Shown here piece after piece: positions 1 to 64,000 of a DNA stretch of 64,000 bases. This DNA is from an uncultured Methylomirabilota bacterium. Its GTDB lineage: Bacteria; Methylomirabilota; Methylomirabilia; Methylomirabilales; 2-02-FULL-66-22. Within the stretch, counting starts at the first letter, position 1; every line of letters starts with the position of its first letter. The DNA lies in contig CAWJSJ010000002.1 in assembly GCA_963845565.1 (NCBI GenBank), forward strand, positions 1,120,001 through 1,184,000. Reading direction: 5' to 3'. The notes under the pieces are model-generated. The model was given only the letters and a program-made list of their open reading frames with translations, was not told where the DNA came from and did no database searches. The position numbers were made by a program, and so were the translations under genes.

Positions 1-148
1 CCCGACCATCGCCGGTTTCATCTTGACACGCGCCGGCACGTCGCGCCATGCTTCAGCGGTCGCGAGGCCGGACGCCGGCGGGCGTTCCCCGTCCGACGGT
101 CGCCATTCACCCTATCAGCGGCAGCCGCAGGTGGCAAGGGGTTCTCTG

Positions 149-1142
149 ATGATCCAGACCAGGGCGTATGCGCGGGCGGGGCTGATCGGCAATCCGTCGG
201 ACGGGTACTTCGGCAAGACCATCTCCTTCATCGTCCGGAACTTCAGCGCCACGGTGACCCTCTACGAATCGCCGCGGCTCACCATCCTGCCGCAGCGGTC
301 CGATCGGCTCGAGTTCGCCAACTTCGGCGAGCTGCTCGATGACGTGCAGCTCCACGGGTATTACGGGGGCATTCGGCTCATCAAGGCCGCCATCAAACGT
401 TTCGGCGACTATTGTGCGACGATCGGGGCGCCGATCAACCGCAACTTCACCATCGAGTATCATACCGATATTCCGATCCGGGTGGGGCTGGCGGGCTCCA
501 GCGCCATCGTCACCGCAACGATGCGGGCCCTCATGCAGTTTTTCGGGGTGGAGATCCCCAAGCCCTTGCTTCCGGGCATTATCCTCAGCGTGGAGCTGGA
601 CGAGTTGAAGATCGGCGCGGGGCTCCAGGACCGCGTGATCCAGGTTTATGAGGGCTCGGTTTTCATGGACTTCGACAAGGAGCGGATGGCGCGGGACGGC
701 TACGGCCTGTACGAGCCGCTGGATCCGGGGCTGCTTCCGCCGCTCTACGTCGCGTATCATGACACGCTGGCGGAGGGGACCGAGGTCACTCACAACGATC
801 TCCGCAGCCGCTACAACCGGGGCGAAGAGGCGGTGCACGCAGGAATCAAGCGCTGGGCGGAGCTTACCCAGCAAGCCCGCGATCTGATCCTGGCCGGCCG
901 GGGTCGCGAGATCGGGCCGCTGATGGACGCGAACTTCGACCTGCGGGCGAGCCTGATCCACATCAGTCCAGGCAACCGGGCGCTGGTGGAGACCGGTCGG
1001 AAGCTTGGCGCGGCGGTCAACTTCGCCGGCTCGGGCGGCGCCGTGGTCAGGAAGCTACGACGGCGACCCGGAGCGCCTGCGGCGGCTGGCCGCGGCCTAC
1101 CAGGAACTGGGCGCGAAGCTGATCATTCCGCGGATCGCCTGA
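149..1142 (+). CDS. GHMP-family sugar kinase, glucuronokinase-like (1-nt frameshift near 1049)
   Basis: N-terminus RAYARAGLIGNPSDGYFGKTISF resembles plant glucuronokinase. GHMP motifs IPIRVGLAGSSA, GLQDRVIQVY and GSGGAVV are present. Removing one extra A at ~1049 gives the C-terminus GSYDGDPERLRRLAAAYQELGAKLIIPRIA* (TGA 1140-1142). Confidence 0.8.
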
Positions 1143-1187
1143 CGCGCACAGCGGGACCGGTCCCACACGCTGAGAGGAACAAACCAC

Positions 1188-2115
1188 ATGGCACCGTCCG
1201 AGCATCGCCCCGTGGCCGCCGCCCATCGATCTGGAGTGCGAAAGGCCGTCATCCCCGCCGCCGGTATGGGTACACGGTTTCTACCGGCGACGAAATCCAT
1301 GCCCAAGGAGATGCTCCCGATCGTGGACACGCCCGTCCTGCAGTTCGTCATCGAGGAGGCGGTGGCCAGCGGGATCGACGACATCCTGATCGTCACCGGG
1401 CGGGGCAAGCGCGCCATCGAGAACCACTTCGACTTCAATCCGGAGCTGGAAGCGTTCCTGGCCGAGGCGGGCAAGCGCGAGCTCATCGAGCAGGTGCGCG
1501 ACATCGGCGACCGTGCGCGGATCCACTACATCCGTCAAAAGCAGCAGCTCGGTCTCGGGGATGCGATCCGCCTCGGACGGGACCACGTGGGCGACGAGCC
1601 GTTCGCCGTCCTGCTCGGCGACACGATCATCGATCCGCCCGAGGGGCAAAAGCCAGGCCTACGGCAACTCCTGGACGTCTTCGACGCGAAGCAGGCCAGC
1701 GTGGTGGCGGTGCATCGCGTCCCCCGGGAATGGGTGAGGCGGTACGGGATCGTGGACGGCGAACCCGAAGACGGGCAATCCCGACCTGCTGCGGCTTCGG
1801 CAACTGGTCGAGAAGCCCTCTGTCGACCAGGCGCCGAGCACTCTGGCCATTGCCGGTCGGTACGTCTTCACGCCGGAGATCTTCGACTGCATCGACGCCA
1901 CCGGCCGGGGCGTGGGCGGCGAGATCCAGCTCACCGACGCGATGAACCTCCTGGCCCAGCGTCAGCCGATGTACGCGCTGGCCTGGCAGGCCAAGCGCTA
2001 CGATATCGGCAATCGTGTCGAATACGCCAAGTGCTTTGTGGATTTCGCCCTCCGTCGGCCGGAAACGGCCGCCGCCCTGCGGGAGCATCTTCGCACGGTC
2101 TTGAGAGACCGGTAG
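1188..2115 (+). CDS. galU: UTP-glucose-1-phosphate uridylyltransferase (frameshift at GGG run ~1773-1775)
   Basis: KAVIPAAGMGTRFLPATKSMPKEMLPIVD and LGLGDAI. After the shift: LVEKP...AIAGRYVFTPEIF...GGEIQLTDAM...RYDIGN. Confidence 0.92.
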
Positions 2116-2340
2116 GCCGCTCGGACGGACGGACCCGGGGAATCCGGCGCCGCGCGAGGCCCGTCCGGCATGGAGCCTGTGCTCCGGCCGTCCGCACGCG
2201 ATTCATCTTGCCAGCCCGAGGAACCGACGTTAGCATTTTTCCGCTTGGCACGGCGCCAGACGCCGAGCCGGGACGTCTCCACGGGTGGACACACAGAGCC
2301 ACCACGGCTCGACCGATCGGGAGCAGCGGGAAGATACCGA

Positions 2341-3285
2341 ATGGATACCGGCACAGCCAGCGCACTGCGAGCGCTCGAGGCCAACATCGCGCAGGCCCTG
2401 GTCGGAAAACCGGACGTCGTCCGGCTGGCCATCGTGGCGCTGCTGGCACGGGGGCATCTCTTGATCGAGGACGTGCCCGGCGTGGGGAAGACGACGCTGG
2501 CACATGCCCTTGCCCGCTCGCTGGGCCTGGCGTTCCAGCGCATCCAGTTCACCAGCGACCTCCTCCCCTCCGACATCCTGGGAGTTTCGGTCTTCGACCC
2601 GCGAAAGGCGGAATTCGAGTTCCGACCGGGCCCGATCTTCGCCAACATCATCCTGGCCGATGAGATCAACCGGACCACGCCCAAGACCCAGTCCAGCCTG
2701 CTGGAGGCGATGAACGAAAATCAGGTGTCGCTGGATCACCACACCTATCGGCTGCCCCAGCCGTTCATGGTGCTGGCCACGCAGAATCCGCTCGAATACC
2801 ACGGGACGCACCCACTGCCGGAATCCCAGATGGACCGCTTTCTCCTGCGCATACGCGTCGGGTATCCCGACGAGACGCATGAGCGCCGGCTCCTGCGCGG
2901 AGCAGGCGCCTCGTCCGTGGAGCGACTCCAGCCGGTCCTGGACGTTGAGGCCGTCTTGACGCTGCAGGCCCAGGCGGACGCGGTCACGATTGAGGAAAGC
3001 CTGCTGGGCTATGTGATGGCGATCGTCCAGGCCACCCGCACACACCCGGCGCTGGCCCTGGGAGTGAGTCCCCGAGGATCGTTGGCCCTGGTCCGGGCCG
3101 CCAAGGCGTTGGCCCTCAGCGAGGGCCGGTCCTACTGCGTTCCAGACGATGTCAAGGAGCTTGCAGCGCCCGCTTTCGCACACCGGGTACTGCTGCGCTC
3201 CCGGTGGGACGATCCGGTCGGGGAGACGCCCGGCGCCGAGCAGGTGATCCGCCAGATCCTCCAGGACGTCCCGGTTCCACGGTGA
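2341..3285 (+). CDS. moxR: MoxR-family AAA+ ATPase
   Basis: EDVPGVGKT, RIQFTSDLLPSD, LADEINR, ATQNPLE and LPESQMDRF motifs. Confidence 0.93.
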   Translation: MDTGTASALRALEANIAQALVGKPDVVRLAIVALLARGHLLIEDVPGVGKTTLAHALARSLGLAFQRIQFTSDLLPSDILGVSVFDPRKAEFEFRPGPIFANIILADEINRTTPKTQSSLLEAMNENQVSLDHHTYRLPQPFMVLATQNPLEYHGTHPLPESQMDRFLLRIRVGYPDETHERRLLRGAGASSVERLQPVLDVEAVLTLQAQADAVTIEESLLGYVMAIVQATRTHPALALGVSPRGSLALVRAAKALALSEGRSYCVPDDVKELAAPAFAHRVLLRSRWDDPVGETPGAEQVIRQILQDVPVPR

Positions 3286-3295
3286 GGGTCGCGCA

Positions 3296-4387
3296 GTGAG
3301 CGTCGCGCACCACGAGCCGCCTCCGCCGACGCGAAACGCCGGCGCCCCGTCATCCGTCGCTGCGCCCAGACCGTCACGCCCAGGGTACTGGCTTCCGCGC
3401 ACTATCCGCCCGACGCCAGCCGGCTGGGGGTTCATCGGTGCCACGCTGGTGATCGGGCTGGCGGCCACCAATACCGGCAACAACCTGCTGTACCTGATCC
3501 TGGCCATGATGCTCTCGCTGATGGCCGTCTCCGGCCTGCTGTCGGAGCAGACCCTGCGGCGCATCCGGTTGCACCGGGAACTGCCGGGTCGCCTCTTTGC
3601 GGGCACGCCGGGCACCTTCGGCGTCCGCGTGGTCAACGGCAAGCGGCACCTTCCCTCCTACGCCCTCTTTTTGGGCGAGCCGGAGCCGAGCGGTCGCTCG
3701 GCGGCGGCGCGCTTCTTCCTGACGATCCCGCCCCGGGGGTGCGAGCACTGGCGGTATGACCTGACGTTCGCACGGCGGGGCCGGCACCGCCTTCCGGGGC
3801 TGCGCCTGTCCACACGCTTTCCCTTCGGTTTGTTTGCCAAGATCAGCCGCCCATTGCACGACGATTCCGTTCTCGTCTATCCCGCCGTGCGCCCTCTCGC
3901 CCCGCAGGAGATCCCGCCCGCCCTGGAGGCCGGCTGGCGGGAGCGGTATCGGCGCGGCGGAGGGATCGGCCTCTACAATCTGCGCCCCTACCGCGCGGGG
4001 GACGATCCCAGGCAAGTCCACTGGAAGACATCGGCGCGCGTGGGGGAACTGATCCTCAAAGAAGCGCAGGAGGAGGATCGACCCCGTATCCGGCTGACCG
4101 TCGAGGATCCGCCTGCGGCCACCCCGGTGGACGCGATCGAGGCGGACCTGAGCTATGTCGCGTCCCTGGCGGCTCATGCCATCCGGCAGGGCTCCCTGGT
4201 GGAGCTGGTGGTCGGGGATGGCGGTACGGGCTTCGGAACGGGCGAGCCCCATCTGGACCGGATGCTGGCGCGCTTGGCACTGTACACCGTCCCGGCAGTG
4301 CCGCGCCCGGGGCGGGCTTTCGGCGACGCAGGGCGCGAGGTGCAGGTGCGGCTCGGCACGGCACGGAATCCGAGGGTGGGGCGATGA
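3296..4387 (+). CDS. DUF58 domain protein
   Basis: N-terminal TM segment with AATNTGNNLLYL, plus FPFGLF and LRPYRAGDDPRQVHWKTSAR. Canonical position after moxR. Confidence 0.88.
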   Translation: MSVAHHEPPPPTRNAGAPSSVAAPRPSRPGYWLPRTIRPTPAGWGFIGATLVIGLAATNTGNNLLYLILAMMLSLMAVSGLLSEQTLRRIRLHRELPGRLFAGTPGTFGVRVVNGKRHLPSYALFLGEPEPSGRSAAARFFLTIPPRGCEHWRYDLTFARRGRHRLPGLRLSTRFPFGLFAKISRPLHDDSVLVYPAVRPLAPQEIPPALEAGWRERYRRGGGIGLYNLRPYRAGDDPRQVHWKTSARVGELILKEAQEEDRPRIRLTVEDPPAATPVDAIEADLSYVASLAAHAIRQGSLVELVVGDGGTGFGTGEPHLDRMLARLALYTVPAVPRPGRAFGDAGREVQVRLGTARNPRVGR

Positions 4388-6507
4388 GCCCCCCGCTGTT
4401 CTTCCAGGCCATCCTCCGCCTGCTGGTGCTGACCGCCCTGGGCGCCCTGTACCTCGCGGAGGTCGCGAGCCTTTCCGCGCTGGGAGGCGTCGCGGCGCTG
4501 GCGCTGGGAAGCTGGTGGGCGGAGGAGCTCCGGGTCGCCGTTCCCGGCGTCCGCCGGATCTGGGACGTGTGCACTGTCGCTTTCCTGGGCTATGCGACGC
4601 TCGACCTGCTGGTCTTGGCCGACTCGTTCATCGTGGCGGTGATCCACCTGCTCCTCTTTTTGATGATCTACAAACTGTACAACGCCCAGGGCCACCGCGA
4701 CTTCCTCCATCTCTTCGTTCTGACGTTTCTGGCGTTGGTGGCCGCCTCGACGCTGACAGCGCATTTCGGAATGCTGCTGGTCTTCTCTCTGTACATGATC
4801 CTGGCGATCTGGGGGCTCGCCCTGCTCCAATTGAAACGGGAGACCGAGCTTCACCTTCCGGAGCGAAGCCGCGACCTCTTAGGGGCGCCGGGACTGGTCG
4901 CGCCCAGCTTCCTGATCAGTGGCTTCGGGATGGCCGTCCTGGCCCTGGTGCTCACGCTGGGCATCTTCTTTCTCATCCCACGCGTCGGCCGGACGTTCCT
5001 GTCGCTGCGCGGTCCGCTCGGTACGCAGGCGACCGGGTTTACCGACCGAGTGGATCTCGGGATATACGGTGCGATCCAGACCGATCCGACCGTCGTCATG
5101 CGGATCAGCTTCCCCGAGGATCCGAACGCGCCGGCGCGGTCTCCCGATCTGCGCTGGCGGGGCGTGGCCTTCGACCGATTCGACGGGCGCGCCTGGTCGC
5201 TGGCCGATTCGGGCCGGACGCCCGCCCGCCAGATACGCGAGGGGCAGTACTCGGTCTCCCCGTTTGCCGTCGGCTTACCCTTCATCAGTGCCGAGATCTT
5301 CCTGGAGCCTATCGGGACCGACGTCCTCTTCGGCCCGCCCCGGCTGCGCGCGATCCAGGGCCGCCTGCCAGGCGTGCGGGTTAATGGCGCCGGCGGCGTG
5401 ACGCTGCCGTTTCCTCCGAACTCGCGACTCCGGTACCTCGCCGTGTCACAGCCGGAACGGGTCCGGGACGATGCGCTACGGCACGCGACTCGCCCCAGCG
5501 ACTACCCGGCAGAGATTCGGGCCGCCTACCTCCAGCTTCCGGCGCTGCCGGCGCGTATCCGCGCATTGGCCGAGTCGCTGTCCGCCGAGGCGGCAACGCC
5601 TATCGACGCGGTCCGAACGGTGGAGGCGTATCTGGTCGAGCATCAGCGTTACAGTCTCGACCTGGGACGGGACGCGGGCCGGGACCCGCTGGAGGACTTT
5701 CTCTTCGAGCGAAAGACGGGCAACTGCGAGTACTTCGCCGCCAGCCTGGTGGTCCTGCTGCGAGCCATGGGGATTCCCGCGCGCGTGGTCAACGGGTTTC
5801 AGCGGGGAGAGTGGAACGAGGTGGGGCAATACTTGGCGGTGCGCCAGCGGGATGCGCACTCGTGGGCGGAAGTCTTTTTTCCGAACGCGGGGTGGGTGAC
5901 GTTCGATCCGTCGCCCCGCGCGGCCTTCGAGGGGCAGGTCTTCGGGGCGAGCGGCCGAGTCGGAAAGTACTTCGACTCCTTACGCTGGCGCTGGAATCGG
6001 TACGTGGTGGACTACAATGTTGGGGACCAGGCCGCGGTGGCGATCCGCCTGCGACAGCAGTCAGTGGCGCTGCGGCGCGGCCTCACGCAGGCGTGGGACC
6101 GGTGGTCCTTTGAGGCGTATCGCAGCGCGCGAAGGTATTGGCGGAGCTACGCGTACCTCGTGTCGGCGCTGGTCGTCCTGGTGGCCGCGGCGACCATGCT
6201 CGTACGCCGCACACCGCTCGCCGGGCGTGGTGCCGACTGGCTCCTTGCCATGCGGCTACGGAGATCCCCGGTGGCCTTCTACGAGCGCATGCTCCGCGTT
6301 CTGAGGCGGCGCGGTTGTCCGCGGCCGCCTGCGGTGACCGCTCGGGAGTTTCTCGCGGGCCTCCGCGAGCGGCCGCAACTCTTCGAGCCGGCTGCCGAGT
6401 TGACCGTCCTGTACGAACAGGTCCGCTTCGGCGGATGCGCCCTCACGGCCGACGACGGACGGCGTGCGGCGGTCCTCCTCAGACAACTTGAGGCCGCGCC
6501 GCGGTAA
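4384..6507 (+). CDS. DUF3488 / transglutaminase-like membrane protein (TgpA family, C-terminal DUF4129-like)
   Basis: Multi-TM N-terminus; RWRGVAFDRFDG; catalytic motifs GNCEYFA, AHSWAEV and WVTFDPSP. Confidence 0.88.
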   Translation: MSPPLFFQAILRLLVLTALGALYLAEVASLSALGGVAALALGSWWAEELRVAVPGVRRIWDVCTVAFLGYATLDLLVLADSFIVAVIHLLLFLMIYKLYNAQGHRDFLHLFVLTFLALVAASTLTAHFGMLLVFSLYMILAIWGLALLQLKRETELHLPERSRDLLGAPGLVAPSFLISGFGMAVLALVLTLGIFFLIPRVGRTFLSLRGPLGTQATGFTDRVDLGIYGAIQTDPTVVMRISFPEDPNAPARSPDLRWRGVAFDRFDGRAWSLADSGRTPARQIREGQYSVSPFAVGLPFISAEIFLEPIGTDVLFGPPRLRAIQGRLPGVRVNGAGGVTLPFPPNSRLRYLAVSQPERVRDDALRHATRPSDYPAEIRAAYLQLPALPARIRALAESLSAEAATPIDAVRTVEAYLVEHQRYSLDLGRDAGRDPLEDFLFERKTGNCEYFAASLVVLLRAMGIPARVVNGFQRGEWNEVGQYLAVRQRDAHSWAEVFFPNAGWVTFDPSPRAAFEGQVFGASGRVGKYFDSLRWRWNRYVVDYNVGDQAAVAIRLRQQSVALRRGLTQAWDRWSFEAYRSARRYWRSYAYLVSALVVLVAAATMLVRRTPLAGRGADWLLAMRLRRSPVAFYERMLRVLRRRGCPRPPAVTAREFLAGLRERPQLFEPAAELTVLYEQVRFGGCALTADDGRRAAVLLRQLEAAPR

Positions 6508-6510
6508 TGC

Positions 6511-6586
6511 GTCGGTAGGCCGTCCGGCGGTCCGGCGGTCCAGAGAAACGGAGCCTCGCCCACCCGAACCGCCGAACCGCCAGCCG
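6511..6586. repeat. Intergenic octamer-repeat imperfect hairpin between convergent genes
   Basis: CGGCGGTC x2 on the left and CCGAACCG x2 on the right, in inverted orientation. Confidence 0.5.
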
Positions 6587-6591
6587 TTCTG

Positions 6592-7206
<615 letters not shown>

Positions 7207-7478
7207 GGCGTTCCTCCTTGATGAGCAATTTTCCCGTCGCATGCCACGTGCCGCGAAGCGCATCCTACTCAGCCACCGGCCCGTACGCAACCGGAATCGC
7301 GCCGAGGACGAGACGACCCCGGGTGTGGCGAGGAGCGTACCAACCGGAAACAGAGGGCGCGAAAACCTTGACAACGCGGGTGGTCCAAGGCGATGCTCAC
7401 GCCACTCACGGACGGTGGGGCGCGCCGAAAGGGGCGCCCGAAACGCAGCGGGGTCGAATCAGCAGGGGAGAAAGGAAC

Positions 7479-9062
7479 ATGCTCAACACGCCGAGAGGGA
7501 CGCAGGGCATGGTCGTGGCGCCGCATCACCTGGCCGCGCAGGCGGGCCTGGCCGTACTACGGGAGGGTGGGAATGCCGTCGAGGCCATGGTCGCCGCCGC
7601 CAGCACCGTCGCGGTGGTCTACCCGCACATGAACAGCATCGGCGGGGACAACTTCTGGCTGATTGCCGAGCCGGGGCGAGAACCGGTGGCCATCATGGCC
7701 TGCGGGGGCGCCGGCGAGAAGGCCACCGCGGAGTTCTACCGCGGGCACGCGAGCATCCCGACGCGCGGGCCGCTGGCGGCGAACACGGTGGCGGGGGCGA
7801 TCTCGGGTTGGGATGCGGCGCTGGCGGTGAGCAAGCGGTGGGGCGGGCGGCTGCCGCTGGGCCGGATTCTGGCGGACGCGGTTTCTTACGGCCGGAACGG
7901 CGCTCCTGTGACGGTGAGCCAGCACAAGAACACCACCGCCAAACTCCCCGAACTGAAAGATGTCCCAGGCTACGCCGGGCAGTTCCTGGTGAACGGGGCG
8001 CCCCCCGCGGTGGCGTCGCTCTTCCGTCAGCCACGGCTGGCGGCCACGCTCGAGCGTTTGGCCCGGGCGGGGCTCGACGACTTTTACCGGGGGGAGATCG
8101 CGGCGGCCAACGCGGCTGATCTGGCGCGGATCGGGAGCCCGGTGACGGCCGCGGACCTCCGGGCGCACCGCGCCCTGGAAACCACGCCGCTGCGCGTGAA
8201 CTTGCGGTCCGGGGTCGTCTATAACGTGCCTCCGCCGACGCAGGGGCTGGCGTCGCTCATGATCCTGGGCGCGTTCGACCGCTTGGGATGCGCCGAGGCC
8301 GAGGGCTTCCCGTTCCTCCATGGACTGGTGGAGTCCACCAAGCAGGCATTCCTGGTACGCGATCGCGTGGTCACGGATCCGGCGTACATGGCGGACGATC
8401 CCGCCGGCTTCCTCACCGACTCCCGGTTGGCGGAGATGGCCGGGCGGATTGACCCGCAGCGAGCCCTCCCGTGGCCCGCGCCCGCGCAGAGCGGGGATAC
8501 CGTGTGGCTGGGGGTCATTGACGGGCAGGGACGGGCCGTGAGCCTGATCCAGAGCATCTACTGGGAATTTGGCTCAGGAGTGGTCCTCGCTGATACGGGC
8601 GTGCTCTGGCAGAATCGCGGCGTGAGCTTCTCGCTTTCGGACACGGCGCTGAACGTCCTCCGGCCGGGGCGGAAACCCTTCCACACGCTCAACCCCGCCA
8701 TGGCCCAGCTCGCGGATGGTCGGCTGATGGTCTATGGAACCATGGGTGGGGAGGGGCAGCCCCAGACGCAGGCGGCCATCTTCGCCCGGCATGTCCTGTT
8801 CGGGCAAGAACTGCAGGCGGCCGTTACCGCGCCGCGCTGGCTGCTGGGGCGGACCTGGGGAGCGGCCAGCACGAACCTGAAGCTGGAGAGCCGATTCGAT
8901 CCCTCGGTGATCGAGGCGCTCCGGAAAGCCGGCCACGACGTCGAGGTGGTGGCGCCCTTCACCGATATCATGGGTCACGCCGGCGGCATCGTCCGGCACC
9001 CGTCGGGCGTTCTGGAAGGCGCCGCCGACCCGCGAGGCGACGGAGTGGTGGCGGCGTTCTAG
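7479..9062 (+). CDS. Gamma-glutamyltransferase family protein, oxamate amidohydrolase HpxW-like
   Basis: GMVVAPHHLA, VVYPHMNSIGGD, autoprocessing site G-D-T-V-W, SLIQSIYWEFGSG, PFHTLNP, GTMGGEGQPQTQ, RWLLGRTWG. Confidence 0.88.
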   Translation: MLNTPRGTQGMVVAPHHLAAQAGLAVLREGGNAVEAMVAAASTVAVVYPHMNSIGGDNFWLIAEPGREPVAIMACGGAGEKATAEFYRGHASIPTRGPLAANTVAGAISGWDAALAVSKRWGGRLPLGRILADAVSYGRNGAPVTVSQHKNTTAKLPELKDVPGYAGQFLVNGAPPAVASLFRQPRLAATLERLARAGLDDFYRGEIAAANAADLARIGSPVTAADLRAHRALETTPLRVNLRSGVVYNVPPPTQGLASLMILGAFDRLGCAEAEGFPFLHGLVESTKQAFLVRDRVVTDPAYMADDPAGFLTDSRLAEMAGRIDPQRALPWPAPAQSGDTVWLGVIDGQGRAVSLIQSIYWEFGSGVVLADTGVLWQNRGVSFSLSDTALNVLRPGRKPFHTLNPAMAQLADGRLMVYGTMGGEGQPQTQAAIFARHVLFGQELQAAVTAPRWLLGRTWGAASTNLKLESRFDPSVIEALRKAGHDVEVVAPFTDIMGHAGGIVRHPSGVLEGAADPRGDGVVAAF

Positions 9063-9232
9063 ACCGTCTCCGCCGTGCCTGGTGCCGCAGATACTCCCCG
9101 GCATCCCGGGGGCGTGGCCTGCACGCGGCCGCAGGGGCACCCCGGCGCCTCCCGTCGGGCGTGCGAGACGGCCCGCGGCCCGGTCGTCGCGCGGCCCCCA
9201 AGAGCAGATTCTTCACCTCACCTCGCCCACCA

Positions 9233-10315
9233 TTACCACCACCTCAGCTGTCTGGCGGCGTGGCAGCGGGTAAAGACTCGCAGGAAATTGAGGCCCATGA
9301 AGGCCGAAATCTCCAAAGTTCCGAGCCCGCCGGCCCGCATGGCATCGGTCAGCAAGCCGACATCGCCGATATCTTCCCATCCCTGAATCCTGTCAGGCAG
9401 CCCGCCGCCGCCGTCGGTCCCCAGGCCGATATGCCGCATTCCAAAATACATTTTGAAGACCTTGATCTCCTCGACCCAGTCAGCGAAGGTCAGGCGGTTG
9501 ACCGGATTGCCGCCAATGGCGAGCGGCCAGGTGCACACGACCCCGCCCGTCTCTACTATCGCGGCCATTTCATCGTAAAGCCGCAGGCGTCCGGGGCCTC
9601 TGCTTGTTACATTCGGGGGCAGGGGGCTCGTGTGGGAGTCGATGATGGGCGCGCGTGCGCACGCCGCGACGTCGAACAATGTCTGCGTGCTTGCGTGCGC
9701 CACGTCGACGACCATGCCCAGCCTGTTCATGCGCGCGACGACCTGGCGCCCGAAATCGGTCAGCCCCCCGTCGCTTGAATCGGAGGAGCTGTAACGCCGC
9801 ATATCGTGGCCGATCGCGTTGTCGCCGCTTCGGTTCACGGTGCCGTGGACAAGGGTGATCATGCGGACGCCCAGGTTGTAGAACTCGTTCACGCGTTCTA
9901 TCTCTGTCCCGATCGCGTCCCCGGCCTCGATGGCGAGGATCGCATGGATCGGCCCCCTGGGGTTCGGCTGCAACGGGATATCGCGGGGCTGCCGTACGAT
10001 CCTGACGAGCCCCGCCGCCTCGAGGTCGTGTACGAGCTGGATGCTCTCCAGCGCCTTGATATAGGCCGAGTCGGCCCCGACCGCGGTGTAGTTGTCCCCC
10101 ATGACGGCGATCGTTGTGGCCGAGAGTTTCGCGCTACGAATCGCATCGAACGTGTGCTCCGCCGTGCCAGGCACATGGGCGTGCGCGTCGATGATCGGGA
10201 TGGCGAGCATCGGCAGGAGTTCCTGAGCGGACAACCGTCCCACCGGCAAGGCGCTCAAGGCTCCCGCGGACAACCCGTAGCGCACCACCTTGGACAGAAA
10301 CTCTCTTCGCTCCAT
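9233..10315 (-). CDS. Membrane dipeptidase (peptidase M19) with Tat-type signal
   Basis: MERREFL twin-arginine leader; IDAHAH, LAIEAG, GLTDFGRQVVARMNRLGMVVDVAHAS, DSHT, HIGLGTD. Confidence 0.85.
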   Translation of the reverse strand: MERREFLSKVVRYGLSAGALSALPVGRLSAQELLPMLAIPIIDAHAHVPGTAEHTFDAIRSAKLSATTIAVMGDNYTAVGADSAYIKALESIQLVHDLEAAGLVRIVRQPRDIPLQPNPRGPIHAILAIEAGDAIGTEIERVNEFYNLGVRMITLVHGTVNRSGDNAIGHDMRRYSSSDSSDGGLTDFGRQVVARMNRLGMVVDVAHASTQTLFDVAACARAPIIDSHTSPLPPNVTSRGPGRLRLYDEMAAIVETGGVVCTWPLAIGGNPVNRLTFADWVEEIKVFKMYFGMRHIGLGTDGGGGLPDRIQGWEDIGDVGLLTDAMRAGGLGTLEISAFMGLNFLRVFTRCHAARQLRWW

Positions 10316-10658
10316 AGGGACCTCCTCTCTCGGGAAAACAAAAAGCCAAGGCACCCGAAACGGGTGCTTGGCCGTCAAACGCGACAGGGGGATGATCTCG
10401 TCATCCGGACTCTCCTGCCGAGGCGTCTTCACATGAGAGCGAACCGAATGTAGCAGCGCGTCAAACGCGGCGTCAAGAAAATAGGGGCTCCTCGTGATTT
10501 GTGATCCTACGCAGGACCGCTCAGTGTACGGCGCGGCGGCGACTGGCGTCAGGTCTGCCGAACCGCCGCGCGGCGATATCGCATCTGCCACGCGGCGCGT
10601 GTGGCTTTATGGCCAGGGAGTCTCCTCTGCTCACCTCGTCTCGCCCGCGCGGCAGAGA

Positions 10659-12301
<1,643 letters not shown>

Positions 12302-12618
12302 TTCCACCTCCCGTGCCATCTCAGGTGAAGTTACCCAGGTTGCGTGCATCCTCGAACGAGGGTGCTCGCCGCCACCTTCCTGGTTCCGCGTCACAGATCG
12401 TGGGCGCCGCCGAGTCGAGCCGCGGCGCGCCCGCTCCTCGAGCACGAATGGCGTCGGCCGCTCCTCGGGGAGGCGCGGGCGACGGATGTCGCGCGAACTC
12501 CGAAAGCGACCCGAACACGCCTGCGGCGAAAACCGCTCCGCCTGTGTGTGATGGCACAATAGTCACGGGTGGATCGTGTCAAGGTCCGGGGCCTCGCCGT
12601 CCGGGGCCCTGCGTGGCG

Positions 12619-15768
<3,150 letters not shown>

Positions 15769-15917
15769 CTACCCCAGGCTCATAGGCCGAAACATTTCGC
15801 CACAAAAGGCACAAGACACACAAATGGCTCCATCGTCTGGAGCTGTCGGCGAGACTGCACGAAAGAAATGATCCTCGCGCCGAGGGTTCAGTCGAGAGAT
15901 ACTGCTGCGAGGATCTC

Positions 15918-17441
15918 TTACTCCACGGCGCCCTGGAGGAGCCAGCGTCGGCGCTGGCGGTCGTAGTAGACCCACAGGACATCCCCCCGCCGCACCTCGA
16001 CGAAGTAGTACTCGCGGTGGACAGGGCGGACCCACCAGCCGCCGGAGATCACGTACGGCCCGATCCGACGCACGACCGGCCCGTGATCGGCCCCGCGGAT
16101 TGGCTGGTCGGCGCCTTCTGCGATCTGCAGGCCCGCCGGGGGCGTTTCCGGGCGCTCCACGATCCGGCGGACCAGGACGGGTAACATCCCGGCCGCTCTC
16201 GCCGGTCCGGCAGCCGGCTCCGTCTCGCCGCTCCCCTCGAGCCGCTCCAGCGGCTCCCAGAGGAAGGCGGCCTCGGGGAGGTGGCCCTCGCACACCCGCG
16301 CCCGGACCACGGCCGCGTTTCCAAGCTCGGCCCGGACGCGCGCCAGCGCCCGGTTGGCGGCCTCGAGGTCTCGCCGCGGCGTGTGGGCGAAGAGCTGTGT
16401 CTGCGACCGGTCGAGCGGCGCGCCGGTCAGCTCGGCCTCCATCGCCTCGACCCTTCCCGGGGACGACGATTCCAGCCGCAGGCGGACCAGTTCCAGGAGC
16501 GGCTGGGCGGCGCGGGCCGGCTGCGCCGGACGGATCACCTCGTGCCGGGTGCCCGGGGGATCGAGGTGCAGGTGGAGGGAAAGCTCCGTCGCCCCCTCGC
16601 GCCGCGCCGCAAGCCGGGTAAGGAGCGGATCGAGGAGCTGTTTCAGGACGAACAGCAGCCGGGGGAGGTCGTCATCGGCGAACCCGAGATCGATCTGGGC
16701 TGTCAGTCGCTCGACAGGCGGCACGGGGTGCAGCGGAGTCCAGGCCGCGCCGGAGGCCAGATCGTGGATCTGGGCGGCCGGCCCGTCGAATCGCTCGCGA
16801 AGCCCGCCTGCGGGCAGCGTGAGGAGGTCGCCCAACGTCGCCACGCCGAGCTTTGCCAGGTCGTCGCATTGCTCCGGCGGGAGGCCCAGCCGGTCGAGGG
16901 ACGCGGCGCGGGCAGCATGTCGCTCCTCGGCGGAGCTTTCGAACACGAGAGGATCGGCGTTCTCGGCGGTGCGGGAGCGGGCGGTGGCGTAGGTGCCGTA
17001 GCGGGTGAAGCCGACGACGACCCGGGCGGCAAATCCGATCCCGCCAAGGCCATCGCGGATCGCCCGCCCCCAGCTGGCGGCGGACCGGAACACTCCGTCG
17101 AGTCCGGCGCCGTCGAGCCAGAACACCCCCGGCTCCTCGGAGCTGGGCTCGATGTGCGGGGAGAAGTGTCGCAGGCGTTCGGTGATCTGCCGGACGGCGT
17201 CGGCGATCTCGTCCGGCCGGACGGTGCCGGCACGCAGCTCCCCCGAGAGCGAGAGCGCCGTGGTGTAGCGCATCCCCGGCAGGATCCGGAGCCGCCGGGC
17301 GCGCTCGCTGACCCAGAGGAGGCGAGCCTGGGGGCTCTCCTCGGCCACCACGGCCACAGGACTGTTCACCCACTCGGGGTGCCGCCGGCCCAGGAGTTGA
17401 AGCGGCAGCGCCGGGATGTCAACGCAGGCCAGCCGGCCCAC
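15918..17441 (-). CDS. imuB: Y-family polymerase-like ImuB
   Basis: Inactive Y-family N-terminus, C-terminal GPYVISGGWW...REYY motif, position between imuA and dnaE2. Confidence 0.88.
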   Translation of the reverse strand: MGRLACVDIPALPLQLLGRRHPEWVNSPVAVVAEESPQARLLWVSERARRLRILPGMRYTTALSLSGELRAGTVRPDEIADAVRQITERLRHFSPHIEPSSEEPGVFWLDGAGLDGVFRSAASWGRAIRDGLGGIGFAARVVVGFTRYGTYATARSRTAENADPLVFESSAEERHAARAASLDRLGLPPEQCDDLAKLGVATLGDLLTLPAGGLRERFDGPAAQIHDLASGAAWTPLHPVPPVERLTAQIDLGFADDDLPRLLFVLKQLLDPLLTRLAARREGATELSLHLHLDPPGTRHEVIRPAQPARAAQPLLELVRLRLESSSPGRVEAMEAELTGAPLDRSQTQLFAHTPRRDLEAANRALARVRAELGNAAVVRARVCEGHLPEAAFLWEPLERLEGSGETEPAAGPARAAGMLPVLVRRIVERPETPPAGLQIAEGADQPIRGADHGPVVRRIGPYVISGGWWVRPVHREYYFVEVRRGDVLWVYYDRQRRRWLLQGAVE

Positions 17442-18048
17442 GGCGCACCTCCGTGTGTGTCCAGCCGGGACCTCTCCGCTTGTCTTTGAGCGCCCGTACG
17501 GTGCAGAGGTATCGGCCGGCGCCGGCCTCCTCCCGAGACGCCTCGCAGCGCAGCGAGACGAGCGAACCCAGCGAGGCGCGCTCGGCGGCCTTCTCGGTTA
17601 CGAAGACGATCGCGGCCCCATGCGTCTGCGCGGCGGCCGTGAGGCGGGACTGCAGAGGAACCGGCACGGCGGCGTCGGTACCGACAAGATCCAGCACGAC
17701 CAGACCGAAGCCCCCCGATTGGACCAGCCGCCAGGCGGCTCGCGCCGCCGCAGGGGCATCGGGTGCGAACACCACCGGGAGCCGGGCAAGATCCGCTCCG
17801 TTTTCCGCTGCATCGGGCGGGAAGAACGTGCTCCGGCGGTTTGTGATCCAGGCGGCGGTCTCGCCGACCTGCTGCGCCTCGCAGACGAGACCTGCGGCCA
17901 GGGAGAGCCGCGCGGTCGGCCCGAGCCCGGACAGTTCGCTCAGGCGTCCGACGAGCGCCTCGACACCCCAGCGGCCCGAGCCGGGGCACGCCGCCTGTCG
18001 GGCAGACAGGGTGGAGAGGGTGACGAGTTGAGCCGTGGGACGTGTCAT
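17419..18048 (-). CDS. imuA: RecA-like ImuA protein
   Basis: GRLSELSG, FFPPDAAENGADLARL and SGGFGLVVLD; short RecA fold; first gene of the mutagenesis cassette. Confidence 0.8.
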   Translation of the reverse strand: MTRPTAQLVTLSTLSARQAACPGSGRWGVEALVGRLSELSGLGPTARLSLAAGLVCEAQQVGETAAWITNRRSTFFPPDAAENGADLARLPVVFAPDAPAAARAAWRLVQSGGFGLVVLDLVGTDAAVPVPLQSRLTAAAQTHGAAIVFVTEKAAERASLGSLVSLRCEASREEAGAGRYLCTVRALKDKRRGPGWTHTEVRRGPAGLR

Positions 18049-18160
18049 ATGTCTGAACAGGGCTCATACGCGGGATAGCGAGGGTCGATACCTTTGGGGT
18101 TCCCGTCGCCTGGCTGAAGTCTGGTCGCACCCGCCGACTACCTCCCGGATTGCGACAGAA

Positions 18161-18189
18161 CGTATACCATACAAATGTTTGGCTTTCAA
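18161..18189 (-). promoter_or_regulatory. Putative sigma70 promoter of imuAB-dnaE2 with a palindromic SOS-like operator in the spacer
   Basis: Minus strand TTGAAA-17-TATACG; the spacer contains CCAAAC-ATTT-GTATGG. Confidence 0.5.
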
Positions 18190-18499
18190 GTAAAAGCCGA
18201 TCCGCGACCGTCGGCCCACGAATGAATACAAGAATGCCAATGTTCTAGGCAGTTTGCGCCTGTCTGTGGGCCGGACATTTGGCGACATTTGGATTGACAG
18301 ACATGGACGGCCGGTGCTAGCGTCCCCCGCGAAACCGCTTCTCCTCAATCTCTTTACCCGGTCAGGCCATTCGTGGGGGTTGCTCGCCCTCGGCAGTGCG
18401 ACGGTGGCCGTGCGGCGCTTTCACTGTTCGACTCCTCGTGGACCTGACGGTGTGCATCGATCCTTGGGCCAAACACGACACGCCAACACGGAGTCTGCC

Positions 18500-18937
18500 A
18501 TGACGGAACCCCTCATCACCGGCACCGCCCCTCGCGGACAGAGCCCGAAAGACATCGTGAATATCGTGCAGCAGTTCATGCTGGCCTCGATGGCGAGCGA
18601 TCGCGCGACCACCGATCGCTACCTTGCCCCGAACGCCGTGATCACCTTCACCGGCGGGCGCAAGTTCGCCAAACCCGAAGAGGTGGGGCGCTTCAACGCC
18701 GGTCGGTACCGGTGGGTGAAGAAAGCCATCGAGCGATGGGATGTCACGTACGAGGGGAACGAGATCGTTGCCTATAGCATCGGCACGCTCTACGGCGAGT
18801 GGCCCGATGGCACCCCGTTCCAGGGCAATCGCTACATCGACCGCTTCGTCATCGTCGACGGCAAGATCACCACGATGGATGTCTGGAACGACAGCGCCGA
18901 GATCCTGTTGCGCCGGGCCGGGCTGGCACAGGACTAA
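18500..18937 (+). CDS. SnoaL/NTF2-like protein
   Basis: 145 aa; VAYSIGTLYGEWPDGTPFQGNRYIDRFVIVDGKITTMDVWND is typical of SnoaL-like proteins. Confidence 0.75.
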   Translation: MTEPLITGTAPRGQSPKDIVNIVQQFMLASMASDRATTDRYLAPNAVITFTGGRKFAKPEEVGRFNAGRYRWVKKAIERWDVTYEGNEIVAYSIGTLYGEWPDGTPFQGNRYIDRFVIVDGKITTMDVWNDSAEILLRRAGLAQD

Positions 18938-19026
18938 GGTGATTTTCTGCCCACGATATGCGCACGCACCCCCCGCGCGTGTCGAAAGGGCGGGCAGGCG
19001 GCGGTTCAACCGAGAAGGAGGTCTCC

Positions 19027-20193
19027 ATGCAACGCATCACGCTTCTGCTGTTGGTTCTTACGATCGGCTGTGTCCTTCCTGTGGCGTCCCAGGCAGGTGA
19101 GCCCATCAAGATCGGTCTGACCGCGGCGGTGTCGGGCGGCTCGGCCGCTTCGGGCGAAGCCATCAAGAAGGGCCTCCAGATCGCCATGGACGAGATCAAC
19201 GCCAAGGGACTCCTCGGCGGTCGCAAGCTGGAACTGGTCATCCGCGACGACGAGGGCAACCCGGCCAAGGGGGTGACCATCGCGCGGGAGCTGGTCGAGC
19301 GCGAGAAGGCGGTCGCCATCTTCGGCGGCCTGCACACCACGGTGGCGCTTGCCCAGGTGCCGGTCTGGCACGAGCTCCGGACGCCCTACATGGGCGTCTG
19401 GGCCGCGGGCACCGAGATCGCCCGCAACGGCAAGAGCCCCAACTTCGTCTTCCGCGTTTCGGCCAACGACGACTATGTGGACAAGTTCCTGGTGCGCTAT
19501 GCGACGGACACGCTGAAGAAGTCCAAGCCGGGCCTGTTGCTCGAGAACACCGCCTGGGGGCAGTCCAACGAGGCCGGTCTGAACAAGTATCTGGGCCAGA
19601 AGAATATCAAACCGGTCGGCACCGAGAAATTCAACTGGAACGATCCGGACATGAGCCCGCAGCTGCTGCGACTGAAGAACGCCGGGGCCGACCACGTCAT
19701 CCTGGTGGGGAACGCCCCCGAGGCAGCGCAGGTGGTGAAATCCCGCGCCAAGATCGGCTGGGAGATTCCCATGGTGTCGCACTGGGGGGTGTCGGGCGGC
19801 CGATTCGCAGAGCTGACGGGCGACCTCTCCGACGGCGTGGTCTTCTTCCAGACCTACTCGTTCTTCGGGAAGCAGAACGAGCGGGGCCAGTACGTCCTGA
19901 AGACGCTGAAGGACAAGTACGGCGTGAAGGGGCCGGAAGAAATCATCGCTCCGGTGGGCGTCGCCAACGCGTACGACGGGCTGCACCTGGTGGCGGTGGC
20001 GATCGAGCAGGCCGGGGCGACGGATGGCGTGAAGCTGCGCGACGCTCTGGAGAACCTGAAGGCCGAGCACAAGGGGCTGATCAAGACCTACAAGCGGCCG
20101 TTCACGCCCGACCAGCACGACGCCTTGACCGACGAGGACTACGTCCTGGTGGTCTGGAAGGGCGGGAAGATCGTGCCCGTGGCGATGAAATAG
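19027..20193 (+). CDS. ABC transporter substrate-binding protein (LivJ/K family)
   Basis: Signal peptide; EPIKIG...EINAKGLLGGRKLELVIRDDEGNPAKG; RBS AAGGAGG. Confidence 0.92.
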   Translation: MQRITLLLLVLTIGCVLPVASQAGEPIKIGLTAAVSGGSAASGEAIKKGLQIAMDEINAKGLLGGRKLELVIRDDEGNPAKGVTIARELVEREKAVAIFGGLHTTVALAQVPVWHELRTPYMGVWAAGTEIARNGKSPNFVFRVSANDDYVDKFLVRYATDTLKKSKPGLLLENTAWGQSNEAGLNKYLGQKNIKPVGTEKFNWNDPDMSPQLLRLKNAGADHVILVGNAPEAAQVVKSRAKIGWEIPMVSHWGVSGGRFAELTGDLSDGVVFFQTYSFFGKQNERGQYVLKTLKDKYGVKGPEEIIAPVGVANAYDGLHLVAVAIEQAGATDGVKLRDALENLKAEHKGLIKTYKRPFTPDQHDALTDEDYVLVVWKGGKIVPVAMK

Positions 20194-20194
20194 G

Positions 20195-21064
20195 GTGATC
20201 GTCCAGCTGCTGGTCACGGGGATCGCGCTGGGGAGCATGTACGGGCTGGTGGCCCTGGGATACCACATCACCTGGGTCACCAGCCGGACCATGAACTTCT
20301 CGCAGGGCCACGCGGTGATGGCGGGGGCGGTCGTGGCCTTCGCCTTCTACGTGGGGCTGGGCTGGCCGCTCTGGGCCGCGGTGCTGGCGACGCTCGTCAT
20401 CCTCGCCGCCCTCGGCATCGGGCTCGAGCGCGTGGCAGTCCGGCCCTTCTTCCGCGTGGCCTCGCCCGCCTGGCTGCTCTCCACCATCGCCTGCGGCATC
20501 ATCGCCGAGAACGTGGCGATGCTCACCTTCGGCAAGGACGCCCGCGCCTTTCCCTCGGTCCTCACGCAAAAGCCCATCCTGGTGGGCGGGGCGGGGTTCT
20601 ATGCCCAGGAGCTGCTCATCCCGGTGGTGGGCCTCCTCCTGATGGGCGGCGTGCAGCTCTTCTACCACCGGACCGGGTACGGCAAGCAACTCAAGGCCGT
20701 GGCGTACAATCCCGAGGCGGCGGGTCTGATGGGCATCCACATCCCGCGGGCGGTCATGTGCGCCTATGGCCTCTCGGCGCTCCTGGCCGGGATCGCCGGG
20801 GTGCTCTTGGCGCCGGTGCTCAACGTGGCGGCGACCATGGGGACGATCATCGGACTCAAGGCGTTCGCCGTGGCGATCATCGGCGGGCTGAACTCGGCGC
20901 CGGGGATCATGGTGGCCGGGCTCGGGTACGGCCTGGTGGAATCCTTTGTGGCCGGGTACCTGTCCACGGGGGCGCGGGAGATCATCGGCTTCGCCCTGGT
21001 GATCCTGGTCCTGGTCGTGCGGCCCTGGGGTCTCCTGGGGAGCCGCCCCGCGAGGCGCGTCTGA
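20195..21064 (+). CDS. ABC permease (LivH family)
   Basis: GSMYGLVALG...NFSQG, GLKAFAVAIIGG, RPWGLLG. Confidence 0.92.
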   Translation: MIVQLLVTGIALGSMYGLVALGYHITWVTSRTMNFSQGHAVMAGAVVAFAFYVGLGWPLWAAVLATLVILAALGIGLERVAVRPFFRVASPAWLLSTIACGIIAENVAMLTFGKDARAFPSVLTQKPILVGGAGFYAQELLIPVVGLLLMGGVQLFYHRTGYGKQLKAVAYNPEAAGLMGIHIPRAVMCAYGLSALLAGIAGVLLAPVLNVAATMGTIIGLKAFAVAIIGGLNSAPGIMVAGLGYGLVESFVAGYLSTGAREIIGFALVILVLVVRPWGLLGSRPARRV

Positions 21065-22809
21065 TGACCTGGGTGGCCTGGGGGTGTCTCGCGGCGGCGG
21101 CCGGCAGCCTGCCGCTCTTCACGGCCAACACGTACTATCTCTACGTGGCGGCCAGCGTGGGGCTCCTCACCATCGTGACCTCGGGCCTGAACGTCCTGGT
21201 CGGATTCACCGGGCAGATGTCGCTCGGCCATGCGGGCTTCTATGCCATCGGGGCCTACGCGGCCGCCGTCCTCACGACCCGCGCCGGGTGGAGCGGGTGG
21301 GCCGCCATCCTCGTGGCCATCCTCGTCGCCGCGCTGGTCGGGGCGGGCGTCGCCGGGGCGGCGCTCCGTGTCACCGGGCCGTATCTCGCCATGGTGACGA
21401 TCGCCTTCGGCATCATCGTGGAAGGCATCCTGGTGGAGTGGGTGTCGGTGACGGGCGGCCCCGGCGGCATCTTCAACATCCCGAAGCCGTCGCTCCATGC
21501 CTTCTACTGGGTGATCATGGGTGGGGCGGCGGTGTCGCTCTGGCTGGTGGCGAACCTGCGCCGCTCGGCGTGGGGCCGCGCCTTCCTGGCGGTGAAGGGG
21601 AGCGATGTGGCGGCCGAGTCGCTCGGCCTGTCGGCCTATTATGTCCGGATCATGGCCTTCACCGTCTCGGCGGGCTTCGCCGGAGCGGCGGGCGGCCTGT
21701 TCGCGCTCCTCAACGGCTACGTCTCGCCGGACAGCTTCACGCTCCAGACGTCCATCCTGTTCCTGCTGGCGCTCCTCTTCGGCGGCGAGGGCCGCGTGGC
21801 GGGCCCGGTGGCGGGGAGCATCGCCCTCACGCTCTTGCCCGAGTTCCTGACGAGTCTCGCCGACTTCCGGCTGATCCTTTACGGCGGCCTCTTGATGTGT
21901 TCCATCTACTGGCTGCCGACCGGCGTGGTCGGCGCGCTGACCAGACGGGGCGACAGCGACAGGGACAGGGATGGGGACAGGGATAGCGACAGCGACAGGG
22001 ATGGGAACAGGGACAGGGACGGGGATCGGGACAGCGGGGGGGCTGCGCCGTTGCTTCAGGTGGAGAAGGCGAGTCTGGCCTTCGGCGGCGTGGCGGCGCT
22101 GTCCGAGGTGACGCTGGCCGTGCCTGCGCGCGGGATCCAGGCGGTCATCGGGCCCAACGGCGCGGGGAAGACGACGCTCCTGAACGCCCTGTCGGGCTTC
22201 TACGTGCCCGACAGCGGGGGGATCCGCCTCCGCGAGGTGCCCGTTGCGGGGCGGCCGCCGTACGCCATCGCGCGGCTCGGCGTGGCGCGGACGTTCCAGA
22301 CCGCGCAGGTCTTCGGCGACCTCAGCGTGGCGGAGAACGTGGCCGTCGGGGTGGCGGGACCGCGCCTGGGCTCCGTCGTGGCGGCGCTGGTCGGAGCCCC
22401 GTGGACGCGCGCGGCCGAGGCGCGCCTGCGCCGCCGCGCGCTGGCGCTTCTCGCCGAAGCGGGCTTGACCGAGTGGGTCGAGCGACCCGCCGACGCCCTG
22501 CCGGCGGGCCTGCGCCGCCGCCTGGAGATCGTGCGCGCGCTGGCCCGGAAGCCGCGGCTGCTCCTGCTGGACGAACCGGCGGCGGGCCTCGCCCCGGCCG
22601 AGATCGCCGAGTTGGACGCCTATCTGGCCCGCTTGCGGGACACGGGCGGGCCCGCAGTCGTCCTGGTGGAACACCACATGGACTTGGTCATGGCGGTGTC
22701 GGATCACATCACCGTCCTGGATTACGGACGGGTGATCGCCAGCGGGACGCCGGAGGCCGTGCGGACCAACCCCGCCGTGATCGAAGCCTATCTGGGGGTG
22801 TCGGAATGA
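21064..22809 (+). CDS. Fused ABC permease / ATP-binding protein (LivM-LivG)
   Basis: GFTGQMSLGHAGFYAIGAY permease half; GPNGAGKTT and LLLLDEPAAG ATPase half; (DR)n linker between them. Confidence 0.9.
   Translation: MTWVAWGCLAAAAGSLPLFTANTYYLYVAASVGLLTIVTSGLNVLVGFTGQMSLGHAGFYAIGAYAAAVLTTRAGWSGWAAILVAILVAALVGAGVAGAALRVTGPYLAMVTIAFGIIVEGILVEWVSVTGGPGGIFNIPKPSLHAFYWVIMGGAAVSLWLVANLRRSAWGRAFLAVKGSDVAAESLGLSAYYVRIMAFTVSAGFAGAAGGLFALLNGYVSPDSFTLQTSILFLLALLFGGEGRVAGPVAGSIALTLLPEFLTSLADFRLILYGGLLMCSIYWLPTGVVGALTRRGDSDRDRDGDRDSDSDRDGNRDRDGDRDSGGAAPLLQVEKASLAFGGVAALSEVTLAVPARGIQAVIGPNGAGKTTLLNALSGFYVPDSGGIRLREVPVAGRPPYAIARLGVARTFQTAQVFGDLSVAENVAVGVAGPRLGSVVAALVGAPWTRAAEARLRRRALALLAEAGLTEWVERPADALPAGLRRRLEIVRALARKPRLLLLDEPAAGLAPAEIAELDAYLARLRDTGGPAVVLVEHHMDLVMAVSDHITVLDYGRVIASGTPEAVRTNPAVIEAYLGVSE
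21952..22035 (+). repeat. Hexamer tandem repeat (14 units, GAYRGS-like) encoding an Asp-Arg linker
   Basis: gacagcgacagggacagggatggggacagg... translates to DSDRDRDGDRDSDSDRDGNRDRDGDRDS. Confidence 0.9.
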
Positions 22810-23549
22810 GCGCGCTCACGGTGAGCGGCGTCACCGTCGGCTACGGGGCAATCCAGGTCCTCCGCGAGGTCTCACTGACCGTCCCGGCCGGGCAGATCGT
22901 GACCATCGTGGGAGGCAACGGCGCGGGGAAGACCACGCTCCTCAAGACCGTCGCCGGGGTGCTCCGCCCCTGGCGGGGGACGGTGGCGGTGGGCGGCGAG
23001 GCCATCGGCGGCCGCCCGTCCTATTGGGTGGCGCGACGCGGCGTCGTCCTGGTGCCCGAGGGTCGCGGGATCTTCGGCGACCAGACGGTCCGCGAGAATC
23101 TGCTGCTCGGCGCCCTGGCGCGGCGCGAGGGGCGCGACGCGGCGAGCGTCGCGGCCGACCTGGAACGGAACCTCACGCTCTTTCCCGCGCTCCGCGACCG
23201 GCTGGACGGCCCCGCCGGGGGGTTGTCGGGCGGCCAGCAGCAGATGCTGGCGCTGGCGCGCGGCCTGATGGCGCAGCCGCGCGTCCTGCTCCTCGACGAA
23301 CCCTCGATGGGTCTCTCGCCGCTCTTCGTCCGGCAGATCTTCGACGCCATCGGCCGGCTCCGACACGGAGGGCTGACCATCTTGTTGGTGGAGCAGATGG
23401 CGGCACAGGCCCTGGCATTGGCCGACTACGCCTACATCCTGGAGCGCGGCGCCATCACCCTGGAGGGCCCGGCCGCATCGGTCCGCGAGGATCCAGCGGT
23501 GATGCACGCCTACCTGGGGCGAGGCGACCGGCGCTCGACCCCTCGATAA
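22806..23549 (+). CDS. ABC ATP-binding protein (LivF family)
   Basis: GGNGAGKTT, VPEGRGIF, LSGGQQQMLA, LLLDEPSMGL. Confidence 0.92.
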   Translation: MSALTVSGVTVGYGAIQVLREVSLTVPAGQIVTIVGGNGAGKTTLLKTVAGVLRPWRGTVAVGGEAIGGRPSYWVARRGVVLVPEGRGIFGDQTVRENLLLGALARREGRDAASVAADLERNLTLFPALRDRLDGPAGGLSGGQQQMLALARGLMAQPRVLLLDEPSMGLSPLFVRQIFDAIGRLRHGGLTILLVEQMAAQALALADYAYILERGAITLEGPAASVREDPAVMHAYLGRGDRRSTPR

Positions 23550-23590
23550 TCCCTGTGGACTGTGGTGCGCCCAGCCGACGAGGAGTGTTC

Positions 23591-24823
23591 ATGAGCATCA
23601 AGACGGCGAACCAGACGACCCTCCAGCGACTCACCGATGGTCAGCCCTTCCTGGTGGATTGCCGGCCGGCCGCCGTGGCGTTCGGGCTGAGCGCTCGAAC
23701 CGTCCTCCACGCCGGGCCGCCGCTCGCGTGGGAACAGGCCTGCCCCACGGTGCAGTCGGCCATTTGCTGCGCGATTCGGTACGAAGACTGGGCGCCGACT
23801 GACGGCGCCGCTGCCGACCTGATTCGGAACGGAGCGGTGCGCATCGGCCCCTGCCACCATCAGGACGCCGTGGGGCCCATGACCGGAATCATCACCTCTT
23901 CGATGCCGGTCTTCGTGGTGGAGAACCGCGCCCATGGGAATCGGGCCCACGTGACCATCAACGAGGGACTCGGGAAGGTGCTGCGGTTCGGCGCCAATGA
24001 CGACAGCGTGATCGAGCGGCTGCGCTGGCTGGCCCGGGAGGCCGGTCCGATCCTGGGGGCGGCGATCCGGGCCACCGGCGGCATCGACCTGCGTGCCCTG
24101 ATGGCCCAGGCGGTCCGCATGGGGGACGACATGCACCAGCGCAACCTGGCCGCGTCGTCCTTGCTGGCGCGACGACTCCTCGGCGCTCTCGCCCGGACCG
24201 GGGCCGACCCCGCGGCCATCGGGCGGGTGGCCGACTTCATGGGGGCCAACGATCAGTTCTTCCTGAACATCGCCATGGCCGCGGGCAAGGCCCTGACCGA
24301 CCCGTGCCGCGGGATCGCGGATTCGACGCTGGTCGTCACCATGGCGCGGAACGGGACGGACTTCGGGATTCGCGTGGCCGGACTCGGGGATCGCTGGTTC
24401 ACGGCGCCGGTGGAGATGCCCAAGGGGCTCTATTTCCCGGGATTCACGGAGGCGGACGCCAATCCGGACATGGGAGACTCCGCCATTGTGGAGACGATCG
24501 GGCTGGGGGCGTTCGCCATGGCCGCCTCCCCCTCGGTGGTCCGCTTCGTGGGGGCCGGTGGGTTCGCCGACGCCGTTCGCGCCACCGAGGAGATGGCGGA
24601 GATCTGCCTGGGCGAGCACCCGCACTTCCGGATGCCGACCATGGACGAGCGGGGCACGCCCGTGGGGATCGACATCCGCAAGGTCCTGGAAACAGGGATC
24701 ACCCCCATGATCAACACCGGGGTCGCCGGGAAGATCCCCGGGACCGGTCAGGTCGGGGCGGGCGTGGCCCGCGCGCCGCTGGCGTGTTTCGAGCAGGCAT
24801 TGGAGGCGTTCGCGGAGCGATGA
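23591..24823 (+). CDS. DUF1116 domain protein (YlbE/YahG-like)
   Basis: LHAGPP, PCHHQDAVGPMTG, NEGLGKVLRFGA, MGDDMHQRN, MARNGTDFGIRV, DMGDSAIVETIGLG, INTGVA. Confidence 0.85.
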   Translation: MSIKTANQTTLQRLTDGQPFLVDCRPAAVAFGLSARTVLHAGPPLAWEQACPTVQSAICCAIRYEDWAPTDGAAADLIRNGAVRIGPCHHQDAVGPMTGIITSSMPVFVVENRAHGNRAHVTINEGLGKVLRFGANDDSVIERLRWLAREAGPILGAAIRATGGIDLRALMAQAVRMGDDMHQRNLAASSLLARRLLGALARTGADPAAIGRVADFMGANDQFFLNIAMAAGKALTDPCRGIADSTLVVTMARNGTDFGIRVAGLGDRWFTAPVEMPKGLYFPGFTEADANPDMGDSAIVETIGLGAFAMAASPSVVRFVGAGGFADAVRATEEMAEICLGEHPHFRMPTMDERGTPVGIDIRKVLETGITPMINTGVAGKIPGTGQVGAGVARAPLACFEQALEAFAER

Positions 24824-26067
24824 CGCAAGTCCTGGATCTGATCCTGGAGGAATGCCGGCTTCCCGACGGGACGCTCGGCGACCTCGGCTGCGCGAGTGGG
24901 CGGATCGCGGCCATCGGAAATCTCTCGGGTCGGCCGGCGGAGCGAACGCTCCGCTGTGACGGGCGGGTCGTGACGCCGGGTCTGGTCGACACGCACGTCC
25001 ATCTCGACAAGGCCCTGCTGAGCGATCGCACGCCGAGCGTCGAGGGGACGCTCCAGGAGGCTATCCGGATCACCGGCGAGGCCAAGCGCCGCTTCACCGT
25101 GGAAGACATCCGCGCCCGCGCCCGCGCCGTGCTGGACATGGCGGTGCGGCATGGCACCACGGCGATGCGGAGCCACGTCGAAGTGGATCCGATCGTCGGA
25201 CTCCAGGGGTTGGAGGCGCTCCTGCCACTCAAGGACGAGTACGCGGCGGCGCTGGATCTCCAGCTCTGCGCCTTCGCCCAGGAGGGCATCCTGCAGGCGC
25301 CGGGGACCGAGGCGCTTCTGGCGGAGGCCCTGCGCCGGGGTGCCGACGTCATCGGCGGGTGTCCGTACAACGACAGCGACGCCTTCGCGCAGATCGACAT
25401 CATCTTTCGGCTGGCCCGGGAATTCGGCGTGGACGCCGATTTTCACGTGGATTTCTTCGACGAGCCGGAGCACCTTCACCTCCGGTACATCGCCGAGCAG
25501 ACCGTCCGTCACGGCTGGCAAGGGCGCGTGGCGTTGGGCCACTGCACCGAGCTGGCCGCCTTGGCCCCACCCGACCTCGCGCCCATCGCCAACCTGCTGG
25601 CCGAGGCGGGCGTCGCCGTCATCACGCTGCCCGCCACCGACCTCTACTTGATGGGACGCAAGGACACTCACCGCGTGCGCCGGGGCCTCGCGCCCGTCAA
25701 GCGGCTGCTTGCTGCGGGCGTGACGGTGGCGGCCGCCACCAACAACGTCCGGAACGCCTTCACGCCGGTGGGGAACGCCAACTTGGCCCTGATGGGGTTC
25801 CTGCTCACCGTGGGCGCTCACATGGGTACGGTCGCCGAGCAGGCGGACGTTCTCAAGCTCCTGACGGAGAACCCGGCCCGCCTGCTGCGCCTGACCGCCT
25901 ACGGCCTCGCCATCGGCTGCCAGGCCGATCTGGTGGTCTGGGACACCCAGCGGGCAGACGAGATCGCCGCCACGCTCGCCTCACCTCGCTTCGTCGTGAA
26001 GCGCGGCCGCGTCAGCGTGGAGCACGAACGGATCGTCCGGGAACCGTGGCGCACGCTCGTGTCCTGA
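24820..26067 (+). CDS. Metal-dependent amidohydrolase, cytosine deaminase/AtzC-like
   Basis: PGLVDTHVHLDK, HGTTAMRSHVEVD, FAQEG, DFHVD, ALGHCT, GLAPVKRL, NNVRNAFTPVG. Confidence 0.87.
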   Translation: MTQVLDLILEECRLPDGTLGDLGCASGRIAAIGNLSGRPAERTLRCDGRVVTPGLVDTHVHLDKALLSDRTPSVEGTLQEAIRITGEAKRRFTVEDIRARARAVLDMAVRHGTTAMRSHVEVDPIVGLQGLEALLPLKDEYAAALDLQLCAFAQEGILQAPGTEALLAEALRRGADVIGGCPYNDSDAFAQIDIIFRLAREFGVDADFHVDFFDEPEHLHLRYIAEQTVRHGWQGRVALGHCTELAALAPPDLAPIANLLAEAGVAVITLPATDLYLMGRKDTHRVRRGLAPVKRLLAAGVTVAAATNNVRNAFTPVGNANLALMGFLLTVGAHMGTVAEQADVLKLLTENPARLLRLTAYGLAIGCQADLVVWDTQRADEIAATLASPRFVVKRGRVSVEHERIVREPWRTLVS

Positions 26068-26186
26068 GCCGGATGTTCGCGGGTGCGGTCTTGACGGATC
26101 TGCCGGCCTTTGACATCCTCACCAGGTCCACATTTCCTCGGGTGTCCAACCATCTACGTCTCTTAACGCCTTTCAGGAGGGGTGTC

Positions 26187-27182
26187 ATGCTGTTCCGTGC
26201 GTTGGCGTTGGCCTTCAGTCTGATGTTGCTGCTCCCCGCTGGGGCCATGGCGGCCGCCAAGTGGAACATGAAGTTCGGGCATGACATGCCCGAGGACTCG
26301 GCGCAGCACGTGGCGGCCTTGAAATACGCCGAACTGGTGAAGGAGCGGACCAAGGGACAGGTCGAAGTGAAGGTCTTTCCCGCCCAGCAGCTCGGCACCG
26401 ACCCCGAGATGGTGCAGCAGGCCCAGATGGGCACGCTGGAGATCGTCCTCCCGCCCACGGCCAAGATCAGCGGCTTCGCCCCGGCGCTGCAGCTCGCGGA
26501 CCTGCCGTTCTTGTTCCCGACCAAGGAGATCTGCTACCAAGTCCTGGATGGTCCGGTCGGGGACAAGCTGCTGGCCATGCTGGAGAGCAAGGGGCTGAAG
26601 GGCGTGTCCTTCTGGGAGAGCGGCTTCAAGCAGATGACCGCCAACAAGCCGATCCGGAAGCCCGAGGATTTCGCCGGCATGAAGGTGCGCGTGATGGAGA
26701 GCCCGATCCTGATCGCCCAGTACAAGCAGGTGAAGGCCAATCCGATTCCCATCGACTTCGCCGAGACCTACAACGCCCTGCAGCAAGGCGTGGTGGAGGC
26801 GCAGGAGAACCCGCTGGTCTCCATCGTCAACATGAAGTTCTACGAGGTCCAAAAGTACACCATGCTGTCGAACCACGGTTTCCTGGGGTACGCCTTCCTG
26901 TTCAGCAAGAAGGTGTATGACGGACTGCCTGCCGACATCCAGAAGATCATGCGGGACACGGCGCGCGAGCTGGCCTCCTTCGAGCGACAGGACACGGCCC
27001 GGCGCGAAGGCGGGTACGTCGAGCGGATCAAGAAGGGCGGCAGTCAGATCGTCGAGTTCACCCCGCAGGAGGTTCAGGCGTTCTCGAAGGCCTTCCTGCC
27101 GGTGCACAAGCAGTTCGAGAAAGTCGTGGGCGAGGAGCTGTTGAAGGAGGCGTACGCCCACATCGAGAAGCTCCGGAAGTAG
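26187..27182 (+). CDS. dctP: TRAP transporter substrate-binding protein
   Basis: Signal peptide; VFPAQQLG, DLPFLF, GMKVRVM, YNALQQGVVEAQENP. Confidence 0.92.
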   Translation: MLFRALALAFSLMLLLPAGAMAAAKWNMKFGHDMPEDSAQHVAALKYAELVKERTKGQVEVKVFPAQQLGTDPEMVQQAQMGTLEIVLPPTAKISGFAPALQLADLPFLFPTKEICYQVLDGPVGDKLLAMLESKGLKGVSFWESGFKQMTANKPIRKPEDFAGMKVRVMESPILIAQYKQVKANPIPIDFAETYNALQQGVVEAQENPLVSIVNMKFYEVQKYTMLSNHGFLGYAFLFSKKVYDGLPADIQKIMRDTARELASFERQDTARREGGYVERIKKGGSQIVEFTPQEVQAFSKAFLPVHKQFEKVVGEELLKEAYAHIEKLRK

Positions 27183-27196
27183 GCCGGGAGGTCTCC

Positions 27197-27704
27197 ATGC
27201 TGGATCGCGTCGCACGATTCATCGCGCGGATCGAGGACATCAGCGTCGGGGTGATCCTCCTGGGGGCGACCTTCATCCTGTTCCAGGGGGTCGTCCTCCG
27301 CTATGCGTTCAACTACTCCTTCGCCTGGACGGAGGAGGTCGTCCGGTACTCGATCGTCTGGCTGGTGTTCATCGGGGGCAGCATCGCGGCGCGGCGGGGG
27401 GCGCACATCTGCATGGACATCATCGTGGTGTACCTCCCGCCACGCGCGAAGCTGTTCATGGCGGCGCTCGCCACGGCGATCGCCTGCCTGTTCACGCTGC
27501 TCATCACGTACTACGGGGTGATCTCTGACCTGGTCCATCTGGAGCTACGACCAGCGCTCCCCGGCCGGCGAGTTTCCCATGGCTCTGGCGTTTGCGGCGG
27601 TACCCGTGGGATGCGCGCTCATGAGCATCCGGTTCTTCGTGGCGTTTTCGGCATACGCCCGGGGACGGGATCCCTTCCAGAAGCGCGCCCACCTGGAGGC
27701 CTGA
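27197..27704 (+). CDS. dctQ: TRAP small permease (frameshift near 27520)
   Basis: WTEEVVRYSIVWLVFIG...AHICMD; continues in another frame as QRSPAGEFPMALAFAAVPVG...* at 27704. Confidence 0.85.
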
Positions 27705-27707
27705 TCC

Positions 27708-28994
27708 ATGGTGACATCCCTTTTTATTCTGTTCGTCGTCCTGCTCGCCATGGCGGTCCCGATCTTCGTGGTTCTCTCGTTTTCCACGCTGGCCGCCTTT
27801 TGGATGCACTCGCCGATTCCGCTCGAAACGATCGTTCAGCGACTCTTCGCCGGCCTGGACAAATTTGCGCTGATGGCCATCCCGTTCTTCATCGTGGCCG
27901 CCAACGTGATGAGCGCGGGGGGAATGTCGCGCCGGATCATCGCGGTGGCGAACGTCCTGGTCGGGCCGTTTCCGGGCGGCCTCGCGATGGCGACGGTCGT
28001 GGCCTGCATGTTCTTCGGAGCCATCTCCGGCTCCAGCCCCGCGACCGTCGTCGCCATGGGGAGCTTGTTGTATCCGGCCCTGGTTCGAGGAGGATACGAT
28101 AAGAGCTTTGCCATCGCGCTGGTGGTGGCGTCCGGATCCATCGCGCTCATCATCCCGCCGAGCATCACCATGATCGTGTACGGGGCGGTGACCGGCGCCT
28201 CGGTGGGGGCCCTGTTTGTGTCGGGGTTCGGTGCGGGGGCCGCGTACGGTCTGGGATTCATGGGGTACAGTTACTACTACGCCAAGCGCCACAAGATCCC
28301 GTCCCTTCCGTGGCCCACCTGGGCCGAGGTGCGGGCGACGCTGGGAGACGCGAAGTGGGGCCTCGGGATGCCCATCCTGATCATCGGGGGCATCTACGGC
28401 GGGATCTTCACGCCGACCGAGGCCGCCGCCGTGGCCGCGGTGTACGCGATCGTGGTGGCGCTGTTCATCTATCGGGAGATCGGTTTCCAGGAATTCTGGG
28501 ACGTGGTGATTCAGTCCGCCGGCAGCACGGCGCAGGTGATGATCCTCCTGGCCGGAGCGTCCGTGTTCGCCTACATCCTCACCAGCGAGCGGGTGACGAT
28601 TGTCCTCACCGAGGCCATCGTCGCGTGGGGCGCCAGCCAGTTCACGGTTCTGATCCTGATCAACATCGCGCTGCTCATCGCCGGGATGCTGATCGACGGG
28701 GCGTCCATCATCCTCATCCTCGGGCCGCTCCTCTTGCCCGTGGCCCAGAAGGTGGGCGTGGACTCGCTCCACCTGGGGATCATCATGGTCGTGAACACCG
28801 CCATCGGGATGTTCACGCCTCCGTTCGGTCTGAACCTGTTCGTGGCGGGCACGGTGGATGAAGAGTGGACCATGGCCAAGATGATTCCGCCCATCCTGCC
28901 CTTCATCTGGGTGAGTCTGATCCCGCTCCTGATCGTGACCTACGTCCCGCAAGTCAGCCTGTGGCTGCCGAGGCTGATCTACGGCGTGCGCTGA
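27708..28994 (+). CDS. dctM: TRAP large permease
   Basis: AIPFFI, FGAISGSSPAT, IIPPSI, FTPTEAAA, TPPFGLNLFV. Confidence 0.93.
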   Translation: MVTSLFILFVVLLAMAVPIFVVLSFSTLAAFWMHSPIPLETIVQRLFAGLDKFALMAIPFFIVAANVMSAGGMSRRIIAVANVLVGPFPGGLAMATVVACMFFGAISGSSPATVVAMGSLLYPALVRGGYDKSFAIALVVASGSIALIIPPSITMIVYGAVTGASVGALFVSGFGAGAAYGLGFMGYSYYYAKRHKIPSLPWPTWAEVRATLGDAKWGLGMPILIIGGIYGGIFTPTEAAAVAAVYAIVVALFIYREIGFQEFWDVVIQSAGSTAQVMILLAGASVFAYILTSERVTIVLTEAIVAWGASQFTVLILINIALLIAGMLIDGASIILILGPLLLPVAQKVGVDSLHLGIIMVVNTAIGMFTPPFGLNLFVAGTVDEEWTMAKMIPPILPFIWVSLIPLLIVTYVPQVSLWLPRLIYGVR

Positions 28995-29009
28995 GTGTTC
29001 TGCGTGAAC

Positions 29010-29046
29010 GCGTCCCGCCGCCATTTTCGGAGCGGCGGCGGGACGC
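29010..29046. terminator. GC-rich hairpin after dctM
   Basis: Perfect 13-bp stem GCGTCCCGCCGCC / GGCGGCGGGACGC; no clear U-tract. Confidence 0.5.
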
Positions 29047-29168
29047 CATCGCCGCCGCTCCGCCTTTCGCTTGCTGTCCGTTCCGTTTCCTGATAGAAGC
29101 CAATTCAACGATTCCTGGATCGGGATGACGGTCTGCCCTGGCACGTGCCCGTGGAAGGAGGCGTTCCC

Positions 29169-30098
29169 ATGGCCAGCTATCCCGCGAAATACATCTGGAT
29201 GAACGGCGAGCATGTCGAGTGGCCAGACGCCAGGCTCCACGTGAACACGGTGGCCGTCTTGACGGGGGCGAATGTCTTCGAGGGTCTCCGGGCGTATTCG
29301 AATCCGGACGAGCGACAGGTGTATGTCTTCCGGCTACAAGAGCACCTTGCTCGACTGTGGCAGTCCATGAAAGTCATGCGCATGACGCCCCCGTTCACCC
29401 GGGACGAGCTGACCGCCGCGTGCACGGGCCTCGTGGCCCGGAACGGCTTTCACGAGGATGTCCAGGTCCGCCCGACCGTGTACTTCGGCGAGGGAGGCCT
29501 TTACGCATTCACCCCGGACAAGATCGCCACCGGGGCGTTCATCACTTCGACTCCCCGTCGCTGCACGCTCGACGACGAGAAGGGCATCGCCTGCTGCGTC
29601 AGCGCCTGGCGACGCATCGGCGACAACGTCATGCCGCCTCGCGTGAAGGCCGGGGCGAACTACCACCAGAGCCGTCTGGTGAATGTGCAGGCCGCCGTTG
29701 ACGGCTACGACGGCGCCATCATCCTCAACGATCGGGACAAGGTTGCGGAGGGTCCGGGGGCGTGCGTGATGATCGTGCGCGACGGCCGGCCTATCCTGCC
29801 GCCGATCACCGCCGGCGTGCTGGAGAGCATCACCCGAAATACGCTGGTCGAGCTATTCGCGGCGGAGATGAAACTGGACACGCTGGAGCGGGAGGTAGAC
29901 CGGACGGAGTTGTACCTCGCCGATGAGGTGTTTTTCTGCGGCTCGGCCTGGGAGATCACGCCGATCACCTCCGTGGACCGCTACCCGGTGGGCGACGGTA
30001 CAATCGGGCCTGTGACGCGGAAGATCCGGCACATCTATCAGGACGTCATCCGCGGCCGCATGCCGAAGTACAAACACTGGCTGACGCCGGTGTACTAA
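29169..30098 (+). CDS. ilvE: Branched-chain amino acid aminotransferase (class IV)
   Basis: VFEGLRAY, FRLQEHLARL, KAGANY, EGPGA, LESITR, ADEVFFCGS. Confidence 0.9.
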   Translation: MASYPAKYIWMNGEHVEWPDARLHVNTVAVLTGANVFEGLRAYSNPDERQVYVFRLQEHLARLWQSMKVMRMTPPFTRDELTAACTGLVARNGFHEDVQVRPTVYFGEGGLYAFTPDKIATGAFITSTPRRCTLDDEKGIACCVSAWRRIGDNVMPPRVKAGANYHQSRLVNVQAAVDGYDGAIILNDRDKVAEGPGACVMIVRDGRPILPPITAGVLESITRNTLVELFAAEMKLDTLEREVDRTELYLADEVFFCGSAWEITPITSVDRYPVGDGTIGPVTRKIRHIYQDVIRGRMPKYKHWLTPVY

Positions 30099-30253
30099 CA
30101 GGCTTCTGAAAAAGGCCCATCTACGGCGTTGCGCACTCGCGCGGCGCTGCGACGTACGCGCTAAGTACGCCTCGCACCACGCATCGCGCGCCGCCTTGTA
30201 TCTGGGCCTTTTTGAGCAGCCTGAGCAAAAATGAGTTTGTCAGTATCCTGCTA
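30096..30253. mobile_element. MITE-like non-autonomous element with nested inverted repeats
   Basis: CAGGCTTCTGAAAAAGGCCC (30099) pairs 18/20 with 30204-30223. A second outer end at 30236-30253 matches 14/18. Flanked by CTA/TA. Confidence 0.65.
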
Positions 30254-30286
30254 CGCGAGACGTCCGGTACTGACGAGGAGGGCGCG

Positions 30287-31291
30287 ATGAAACTGCCGGA
30301 TCGGATGCGATATATCGAGACCGCCGGGTCGGGGGATCCCGACGTCCTGCGCGTGGCCACGGGTCCGGTCCCCCAGCCGAAACCTGACGAGGTCCTGATC
30401 CGCGTGCTGGCGGCGGGCGTCAACCGTCCCGATGTCATGCAGCGGAAGGGCGTGTACCCGCCGCCGCCCAACGCCAGTCCGGTCATCGGCCTGGAAGTGG
30501 CAGGGGAGGTGGTCGCGGCAGGCCGGGAGGTCGCGGGAGTCAAGATCGGGGAACGCGTGTGCGCGCTGACGAACGGGGGCGGCTACGCGGAGTACTGCGT
30601 CGCCCCGGCGCCGCAATGCCTGCCGTGGCCGGCCGGGTACGACGCGTTGAGATCGGCCGCGCTGCCGGAGACGTACTTCACCGTCTGGGCGAACCTCTTC
30701 ATGATGGGTCGCCTCACCCGCGGCGAGTCCGTCCTCGTGCACGGAGGGACCAGCGGCATCGGCGTGACCGCGATTCAGCTCGCGCGGGAATTCGGGTGCA
30801 CGGTGTACGCGACCGCGGGCAGCCGGGAGAAGTGCCAGGCATGCGTGCGACTGGGCGCCGCGGCCGCGATCGCATACCGCGACGAGGATTTCGCGGAGCG
30901 TATCCGGGAGATCACGAAGGGTCGGGGCGTGGATGTGGTCCTGGACATCGTCGGTGCGCCCTACACGATGCGGAACCTCGAGTGCCTCCGGATGGACGGA
31001 CGCTTGGTCCAGGTGGCCGTGATGCACGGGGCCAAGGTGGACGGGTTCGACTTGTTCCTCGTGATGCGAAAGCGGCTCACGATCGCCGGCTCCACCATGC
31101 GGCCCCGGACCACGACGGAGAAGGGGCTCATCGCCAAGGCGTTGCGCGAGACGGTCTGGCCTGTCCTGGACGCGGGCCGGTGCGCCCCCGTCATCCACAA
31201 GGTATTCCCCCTGGCCGAAGCGGCCGCCGCCCACCGGCTGATGGAGACCAGCGCGCACATCGGCAAAATCCTGCTGAAGGTGGCCGACTGA
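30287..31291 (+). CDS. NAD(P)H-quinone oxidoreductase, PIG3/zeta-crystallin family
   Basis: AGVNRPDVMQRKGVYPPP, GLEVAG, PETYFTVWANL, HGGTSGIG, GSTMRPR, HIGKI. Confidence 0.92.
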   Translation: MKLPDRMRYIETAGSGDPDVLRVATGPVPQPKPDEVLIRVLAAGVNRPDVMQRKGVYPPPPNASPVIGLEVAGEVVAAGREVAGVKIGERVCALTNGGGYAEYCVAPAPQCLPWPAGYDALRSAALPETYFTVWANLFMMGRLTRGESVLVHGGTSGIGVTAIQLAREFGCTVYATAGSREKCQACVRLGAAAAIAYRDEDFAERIREITKGRGVDVVLDIVGAPYTMRNLECLRMDGRLVQVAVMHGAKVDGFDLFLVMRKRLTIAGSTMRPRTTTEKGLIAKALRETVWPVLDAGRCAPVIHKVFPLAEAAAAHRLMETSAHIGKILLKVAD

Positions 31292-31327
31292 GACCCGAGC
31301 CTAAAGGTGACTGAAGGCTCGATGGGT

Positions 31328-31480
31328 ATTCCGGGGACACCATGCTGACTTGAGGACCGGATCGGGGGGTGAAACCATGGCGCACATTGCCCGGGTGGCC
31401 GCCCCCGGCATCACACACCACACCAACCGGCGGGGGGCCGACGGCCTGGCAGCGGGAATGAGTATGGTGTCCCCGAATTC
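31328..31480 (+). mobile_element. RAYT-derived mini-element, copy 1
   Basis: TIRs ATTCCGGGGACACCATGCT / AGTATGGTGTCCCCGAAT; internal ATG-MAHIARVAAPGITHHTNRRG. Confidence 0.75.
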
Positions 31481-31562
31481 GGGCCGAAAAGCTGTTCGAT
31501 AAATTTCCCGGGGCCAAGATAGGAAGGAACGAGAGGAGTAGTGTCCACCTCTATTAATTCCG

Positions 31563-31591
31563 TTGACGTATATGTACGTTATGCATATACT
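31563..31591 (+). promoter_or_regulatory. sigma70 promoter with operator palindrome for brnTA (leaderless)
   Basis: TTGACG-17-TATACT with only 5 nt before the ATG; inverted repeat GTATATG...CATATAC at 31568-31590. Confidence 0.75.
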
Positions 31592-31596
31592 GTTCA

Positions 31597-31863
31597 ATGC
31601 GCTTCCAATTTGATCCAACGAAGGCAGCGAATAACCTCAGGAAGCACGGCGTGTCGTTTGCCGATGCCGAAGGCGTGTTCCTCGATCCGTTCGCGATACA
31701 CCGAGAAGATCCCGACGCCGAAGGCGAAAAGCGATTCGTCGCTGTCGGGTTGGGAAGTGCTGGGCAATCGCTCGTGGTTGTGTACGCGCTTCGCGACGAT
31801 GAGATCCGAGTGATTTCTGCGCGCCGTGCCACACGGCGAGAAGTGAGGGATTATGAAGGCTGA
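31597..31863 (+). CDS. brnT: BrnT family toxin
   Basis: MRFQFDPTKAANNLRKHGVSFADA...GEKRF...VVVY...IRVISARRAT. Confidence 0.9.
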   Translation: MRFQFDPTKAANNLRKHGVSFADAEGVFLDPFAIHREDPDAEGEKRFVAVGLGSAGQSLVVVYALRDDEIRVISARRATRREVRDYEG

Positions 31864-32155
31864 GTACGACTTCTCGAAAGGCAAGCGCGGCGCGCTGCTC
31901 TCCGCAGGGGGCAAGACGCGGATTACGATATACATCGACAATGCAATTCTTGACGAATTCCGTGCTCGTGCCGAGAAGGCGGGGACGGGCTACCAGACCA
32001 TGATGAACGACGCACTCAAGGCCTACGTGACTGGCAAGGCGGGGGAAGCGCTCACGGAATCTACCTTGCGACGAATCATCCGTGAAGTGATTCCGGCGCG
32101 TGCAAGATCGGTTCAGCGTTCGGTCGCGCGGAGCGCCAAGCGCCGCGTGGCGTAG
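31853..32155 (+). CDS. brnA: BrnA family antitoxin
   Basis: MKAEYDFSKGKRG...KTRITIYID...GYQTMMNDAL; overlaps brnT. Confidence 0.9.
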   Translation: MKAEYDFSKGKRGALLSAGGKTRITIYIDNAILDEFRARAEKAGTGYQTMMNDALKAYVTGKAGEALTESTLRRIIREVIPARARSVQRSVARSAKRRVA

Positions 32156-32184
32156 CCAGGTACGGGGAGGCGCAGGACTCCCGT

Positions 32185-32344
32185 TTTCCGGGAACACCAT
32201 GCGGATTTGAGGAGCGAACCGAGGGGGCTGCTGAAGCCATGGCGCGCATTGCCCGGGTGGTCGCCCCCGGCTTCTCGCACCACATCACGCAGCGGGGGAA
32301 CCAGCGGCACGACAGCGGAAATAAGTATGGTGTCCCCCGAATTC
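32185..32344 (+). mobile_element. RAYT-derived mini-element, copy 2
   Basis: TIRs TTTCCGGGAACACCATGC / AGTATGGTGTCCCCCGAAT; internal MARIARVVAPGFSHHITQRGNQR. Confidence 0.78.
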
Positions 32345-32439
32345 TTGAGCTTGGTCGTTTGCCTAAACGACGGAACCGCCTTTGCACATGGCGCCCAACT
32401 GTGGTAGAAATCCGTCATGACACGAGGAGCTATCAAGCC

Positions 32440-32664
32440 ATGACCAGATCGCAAGCCCTGCTGGAGGAAGTCGAGTCACTGCCTATTGACGAGCGCTTGA
32501 TGCTGGTTGACCAACTTCTTCGCTCTCTTCACGGCACCGGATCCGGAAATGATCGTAAGTGGTTGGCAGAGGCCAACAAGCGACTGCGCGATGTCAAAGC
32601 CGGCCGGGTCAAGACAATTCCTGGACGCGAAGTTCTCGCCGAGGCGAGGCGTCGTCTCAAGTGA
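32440..32664 (+). CDS. Putative addiction-module antitoxin (TIGR02574-like)
   Basis: SLPIDERLMLVDQLLRSL...WLAEANKRLRDVKAGRVKTIPGREV; RBS GAGGAG; GTGA overlap with the toxin. Confidence 0.82.
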   Translation: MTRSQALLEEVESLPIDERLMLVDQLLRSLHGTGSGNDRKWLAEANKRLRDVKAGRVKTIPGREVLAEARRRLK

Positions 32665-32957
32665 GGCGGTTTGACTTCCATCCAGAGGCAAAAGCCGAAT
32701 ACCTCGCCTCCATTGCCTACTATGACGACGAAAACATCGGTCTCGGGGCGGCGTTTGCGCAAGAAGTTGAAGATGCCATCCAGTTGATTCTCTCCTACCC
32801 TTCAGCATGGCCGACTATGGGCGGCGACGTGCGGCGGTGTATGCTCGGAAGATTTCCTTACGGGATCATCTACACCACATTCGACGAGCGCATTTTGATC
32901 ATAGCGGTCGCCCATGCAAAACGGGCACCCGGTTACTGGCAATCTCGGCAGAAATGA
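32661..32957 (+). CDS. RelE/ParE family toxin
   Basis: FHPEAKAEY...YY...GLGAAF...RRCMLGRFPYGIIY...IIAVAHAKRAPGYW. Confidence 0.88.
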   Translation: MRRFDFHPEAKAEYLASIAYYDDENIGLGAAFAQEVEDAIQLILSYPSAWPTMGGDVRRCMLGRFPYGIIYTTFDERILIIAVAHAKRAPGYWQSRQK

Positions 32958-32960
32958 AGA

Positions 32961-33031
32961 GGCGAACAACGCCATACACACGTATGGCGAGCCTGCGGCG
33001 GGTTCGCAAATCATGATGGCCGATGTTGGTC
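32961..33031 (+). other. Integron attC recombination site
   Basis: R'' GGCGAAC 3 nt after the toxin stop; GCCAT(A)CA pairs with TGATGGC leaving one extra base; central GCGAGCCTG/CGGGTTCGC stem; R' GTTGGTC. Confidence 0.7.
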
Positions 33032-33047
33032 CCCTCACCGCCTGCGT

Positions 33048-33193
33048 ATTCCAGGGATACCATACTGATTTGAGGAGCGAACCGGGGGCTGCTGAAGCCA
33101 TGGTGCGCATCGCTCCCCGCATCCCGCGCCACATCGTCCAGCGGGGAGACCGGCGGCACGGCAGCGGAAATGAGTGTGGCGTCCCCGGAATTC
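33048..33193 (+). mobile_element. RAYT-derived mini-element, copy 3
   Basis: TIRs ATTCCAGGGATACCATACT / AGTGTGGCGTCCCCGGAAT; internal MVRIAPRIPRHIVQRGDRR. Confidence 0.75.
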
Positions 33194-33601
33194 CAGGGGG
33201 CGAAGACGGAAAGAAACGAAAGAAGCTGGGTCCCCTAATATTCCCGCACGATCACGGCTAGACAGGCTGCCCCGGTGGCTTGGCTTCACCTTCAGCCTCC
33301 ACGCGACAAAAATGCCTTCGATCCAGGGCCCAGGTTCGCCCCGCTTGGGGAGCCAAGCCAGACTCGAGCTGTGCGCCTTTCCGGGTAAATAGAACGCGGG
33401 GCGCAGATACCTTTGTGGACTTCCCCGCCAATCCCCCATCCAAGATTCGCGCTGTTCAGACTCCTATCCGTTCGCTCAGTCTCAGGTGCCTACGCCACGA
33501 TACACTGGTGAGGCTAAGTCCTCGAAAACTGGGCCACCCGAATCTGGCCTGCTGGCTGCATCACCGTAGGGACAGCCGGATAGGCGGAAATGGAGGCTCT
33601 C

Positions 33602-33859
33602 ATGCGAACCATCGTGGTGTTGCTGATCGCGGCTCTCGTCCTGACCCCGACCCTGGCCCATGCGCAAGCGTCCGGGGCGGGCGGGTTGGGGCTCTTGGCC
33701 CTCGTGGCCCTCCCGGTGCTGGTGATCCTGCTCCTGGTCGAACTCGAAAAGAAAAACCCGAACTGGAGGGACGAAGCGACACGATCTCCGCTGCCGAGTC
33801 CGCCGTCCGAATCGCAGTCCTCGACCGCCCCGGTCCCGGCGGGTGGGAGCGGTCGCTGA
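33602..33859 (+). CDS. Small hypothetical membrane protein (signal peptide + TM + Pro/Ser tail)
   Basis: RBS GGAGG; MRTIVVLLIAALVLTPTLAHA signal followed by a hydrophobic segment. Confidence 0.5.
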   Translation: MRTIVVLLIAALVLTPTLAHAQASGAGGLGLLALVALPVLVILLLVELEKKNPNWRDEATRSPLPSPPSESQSSTAPVPAGGSGR

Positions 33860-34208
33860 GCCGAACTCTGGCTGTCCGGTTGGTGGTCGTCCTCGCAAGG
33901 CTGAAACATAGCCTCCCGCACGCATTTCGTAGCCGCCCCTGTCTTGATCTAGCGAGGGTGTTTGAGATTGACGACGCGCGAGCTTTTCGATACGTTTGCT
34001 CTCACGAACGTCTCGCCTTGGTTCCTACTTTGCTTCAGAGGGTGTTGTGGGGAAACCATATAACATCCCGACCGGCTCAGTGTTCTTCTCTCACCCGTTA
34101 ATCCTTCGATACTCGCTCCAATTCTGCGCATGGGGTGCTATGCGGACCCGATGCCGGAAAAAACCGTGTATGCGGAAACCGTAATGGCGTAGTTTGGATG
34201 GACAGGTG

Positions 34209-34814
34209 ATGCGAAGCCGGTTCAGTGACACCAACAGCTCGCAGGGGCCGAAGTATCTCTTCGAGTTCGCCCAGCGGGTTCTCGTCGAATGCCCGGGCTG
34301 TGGGCAATGCGCGGTTGTGGAATGCAAACGCGGGCTCGAGGGGACGCCTCGCCTCTCGTGCCCCCGTTGCTCCTTCACTACGCGAGGCTGGCCACCACCC
34401 TCGAATCTAGAGATGCGACGGTGCGCGCGCCGTCGCTGTGCCCGGTGCAACGACTGGCTGGGCAGGGCCCCCGTGCGTTTCCTGATGGGAAAGCGTGTTG
34501 TCGAGATTCTCTGCAGCTGTGGCGCGGTGTCGTTCGAACCTTGGCCGCGTGCCGCAATGCGCCTTGGAGAATCAACTGATCCATATTTCGGGCTGCCGCT
34601 TTGGCTGCGCACCGACGTGCGTGGCGAGACCCTGTGGGCGTACAACCGCGAGCATCTGTCCTTCCTCGACGCGTACGTGCGAGCGGCCCTGCGTCAGCGT
34701 GCGCCAAACTGGAATGCAAGCCTGACTAGTCGCCTCCCGCGCTGGATGAAGACCGCTTCCAGACGACAGGACGTGTTGAAAGCAATCGCGCGCATCGCCG
34801 CTCGAAAAGGCTAG
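34209..34814 (+). CDS. Hypothetical zinc-ribbon protein (cassette-like)
   Basis: Several CxxC pairs; DPYFGLPLWL...LWAYNREHL...SRLPRWMK; followed by an attC-like site. Confidence 0.7.
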   Translation: MRSRFSDTNSSQGPKYLFEFAQRVLVECPGCGQCAVVECKRGLEGTPRLSCPRCSFTTRGWPPPSNLEMRRCARRRCARCNDWLGRAPVRFLMGKRVVEILCSCGAVSFEPWPRAAMRLGESTDPYFGLPLWLRTDVRGETLWAYNREHLSFLDAYVRAALRQRAPNWNASLTSRLPRWMKTASRRQDVLKAIARIAARKG

Positions 34815-34850
34815 CAGTTCATGACCTTTAGCAAATAGGGAAAGAACGCC

Positions 34851-34938
34851 GCTCAACGTACCGTTGCGGCAGACGATTTTATCGGTCGGGCCTCCGCCCT
34901 CCCTCTGGCGTTCGCCGCTAACGCTAAACGCGTTAGGC
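34851..34938 (+). other. Integron attC recombination site
   Basis: R'' GCTCAAC, L'' GTTGCGGC, L' GCCGCTAAC, R' GTTAGGC. Confidence 0.7.
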
Positions 34939-35080
34939 AACCCGGAGCGACGGTGTGTTTATGCGGCGTCACCCAAGTACGACCGGCCCGCGTCGCCTTT
35001 GCAACGGCGTAGTGAAATGCGTCCCCGCGGGGATCCGTGAAAGGCGGAGCTCCGAAGCCGCGAGGCGAAGAATGCCAAGA

Positions 35081-35971
35081 ATGCCGATGGACAAGTTTAG
35101 CAGGCTCATCGCAGCCCACGCTTTCGCCCGATTTCCGGAGTGGCGGCAACGCGTTCGCCGGGTTCCGTCCTCCGATGGGACCGTCGCTTTACTCCTGGAA
35201 CTTCCGGCACCAGCAGAAGCCCGGGTCGAGTGCGGTCTCTCGCTCAGCACCGAGGATCGCGAAATCACCATCTCCTTCGCCGCCTGGCATGAGCACCTGC
35301 AGGGAACGCGGCGGCACGAACGGCGTCCCGGGTCGCCGGAGGACAGGGCTCGCGCCGCCTGGCAGAGCGCGGAACAGTTCCTGGATGACCTCTGCGCCGA
35401 ACGGACAGTCGTTGCGTCGTGGTGGTTCGAGTCCCACTGGCGGAGCAGCCGGTGTGCGCCGGCGGGCTCGCCCCTGGAGGAGCCGGATCACTCCTACAGC
35501 AATCGCCGGCGCGTGCGGTCTTGGAAAGGCACGTTCAACGAAGACGTCCGAACCGACACCTTCGATACTATCGCACGGTTGCCCTGCCCGAGCTGTGGAG
35601 AGATCGACGGCGCACGGTGCGGGCAAGCCGTGAGGGGCACCCGCCGGTTCTGGTTCCGGGTCACGCGTTGCCCAGCGTGTGGGGCCGCGACCGAAGGGGA
35701 TGGCGGTCACTGCGCGCCGGAGGACCTGCGCCAACGCCTCCTGGCTGCCGAGGGGACCTGGGCTCCTGTGCTCAACGAGCCGGTGGATGACGAGTCCCGG
35801 GTCGTGCGCCTGGTGCGGAGGGTGCTCCTCATCGGGCAAGCGGAGGCCTTGGCCTTCGTTCGCGGAACAGCGGACGACCAGGTCCGCGGCACGCGCGCTG
35901 AGGGTGCGTGGGCCGTGGCACAGCTTGCGAGCGTAGGGCTTCGCGCGACAACCCGCCGGATTGACGCTTGA
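35081..35971 (+). CDS. Hypothetical protein, apparently two-domain (C-terminal half has CxxC pairs); start uncertain
   Basis: Open frame after the attC; first half ends RVRSWKGTFNED, second half has CPSC/CPAC and GTRAE. Confidence 0.55.
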   Translation: MPMDKFSRLIAAHAFARFPEWRQRVRRVPSSDGTVALLLELPAPAEARVECGLSLSTEDREITISFAAWHEHLQGTRRHERRPGSPEDRARAAWQSAEQFLDDLCAERTVVASWWFESHWRSSRCAPAGSPLEEPDHSYSNRRRVRSWKGTFNEDVRTDTFDTIARLPCPSCGEIDGARCGQAVRGTRRFWFRVTRCPACGAATEGDGGHCAPEDLRQRLLAAEGTWAPVLNEPVDDESRVVRLVRRVLLIGQAEALAFVRGTADDQVRGTRAEGAWAVAQLASVGLRATTRRIDA

Positions 35972-36271
35972 CTCGGTCCATCATGTCCGGTGTATTGGCG
36001 CCGGGGACTTATCCATCCAGGAGCCTCTGTTTCGCCCGGCTTGGGGAGCCACGTCGGACTCGAACGCGCAGCAACAAGATTCCGTGTGGTGAATTTGCCA
36101 CCGTGTTCTAGTCGCGCCCATTTTTCGACCTGGTCGCATCGCGCAACTCTCTGTCAATACTCGCGAAGACGTGATCGTAACCATAACTCGGGTTCGAATC
36201 CCGATCGCTACGCGCTTGGGAGCTAGAGTTTCCGCCCGCCGGGTTCCCCGTTCCGGGCCCAGCATGATCTC

Positions 36272-36688
36272 TCAGTCCACCTGGTGCGCGGTGAGGAACA
36301 TGGCCTTTTCCAGGGCGGCGAAGAAGCGCTGGTAGGCCTCGGGGTCTTCGACCGGCGACATCTGTTGCTGGGCGTTGGCACGGACGACGACCTGCCCCGT
36401 GCCGCGCGGGGAAACGGTGACCGTCATCGTCAGGCCGGACTTGCTCGCCTTCACGACTCCCAGCGTCGCATCGGCTTTATCCACCCAGAATCCGAGGTCC
36501 GACAGGGTGGCGATGACGTCGCGAAGGGTTCGCTCCCGGTCGGCGGTATCCATGACCCGGGTCTGAATGCTGCGGGCGCGGAGCGTTTCCGTCTTGCTGT
36601 CCAGGACTCGTTCGTTCAGCCCGGCGCAGCCTGCGGCCAGGAGGCCGAGGGATATCCACAGTCCGACAACCGCGAATCTGGTCTTCAT
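36272..36688 (-). CDS. Hypothetical lipoprotein
   Basis: Lipobox LAAGC; RSIQTRVMDT...YQRFFAALEKAMFL. Confidence 0.75.
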   Translation of the reverse strand: MKTRFAVVGLWISLGLLAAGCAGLNERVLDSKTETLRARSIQTRVMDTADRERTLRDVIATLSDLGFWVDKADATLGVVKASKSGLTMTVTVSPRGTGQVVVRANAQQQMSPVEDPEAYQRFFAALEKAMFLTAHQVD

Positions 36689-37260
36689 GATTCCCGAGCC
36701 TCCAAGGCGAGGGCCTTCGAGAGCCGATCGAAGGCCTCCTGGTAGACAGTGGCGTCCGCGATGATGTGCGGCGGACCGGGTCGGCCATCCGTGTGGCCGG
36801 TCTCTCGAAAGATGATTCGGACGGCGATGCGGTCTCCGTCCACGCCGATCTTTCGTGTGAAGACGCCCACCTCAATCCTCACCGGTTTGGCCTGGATCTT
36901 ATCGACGAGAAGCAAGGCCAACGGCGCCGTGTAGCCCCCTGCCAGGAGGCCCAAAGCGGCCGCGCCGACCGCAACCCGCTGCCCAGGCGTGAGCGAGTTC
37001 GCATCGCGCATCTTGGACCCCAGCACCACTCCCAGGCGGGAGGTCCCCTCATCGATCTGGAATCCCATGTCCTGGAGGAGGGCTGTGCAGGTCATCAGGA
37101 TCCGCTCCTCGTCCGCGGACTCGTAGTGCCTGGTCTGGAGCTGGCGCTGTGCCAGCATGTCCTCCGGCGACGTCAGCATCTGCGAGGCCGGGGCGGCACA
37201 TCCGGTCAGGAGGAGCAGTCCCAGAAGGATGGGAGCCGACTTGATAGGGTGCCGTGCCAT
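36685..37260 (-). CDS. Hypothetical lipoprotein, paralogous to 36272-36688
   Basis: Lipobox LLTGC; RQLQTRHYE...LQDMGFQID...YQEAFDRLSKAL. Confidence 0.75.
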   Translation of the reverse strand: MARHPIKSAPILLGLLLLTGCAAPASQMLTSPEDMLAQRQLQTRHYESADEERILMTCTALLQDMGFQIDEGTSRLGVVLGSKMRDANSLTPGQRVAVGAAALGLLAGGYTAPLALLLVDKIQAKPVRIEVGVFTRKIGVDGDRIAVRIIFRETGHTDGRPGPPHIIADATVYQEAFDRLSKALALEARES

Positions 37261-37271
37261 GGCCGCTTCCC

Positions 37272-37685
37272 TCAGAAGCGCGACGCGTGGTACGCGTAGT
37301 CGCGCACTCGTTTGTCGGCGTCAAACTTCACGATCACCGTGAGCGTCCGCTGGCTGACCGTGGCAGCACCCGCCTGCCGCGCATATCCCACCAGCACCAG
37401 TCCGGCGTACCCGGACTCATCCAGATACGCGCGCTCGGTCGCGATCCGGTCGTAGATCCAGACCTCGCGCCTCTGTTCGTCCGTGGTCACGATGTTGGGG
37501 GCGCCGAGCACCTCGGCCACGGCCGCCGCCGTCATACCTTTCTGGATCTCCCGCTGGACTGTTCCTACGGTCAGTCGCTTTTCGCCGATTTCCGACGGTG
37601 GCGTCACGATCTGCTGGTTCACACTGCACGCCGAGAGCGCCAGCATCGCCGCCCCGCCGATCAACCCGACCCCGAATGCTCGCAT
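37272..37685 (-). CDS. SmpA/OmlA (BamE)-like lipoprotein
   Basis: Lipobox LSAC; IQKGMTAAAVAEVLGAPN...WIYD...LTVIVKFD. Confidence 0.7.
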   Translation of the reverse strand: MRAFGVGLIGGAAMLALSACSVNQQIVTPPSEIGEKRLTVGTVQREIQKGMTAAAVAEVLGAPNIVTTDEQRREVWIYDRIATERAYLDESGYAGLVLVGYARQAGAATVSQRTLTVIVKFDADKRVRDYAYHASRF

Positions 37686-38108
37686 GATATTTCCTCCGTC
37701 TTGACCCAGGTGTTTTTCCCTGCCTGACACGCACCCACGCCTAGCGAGTTCCGTGCCTACGGACGGACGAGGGTGTCGGCGGCGCACGGTGGGAATCATC
37801 CCAGGGATTCCGAAGGGTTACGCAATGCTGGGGCGCACTGCTCGGCAGCGCCTGTCAATCGGGCTGGACGGGGGGATGGCGTGGTGTCGAGGCGTCAAGG
37901 CGGAGAGAACCGGTGACAGACTTCCTGGGAGAAACTCAGACCGGGCGGCGAGGTTGCGGGTATGGATCAGCCGGATCGGCCTTCGAGTCCGTACTGCTTT
38001 TCATCTTGTTGTAGTGCGGGGCCCGCTGATTGATGCTGAGAGCCCCGGCGGCCTGAGTCCGGCCGGCGCCAGAGCGTCCCATGCGTCACAAAACGGCAAC
38101 GACGAGGC

Positions 38109-38146
38109 TTGAAAGCCTTTAGGGTACTGTGTATTATTCATACACA
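38109..38146 (+). promoter_or_regulatory. vapBC promoter/operator
   Basis: TTGAAA-17-TATTAT overlapped by the palindrome TGTGTAT-N5-ATACACA. Confidence 0.6.
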
Positions 38147-38161
38147 CGATGGAGGGACATC

Positions 38162-38353
38162 ATGCGGACGAATGTGGTGATTGACGACACGCTCATGTCT
38201 CGAGCACTCAAGTCCGGCGGATATCGCACCAAGCGGTCCGTCATCGAGGAAGGGTTGCGGTTGCTCGTGCATGTGAACAGCCAGAGGAAGCTTCGCAATC
38301 TGAAGGGCACGATCCGTTGGGAGGGCGATCTGGACTCGATGCGGAGGGACTGA
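38162..38353 (+). CDS. vapB: VapB family antitoxin
   Basis: MRTNVVIDDTLM...TKRSVIEEGLRLL...WEGDLDSMR. Confidence 0.88.
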   Translation: MRTNVVIDDTLMSRALKSGGYRTKRSVIEEGLRLLVHVNSQRKLRNLKGTIRWEGDLDSMRRD

Positions 38354-38354
38354 C

Positions 38355-38522
38355 ATGATTGTTGTCGATTCCTCGGCGTGGATCGGGTATTTCACGGATG
38401 GGCAACCGCTGATCGTCAGCAAGGTAGACCGGTGCCTCGAACAGGACTTGGTGGGAATTGGAGATCTGATCTACAGGGATTTCGATGTCATGGCTCCCCA
38501 CATCGGGTTGCGAATCGTGTAG
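38355..38522 (+). pseudogene. vapC: VapC (PIN) toxin with a large in-frame internal deletion
   Basis: 55 aa: N-terminal MIVVDSSAWIGYF...IGDLIY joined directly to C-terminal RDFDVMAPHIGL. Confidence 0.8.
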
Positions 38523-38538
38523 GGTCTGTCCAGCCCAC

Positions 38539-39906
<1,368 letters not shown>

Positions 39907-39929
39907 CAAAAGGTCACCTCAATGCGAAA

Positions 39930-39972
39930 CCGACAACCGACAACTGGCAACCGACAACCGATAACTTGGCAA
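39930..39972. repeat. Heptamer tandem repeat (CCGACAA-like x6)
   Basis: CCGACAA CCGACAA CTGGCAA CCGACAA CCGATAA CTTGGCAA. Confidence 0.8.
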
Positions 39973-40009
39973 TCCACCACGGACGAAGAAACCGCCGAGA
40001 CGCGGGGGC

Positions 40010-41983
40010 TCACGCGATCGGCACGGCAATTACGAAGCGCGCTCCGCCGCCGGGAACATTTTCCGCCCGGATACTCCCGCGATGCTCCAGAATGATCCGA
40101 CGCGCCAGGGCGAGGCCAAGTCCGGTGCCGCCTTCCTTGGTGGTGAAGTATGGCTCGAAGACCCGGTCCAGGTTCTCGGGCGGAATCCCGGATCCGGTAT
40201 CGGTCACGACCATCTCCACGCACCGTTGTCCCGCGGGGGTGTGCGCCGGAGCAGCGGGGCGATCAGGCGACTGGGCAATCAGGAGCGCCGAATGGTCGAA
40301 TGGCCTGTTTGCCATATCAACAACTCTGGCGCGGACGGTGAGGGTGCCGCCCTTCGGCATCGCCTGGATCGCGTTCAGCAGGACGTTCATGATTGCGCGG
40401 ATCATTTGCTCCCGGTCGAGCAGCGCCCGCGCGTCCTTCGGCTCCAGATCCTCCACGACCTCCACGCCTTGCGCCGTTGCCTGCGGGGAGAGGAGCGCGA
40501 GGACTTCCGCGAGCACCGGCGCGAGCGGCGCTTCGACGAGCGTGAGGTGGAGGGGGCGCGCCAGGGTGAGGAACTGGTTCACGATGGTATTGAGCCGTGT
40601 CACCTCGGCCTCGATGATCCGGGTGAACTGGGTATATTCCTGGCGCGCCTCGGGCGCGGCCGGGGCGAACTCCATCCGGAGCCGCTGCAGTCCCATGGAG
40701 ATGGCGTTCAGCGGATTCTTGATCTCGTGGGCCACGCCTGCCGCCAGGTTTCCCATGGCGGCAAGGCGCTGCTCTTGGGCCATCGCAGCTTCCAGGCGCT
40801 GCCGCTCGGCAAGGTGTCGGGCCTGAGTCCAGAAGATGGCCACGGCTCCGACGACGCCGACGGTCAGGAGGCCGAGGCTGTACCACAGAATCCCGCGCTG
40901 GGCCTGCCGCGTCACGTCCGCCAGGCCCCGAGTGCTCAGCCCGACACGGATGACGCCGACCTGCTTTTCTTGCACGGTGAACGGCTTGACGACCTGGTAC
41001 ACCTGGCAGCCGTCGCAGTCCTGGCGCCGGCCCTTCACTGCGCCGGACTCCAGCGCCTCACGGAGCAGTGGACTTGGCTCTTTCCGACCGACTGCGGAGG
41101 CGTCGCTGCTCGCCAGAATAGTGAGATCCCGGTCCAGGAGGGAGACTTCCACGATGCCCGGCTGCCTGCCCAGGTTCTCGATGAGGGGCTGGAGGCCGAT
41201 CTCCTTGCGGAAATTGAGCAGATACTCGGCGTCGGCATGGACAACGATGACGCCGGGGAAGCTCTGGGCCGGAACGGCGACGCCGAAGGCGCTGCCTTCC
41301 CAGAACCGGCGAATCTTGGCAGCCTTGGGAAGCGACGGGAAGAGCTGCGCGGGGTCGCCGCGAAGGCCCCCCCAGCGCTGTCCCCACATGAACGGCATGC
41401 CGGAAGGCCGTGGGTGTTCCGGGGCGGACGGTCCCGACACTTCCGGGGGACGCGTCATTCCGCGCATCATCGGACCGCGCGGCTGGCCGGGAACGATCTC
41501 TCCCGACGCTTCGTCGCCTTCCCTGGGGCCGACGCCGCGGCGGCCCGGCCCACCGAACCCCCGGCCGCCGGCCCAGGGACCTTGGCCGGGCATCTCAATC
41601 TGCGGGAGTGCCGCCGGCTGGCCTTGCGGGTCCAGCAGTTCCACCTTGGCCAGCTTGTTCTCGCGCACCACGCGCTCGATCAGTTCCTGCGCCCGGGGTG
41701 TCCGTGCCACGATGAAATCCACAAAGCGGGCGTTATCCAGCAGCCGCTGCCCCACGATCTCTTCCAGCATCGTCTGCGTGGAGATGGCGTTCCGGCTGCC
41801 GGCTTCGAGGACACCGATGAGGGCCACGGCCCGCTCCTCCAGTTCGCGGGCGAGGTTCTGCTGCACCCGCCGAGACTCCAACAGCGCATAGCCGCCCAGC
41901 AGGAGGATCAGCAGGACGACCGTGGCGAGCAGGGCCGGCCAGGCGAATGGCGGGTGCGTGCGGCGGGGCGTGGCAACGGGCAT
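40010..41983 (-). CDS. Membrane sensor histidine kinase (ZraS/HydH-like)
   Basis: Two TM segments and a Gly/Met-rich periplasmic insert; AHEIKNPL, NAIQA, DTGSGI, FTTKEGGTGLGL. Confidence 0.92.
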   Translation of the reverse strand: MPVATPRRTHPPFAWPALLATVVLLILLLGGYALLESRRVQQNLARELEERAVALIGVLEAGSRNAISTQTMLEEIVGQRLLDNARFVDFIVARTPRAQELIERVVRENKLAKVELLDPQGQPAALPQIEMPGQGPWAGGRGFGGPGRRGVGPREGDEASGEIVPGQPRGPMMRGMTRPPEVSGPSAPEHPRPSGMPFMWGQRWGGLRGDPAQLFPSLPKAAKIRRFWEGSAFGVAVPAQSFPGVIVVHADAEYLLNFRKEIGLQPLIENLGRQPGIVEVSLLDRDLTILASSDASAVGRKEPSPLLREALESGAVKGRRQDCDGCQVYQVVKPFTVQEKQVGVIRVGLSTRGLADVTRQAQRGILWYSLGLLTVGVVGAVAIFWTQARHLAERQRLEAAMAQEQRLAAMGNLAAGVAHEIKNPLNAISMGLQRLRMEFAPAAPEARQEYTQFTRIIEAEVTRLNTIVNQFLTLARPLHLTLVEAPLAPVLAEVLALLSPQATAQGVEVVEDLEPKDARALLDREQMIRAIMNVLLNAIQAMPKGGTLTVRARVVDMANRPFDHSALLIAQSPDRPAAPAHTPAGQRCVEMVVTDTGSGIPPENLDRVFEPYFTTKEGGTGLGLALARRIILEHRGSIRAENVPGGGARFVIAVPIA

Positions 41984-42349
41984 CGGGACCTCCGGGGTCG
42001 TACGATTTGACTAGCCTAGCATACTCGGGAGAGACTCACCACCACGGGAAGGGCGCCGACCCGACAGTGCTCGCGTGAAGCCGCGTGTCCCCCGTTGGGG
42101 GGCCGCACCACGGCGGTCGCCGACTGTGCGATGCGCCCCTGCGGTGCCGAAGAATCCGCTTGACACTCGCCGGGTGATTGCGGCACGCTTCGGCCGGTTC
42201 TGTGGCGTCGCCGCGCGGCGAGTGGTCCATCGGTGAGAGGCTCGGCCACGACGAGGCCGAACACCGGATGCGGTCACGCAGGCATTGCCGGCCGGCAGGG
42301 ACTTCAGGGAGTGCCCGCCAACACCCTACCAGGAAAGGACGTCATCATC

Positions 42350-42991
42350 ATGGGCGCCATCGAGTTCACCGACAATTATGAGGACCTCAGCACGGACAAG
42401 GGGTACCAGTTCCGCTTCTCGTGCGAGCGGTGCGGCAACGGGTACATGTCCACCTATCAGATCAGCGCGCTGGGCGTGACGGGCGGGTTGTTGAGCGCTG
42501 CGTCCTCGCTGTTCGGTGGCATTTTGGGTGGGGCGGCCGCCGGGACGTACGAGGTGCAACGGGCGGTCGGGGGCAAGGCGCACGACGATGCGCTTCGCGA
42601 GGCAGTGACGGAGATCCGCCCGAAGTTCGTCCAGTGCCGCCGGTGCGGGCAATGGATCTGCCGCGACATCTGTTTCAACAATTCCGCCACCATGTGCAAG
42701 CAGTGCGCCCCCATCGCCGAGGAGGAAGAGACCGCGACCCGGGCCACCCACGTACAGACGCAGGTGACCAACGATCTCTTTCTGGAAGAGAACGTGCGGA
42801 TGAGTGCGAAGGGAAAAGAAGTGGCGGCCAAGTGCTCCAAGTGCGGGGAGGCGACGCTGGGGAAGAAGTTCTGTCCGAGTTGCGGCGCGCCGGCCGCCGT
42901 CGCCGCCAAGCAGTTTTGCCCGGCCTGCGGGGCCAAGGCGGCCCCCGGGGCGAAGTTCTGCGGCGACTGCGGATCCAAGTTTGAACAATGA
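42350..42991 (+). CDS. Double zinc ribbon domain protein
   Basis: FTDNYEDLSTDKGYQFRFSCERC plus multiple CxxC; KFCPSCG...KFCGDCG. Confidence 0.8.
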   Translation: MGAIEFTDNYEDLSTDKGYQFRFSCERCGNGYMSTYQISALGVTGGLLSAASSLFGGILGGAAAGTYEVQRAVGGKAHDDALREAVTEIRPKFVQCRRCGQWICRDICFNNSATMCKQCAPIAEEEETATRATHVQTQVTNDLFLEENVRMSAKGKEVAAKCSKCGEATLGKKFCPSCGAPAAVAAKQFCPACGAKAAPGAKFCGDCGSKFEQ

Positions 42992-43008
42992 ACGTCCACA
43001 GAAACCAG

Positions 43009-43047
43009 AACGAGGGGGCCGGGTGAAGACCGGCCCCCTCGTTTTTC
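43009..43047. terminator. Intrinsic terminator between convergent genes
   Basis: AACGAGGGGGCCGG / CCGGCCCCCTCGTT stem followed by TTT. Confidence 0.75.
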
Positions 43048-43055
43048 GATAGAGG

Positions 43056-43454
43056 CTACAGCGCGCGGCCTGCGCCGAAGGTCCGCACGTTCCCCCACGG
43101 ATTGATGTGCAGGTACTGCAACTCGTTCTGGGGACCCTTGACCTCGACCTGATACATCGCGCCGCGCGGCCGGTCGAACTTCACGAGCTTTTCGACCTGG
43201 TACCCAGGCAGGTTCTTGGTCACGTACTCGGTGGCGATCTCCTTGGCCTTGGCCTCATCAATCGCCGTCGCGGCCGCCGAAGCGCCGCCCTGCTGGTTCC
43301 AGCAGGGTCCGCCACCCGGCCCGCCGGCGCCCCGACCCATCATGCCGCCGCGCGGACCGTAGCCTTGCCCCGGCCCTGCCAACTGGGCCATCGCCATTCC
43401 CGTCACGATCAGCACCAACCCCGCCACCAGAGCCACACTCAGCATCTTTTTCAT
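43056..43454 (-). CDS. Secreted PepSY-like protein with Gly/Met-rich N-terminus
   Basis: Signal peptide; GPGQGYGPRGGMMG; IDEAKAKEIA...YQVEV...INPWGNV. Confidence 0.7.
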   Translation of the reverse strand: MKKMLSVALVAGLVLIVTGMAMAQLAGPGQGYGPRGGMMGRGAGGPGGGPCWNQQGGASAAATAIDEAKAKEIATEYVTKNLPGYQVEKLVKFDRPRGAMYQVEVKGPQNELQYLHINPWGNVRTFGAGRAL

Positions 43455-43516
43455 TGTCCGATCCTCCTATTGGTTCACTGTTTTGTCCTGCAAGCCTTTG
43501 ATGCCCTGAAAGGTAC

Positions 43517-43531
43517 GCAACCCGCGTGCCA
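43517..43531 (-). promoter_or_regulatory. Sigma54 (-24/-12) promoter
   Basis: Minus strand TGGCAC-GCGGG-TTGC, an exact consensus, ~60 nt upstream of the ATG at 43454. Confidence 0.85.
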
Positions 43532-43945
43532 GGCGTCATCTCTTGACCATGGCATGCGTGGTCGCAGGGGTAACCTGTTGAATTCATGGCGCCAAGGGTT
43601 CTGGGTCCGTTGTGGCGCATGGCCTCGCGGCACGCGGAGCAGGCCGGAACCTCGACAATATCCCCGAATGGCTCGACAAATCCGTCGAGCCGTGATTCTC
43701 CGCACAGCCCTGCGCCGCCCCATCTATCACCACCGTTTTCGTGCAATACTTCCGCTTGGCACCCGGCGCACCATGGGTTATCCTACGTCCGACGTGTTCC
43801 CGGCAGTCCGCACCAGGACGTTGCCCGTCACGTCTCCTGTCCGATGCGGCCAGGCAATCCTTCTTCCTTCCATGACGAGGTGTTCGGTATCCCGATTTCG
43901 TCTGGTCCTTTCGAAATTGAGGTCCACGGCAAAAGGAGGGGGTCC

Positions 43946-45262
43946 ATGGCGTCCGACAGCTTGACCATCACCGACAATCGTACGGGTAAAGTCTACGAGG
44001 TTCCCATTCGGTACGGAACGTTTCCCTTGTACGGCGCATCGATCCGAGGCGCGGACCTCAAGAACATCAAGGTGTCCGAAGAAGACTTTGGCCTGATGAG
44101 CTTCGATCCCGCCTTCCTCAATAGCGCGTCTTGCAAGAGTGCCATCACCTTCATCGATGGGGAGCGCGGCATCCTCCGTTACCGCGGGTACCCCATCGAG
44201 CAGCTCGCCGAACAGAGCAACTATATGGAGGTGGCGTACCTCTTGGCGCACGGCGACCTGCCGAACAAGGCGGAGTACGACCTGTGGACGCGGGAGATCT
44301 CCGACCACACCATGGTCCACGAGAATCTCAAGCGGGTCTTCGACGGCTTCCATTACGACGCCCACCCGATGCCGATGCTGATCAGCACACTGGCGGCTCT
44401 CTCCACCTTCTATCCGGCCTCCCGGCACGTGGAGGACCCCGCGATTCGGGAGCACCAGATCTACCGGCTCATCGGGAAGGTGGGCACGCTTGCGGCGATG
44501 GCGTACCGGCACACCAAGGGCTTGCCCTACGTCATGCCCGACAACGATCTGAGTTACGTGGGCAACTTCATGAACATGCTCTGGCGGATGTCGGAATGCC
44601 GGTACACCCCGAATCCCACGCTGGAGAAGGCGCTGGACGTGTTGTTCATTCTGCACGCCGACCACGAGCAGAACTGCAGCACGAACACCATGCGGATCGT
44701 CGCCAGCGCCGAATCCGACCCCTACTGTGCTGCCGCCTCGGCGGCGGCGGCGCTCTACGGTCCGCTCCACGGCGGGGCCAACGAGGCGGTCCTCACGATG
44801 CTCCGGCAGATCGGATCGAAGGACAAGGTGCCGCAGTTCATCAAGGACGTGAAAGAACGCAAGGCGCTCCTGATGGGTTTCGGCCACCGGGTGTACAAGA
44901 ATTACGATCCGCGGGCGAAGGTCATCAAGCGATTGGCCGATGAGGTGTTCGAGGTGACCGGGAAGAACCCGCTCATCGAGCTGGCCGTCGAACTGGAGCG
45001 GATCGCGCTCCAGGACGACTTTTTCGTCTCCCGGAAGCTGTTCCCGAACGTGGACTTCTACTCTGGGATCATCTACGAGGCCATGGGCATGCCGAGCGAA
45101 TACTTCACGGTCGTCTTCGCCGTGCCCCGCATGGCCGGCTGGTTGGCGCAGTGGCAAGAGATGATCCTGGATACGGAGCAGAAGATCGCGCGCCCGCGGC
45201 AGGTGTACACCGGCGTGGCGATCCGCGACTACGAGCCGATCGAGAAGCGCGCGATGAAATAG
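43946..45262 (+). CDS. gltA: Citrate synthase
   Basis: GILRYRGYPIEQL, LHADHEQNCST, GPLHGGANE, MGFGHRVYKNYDPR, PNVDFYSG. Confidence 0.96.
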   Translation: MASDSLTITDNRTGKVYEVPIRYGTFPLYGASIRGADLKNIKVSEEDFGLMSFDPAFLNSASCKSAITFIDGERGILRYRGYPIEQLAEQSNYMEVAYLLAHGDLPNKAEYDLWTREISDHTMVHENLKRVFDGFHYDAHPMPMLISTLAALSTFYPASRHVEDPAIREHQIYRLIGKVGTLAAMAYRHTKGLPYVMPDNDLSYVGNFMNMLWRMSECRYTPNPTLEKALDVLFILHADHEQNCSTNTMRIVASAESDPYCAAASAAAALYGPLHGGANEAVLTMLRQIGSKDKVPQFIKDVKERKALLMGFGHRVYKNYDPRAKVIKRLADEVFEVTGKNPLIELAVELERIALQDDFFVSRKLFPNVDFYSGIIYEAMGMPSEYFTVVFAVPRMAGWLAQWQEMILDTEQKIARPRQVYTGVAIRDYEPIEKRAMK

Positions 45263-45446
45263 GCCGCCTCGTCCGCTCGAACGGTCTGCCGGCCGGGGTG
45301 CGCGCACCGCATCCCGGCCGTTCCCTTCTCTCGTCCGAATGCCCCCGGCGCGCCATCGCGTGCTCGCGTCGGGCATCTTCGGAGGTGCCCCGCCCTCGTC
45401 GTCTGTTCGGGCGGGGGATTACGGCACGGTTTCGGGGAGACCACCG

Positions 45447-45956
45447 ATGTCCACCGATCGCGTTTGCGCGCACCTCCTCGCGGATGACGGCACGATTCCC
45501 AATAGTCGATTGCCGCTGCTCATCTACCCGGGGGCATTTCTCCTGCCCGATCCCGACGTTCCCGGCGCCATCGAGGCGAGGCTGCGGCGGAACGGCTGGC
45601 AGGGCGGTTGGCGCAATGGGATCTATCCGCACCACCACTATCACAGCACCGCCCACGAGGTCCTGGCGGTCTACGGCGGTTCGGCGCGAGTGCAATTCGG
45701 CGGGGAGAGCGGGATCATCGCGGAGGTGCGGTCGGGGGACGCGGTTGTCATCCCGGCCGGCGTCGGCCACAAGAATCTTGGGGCGAGTGCGGGTTTTCGT
45801 GTCGTCGGCGCATACCCCCGGGGTCAGACCTGGGACATGTGCTACGGATCGCCCGGAGAGCGACCGCGAGCCGACGAGAACATCGCGCGCGTCCCCCTGC
45901 CGATCGCCGATCCCGTCTTCGGGGGAGACGGACCGCTGTCTGAGCATTGGCGCTGA
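45447..45956 (+). CDS. Cupin protein (YjlB-like)
   Basis: IPNSRLPLLIY, WRNGIYPHHHYHSTAHEVL, IPAGVGH, VVGAYP, DPVFG. Confidence 0.85.
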   Translation: MSTDRVCAHLLADDGTIPNSRLPLLIYPGAFLLPDPDVPGAIEARLRRNGWQGGWRNGIYPHHHYHSTAHEVLAVYGGSARVQFGGESGIIAEVRSGDAVVIPAGVGHKNLGASAGFRVVGAYPRGQTWDMCYGSPGERPRADENIARVPLPIADPVFGGDGPLSEHWR

Positions 45957-46071
45957 GCGACGTTCCCGACCGGTTCTGTCGCCGTGGCACCGCCGCACGA
46001 CGGCACGCTGGTGGGGCCGCTCACGAAGGGAGAACGCGGAGCGTGGCATCCGCGGCGTCGATTGAGGAGGG

Positions 46072-47944
46072 ATGGGAATGCACACGATCCGGTTGACCAT
46101 GGCCCAGGCGCTCATCCGTTTTCTCGACAACCAATACCTGGAGGTCGACGGGACGGACACCAAGTTCGTGCGAGGGGTGTTCGGGATCTTCGGCCACGGC
46201 AACGTGGTGGGGCTCGGCGAGGCGCTGATAGACAGCACGCATGGACTCACCTATTACCAGGGGCACAACGAGCAGGGCATGGCGCATGCGGCCATCGCCT
46301 ACGCCAAGCAGATGCGGCGTAGACAGATCTGCGCCGTGACCAGCTCGATCGGGCCGGGCGCGCTCAACATGGTCACGGCCGCGGGAACCGCCACGGTGAA
46401 TCGTATCCCGGTGCTGTTTCTCCCCGGAGACACTTTCGCGTGCCGACAGCCCGACCCGGTCCTCCAGCAGGTGGAACAGTTCTCCGACCCGAACGTGACG
46501 GCCAACGACGCGTTCAAAGCGGTCAGCCGATACTGGGATCGGATCACGCGGCCGGAGCAACTGATGAGCGCCTGCCTCAACGCCATGCGCGTGCTGACCG
46601 ATCCGGCGGAGACCGGCGCGGTCACCTTGGCGCTTCCGCAGGATGTTCAGGCGGAATCGTACGACTATCCCGAGGAATTCCTGCGGAGGCGCGTCCATCA
46701 TCTCGTGCGTCACGCCCCGGCGGCCGACGAGGTGGGGCGGGCGGTCGCGCGCATCGCCTCCAGCCGGAAGCCACTGGTGATCTGCGGCGGCGGCGTTCGC
46801 TATTCGGGCGCGGAGCGCGTGCTGGAGAGCTTCTGCGCGCAGTTCAACATTCCGTTCGGCGAGACCCAGGCGGGGAAGGGGGTGCTGTCCTGGGACAACC
46901 CGTTCAACCTGGGCGGGATCGGGGTGACGGGCACGCTGGCGGCGAACACCATCGCCCGCGACGCCGATCTCGTCATCGGGGTCGGGACGCGGCTCGGCGA
47001 TTTTACCACGGCCTCCAAGTGGCTTTTTCAGAACCCGAAGGTGCAATTCCTGACGATCAACGTCAACAGCTTCGACGCCCATAAGATGGGTGCCCTGCCC
47101 ATGATCGCCGATGCGAAGATGGCCCTCTCTGCCCTGACCAGGGCGCTGGCGAAGGTGCCCTATCGCGCCGCCTACACCAGGCAGATCCGGGACGCCCGGA
47201 AACGGTGGGCGGCGGAGGTGGATCGGCTCTACGCCGCGGACGATCCCGTGGGGTTGTCGCAGACGCGGTGCCTCGGAGCGTTGAACGAAACACTCCTCCC
47301 CAAGGACGCCATCGTCATCGGGGCTTCGGGCAGCCTGCCCGGCGATCTCCAGCGAGTCTGGCGGCCCCGGGCGGCGGACGCGTACCACATGGAGTACGGG
47401 TTTTCCTGCATGGGGTACGAGATCGCCGCCGCCCTGGGCGCCAAGATGGCGAACCCGGACCGCGAGGTGTTTGCCCTGGTGGGGGACGGCAGCTACGTGA
47501 TGCTCCATTCGGAGATCATCACCAGCATCATGGAGGGGCTGAAGATCAACGTCCTGGTGTTCGACAACCATGGCTTCCAGTGCATCGACAATCTGCAGGT
47601 GAGCCAGGGCATCAGCAAGTACGGCAACGAGTGGCGGCGCCGTGACCGCAAGACGGGGCTGCTGACCGGGGACGTTATTCCGATTGACTTCGCGCGGAAC
47701 GGGGAAAGCTACGGCGCCAGGGGCTTCACCGTGCGCACGATCGCAGCAGCTGCGCGACGCGGTGCGGCAGGCGCTGCGGGAGACCCGCTCGACGGTCATC
47801 GACATCAAGGTGACGCCGAAATCCATGACCCACGGCTACGAGTCGTGGTGGCGGGTGGGCACCCCCGAGGTGTCGGAAAACCGGAAGGTGGTGGCGGCAA
47901 GTCGGCGGCAGAAAGCCGAAGTCGCCAAGGCCAAGAAGATCTGA
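46072..47944 (+). CDS. iolD: 3D-(3,5/4)-trihydroxycyclohexane-1,2-dione acylhydrolase (frameshift near 47742)
   Basis: [42 protein letters not shown]-terminus [14 protein letters not shown] is in another frame. Confidence 0.92.
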
Positions 47945-47995
47945 CGGCATCGGGTGTCGCTGCGGAGCCATCTCGGCGAGCGCGTGGGTCCCTGG

Positions 47996-49321
47996 CTACG
48001 GGGCGACAGGCTGCTCGCCTGGGGCCGGGTGACCGGCAGGACCCTTGCGGTCTCGGAGGCGGTGGACGAGGTCCGAGATGGTCACCGCGCGGTATCCTTG
48101 TTCCTGCAGGGTCCGCAGGATCTCCGGCAGGATTTCGTGCGGCCGGTCCGTGCGCCGATGAGAGGCCAGGTGCATCAGCACGATCCCGCCGTTCAGTCCC
48201 TCCGGTCGCCCCCGCCCGAAGGCCACGAGACGGGCGGCGATCTCGTCCCGGCTGCGGTAGATCCGGGAGGAGCGGTCGGCGACCCAGTCCCGCGTGTCGA
48301 GATCCTCGGCCGTCCCGGCCCCGCGGGTCCAGGAGATGTGGCGGTAGCCGACCGCCGCGGCCCAGCCGCGGATCTCCGGATTATGCTCGCCGAACGGCGC
48401 GCGCCAGAAGGGGGCCATGGGCTGTCCGGTCAGGGCGTGGAAGCTCTCCTCCGTGCGCCTTAGTTGGCCGACGAGAAACTCCCGCGTCACGGCTGGTAGT
48501 GTCTGCTGGCGGCGGTCCCGCTCGTACGTGGTCAGGTGGGGATGCGTATCCAGGTGGTTCCCCACCTCGTGGCCCTCGGCGACCATGCGGCGGACGAGAT
48601 CCGGATGCAGGCGGATGAATTGCCCGGTCAGGAACATCGTTGCGTGGGCGTTCCGGGCCCGCAGGCCGTCCAGGATCTCCCCGGCAACGTTGGCGTCGGC
48701 GCCGCCGTCGAAGGTAAAGGCGACCTCGCGTGCCGTCAGGTCGCCGCGCGTGATGTCCTCGGCCATCGCGCCCGCCGCGTCGCGCGACCGGGCCGGCGCG
48801 TGCCGTCCCGGTGCTGCCGCCGGTCGCTCGGGTTCCACGGATGCGGCGAGGGGCAGTGGGGTGTCGGCCGCGGTCTGGGCCGGCCGAAGCGCGTTCGCCG
48901 CCACGGGCGCCATGACCCGGGTTTCGGGGGCCGGCCCGCCCGTGACGCCGCAGGCCGCCAGCGCCAAAAGCAGCGCCGTGGTCCCTTGCGGCGACGGAAG
49001 CCAGAACCAAGGCAGGCTCCTCGCGTCTGGCCCGGCGTCCAGGCGGCGGTCCAGGCGGCGTTGCGCCCTCGCGGCGCGCCAGGCGATCCAGGCCAGTCGC
49101 AGTCGGCCCGGCAGGTCGCGGGATCGCCGGCCCATCTCGAGCTTGGCCCGTTCCCAGGCGGCGCGGGCGGCGGCATCGGACAGCCACAGCGTGGCGCACA
49201 TCTCGCCGCAGAAGGTCCGCGATCCAACAAAGCGAACGGTGCGCCACCGAATGGGTTCATGGCAGCGCTGACAAGATCGACCGTGGTCGAGCCCTGTCAT
49301 CGCATGATTCCGTACAGGCAC
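47996..49321 (-). CDS. Polysaccharide deacetylase (NodB) with N-terminal Cys motif and membrane anchor; start uncertain
   Basis: [41 protein letters not shown]. Confidence 0.85.
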
Positions 49322-49647
49322 ATGTGCCCTCTCCGCTTTCGAAGCATTGCCATAGAAGGGTTAACAGCTTCCTGGAAAAGAGTCAAGCAAGGAGAGAGCG
49401 ACCGCTCGGCGCAGCGACGACGGTCACGGCAACACCCCAAGCATCCAAGGCAATCCGGGGAGGCGGGACGCTCCTGGGGCGCAGCGCCGCACCGGTGTGA
49501 CGGGCGCATTTCTCCTCGGTTGAGGCCTCGCGGCGCCGTGAATTCCGTTGCAAAGGCCCGGAAAAGCCGTTACGCTTACTCGTTACGCCGTGCCAAGAGC
49601 CACTGGGGCGAATTTCGGGCCTTCGCGAGGGGATCGGCAACCCGGAT

Positions 49648-50310
49648 ATGATCCAGTTTTTCCATGTTTACAAGACGTTTGCCAGGGACGTCGAAGCTCT
49701 CGTTGACATCAACCTGGAGATCGAGAAAGGTGAGTTCGTCTTTTTGGTCGGTCCCAGCGGGGCGGGAAAGACCACGCTGCTTCGATTGCTCTTTCACGAC
49801 GAACTGCCGACCTCGGGGCAGATCCTGGTCAACGGTCGCAATGTCGGTAAACTCCCGAGGCGGGCGCTCCCCGGCTTGCGACGCAGCATCGGCGTGATCT
49901 TTCAGGACTTCAAGCTCCTGCGGGACCGTTCCATCGCGGACAACCTGGCCGTGGTCTACCGAGTCCACGGCATCCCCCCGGCCGCCGGAAGGCGCAAGGT
50001 GGCCAACGCGCTGAAGATGGTCGGCCTGAGCCACAAAGCTCAGATGATGCCGTACCGGCTGTCGGGCGGTGAGCAGCAGCGTGTCGCCATTGCGCGAGCG
50101 TTGATGAGCGATCCCCTGCTGCTCTTGGCAGACGAGCCCACCGGCGACCTGGATTCGGAGTTGGCACTGGACGTCTTGCGGCTCCTGAGCGAGATCAATA
50201 CCAAGGGGACGACCATCATCGTCGCCACGCACGATTCGAATCTGGTGCGCGATCTGGGCCGCCGGACCATACTGCTCAAGGGGGGCCGCATCGTCGAGGA
50301 CCACCCGTAA
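49648..50310 (+). CDS. ftsE: Cell division ATP-binding protein
   Basis: GPSGAGKTT, IGVIFQDFKLL, LSGGEQQRVAIARA. Confidence 0.93.
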   Translation: MIQFFHVYKTFARDVEALVDINLEIEKGEFVFLVGPSGAGKTTLLRLLFHDELPTSGQILVNGRNVGKLPRRALPGLRRSIGVIFQDFKLLRDRSIADNLAVVYRVHGIPPAAGRRKVANALKMVGLSHKAQMMPYRLSGGEQQRVAIARALMSDPLLLLADEPTGDLDSELALDVLRLLSEINTKGTTIIVATHDSNLVRDLGRRTILLKGGRIVEDHP

Positions 50311-50360
50311 ACCCTCGGACCCTGCGACCAAGCGGCGCCGGGTCGGATTGTCGGAGCAGT

Positions 50361-51254
50361 ATGGATCGTCTCCGCTATATCTTCGAAGACGCCCTGATCA
50401 ACATCCGGCGCAGCGGATGGGGAGGGTTGGCGTCCATCGGCACGATGGCGGTGTCGTTCGTCATCGTGGGGATCTTCCTGATCATCACCGGCAATCTGGG
50501 GGCCCTGGTCGCCGAATGGAAAGAGCAGTTTCAGGTCACGGTCTTTCTGGAGGACGGGATCACAGGGGAGCAGCTTGCCCTCGTCAGGAAGCGGATCCAG
50601 AACGAGCGGGCGGTGAAAGGCATGACCTACACCTCCAAGGCGGAGGCGCTCCAGCAATTCAAGCGCGAACTTCAGGGGAAGGATTCGCTGCTGGAGGGGT
50701 TGGGCGAGAACCCCATCCCGGCCTCGCTGCAGCTCCGCGTGCACGAGGCGTATCAGACGCCGGAGGCCCTCAAGCAGCTCACCGCCTCACTCGGCCGAGT
50801 GGAGGGCGTGGAAGATGTCATGTACGGGCAGGAATGGGTGGACCGCCTCAGCGCCGTCATTCGGTTGTTACGCCTGCTGGGGTTGGGGGTGGGGCTGGCC
50901 TTGGGGCTGGCCTCGCTCCTCATCGTGAGCAATACGATCCGTCTGGCGGTCTACGCCCGCGCCGAAGAGATCGAGGTCATGCGCCTGGTGGGGGCGAGCC
51001 GGCTGCACGTCCGGGCGCCGTTTTTGTTGGAAGGGATGATTCAGGGCACGCTGAGCGCCGGACTCGCCCTCCTCTTGCTGTACGGGGCCTACCGTGCGAC
51101 GCTCTGGCAGCTCCAGGTGACCCCCGGGCAGGTCTTCGGCATGGGGGTCGGGAGTTTCTTGGAATTACGCTGGGCCGTCCTGATGGTCGTGTCGGGCGCC
51201 GGTGTCGGCGCCTTCGGCAGCTTGATCTCGGTGGGGCGGTTCCTTCGCGCGTGA
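50361..51254 (+). CDS. ftsX: Cell division permease
   Basis: ENPIPAS, IVSNTIRLAVYARAEEIEVMRLVGA, PFLLEG. Confidence 0.93.
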   Translation: MDRLRYIFEDALINIRRSGWGGLASIGTMAVSFVIVGIFLIITGNLGALVAEWKEQFQVTVFLEDGITGEQLALVRKRIQNERAVKGMTYTSKAEALQQFKRELQGKDSLLEGLGENPIPASLQLRVHEAYQTPEALKQLTASLGRVEGVEDVMYGQEWVDRLSAVIRLLRLLGLGVGLALGLASLLIVSNTIRLAVYARAEEIEVMRLVGASRLHVRAPFLLEGMIQGTLSAGLALLLLYGAYRATLWQLQVTPGQVFGMGVGSFLELRWAVLMVVSGAGVGAFGSLISVGRFLRA

Positions 51255-52553
51255 GTGGGGACGCGGATGCGTTTTCCTGACAACGGCGAGGGAGTGGTCG
51301 GGGCAGTGGCGCGACGCGTCGGGCGCCTGGTCGCCTGTGCCGTGATGCTCTGGCTGGCGGCCGGTGTCGCCCTCGCCGGCAGCTCCGAGGGGAAAGCGCC
51401 GCGGTCCCAGGAGAACCGGGATCGCCTCAAGGAGGTCCAGCGCGAGCTCGGCCGCGAGCGGGAGAAGGCCAAGGAGGCCGGCCGCAAGGAGGCCTCTCTC
51501 TCGCGCGAGTTGGGGACGCTGGAGAACGACCTCAAGACCAAGACCAAGCTGCTCCGGGACTTGGAAAACAAGCTCCGCGGTAGCTCGCAGCGGATCACCA
51601 AGCTTTCGCGGGACATCAGCGTGACCGAGGGGCGGCTCCAGCGGAGCCGGAACCTGCTTCGCCGCCGCCTGCGGGCCATGTACAAGCAGGGCCGCCTGGG
51701 CTATGTGCGGATGCTTCTTTCGGCGGAGGACTTCGCCAGCGTGGGGCGCCGACTCAAGTACCTGTCGGCCCTGGCCGCGCAGGACCAGCGCCTGATGCAG
51801 ACCTACAGCGCAAGCCTGGCGGACCTGTCTCAGAAGCGGACGGAGCTCGAACAGTACAAAAAAGAAGTCGCCGAGGCGTCCGAGAAGGCCGCGGTGACCC
51901 GCGGCCAGATCGTGGAGGAACAGCGGAAATACCGCGTGCTCCTGGTGAAGGTGCGGGAAGACAAGGCGGGACACCTGGCTGCCGTCAAGGAGCTGGAGCG
52001 GTCGGCCAAGGACCTGCAGGGGCTCATCGCCCGGCTCCAGAGCGAGGAGGAGCGGCAGCGGCGCGCCAGCCGCGCCGCCCCCAAGCGCGAGCCCTCGCGA
52101 GGGGAGTCCGGGAAAGAGGAGGCCCTTGACATCCGGGACGACGGCCGCTTCGAGCGGCTGCGGGGGAAGTTGCCCTGGCCGGCCAAGGGGACCCTGGCCT
52201 CCGGCTTTGGCCGGCAGGAGCACCCCCGGTTCCACACGGTGACGTTCAACCGCGGGATCGAGATCACCGCGCCCCAGGGGCGGGACATCGTGGCGGTGGC
52301 CGAGGGGACCGCCATCTTCGCCGACTCGTTCAAGGGGTACGGGCGACTGGTCATCCTGGATCACGGGGGCGGCTACTTCACGCTCTACGCGCACTGCGCG
52401 GACATGCTGGTCAAGGCCGGCGACGCCGTCGCCGGCGGGCAGGTCATCGCCAAGGTGGGGGACAGCGGATCGCTGGACGGGCCGCAACTGTATTTCGAGT
52501 TGCGCCACAAAGGGAAACCCCAGGACCCGTTGGTGTGGTTGCAATCCCGCTAG
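51255..52553 (+). CDS. envC: Murein hydrolase activator EnvC (coiled coil + M23); start uncertain
   Basis: Long coiled coil; GKLPWP, GIEI, GYGRLVILDHG, LYAH, LYFELR. Confidence 0.9.
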   Translation: MGTRMRFPDNGEGVVGAVARRVGRLVACAVMLWLAAGVALAGSSEGKAPRSQENRDRLKEVQRELGREREKAKEAGRKEASLSRELGTLENDLKTKTKLLRDLENKLRGSSQRITKLSRDISVTEGRLQRSRNLLRRRLRAMYKQGRLGYVRMLLSAEDFASVGRRLKYLSALAAQDQRLMQTYSASLADLSQKRTELEQYKKEVAEASEKAAVTRGQIVEEQRKYRVLLVKVREDKAGHLAAVKELERSAKDLQGLIARLQSEEERQRRASRAAPKREPSRGESGKEEALDIRDDGRFERLRGKLPWPAKGTLASGFGRQEHPRFHTVTFNRGIEITAPQGRDIVAVAEGTAIFADSFKGYGRLVILDHGGGYFTLYAHCADMLVKAGDAVAGGQVIAKVGDSGSLDGPQLYFELRHKGKPQDPLVWLQSR

Positions 52554-52660
52554 TCGGGCGGGAGCCCGGACCTCGCGCCGATCGGGCGTGGGACACCGGA
52601 CAGCGCCCGGGGTGAGCGATTCATCCCGCGGTCATCGCGTTCAGAACGGAGGGACGGTTC

Positions 52661-54004
52661 ATGCTTCCCGCGCGCAAGGACAGTTGGTGGAAAGGGTTCA
52701 TCGTCGCTGCCACGCTGGTGCTGCTGATTCTCACCGGAGGCGTGCAGCACGGGACCACGGCCATTGAGGATACCTACGAGAAGTTGAAGGTCTTCACCGA
52801 GATCCTCTCGCTGGTTCAGGCCAACTATGTGGATGACGTGAACTCCAAGGAGTTGATGTACGGGGCGGTCAAGGGGATGCTGGAGACGCTGGATCCCCAC
52901 AGCTCGTTCATGCCGCCCGAGGCGTTCAGGGAGATGCAGATCGAAACCCAGGGCACCTTCGGCGGGCTGGGGATCGAGATCACCGTGAAGGATCGCCTGC
53001 TCACCGTGGTCGCGCCGATCGAGGGAACCCCTGCCGACAAGGCCGGGCTCCAACCGGGCGACCGGATCGTCAAGATCGAGGGGCAAATCACCAAGGACCT
53101 GACCCTGATGGATGCAGTGCGGCGTTTGCGTGGGCCCAAGGGATCGAAAGTGACGATCAGCATCCTGCGCGAGGGGCGGCCGGAGCCCTTCGATGTCACC
53201 CTGGTGCGGGAGGTGATCGAGGTTCATAGCGTCCGCCAGAAGGATCTCGGCGACGGTGTCTTTTATGTCCGCATCGCATCCTTCCAGGAGCGAACGACCA
53301 AGGATCTGGAGCGTGCCCTCGATCAGGCGAAGAAGAACGGCAGCACGGCCCTCATCTTGGATCTTCGGAACGACCCGGGCGGGCTGCTGAACCAGGCGGT
53401 GGCGGTGAGCGACATGTTCCTGGACAAGGGGCAACTCATCGTCTACACGCGGGGCCGGCTGAAGGATCAGGACCTTCGCTTCACCGCCGAGCACGCCGCC
53501 GGCTTCCCCAAGCTCCCGATGGTGGTGCTGGTGAACGGTGGGTCCGCCAGCGCCTCGGAGATCGTGGCAGGCGCCCTGCAAGACTGGAAGCGGGCCGTGA
53601 TTCTGGGGACCAAGACCTTCGGGAAAGGCTCGGTGCAGACGGTGATTCCCCTGTCCGACGGCTCGGGTCTGCGCCTGACGACGGCCAAGTACTTCACCCC
53701 CAAGGGGCGATCCATTCATGGTTCCGGGATCACCCCGGACATCGTGGTGGAGATCCCCAAGCCGGACCCCAAACCCCTCACCCCCGCGGAGCAGCAGGCA
53801 CGGGACCAGATCCTGCAAGGGAAGACGCCCCGCGAGCAGAAGATCGGCGACCAGGAGGGCGAGGGGATTGAGGTCGGGCGTCGGGACGTCGCGGACCCCC
53901 AGAAGGACATCCAGCTTCAGCGCGCCATCGAGATCCTGAAGGCGACGCGCATCCTGGAGAAGAACGGCGCCCCGGCCAAGATGGAGACGAAGGCAAGCAG
54001 TTGA
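52661..54004 (+). CDS. ctpA: Carboxyl-terminal processing protease (S41)
   Basis: LDPHS, PDZ FGGLGI, DLRNDPGG, SASASEIVAGA, TFGKGSVQ. Confidence 0.95.
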   Translation: MLPARKDSWWKGFIVAATLVLLILTGGVQHGTTAIEDTYEKLKVFTEILSLVQANYVDDVNSKELMYGAVKGMLETLDPHSSFMPPEAFREMQIETQGTFGGLGIEITVKDRLLTVVAPIEGTPADKAGLQPGDRIVKIEGQITKDLTLMDAVRRLRGPKGSKVTISILREGRPEPFDVTLVREVIEVHSVRQKDLGDGVFYVRIASFQERTTKDLERALDQAKKNGSTALILDLRNDPGGLLNQAVAVSDMFLDKGQLIVYTRGRLKDQDLRFTAEHAAGFPKLPMVVLVNGGSASASEIVAGALQDWKRAVILGTKTFGKGSVQTVIPLSDGSGLRLTTAKYFTPKGRSIHGSGITPDIVVEIPKPDPKPLTPAEQQARDQILQGKTPREQKIGDQEGEGIEVGRRDVADPQKDIQLQRAIEILKATRILEKNGAPAKMETKASS

Positions 54005-54012
54005 CCCGGATG

Positions 54013-54108
54013 GGGTTCGACGGTTCGACAGTGCGACGTTTCGGCGGAACGAGGACCCCACGGACCACAGGAACCACCGAACGATCGAACCGCCGAACCG
54101 CCGAACGG
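54013..54108. repeat. Intergenic octamer repeats in inverted arrangement
   Basis: GGTTCGAC x2 on the left; TCGAACCG/CCGAACCG x3 on the right. Confidence 0.6.
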
Positions 54109-54126
54109 TCTTTCGGTTGAACGGAT

Positions 54127-55155
54127 TTGATGGATCTGATTCTGGGTATCGAGACCTCGTGTGACGAGACGGCGGCCGCCATCCTGGAAGGGGGCAGCGT
54201 TCTGCGCAGCACGGTGGTGGCCTCGCAGGGTGAGGTCCACGCGCCGTACGGCGGGATTGTCCCCGAGTTGGCGTCCCGCCGACACATCGAGGTCATCACG
54301 CCGGTCATCGATCGCGCCCTGGCGGACGCCGGGGTGACGCTGGCCGATCTGACGGCGATCGCGGTGACGGCGGGCCCCGGGCTGGTCGGGTCGCTGCTGG
54401 TCGGCGTGTCCGTTGCCAAGGCGATCGCCTACTGTCGCAAACTTCCTCTGGTCGCCGTGAATCACCTGGAGGGGCACATCGCCGCGGCCCGTCTGGAATC
54501 CCCGACGTGCGGGTATCCCTTCGTCGCGCTGGTGGTTTCCGGTGGGCACACGCATCTGTATCACGTGTCCGCCGAATGCACCTATCGTCGGCTCGGGCGC
54601 ACGCGGGATGACGCTGCCGGCGAAGCCTTCGACAAGGTGGCGAAGGTGCTCGGCCTCGGTTATCCCGGCGGGCCCGTGATCGAGCGCGAGGCGAGGAGCG
54701 GAAACCCGACGGCAATCCCGTTCCCGCGGGCGGTCTGCAGCGACGGCAGCCTGGACTTCAGCTTCAGCGGCCTCAAGACGGCGGTGGTGCACCACCTGAA
54801 GGGCGACAGCCCGGCCGCGCGCCCGGCAGGACCGCTCGATCCCCAGGAGATCCGGGACATCTGCGCCAGCTTCCAGCAGGCGGCAGTGGACATGTTGGTC
54901 GAGCGGTTGATGCGGGCGGCGCGAGAAACCGGCGTCGGCCGCCTGGTGGTGGCCGGCGGCGTCGCATGCAACGGCGCGCTGCGTCGGGCCCTGAAAGGTG
55001 AAGCGGAGGCCGAGGGATTCGACCTGTTCGTCCCTTCACCGGGATTCTGCACCGACAACGCCGCCATGATCGCGGCCGCCGGCGCAGTCCGGCTCCGCCG
55101 CGGCGAGCGGGCCGGCTGGGACCTGAACGCGTCGGCGAGTTGGCCGCTTGCTTGA
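54127..55155 (+). CDS. tsaD: tRNA N6-adenosine threonylcarbamoyltransferase
   Basis: LGIETSCDET, GGIVPELASRRH, HLEGH, VSGGHT, DDAAGEAFDK, CTDNAAMIA. Confidence 0.96.
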   Translation: MMDLILGIETSCDETAAAILEGGSVLRSTVVASQGEVHAPYGGIVPELASRRHIEVITPVIDRALADAGVTLADLTAIAVTAGPGLVGSLLVGVSVAKAIAYCRKLPLVAVNHLEGHIAAARLESPTCGYPFVALVVSGGHTHLYHVSAECTYRRLGRTRDDAAGEAFDKVAKVLGLGYPGGPVIEREARSGNPTAIPFPRAVCSDGSLDFSFSGLKTAVVHHLKGDSPAARPAGPLDPQEIRDICASFQQAAVDMLVERLMRAARETGVGRLVVAGGVACNGALRRALKGEAEAEGFDLFVPSPGFCTDNAAMIAAAGAVRLRRGERAGWDLNASASWPLA

Positions 55156-55162
55156 GGACCGA

Positions 55163-55675
55163 ATGGCTATTCGGCGCATCGTGACCTACGGCACACCTAT
55201 TCTTCGACAGCGCACCCAAGAGGTTGCCAACCTGAACGGCGATCTCCAACAACTCATCGACGACATGGCGGCGACGATGTACGCGGCGCCCGGCGTGGGA
55301 CTGGCCGCCAACCAGGTGGGGAGCCCGCATCGCCTCTTCATCGCCAATCCCTCGGAGGATCGGGATCCGGGGAAACTGCTGGTGGTGATCAATCCAGAGG
55401 TCGTGGAGAGCGATGGGGAGTTCGCGTCGGAGGAGGGGTGTCTGTCCGTCCCGGATTTCCGGGAGGAGGTCCGGCGGGCGCGCCGCGTCCTGTTGCGCGG
55501 GCTCGACCGGGAAGGCCGGCCGATCGAAGTCGAGGGCCGCGACCTCCTCGCGCGAATCTTCCAGCACGAGATGGATCACCTGAACGGCCTGTTCTTCGTG
55601 GACCGTCTCAGCCCCGCCAAGCGCGACATCCTGATCCGGAAGCTCAAGAAAGTCTTCCTCGAGCCCAAAGACTGA
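55163..55675 (+). CDS. def: Peptide deformylase
   Basis: GVGLAANQ, EGCLS, QHEMDHLNG. Confidence 0.96.
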   Translation: MAIRRIVTYGTPILRQRTQEVANLNGDLQQLIDDMAATMYAAPGVGLAANQVGSPHRLFIANPSEDRDPGKLLVVINPEVVESDGEFASEEGCLSVPDFREEVRRARRVLLRGLDREGRPIEVEGRDLLARIFQHEMDHLNGLFFVDRLSPAKRDILIRKLKKVFLEPKD

Positions 55676-55842
55676 GCGGACCCGCCTTCGCGATACGCCT
55701 GTTCCGTCATGGTTCTTCGCGCAGGGCAGATGGCCGCGGCCGCCAATCGCTGTCGAGCACGCTCGGACCAGTGCGGCCCCGGCGAATCTGCTGGGCGCGG
55801 GACGTGTCGGACCGCAATGCAACGGGCCGCGGCGAGGCGCGG

Positions 55843-56979
55843 TCAGGGCAGGCGGGTGCCGATCCACTCGCGGAAGAAGGGATCGGCAAACCGGTATTCC
55901 CCGTTCGCCTTGACGAGGACCTGTTCCTTCAAGAGTAAGCGCAGGGAGGTCTGCACCGAGGAGTGCGATCCGAGGCGGTGCGCCGCCAGGAATTCGCGGG
56001 CGAAGACCTTCTGGCCGCCGGATCGGGCAATCGCCTGGAGCACCTGCCGCTGGTGCACGGAGAGCCGCTCCCAGGCGGCGCCGAGGTGGGGGGCATCCTG
56101 CTCCAGAATCCCGGCGATCGCGTCCCGGATGTCGCGCTCGGTGACGTGCGCCGCCCGCCCGGCCCGGAGCGCCCACACCTGATGGCACAACCGCTGAACG
56201 TTGTAGGGCACGTCGTCGGCCGCGGCCAGGATCGCGTCCACGACGTCCGCGGTGAGGCGCAATCCGCCGCGGCTGAACCGGGCCTGGAGGAACGGCGCGA
56301 ACTCCTGCGGGGGGATCGGCCCAAGCGACACGATCCGGCCGAACTTGTAGAACGGACTGCGTTCGCGGGTCGCCATGTCGCGTAACGTGCTCTCTCTCGA
56401 ACCGGCGAAGAGATAGCTGACGTGCCGATGGGTCTGGAAATGGGACCGCATGGCCTTTTCGAGGTTGGCGCGCGGGAAGCGCTGGACCTCCTGGAACTCG
56501 TCGAACACCAGCACCAGACGGTGCTTGCGCTTCATGGCGAGCCGCTCCGGTAGCGCCAGGACCTCCTCCTGCAGGGCCAGCGCGCTCCGCGGAGAGGTGC
56601 CGATGTCAAGAGAGAGGGTGGGCTTGCCACGGGAATCCGCGCCCACCTGGGGTCGCAGGCGGCCCAGCAGCTCCGTGGCGAGGCGCAGGAGCCGCTCCGG
56701 CTGCGATTCGGCGGCCCGGAGTACCGTCTGCGCCACGAGCTCCATCAACTGCGTGGGTGTCGTGGTGCGGAAGACGTCCACATACGCGACGAGGACGCCC
56801 TGACGGCGCAACCGGTCGAGCAGCGTCAGGATGAGGGAGGTCTTGCCGTACCGCCGCGGCGAGAGCAGGAACAGGTGCTGGCCGTCTCGGAGTTCTCGAC
56901 CCAGCTCGGCCAGCTCCGCGCGGCGATCCGCGAAATCCTCGCCGCTGACCACGGAGCCGAATCGAAAAGGATTCTGCAT
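55843..56979 (-). CDS. AAA-type ATPase (archaeal-ATPase family) with C-terminal wHTH
   Basis: NPFRFG...FADR, SPRRYGKTS, FDEFQ, FAGS, SPFY, C-terminal FADPFFREW. Confidence 0.85.
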   Translation of the reverse strand: MQNPFRFGSVVSGEDFADRRAELAELGRELRDGQHLFLLSPRRYGKTSLILTLLDRLRRQGVLVAYVDVFRTTTPTQLMELVAQTVLRAAESQPERLLRLATELLGRLRPQVGADSRGKPTLSLDIGTSPRSALALQEEVLALPERLAMKRKHRLVLVFDEFQEVQRFPRANLEKAMRSHFQTHRHVSYLFAGSRESTLRDMATRERSPFYKFGRIVSLGPIPPQEFAPFLQARFSRGGLRLTADVVDAILAAADDVPYNVQRLCHQVWALRAGRAAHVTERDIRDAIAGILEQDAPHLGAAWERLSVHQRQVLQAIARSGGQKVFAREFLAAHRLGSHSSVQTSLRLLLKEQVLVKANGEYRFADPFFREWIGTRLP

Positions 56980-56989
56980 GGGCGCTCCT

Positions 56990-57066
56990 GATTATGCTTC
57001 TGTGCATTATGTAGTTCTACATAACGCACATGCGCATAATGTAGGCGCTGGCGCGGTCCGTGTCAA
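56990..57066 (-). promoter_or_regulatory. Promoter and long palindromic operator of the ATPase gene
   Basis: Minus strand TTGACA-17-TACATT; nested palindrome ATTATGC..TGTGC.TTATGTAG-TT-CTACATAA.GCACA..GCATAAT. Confidence 0.7.
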
Positions 57067-57113
57067 GCCGCGAGTGGATGGAGTGAATGCGTGGCGTGCC
57101 CCAACGGGAGGGG

Positions 57114-57776
57114 CTAGGACGTGTGGGGTGAGGGTGCGGGGCACCGGACGCCGGTGCCGCCGAGACCGCAATAGCCCCCCGGGTTCTTGGCCAGGTACTG
57201 CTGGTGATAGTCCTCTGCGTAGTAGAACTCGGGCGCGTCGGCGATTTCGGTCGTGATCTCCTCCAGGCCGGCGCTCCCAAGCGCCTGCTGGTAGGCCCGG
57301 CGCGAGGCCTCGGCGGCGGCGCGCTGGGGCGCGCCGTAGCAATAGATCGCAGAGCGGTACTGGGTGCCGAGGTCGTTTCCCTGGCGCATGCCTTGCGTGG
57401 GGTCGTGGCTCTCCCAAAAGACGCGGAGGAGCGCGTCGTACGGGACCACCGCCGGCTCGAAGACCACCCGCACGACCTCGGCATGGCCCGTCAGGCCGCT
57501 GCAGACCTCCTGATAGGTCGGGTTCGGCGTGAAGCCGCCGGCATAGCCGACGGAGGTGGAGTATACCCCCTGGTGCTGCCAGAAACAGCGCTCTGCGCCC
57601 CAGAAGCAGCCCATGCCGAACAGGGCCAGCTCCGTTCCGGCGGGAAACGGCGGCTCCAGCCGTGCGCCGGAAACGGCGTGGGTGGCGGGGGCGGCCATGC
57701 GCTCGGGACGACCCGGCAAGCACCGTTCTGGTGTCGGGAGCGCGGGTGAGCGCTTCTTGGGGAACCAGGACATCAT
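57114..57776 (-). CDS. msrA: Peptide methionine sulfoxide reductase A
   Basis: [38 protein letters not shown]. Confidence 0.95.
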
Positions 57777-57865
57777 GCTATACGCCTTCGACACGGCAGC
57801 GGGGCGAAGAGTGGAGAAGACGGCCGCGAGCAGCCACTGGCCGCTCGCGGCCGCGGACGAAATGC

Positions 57866-58483
57866 CTAGCCTTGCAGGGCCTCGTGGACCTTGCCCACCA
57901 TCTTGGCGCCGGGGTTGACGAGCGTCTTGTCCCCGTCGTCCTTCCACTTGGACGGACAGACCTCGTTGGTCTTCCGGCCGACATAGACGTTGGCCTTGAA
58001 CTTTCGCAACAACTCGTCGATGTTCCGGCCGATATTGTACCAGTTGAAGTCCGCGTTGAAGAGCGTACCCTCGGGATTGATGATGAACGTCCCGCGGAGC
58101 GCCAGGCCGGTGTTCTCGTCGTACACGCCGAACATCCTGGCCAGCTTGCCGGTGGGGTCGGCGCCCATCGGGTACTTGACGTTGGCCAGCTCCTTCTCGT
58201 CGCGCTGCCAGGCCAGGTGAACGAACTGGGTGTCGGTGCTCACCGTGACCAGGTCGCACCCCATCCGGGTGAATCGCTCGTGCTGCTCTGCCAGAGCAGC
58301 GAATTCGGTCGCTCAGACGAAGGTGAAATCGGCGGGATAGAAGAAGAGGATCGTCCAGCGCTTGTTCTTGACCTGCTCGGCCAAGCTGAACTTCCCGAAC
58401 TCACCCTTGGTGGGCTCGTACGTGGTGAACTCGAAGTCGGGCACCTTCTGTCCGAGCTTCACGCCGCCGCAGCATTCCGACAT
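57866..58483 (-). CDS. Selenocysteine-containing peroxiredoxin (AhpC/PrxU type); in-frame UGA at 58313-58315
   Basis: [17 protein letters not shown] places UGA exactly at the peroxidatic Cys; the frame continues to VCPSKW. Confidence 0.9.
58282..58300 (-). promoter_or_regulatory. Putative bacterial SECIS hairpin
   Basis: GCTGCTCT-GGC-AGAGCAGC, a perfect 8-bp stem starting 13 nt after the UGA, with G in the loop. Confidence 0.7.
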
Positions 58484-58591
58484 GATCGCGCCCCTCCTTT
58501 CGGCATGACGAGGTTGAGGAAAAGGAGTCGTCCACAACAAATCGAGGCTACCCCAGGAAGCCGAGAAAATCCACTCTTCCGCGTCTGGCCG

Positions 58592-61486
58592 TCAGCCAAG
58601 GGCCTCGGCCAGGACCTCCACCAGGTGTTTCGCCCGGCGACCCGTACCGTCGGCGATCTGCTGCCGGCAGGAGACACCGGCCGCCACGATTTCGCAATCC
58701 GGCCCCTTCGCCTTGATGGCGGGGAAAAGCCGTCGCTCCCCGATGGCGATGGACATGTCGTAGTGCTCCTTCTCGTAGCCAAACGAGCCGGCCATCCCGC
58801 AGCAGCCGGAGTCCACTTCCTCTACCTGGGCTTCCGGGAGCAATCGCAGGATCTGGAGACTTGGACTGGAACCGACCAGCGCCTTCTGATGGCAATGGCC
58901 GTGAAGCATCACGGATTTGACCCCGGCGCGAAGCGGCAGGCCGAGGTGCCCCTTCTCGTGAAGGCCGAGGAGGAACTCCTCGATCAGAAAGGTCCCCTTG
59001 GCAAGCCGCTCGGCCCGCGGGTCATCCAGCAGGTCCGGGTATTCGTCGCGAAAGGTGAGGATGCAACTCGGCTCGAGACCGACGATCGGGATATTTTGCT
59101 CGGCATACCGAGAGAGCCGGTCCACGTTGTAGGTCGCGTTTTCCTTGGCCTGCCTGATCAGCCCCTTGGAGATCATGGGTCGGCCGCAACACTTCTTGTC
59201 GGCCAGGACCACCTCGAAGCCGGCCGCCTCCAGGACCTTCACGGCCGCCTTGCCGAGCTCCGGATGATTATAGGTCATGTAGGTGTCGTTAAAGAGAACG
59301 ACGGGGCCGCGCGTACCCGGACCTGTTGCAGCGCCGCGGGCACGGGGTTCCCCATTCCGTCGCGCGAACCAGCGCGTGAACGTCTCGCGGGCGAACGGGG
59401 GGAGCCGGCGGTTCCGATGGATGCCGAACAGGTGATCGAGGAACCAGCGCGCCGGGGCGCTGTTGGCCACCCAATTGGAAACGGGAGCGAAAGCGCAGCC
59501 CAGCCGGTTCAGCGTTTCGATGTTGGCGAACAGCCTGGCGCGCAGTGGGGTGCCGTGGCGGGCATAGTACTGTCCCAGGAACTCGTACTTCAGCTTCGCC
59601 ATGTCCACGTTGGACGGACATTCCGCCTTGCACCCCTTGCACTCCAGGCAGAGGTCGAAGACCTCGTACATGCGCGGGGAGGTCAGGGCCTCGGCCGGCA
59701 GATGGCCGTTGATGGCGGCGCGGAGCGCGTTGGCGCGGCCGCGCGTCGAGTGCTCCTCCTCTCGGGTGATCATGTAGGAGGGGCACATGGTCCCCTCCAG
59801 CTTCTTCTTACAGACCGCGGCGCCGTTGCACATCTCGACGGCCCGGTCGAATCCCCCCTCGCGGGCGAACCGAAAGAAGGTCTTTACCTGGCGCGCCCGG
59901 TAGCGCCCGCCGTACCGAAGATTGGCCGTCATGGGGGGCGCGTCCACGATCTTGCCGGGATTCATGATCCGTTGCGGGTCGAAGGCGGTCTTCAGCTCGC
60001 GGAACGCCTGGTAGAGGGTTGGGCCAAAGAGGGTCTCGTTCCAGCAGGATCGCGAGAGGCCGTCCCCGTGCTCGGCGCTCATGGCGCCGCCGAATTCCTG
60101 GACGAGCGCGCTCACCTGCTCGGCGATGGCGCGCAGCTTTTCCACCTCCGGATCCCGCTTGAGATCGAGGATCGGGCGGACGTGGATGCACCCGACCGAG
60201 GCATGGCCGTAAAAGGCGGCCTCGACCTGGTGGGAGCGCACGATGGCATCGAGGCGCTTGAGGTACTCCGCCAACCGTTCGGGAGCGACCGCGGTATCCT
60301 CGATGCCCGCGACGGGTTTCTTGTCCCCGATCATCCCCAGGAGGAGCGCCATCCCCGCCTTGCGAACCGTCCAGATTCTTTGCTGTTCCTCGGGACTCAG
60401 GGCGCGCGTGAACGCCGTCCCGATCCGCTGCCGTCGGCAATGCGCCTCCAGCCGGTCCAGCTTGGCCACGAGCTCCCCCGGCGTCTCGCCGTAATACTCG
60501 ACAAACAGCAGCGCGCCCGGGTCGCCCTGGACGAAGGTCATCTGCCGCGCGTATTCCAACGACCGTCGGGTGAGGTCGAGGATGTATTTGTCCGCCAGCT
60601 CGATGGCCGTCGGCCCGGTGGCCAGGATCTCGGTCGTGGATTCGAGAGCCTCGAACATGGTCCCGAAGTGGACGACCATCAGGGCGACTTGGCTCGGCGT
60701 GGGCCGTGGCTCCAGGTTGATCTTGGCCTCCAGCGTGGTGGCCAGGGTGCCTTCGGAGCCGACCAGCAGCCGGGCGAGGCTGAAGGGCTGCCCGTTTACG
60801 AACTCGTCCAGGGCGTAGCCCCCGACTCGGCGCAGGATCTTCGGGTAGCGCGCAAGGATCTCGTTCCGGTGGGCACCCACCAGGCGATGGAGCGTCCGGT
60901 AGAGGTCCCCTTCCCGCGTCGTCGCGGCGAGGGTTCGTGCCAGCTCGTCCTCGGCGAGGGTCCTCGCCGAGAGGATGTGGCCGTCGGGCAACACGACGGT
61001 CATCTCTTTCACGTGCTCGAGTGTGCGGCCATAGACGATGGAGCGAGCCCCGGAGGCGTTGTTGCCGATCATGCCGCCCAGCGTGGCGCGGTTGCTGGGG
61101 GAGACGTCGGGGGCGAACCAGAGGCCGTGCGGGCGGAGCTGGGCGTTCAACTCGTCCAGCACGACGCCGGGCTGGATGCGCGCCCAGCGCTCCTCCGCGT
61201 TCACCTCCAGGATCCGATTGAGATACTTGGACATGTCAAGGACGACGGCCCGGCCCACGGCCTGGCCACACAGGGAGGTCCCGGCGCCGCGCGGCAGGAT
61301 GGGGACGCCATGGCTCGCGCAGATCTCCACGGTGGCCAGGACGTCGTCGGTGGTCCGGGGAATCACCACGCCCAGCGGCTCGATCTCGTAGATGCTGGCG
61401 TCGGTGCTGTACAGCACCCGGGTCATCTCGTCGAAGCGCACCTCACCCGCGAGGCGCTGTGTCAGGTCGCGCGTCAGGTCATCCAC
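58592..61486 (-). CDS. FAD-binding / 4Fe-4S oxidoreductase (YdiJ / GlcD-GlcF fusion type)
   Basis: RGAGTSLCGQ, GSEGTL, EHGDG, CNGAAVC, CLECKGC, CCG motifs. Confidence 0.92.
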   Translation of the reverse strand: MDDLTRDLTQRLAGEVRFDEMTRVLYSTDASIYEIEPLGVVIPRTTDDVLATVEICASHGVPILPRGAGTSLCGQAVGRAVVLDMSKYLNRILEVNAEERWARIQPGVVLDELNAQLRPHGLWFAPDVSPSNRATLGGMIGNNASGARSIVYGRTLEHVKEMTVVLPDGHILSARTLAEDELARTLAATTREGDLYRTLHRLVGAHRNEILARYPKILRRVGGYALDEFVNGQPFSLARLLVGSEGTLATTLEAKINLEPRPTPSQVALMVVHFGTMFEALESTTEILATGPTAIELADKYILDLTRRSLEYARQMTFVQGDPGALLFVEYYGETPGELVAKLDRLEAHCRRQRIGTAFTRALSPEEQQRIWTVRKAGMALLLGMIGDKKPVAGIEDTAVAPERLAEYLKRLDAIVRSHQVEAAFYGHASVGCIHVRPILDLKRDPEVEKLRAIAEQVSALVQEFGGAMSAEHGDGLSRSCWNETLFGPTLYQAFRELKTAFDPQRIMNPGKIVDAPPMTANLRYGGRYRARQVKTFFRFAREGGFDRAVEMCNGAAVCKKKLEGTMCPSYMITREEEHSTRGRANALRAAINGHLPAEALTSPRMYEVFDLCLECKGCKAECPSNVDMAKLKYEFLGQYYARHGTPLRARLFANIETLNRLGCAFAPVSNWVANSAPARWFLDHLFGIHRNRRLPPFARETFTRWFARRNGEPRARGAATGPGTRGPVVLFNDTYMTYNHPELGKAAVKVLEAAGFEVVLADKKCCGRPMISKGLIRQAKENATYNVDRLSRYAEQNIPIVGLEPSCILTFRDEYPDLLDDPRAERLAKGTFLIEEFLLGLHEKGHLGLPLRAGVKSVMLHGHCHQKALVGSSPSLQILRLLPEAQVEEVDSGCCGMAGSFGYEKEHYDMSIAIGERRLFPAIKAKGPDCEIVAAGVSCRQQIADGTGRRAKHLVEVLAEALG

Positions 61487-61601
61487 GCGAGTCTCCGATC
61501 CAATGCAAGACCGACAACCGACACCGAGGAGCCGACCACCGAGGAGCGGTCGGAAGTCTCGGCCTCAAATCGTGCCCCTCGATCCCGGCTGCCATTTGCG
61601 A

Positions 61602-62606
61602 TTAGCTGCCTGTCCAACCGAGCCGGTAGATGGTGTTGGTGCTGGCGATGACCATCCGACCCCGAGGATCGAAGGCGAGTCCGACGAGGTTCTCTCCGGC
61701 GACGGCCAGGGAGGCGGAGCCGTCTCGGGCGATGCGAAAGATTCCGCGCTCTCCGCCGTGAATCGCGACGACGAACAGATTGCCGTCGCGGTCAAAAGCC
61801 AGGCCCTGCGGTCGGGCCAAATGCTCAAAGTAGCGCGCGACCGCCCCGGTCGGGCCGATCTGGAAGATGGGGTCGTCGTTGGACAGCGTCGGCGCAGTGA
61901 CGTACAGGTCGCCGTCCGGTCCGAAGGCCAAGTGGTAGGCCGCCACGCTGGCCGGCAGCTTGGCGAAACGACGGACCGAGCCCTGCGGCTCCACAGCGTA
62001 AATCCCGCCCGCGCGGTCTCCGACAAAGAGGGTTCCGTGGGCGCTGAAGGCGATCCCCGTGGCGATTCCCAATCCGTCGGCGAATACCTCGGTCTGGCCT
62101 GGGCCGGTGAGCTTGCGAACGGTGCCGTCGTTCCGGCAGGAGATGAACAGTGTCCCCTCGGCGTCCAGGGCCAGCGCGGTGGGGTTCAGGAGGTCGCTGA
62201 TATACGGTTCGACGTCGCCGCCCGCCGAAATCCGAAATACCGACACCCCGGTGGGCGCGGCCTGGCCTCGGCTGCCACTGAAGGTCGTGATGACCCGCCC
62301 CTCGCCATCCACCACGGGGTTGGCGACGGGGTGGAGCTCGTCCGCCAGCTTCTCGGCCACCTCGAAGAACGGTCCCTGGAAGACACCGTCGGGCCAGGCG
62401 ACCCGGAGGAAGCCGGAGGCGGCGCCTTCCGGGATGGGAACGATCATCTTGCCGGGGGCCGCGATCAAGGGCCGACTCCCGGCGGTGTCGAATTGCGGAG
62501 CCACCTGGCCCAGATCCATGGTGCAAAGATCCTCGCCGAATATCGTGACGCGCCCGCCTTCGACGCCGGCCAGAGGGTGCACGCGGGAGATGCGGGGACT
62601 AGTCAC
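61602..62606 (-). CDS. IPT/TIG + beta-propeller (SMP-30/NHL-like) protein
   Basis: N-terminal Ig-like segment; repeated P.GLAFD..G.LFV blades; GTG start after AGGAG. Confidence 0.75.
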   Translation of the reverse strand: MTSPRISRVHPLAGVEGGRVTIFGEDLCTMDLGQVAPQFDTAGSRPLIAAPGKMIVPIPEGAASGFLRVAWPDGVFQGPFFEVAEKLADELHPVANPVVDGEGRVITTFSGSRGQAAPTGVSVFRISAGGDVEPYISDLLNPTALALDAEGTLFISCRNDGTVRKLTGPGQTEVFADGLGIATGIAFSAHGTLFVGDRAGGIYAVEPQGSVRRFAKLPASVAAYHLAFGPDGDLYVTAPTLSNDDPIFQIGPTGAVARYFEHLARPQGLAFDRDGNLFVVAIHGGERGIFRIARDGSASLAVAGENLVGLAFDPRGRMVIASTNTIYRLGWTGS

Positions 62607-62700
62607 TGGGCGCTCCTGTCGAAAGTTACGGGTATTTGAGGGATCGGCCCCGGCGACGCCGAGGATCCCGCTGGACACGGGTGGCGCGTGGTCCCGGCAC

Positions 62701-63627
62701 TCACGGTCTGCGCCCTCGGCCGGCGCCGTCCAGGAGCGCTCGTAGCCGTGCGAGGTTTCGTCGGTCGGCGGTGACGAGGTCGTCCCCTTTGGGCGTCTCC
62801 AGGATCATGGGGACGGCGTGGAAGCGAGGGTCGTTCAGAAAGAACCCGAACGGCCTCAGTCCGATCTGCCCTTCCCCGATGTGTTCGTGCCGGTCGACCC
62901 GGCTACCCAGCCCCTGCCGGGAATCGTTGAGATGCACGGCCGCCACCCGGTCAATCCCGAGACAGGACTCCAGTTCCCGCATCATCCCCCGGTATCCGCG
63001 CACAGACCGCAGATCGTAGCCGGCGGCGAAGAGGTGGCAGGTGTCCAGGCAAAGGCCGATGCGCTCCGCGGCCACGACCTGCCCCACGATGGCCGCAAGC
63101 TGCTCGAATCGGTACCCCAGACTCGTCCCCTGGCCGGCGGTCGTTTCCAGGAGGACTCGGACGCGGTGACTCGGCCGGGCGTCGTGGAGGAGGTTCAACG
63201 CCTCGGCCACCCGCGCGATGCCGTCCGCTTCCCCCGCCCCGACATGGGAACCCGGGTGCGTGACCAGGTACGGGATGCCCAACCGTTCGGCTCGGTCCAG
63301 CTCCTCGCCGAAGGCCGCCACCGAACGTTTCCACAGGGCCGCGGCGGGTGCGGCCAGATTGAGTAGATAACAATCGTGGGCCACCACCGGCCCGATGCCT
63401 GCGGCGGATAGGTTCTTCCGAAACGTCTCGACCTCGCGGTCGGGAAGCGGCCGCGCGTGCCACTGGCGGTTGCTCTTGGTGAAGATCTGGATCGCCTCGC
63501 ATCCGACCTCCCGGCCCCGCAGGGGAGCCCGGTCCACACCCCCGGCAATCGACATGTGGGCGCCAAGGGGAGGGGTCCGTCGCGCCTGCTCAGCCCGCGG
63601 GATGTCAACGCCTTGCCGGGCAGTCAT
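62701..63627 (-). CDS. nfo: Endonuclease IV
   Basis: GAHMSIAGG, HDCYLLNL, HPGSH, LETTAGQG, DTCHLFAAG, HLNDS, DRHEHIGEG, ILETP. Confidence 0.95.
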   Translation of the reverse strand: MTARQGVDIPRAEQARRTPPLGAHMSIAGGVDRAPLRGREVGCEAIQIFTKSNRQWHARPLPDREVETFRKNLSAAGIGPVVAHDCYLLNLAAPAAALWKRSVAAFGEELDRAERLGIPYLVTHPGSHVGAGEADGIARVAEALNLLHDARPSHRVRVLLETTAGQGTSLGYRFEQLAAIVGQVVAAERIGLCLDTCHLFAAGYDLRSVRGYRGMMRELESCLGIDRVAAVHLNDSRQGLGSRVDRHEHIGEGQIGLRPFGFFLNDPRFHAVPMILETPKGDDLVTADRRNLARLRALLDGAGRGRRP

Positions 63628-63896
63628 GACGCCTCGCACGCACGAGGCGCGCCGAGACGCACCGCCGGGTACCGGTCGGCGAGCAGGCGACGAAAGCGAG
63701 GCAGGTAGATGAGGTCAAAAACCGACTCCTTTCCGGGAAACAGCCGCACGGCGGTGTGGCGAACGGCTTCCACCATCGCCTCTGCGTCGGCCAGGGGCAT
63801 GTCGGTCTGCGCAATCACACTGAAGGTCAGTTGCACCGCGGTGCGGAGTTCCCGCACACGCCGGTCCTCGTCGTCCAGCTCTTCAGGGGTCGCCAT
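63624..63896 (-). CDS. Conserved hypothetical protein (90 aa)
   Basis: RBS GGAGG; overlaps the nfo start; FPGKESVFDLIYLPRFRRLL. Confidence 0.65.
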   Translation of the reverse strand: MATPEELDDEDRRVRELRTAVQLTFSVIAQTDMPLADAEAMVEAVRHTAVRLFPGKESVFDLIYLPRFRRLLADRYPAVRLGAPRACEAS

Positions 63897-64000
63897 GCAC
63901 CCTCCAGGAACGCCTCCGGACTATAACAGACCAAGGAGGGCTTTCCAAGAACGAGGGGAATCCGCTTGCGGCATCCCGTGAGGCTTCCTAGAATGGAACA

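Follow-up and report, generated by a model that had tools for sequence, protein, structure and literature searches.

Internally deleted TIRtrons punctuate a strain-variable toxin-antitoxin array in a Methylomirabilota genome

Three co-oriented repeats of ~150 bp in the genome of an uncultured Methylomirabilota bacterium (G000) are internally deleted TIRtrons, that is, relics of Y1-HUH genes flanked by terminal inverted repeats (TIRs) and belonging to the Group 1 RAYT, or subclass 2.1, type. They reside in a stretch of 64,000 nucleotides (the window), where they alternate with toxin-antitoxin (TA) genes. The origin of these mini-TIRtrons (minis) by deletion, the turnover of cargo at the right TIR end, the mosaic state of the minis, the excess of TA modules and the mixed integron layer are established. 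The best explanation, which we hold to be about equally likely to be right or wrong, is that deleted TIRtrons punctuating a strain-variable TA array were duplicated locally by a TIRYT acting in trans, flanking DNA being copied along with them, and now behave mainly as homology joints. The array consists of the following features.

30287..31291, + strand: NAD(P)H quinone oxidoreductase-type gene (qor; ADH_zinc_N, Pfam), the conserved left anchor of the array
31327..31480, + strand: mini-TIRtron M1; left TIR core 31333-31346, ATG 31377, C-terminal stop 31459-31461, right TIR core 31461-31474
31505..31561, + strand: probable right-end remnant of a second TIRtron family
31563..31591, + strand: putative brnTA promoter, a sigma-70-type match (10/12)
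31597..31863, + strand: brnT toxin gene (PF04365, E 6e-28)
31853..32155, + strand: brnA antitoxin gene (PF14384, E 1e-10)
32184..32344, + strand: mini-TIRtron M2; ATG 32239, stop 32322-32324; mosaic among near-identical strains
32345..32357, + strand: 3′ stub of an attC-like site that came before, truncated at the M2 right end; the same stub is found in L118
32358..33025, + strand: integron-type gene cassette with an antitoxin gene and parE, from G/TT at 32357/8 to G/TT at 33025/6
32440..32664, + strand: addiction-module antitoxin gene (Unstab_antitox, PF09720, E 2e-12)
32661..32957, + strand: parE toxin gene (PF05016, E 1e-7)
32961..33031, + strand: attC of the parDE cassette, intact in L118 and degenerate in the window
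33047..33193, + strand: mini-TIRtron M3, of a 12-bp deletion subtype; ATG 33100, stop 33171-33173
33194..33245, + strand: probable right-end remnant of the second TIRtron family

Derivation of the minis from TIRtrons

A profile built from M1-M3 recovers these copies in a search of the 5.36-Mb genome at E 2e-50 to 4e-42, which, together with their coordinates, confirms the three co-oriented elements reported in the preliminary description. Pairwise identity among them is 81-84% over aligned columns. Between its two TIRs, each mini retains some 22 codons from the N-terminal end of a transposase gene and the last codons with the stop, and the TIR cores are at 31333/31461 in M1, at 32190/32324 in M2 and at 33053/33173 in M3. 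The TIRs are degenerate at the left end of M2 and at both ends of M3. A promoter scan of the minis yielded no match within them. The deletion subtype of M3 is also present in L111, in L133 and on contig C137 of G004, and the site of M1 is likewise occupied by a mini in G009, L111, L118 and L123/L133.

Intact counterparts exist in relatives, where Y1-HUH genes of ~220 aa are bounded by the same TIR, with the core GGGGACACCATACT (L027, L020). The stop codon overlaps the right TIR in minis and intact elements alike, and the minis align with ~120 bp at the start and ~25-50 bp at the end of the intact elements. The 220-aa protein of L027 carries the NHVH (NHVHII) and YIELNP motifs and matches PF01797 at E 4e-14; its score against NF047646, 73.9 bits, lies under the cut-off of 80. 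The best solved relative of the intact 220-aa Y1 protein is TnpA-REP 4ER8 (E 7e-6). As to the C-terminal HTH extension of subclass 2.1, no HTH Pfam domain was found in this protein, and weak C-terminal matches (sigma70-ECF, LeuO-like) are confined to longer Y1 proteins. Moreover, G006 displays a decay series that leads from full-length pseudogenes through ~460-bp to ~200-bp deleted forms, from which a derivation of the minis by deletion follows. Thus, the DNA alignment to full elements, the PF01797 relatives and an HMM match of M2 bear out the claimed origin in a RAYT-like Y1-HUH gene, as the elements of L027 and L020 bear out the expectation of an intact gene with the same ends.

The internal peptide itself is less uniform than had been proposed. 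With an HMM built from 11 cognate proteins, a clear score is obtained for M2 only (33 bits, model positions 1-24), against 12.6 bits for M1 and no match for M3; the 33-aa mini peptide by itself matches no NCBIfam model. The junction peptide GSGN(K/E)(Y/C)GVP had been read in the wrong frame: the 3′ part encodes the C-terminus of the transposase (..ARQRK-stop), so that GSGNKYGVP is ruled out as a conserved protein.

The parent had also been taken for a REPtron. TIRs containing GGGGWSAS lie near both gene ends in L027, L020 and others, and according to the available text of the relevant papers it is TIRs of this class that define TIRtrons and their TIRYT proteins (Di Nocera 2013, PMC3733652), which have been equated with TnpA-Y1 subclass 2.1, found in 14.9% of species (Quentin 2018, PMC6006769), and with Group 1 RAYTs (Bertels 2017, PMC5581495), and which are without REPs. 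The fit to GGGGWSAS and the absence of REPs rule out a REPtron origin and identify the parent as a TIRtron. REPtrons and REPINs have high-copy hairpin REPs with a GTAG/GTGG foot; the TIR also lacks the GTAG foot, and the genome contains just five minis and five lone TIRs.

Besides M1-M3, the minis of G000 are one at C2:369505-369655, directly upstream of Phd-RelE, and a shorter one at C5:659400. The cognate gene survives in G000 only as a truncated remnant (C2:785677-786245). None of the four PF01797 genes of G000 (323-348 aa, one apparently frameshifted) qualifies as an intact cognate transposase, all having other TIRs, although the three longer Y1 genes keep intact motifs. With this query, neither G000 nor the 20 other genomes of the genus yielded a cognate enzyme that is catalytically intact: the cognate protein is matched at E<=1e-40 in 14/66 genomes of the order and in 1/20 within the genus, and the single open-frame copy of the genus has lost its HUH and Tyr motifs. 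Since the cognate enzyme is broken in this lineage, the array has probably become semi-fossil. The TIR pattern is present in 24/251 genomes of the phylum, compared with 0 for the reversed control. Full-length copies are present in 4 other genomes of the genus, and a metagenome scan retrieved 24 loci with this mini family; with the five minis of G000, this is the dispersal of non-coding TIR copies expected of a MITE. Over many phyla, the 14-bp TIR core is identical, while the element interiors are unrelated.

Cargo turnover, local duplication and the integron layer

As initially described, a single TA operon lies between each pair of consecutive minis, the genes being assigned by Pfam to BrnT and BrnA in the first interval and to Unstab_antitox and ParE in the second. 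The qor anchor has orthologues in 8/20 other genomes of the genus, and a mini is absent from this site in G004 and in three more distant genomes; two further contigs end too early to be read. Downstream of qor, the following arrangements are found (M, mini).

G000, L112/113, L121, L127 and L130: M1-brnTA-M2-parDE-M3, within the reach of each contig
L111: M1-brnTA-higA(HI1420)-M3
L118: M-parDE-higBA remnant
L123/L133: M-AbiEi/AbiEii-M-340-bp divergent qor 3′ piece-M
G009: M-Rv0078B antitoxin and truncated nucleotidyltransferase, then VapBC
L117: truncated M, then other DNA

Thus, the first mini at the qor site is followed by five different sequences (brnTA; parDE; AbiEii/AbiEi; the Rv0078B/nucleotidyltransferase pair; and another), each of which begins directly behind the right TIR. 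Cargo thus differs between strains at this site, with ends at the repeat in the main and with exceptions given below, and the exact coincidence of strain-variable cargo with the mini end suggests that the minis are joints at which small addictive genes are swapped. Similarly, in two Nitrospirota genomes (L072/L097), a TIRtron and a mini (91% identity between the genomes for both, against 69-74% for the flanks) enclose unrelated cargo, and homology breaks at both TIR ends. Breakpoints away from TIRs also occur: G000 and L118 diverge at an attC G/TT, L111 departs 8 bp past the brnA stop, and at a second mini-bearing site (L120/L124) the cargo switches at a GTT ~370 bp from the mini.

Several features point to local events. 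All 14 qor-site copies examined begin with TATT or TTTT, compared with AATT or AAAT in 12 dispersed copies, and this private left-end signature argues for local descent of the array copies. In G004, a copy carrying a 3′ piece of higA into a new context shows both this signature and the M3 deletion, and in L133 a qor 3′ fragment with a mini lies exactly at the right end of another mini. M2 differs between G000 and L112 at 13/160 columns, against 4/1,768 in neighbouring sequence (Fisher p 1e-11); 8/13 of the variant states are also present in other minis, and L130 carries a third M2 allele (8 of 12). The L112-type allele was recovered from three independent runs and the G000-type from one of those three, so the mosaic is no assembly artefact. 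Ordinary recombination between co-oriented minis accounts for several of the strain differences without any HUH enzyme. None of the 27 minis tested against G000 and the fetched loci showed a clean empty site or a target duplication, and transposition of minis as units is thus unsupported by evidence of this kind. No circle or skip joint at minis was seen in 8 runs, a search confined to fragmented contigs (5 runs in part) and uninformative.

The two cargoes differ in their ends. The brnTA module appears to bring its own promoter, at the sigma-70-type match, and homology with a brnTA module of G039 begins at 31563; by eye, no attC was seen for brnTA. Preceding it is the remnant at 31505..31561, which contains basic C-terminal codons, a stop and a degenerate GTCC-type TIR; it has no BLAST match to any intact element and resembles 33194-33245 by eye. 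The latter segment weakly matches (E 0.19) the TIR that flanks the Y1 gene (348 aa) at C2:558 kb, and the assignment of both to a second TIRtron family is made from sequence.

The second cargo is an integron cassette, which the preliminary description had overlooked. The parDE cassette begins at a G/TT 13 bp past M2, its start box is complementary to the R′′ box of the attC in L118, and its homology with L118 stops at the attC G/TT. The predicted bottom-strand fold of the attC has a z of -2.2 here and -3.9 in L118, where it folds well. By these features, parDE, with an attC of its own, reads as an ordinary integron cassette. An attC likewise ends the higBA module, which M3 interrupts in L111, and stubs of attC sites lie directly against TIR ends at M2 and in L111, G004, L047 and L097; the stub at 32345..32357 was called from the attC motif. 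The only full integron integrase gene (intI, C2:1646488, 483 bits) is 495 kb from the array rather than adjacent. The idea that the minis are equivalents of attC sites must be given up, because parDE has an attC of its own and part of the turnover takes place at attC/attI-type GTT points.

Toxin-antitoxin genes beside minis and TIRs

The baseline was drawn from G000 only, where eight Pfam families gave 41 matches in 36 modules. Of this genome, 0.9% lies no more than 500 bp from a TA module and 1.5% no more than 1 kb, and 4/5 minis (2/3 sites) and 0/5 lone TIRs lie near TA genes. Conversely, 3/36 TA modules adjoin minis and 33/36 are TIR-free. Across this mini family, a Pfam TA gene is located within 800 bp at 6/16 distinct sites and a lone HTH at 2 more, with 44/68 candidate ORFs scanned. 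TIR loci found by pattern only have TA families within the same distance in 9/28 cases, 3 of these being the nucleotidyltransferase half only; the 28 come from 30 loci fetched out of 67 pattern matches, leaving out that of G000 itself and the qor site of G009, and 47/61 of their ORFs, plus one added, were scanned. Full-length cognate elements have TA genes within it in 6/7 cases; by eye, none was seen at 9 full-length Y1 loci that are related but have different TIR variants. Against 1.5% of the genome, these three fractions support the proposed enrichment of TA genes among the neighbours, in a sample where kin are not independent and where accessory hot spots draw TA genes and mobile ends independently.

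For TIRs at large, the association is weaker. Of 32 TIR pairs collected over all phyla (30 without two duplicates), TA genes were nearby in 3, with 43/64 ORFs scanned, and most pairs sit among ordinary housekeeping genes, like REPINs. Homologues of brnTA in 3/250 genomes of the class and of Phd-RelE in 5 genomes of the genus are all without TIRs, which rules out an obligate link between cargo and TIR; parDE DNA has no match in 250 genomes. The initial proposal nonetheless survives the findings that it had named as fatal to it, since the origin is RAYT-like, intact relatives exist, the neighbours are enriched in TA genes and the cargo turns over.

Possible mechanisms and relation to known systems

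In the favoured explanation, the TIRYT would nick single-stranded DNA at the outer ends of TIRs and rejoin it, so that upstream DNA of varying length would travel with the mini. The unit so carried would often land at the right end of another mini, as may have happened with the qor piece of L133 and the higA piece of G004. Recombination among co-oriented minis could then delete or exchange the interval (L118; the M2 mosaics), and IntI may have supplied or moved some of the pieces, such as the parDE and higBA cassettes. TA modules would prevail through counter-selection against the loss of an addictive module rather than through targeting. TnpA-REP of E. coli is described as cleaving and strand-transferring single-stranded DNA near its own repeats, and sequestering of flanking genes has been proposed (PMC3333891). 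Two general points weigh against this explanation: the ends of any inserted element are junctions in any event, and new cargo behind the right TIR would also result from nothing more than recombination between repeats.

The strongest rival is one that we consider possible and on balance rather unlikely: the site would be a passive hot spot, a decayed CALIN-like cluster of integron cassettes with a pile of TA genes, assembled by IntI and other mobile elements, into which TIRtron MITEs were inserted, RecA doing the rest and the HUH enzyme carrying no cargo. Such a history is in keeping with the attC-bearing parDE and higBA cassettes and the full intI in the genome, with turnover at a GTT point in L120/L124 and with the accumulation of other TIRtron families at the same spots. 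It would also suit the 33/36 TA modules that have no mini, the TIR-free cargo homologues elsewhere and the 27/30 many-phyla TIR pairs that have no Pfam TA family among the scanned nearby ORFs. It sits poorly, however, with array copies that are co-oriented and share a private left-end signature, with the qor and higA fragments that accompany minis in L133 (at a mini right end) and G004, with the L072/L097 cargo, both ends of which are at TIR ends, and with a brnTA module that has no attC here and an integrase so distant.

Quite improbable, in our estimation, is a dedicated HUH cassette system, as proposed in the preliminary description or in a CRISPR-like form, in which the TIRYT would nick both TIRs on opposite strands, foreign 3′-OH ends would attack the phosphotyrosine links and fill-in would duplicate the mini around each new piece, making TIRtrons gene-capture platforms. 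One cargo per interval, the paired TIR-end junctions of L072/L097 and the truncated, arbitrary ends of the cargo (attC stubs, gene fragments) are what it would produce, and an invariant 14-bp core around unrelated interiors, the TA genes next to 6/7 full-length elements and the recurrence of mini-gene-mini arrays with other mini families (L076, L081, L202) would also be explained. Yet such a system should have an enzyme, and with this query no intact cognate one was found in the 21 genomes of the genus; the TIRs of M2 and M3 are degenerate, array order is constant in four contigs that are 94-99% identical, no clean empty site turned up for the minis tested, and no intermediates were seen in the contigs of 8 runs (5 in part). 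The TIR pairs among housekeeping genes, the nine related Y1 loci lacking TA genes by eye, the TIR-free majority of TA modules, the plain integron character of parDE and the breakpoints at attC or at nowhere special count against it as well. The wider conjecture that Group 1 RAYTs, which occur across many phyla, join foreign DNA to TIR ends, duplicating a mini for each piece and building integron- or CRISPR-like TA/defence arrays without a tyrosine recombinase, is in our view similarly unlikely.

Some IS1111 elements and group II introns target attC hairpins. That TIRtrons do the same and hence sit inside cassette arrays, as the attC stubs abutting TIR ends might suggest, is highly improbable and is rejected as an account of the TIRs, there being no enrichment of GTT boxes beside their ends (<=40 bp outside the TIR in 10/153 non-redundant ends, against 7-13 in four farther bins; with a strict motif, 5 against 0-7).

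The arrangement is apparently undescribed and built of known parts. Its closest relatives are the TIRtrons/TIRYTs themselves, which share the ~220-aa Y1-HUH gene, the NHVH and YIELNP motifs, the GGGGWSAS TIRs and the lack of REPs; the available text on them (PMC3733652, PMC6006769, PMC5581495) also describes lone TIRs, dimers and clusters, states that the function of the group is open, and contains no deletion-derived minis keeping gene ends, TA association or cargo turnover. Our literature search found nothing on TIRtron-derived minis with TA cargo, although supplements to the TIRtron/subclass 2.1 papers could contain similar elements, and PMC13617665, in its available part, has nothing on RAYTs or MITEs. 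REPtrons, REPINs and BIMEs with their TnpA-REP share an HUH enzyme, non-autonomous paired inverted repeats, local amplification and a proposed capture of flanking genes, as far as the available text describes them (PMC3333891); the minis differ in having no GTAG-foot hairpin, a low copy number (5 in the genome) and a derivation from the transposase gene itself.

Integron arrays and CALINs are likewise tandem, co-oriented series of small genes that are TA-rich and strain-variable, and parDE is such a cassette, but the repeat here is a TIR-bounded gene relic instead of attC, the integrase is not adjacent and brnTA has no attC. MITEs are short non-autonomous TIR elements that arise by internal deletion, and pairs of them can bracket cargo, as in MITE-flanked composite elements, those of the TIME kind included. 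In the present case, the parent transposase is an HUH rather than a DDE enzyme and no target duplication was found. The HUH enzymes of IS91/ISCR carry variable flanking DNA by one-ended transduction, using Y2 and ori/ter where the present elements have Y1 and TIRs, and the repeated pdif sites that bracket TA modules in Acinetobacter are Xer sites, which the array appears to lack.

Few HUH transposase relatives are as common as Group 1 RAYTs/TIRYTs, for which no activity or role is known. The present locus and those related to it tie the ends of TIRs to the turnover of TA genes between strains, making the role of these proteins testable, with an invariant 14-bp TIR core as the substrate and intact 220-aa enzymes at hand. 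On a modest reading, the array represents a new route to variable TA arrays, in which transposase relics act as recombination joints alongside integron cassettes. The data stop short of a new cassette system and hint that this enzyme family may collect genes; if it is true that the enzyme captures DNA at TIRs, it would constitute a new class of gene-acquisition system.

Arrays of minis and lone TIRs with cargo

Other mini families that carry the same terminal inverted repeat (TIR) also form arrays, in which a gene lies between two minis or between two TIRs (loci L202, L182, L076, L081 and L186). The genes housed in these five loci include PIN-like, MNT-HEPN and Smr genes as well as orphans. 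One of the loci is placed as follows:

L202 (G006:C70), 144-1525: array of another mini family

Genes with an ORF6N domain repeatedly adjoin lone TIRs or minis (L201, L006 and L122), and in L201 one TIR sits between two such genes. A pPIWI-associating nuclease gene (PF18165; L120:51-884) was also observed upstream of a mini-bearing array.

When locus L043 of the related genome G009 is compared with 816-820 kb of contig C2 in the source genome (G000), a mini without a right TIR occupies the place of an RpiR-like regulator gene in G000, and a HigA-like gene stands at the position of a lone TIR in G000. Here, local deletions or replacements coincide with minis.

The variable island and its surroundings

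From the transposase ATG of the middle mini (M2) of the array at qor, a reading frame (window 32239-32664) stays open for 67 codons into the antitoxin, and it is uninterrupted in all five strains checked, including L118. This open frame is possibly due to chance, or possibly an N-terminal extension. The rest of the region contains the following:

Window 33590-38522: remainder of the variable island, with orphan genes among its contents
Near window 34853-34940: attC-like end, in the variable island
Window 33335 and 36031: 33-bp repeat

The island also holds three lipoprotein-like genes and one VapB with a truncated VapC; in G009, its place is taken by ~2 kb of other DNA.

Elsewhere in the source genome is an integrase:

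G000:C2:1646488-1647432 (L155): full integron integrase

MNT-HEPN and a nucleotidyltransferase lie near it, and no long cassette array was obvious within the 20 kb viewed.

A long imperfect inverted repeat with 26-bp arms (window 30099-30223) lies between the aminotransferase gene and qor and is matched by many unrelated contigs. The source genome contains a probably separate family of ~160-bp repeats, with dozens of copies at 82-91% identity.

Distribution of the TIR core

Between the two Nitrospirota genomes with loci L072 and L097, the TIRtron and the mini are each ~91% identical, versus 69-74% for the flanking genes, a difference that would reflect either strong constraint or an exchange in the recent past. 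An identical 14-bp TIR core occurs in Desulfobacterota, Nitrospirota, Chloroflexota, Actinomycetota, Elusimicrobiota, Omnitrophota and others (loci L069-L100), where it is arranged as REPIN-like dimers and tandem TIR runs. The repeat family built on this core is widespread and little described.
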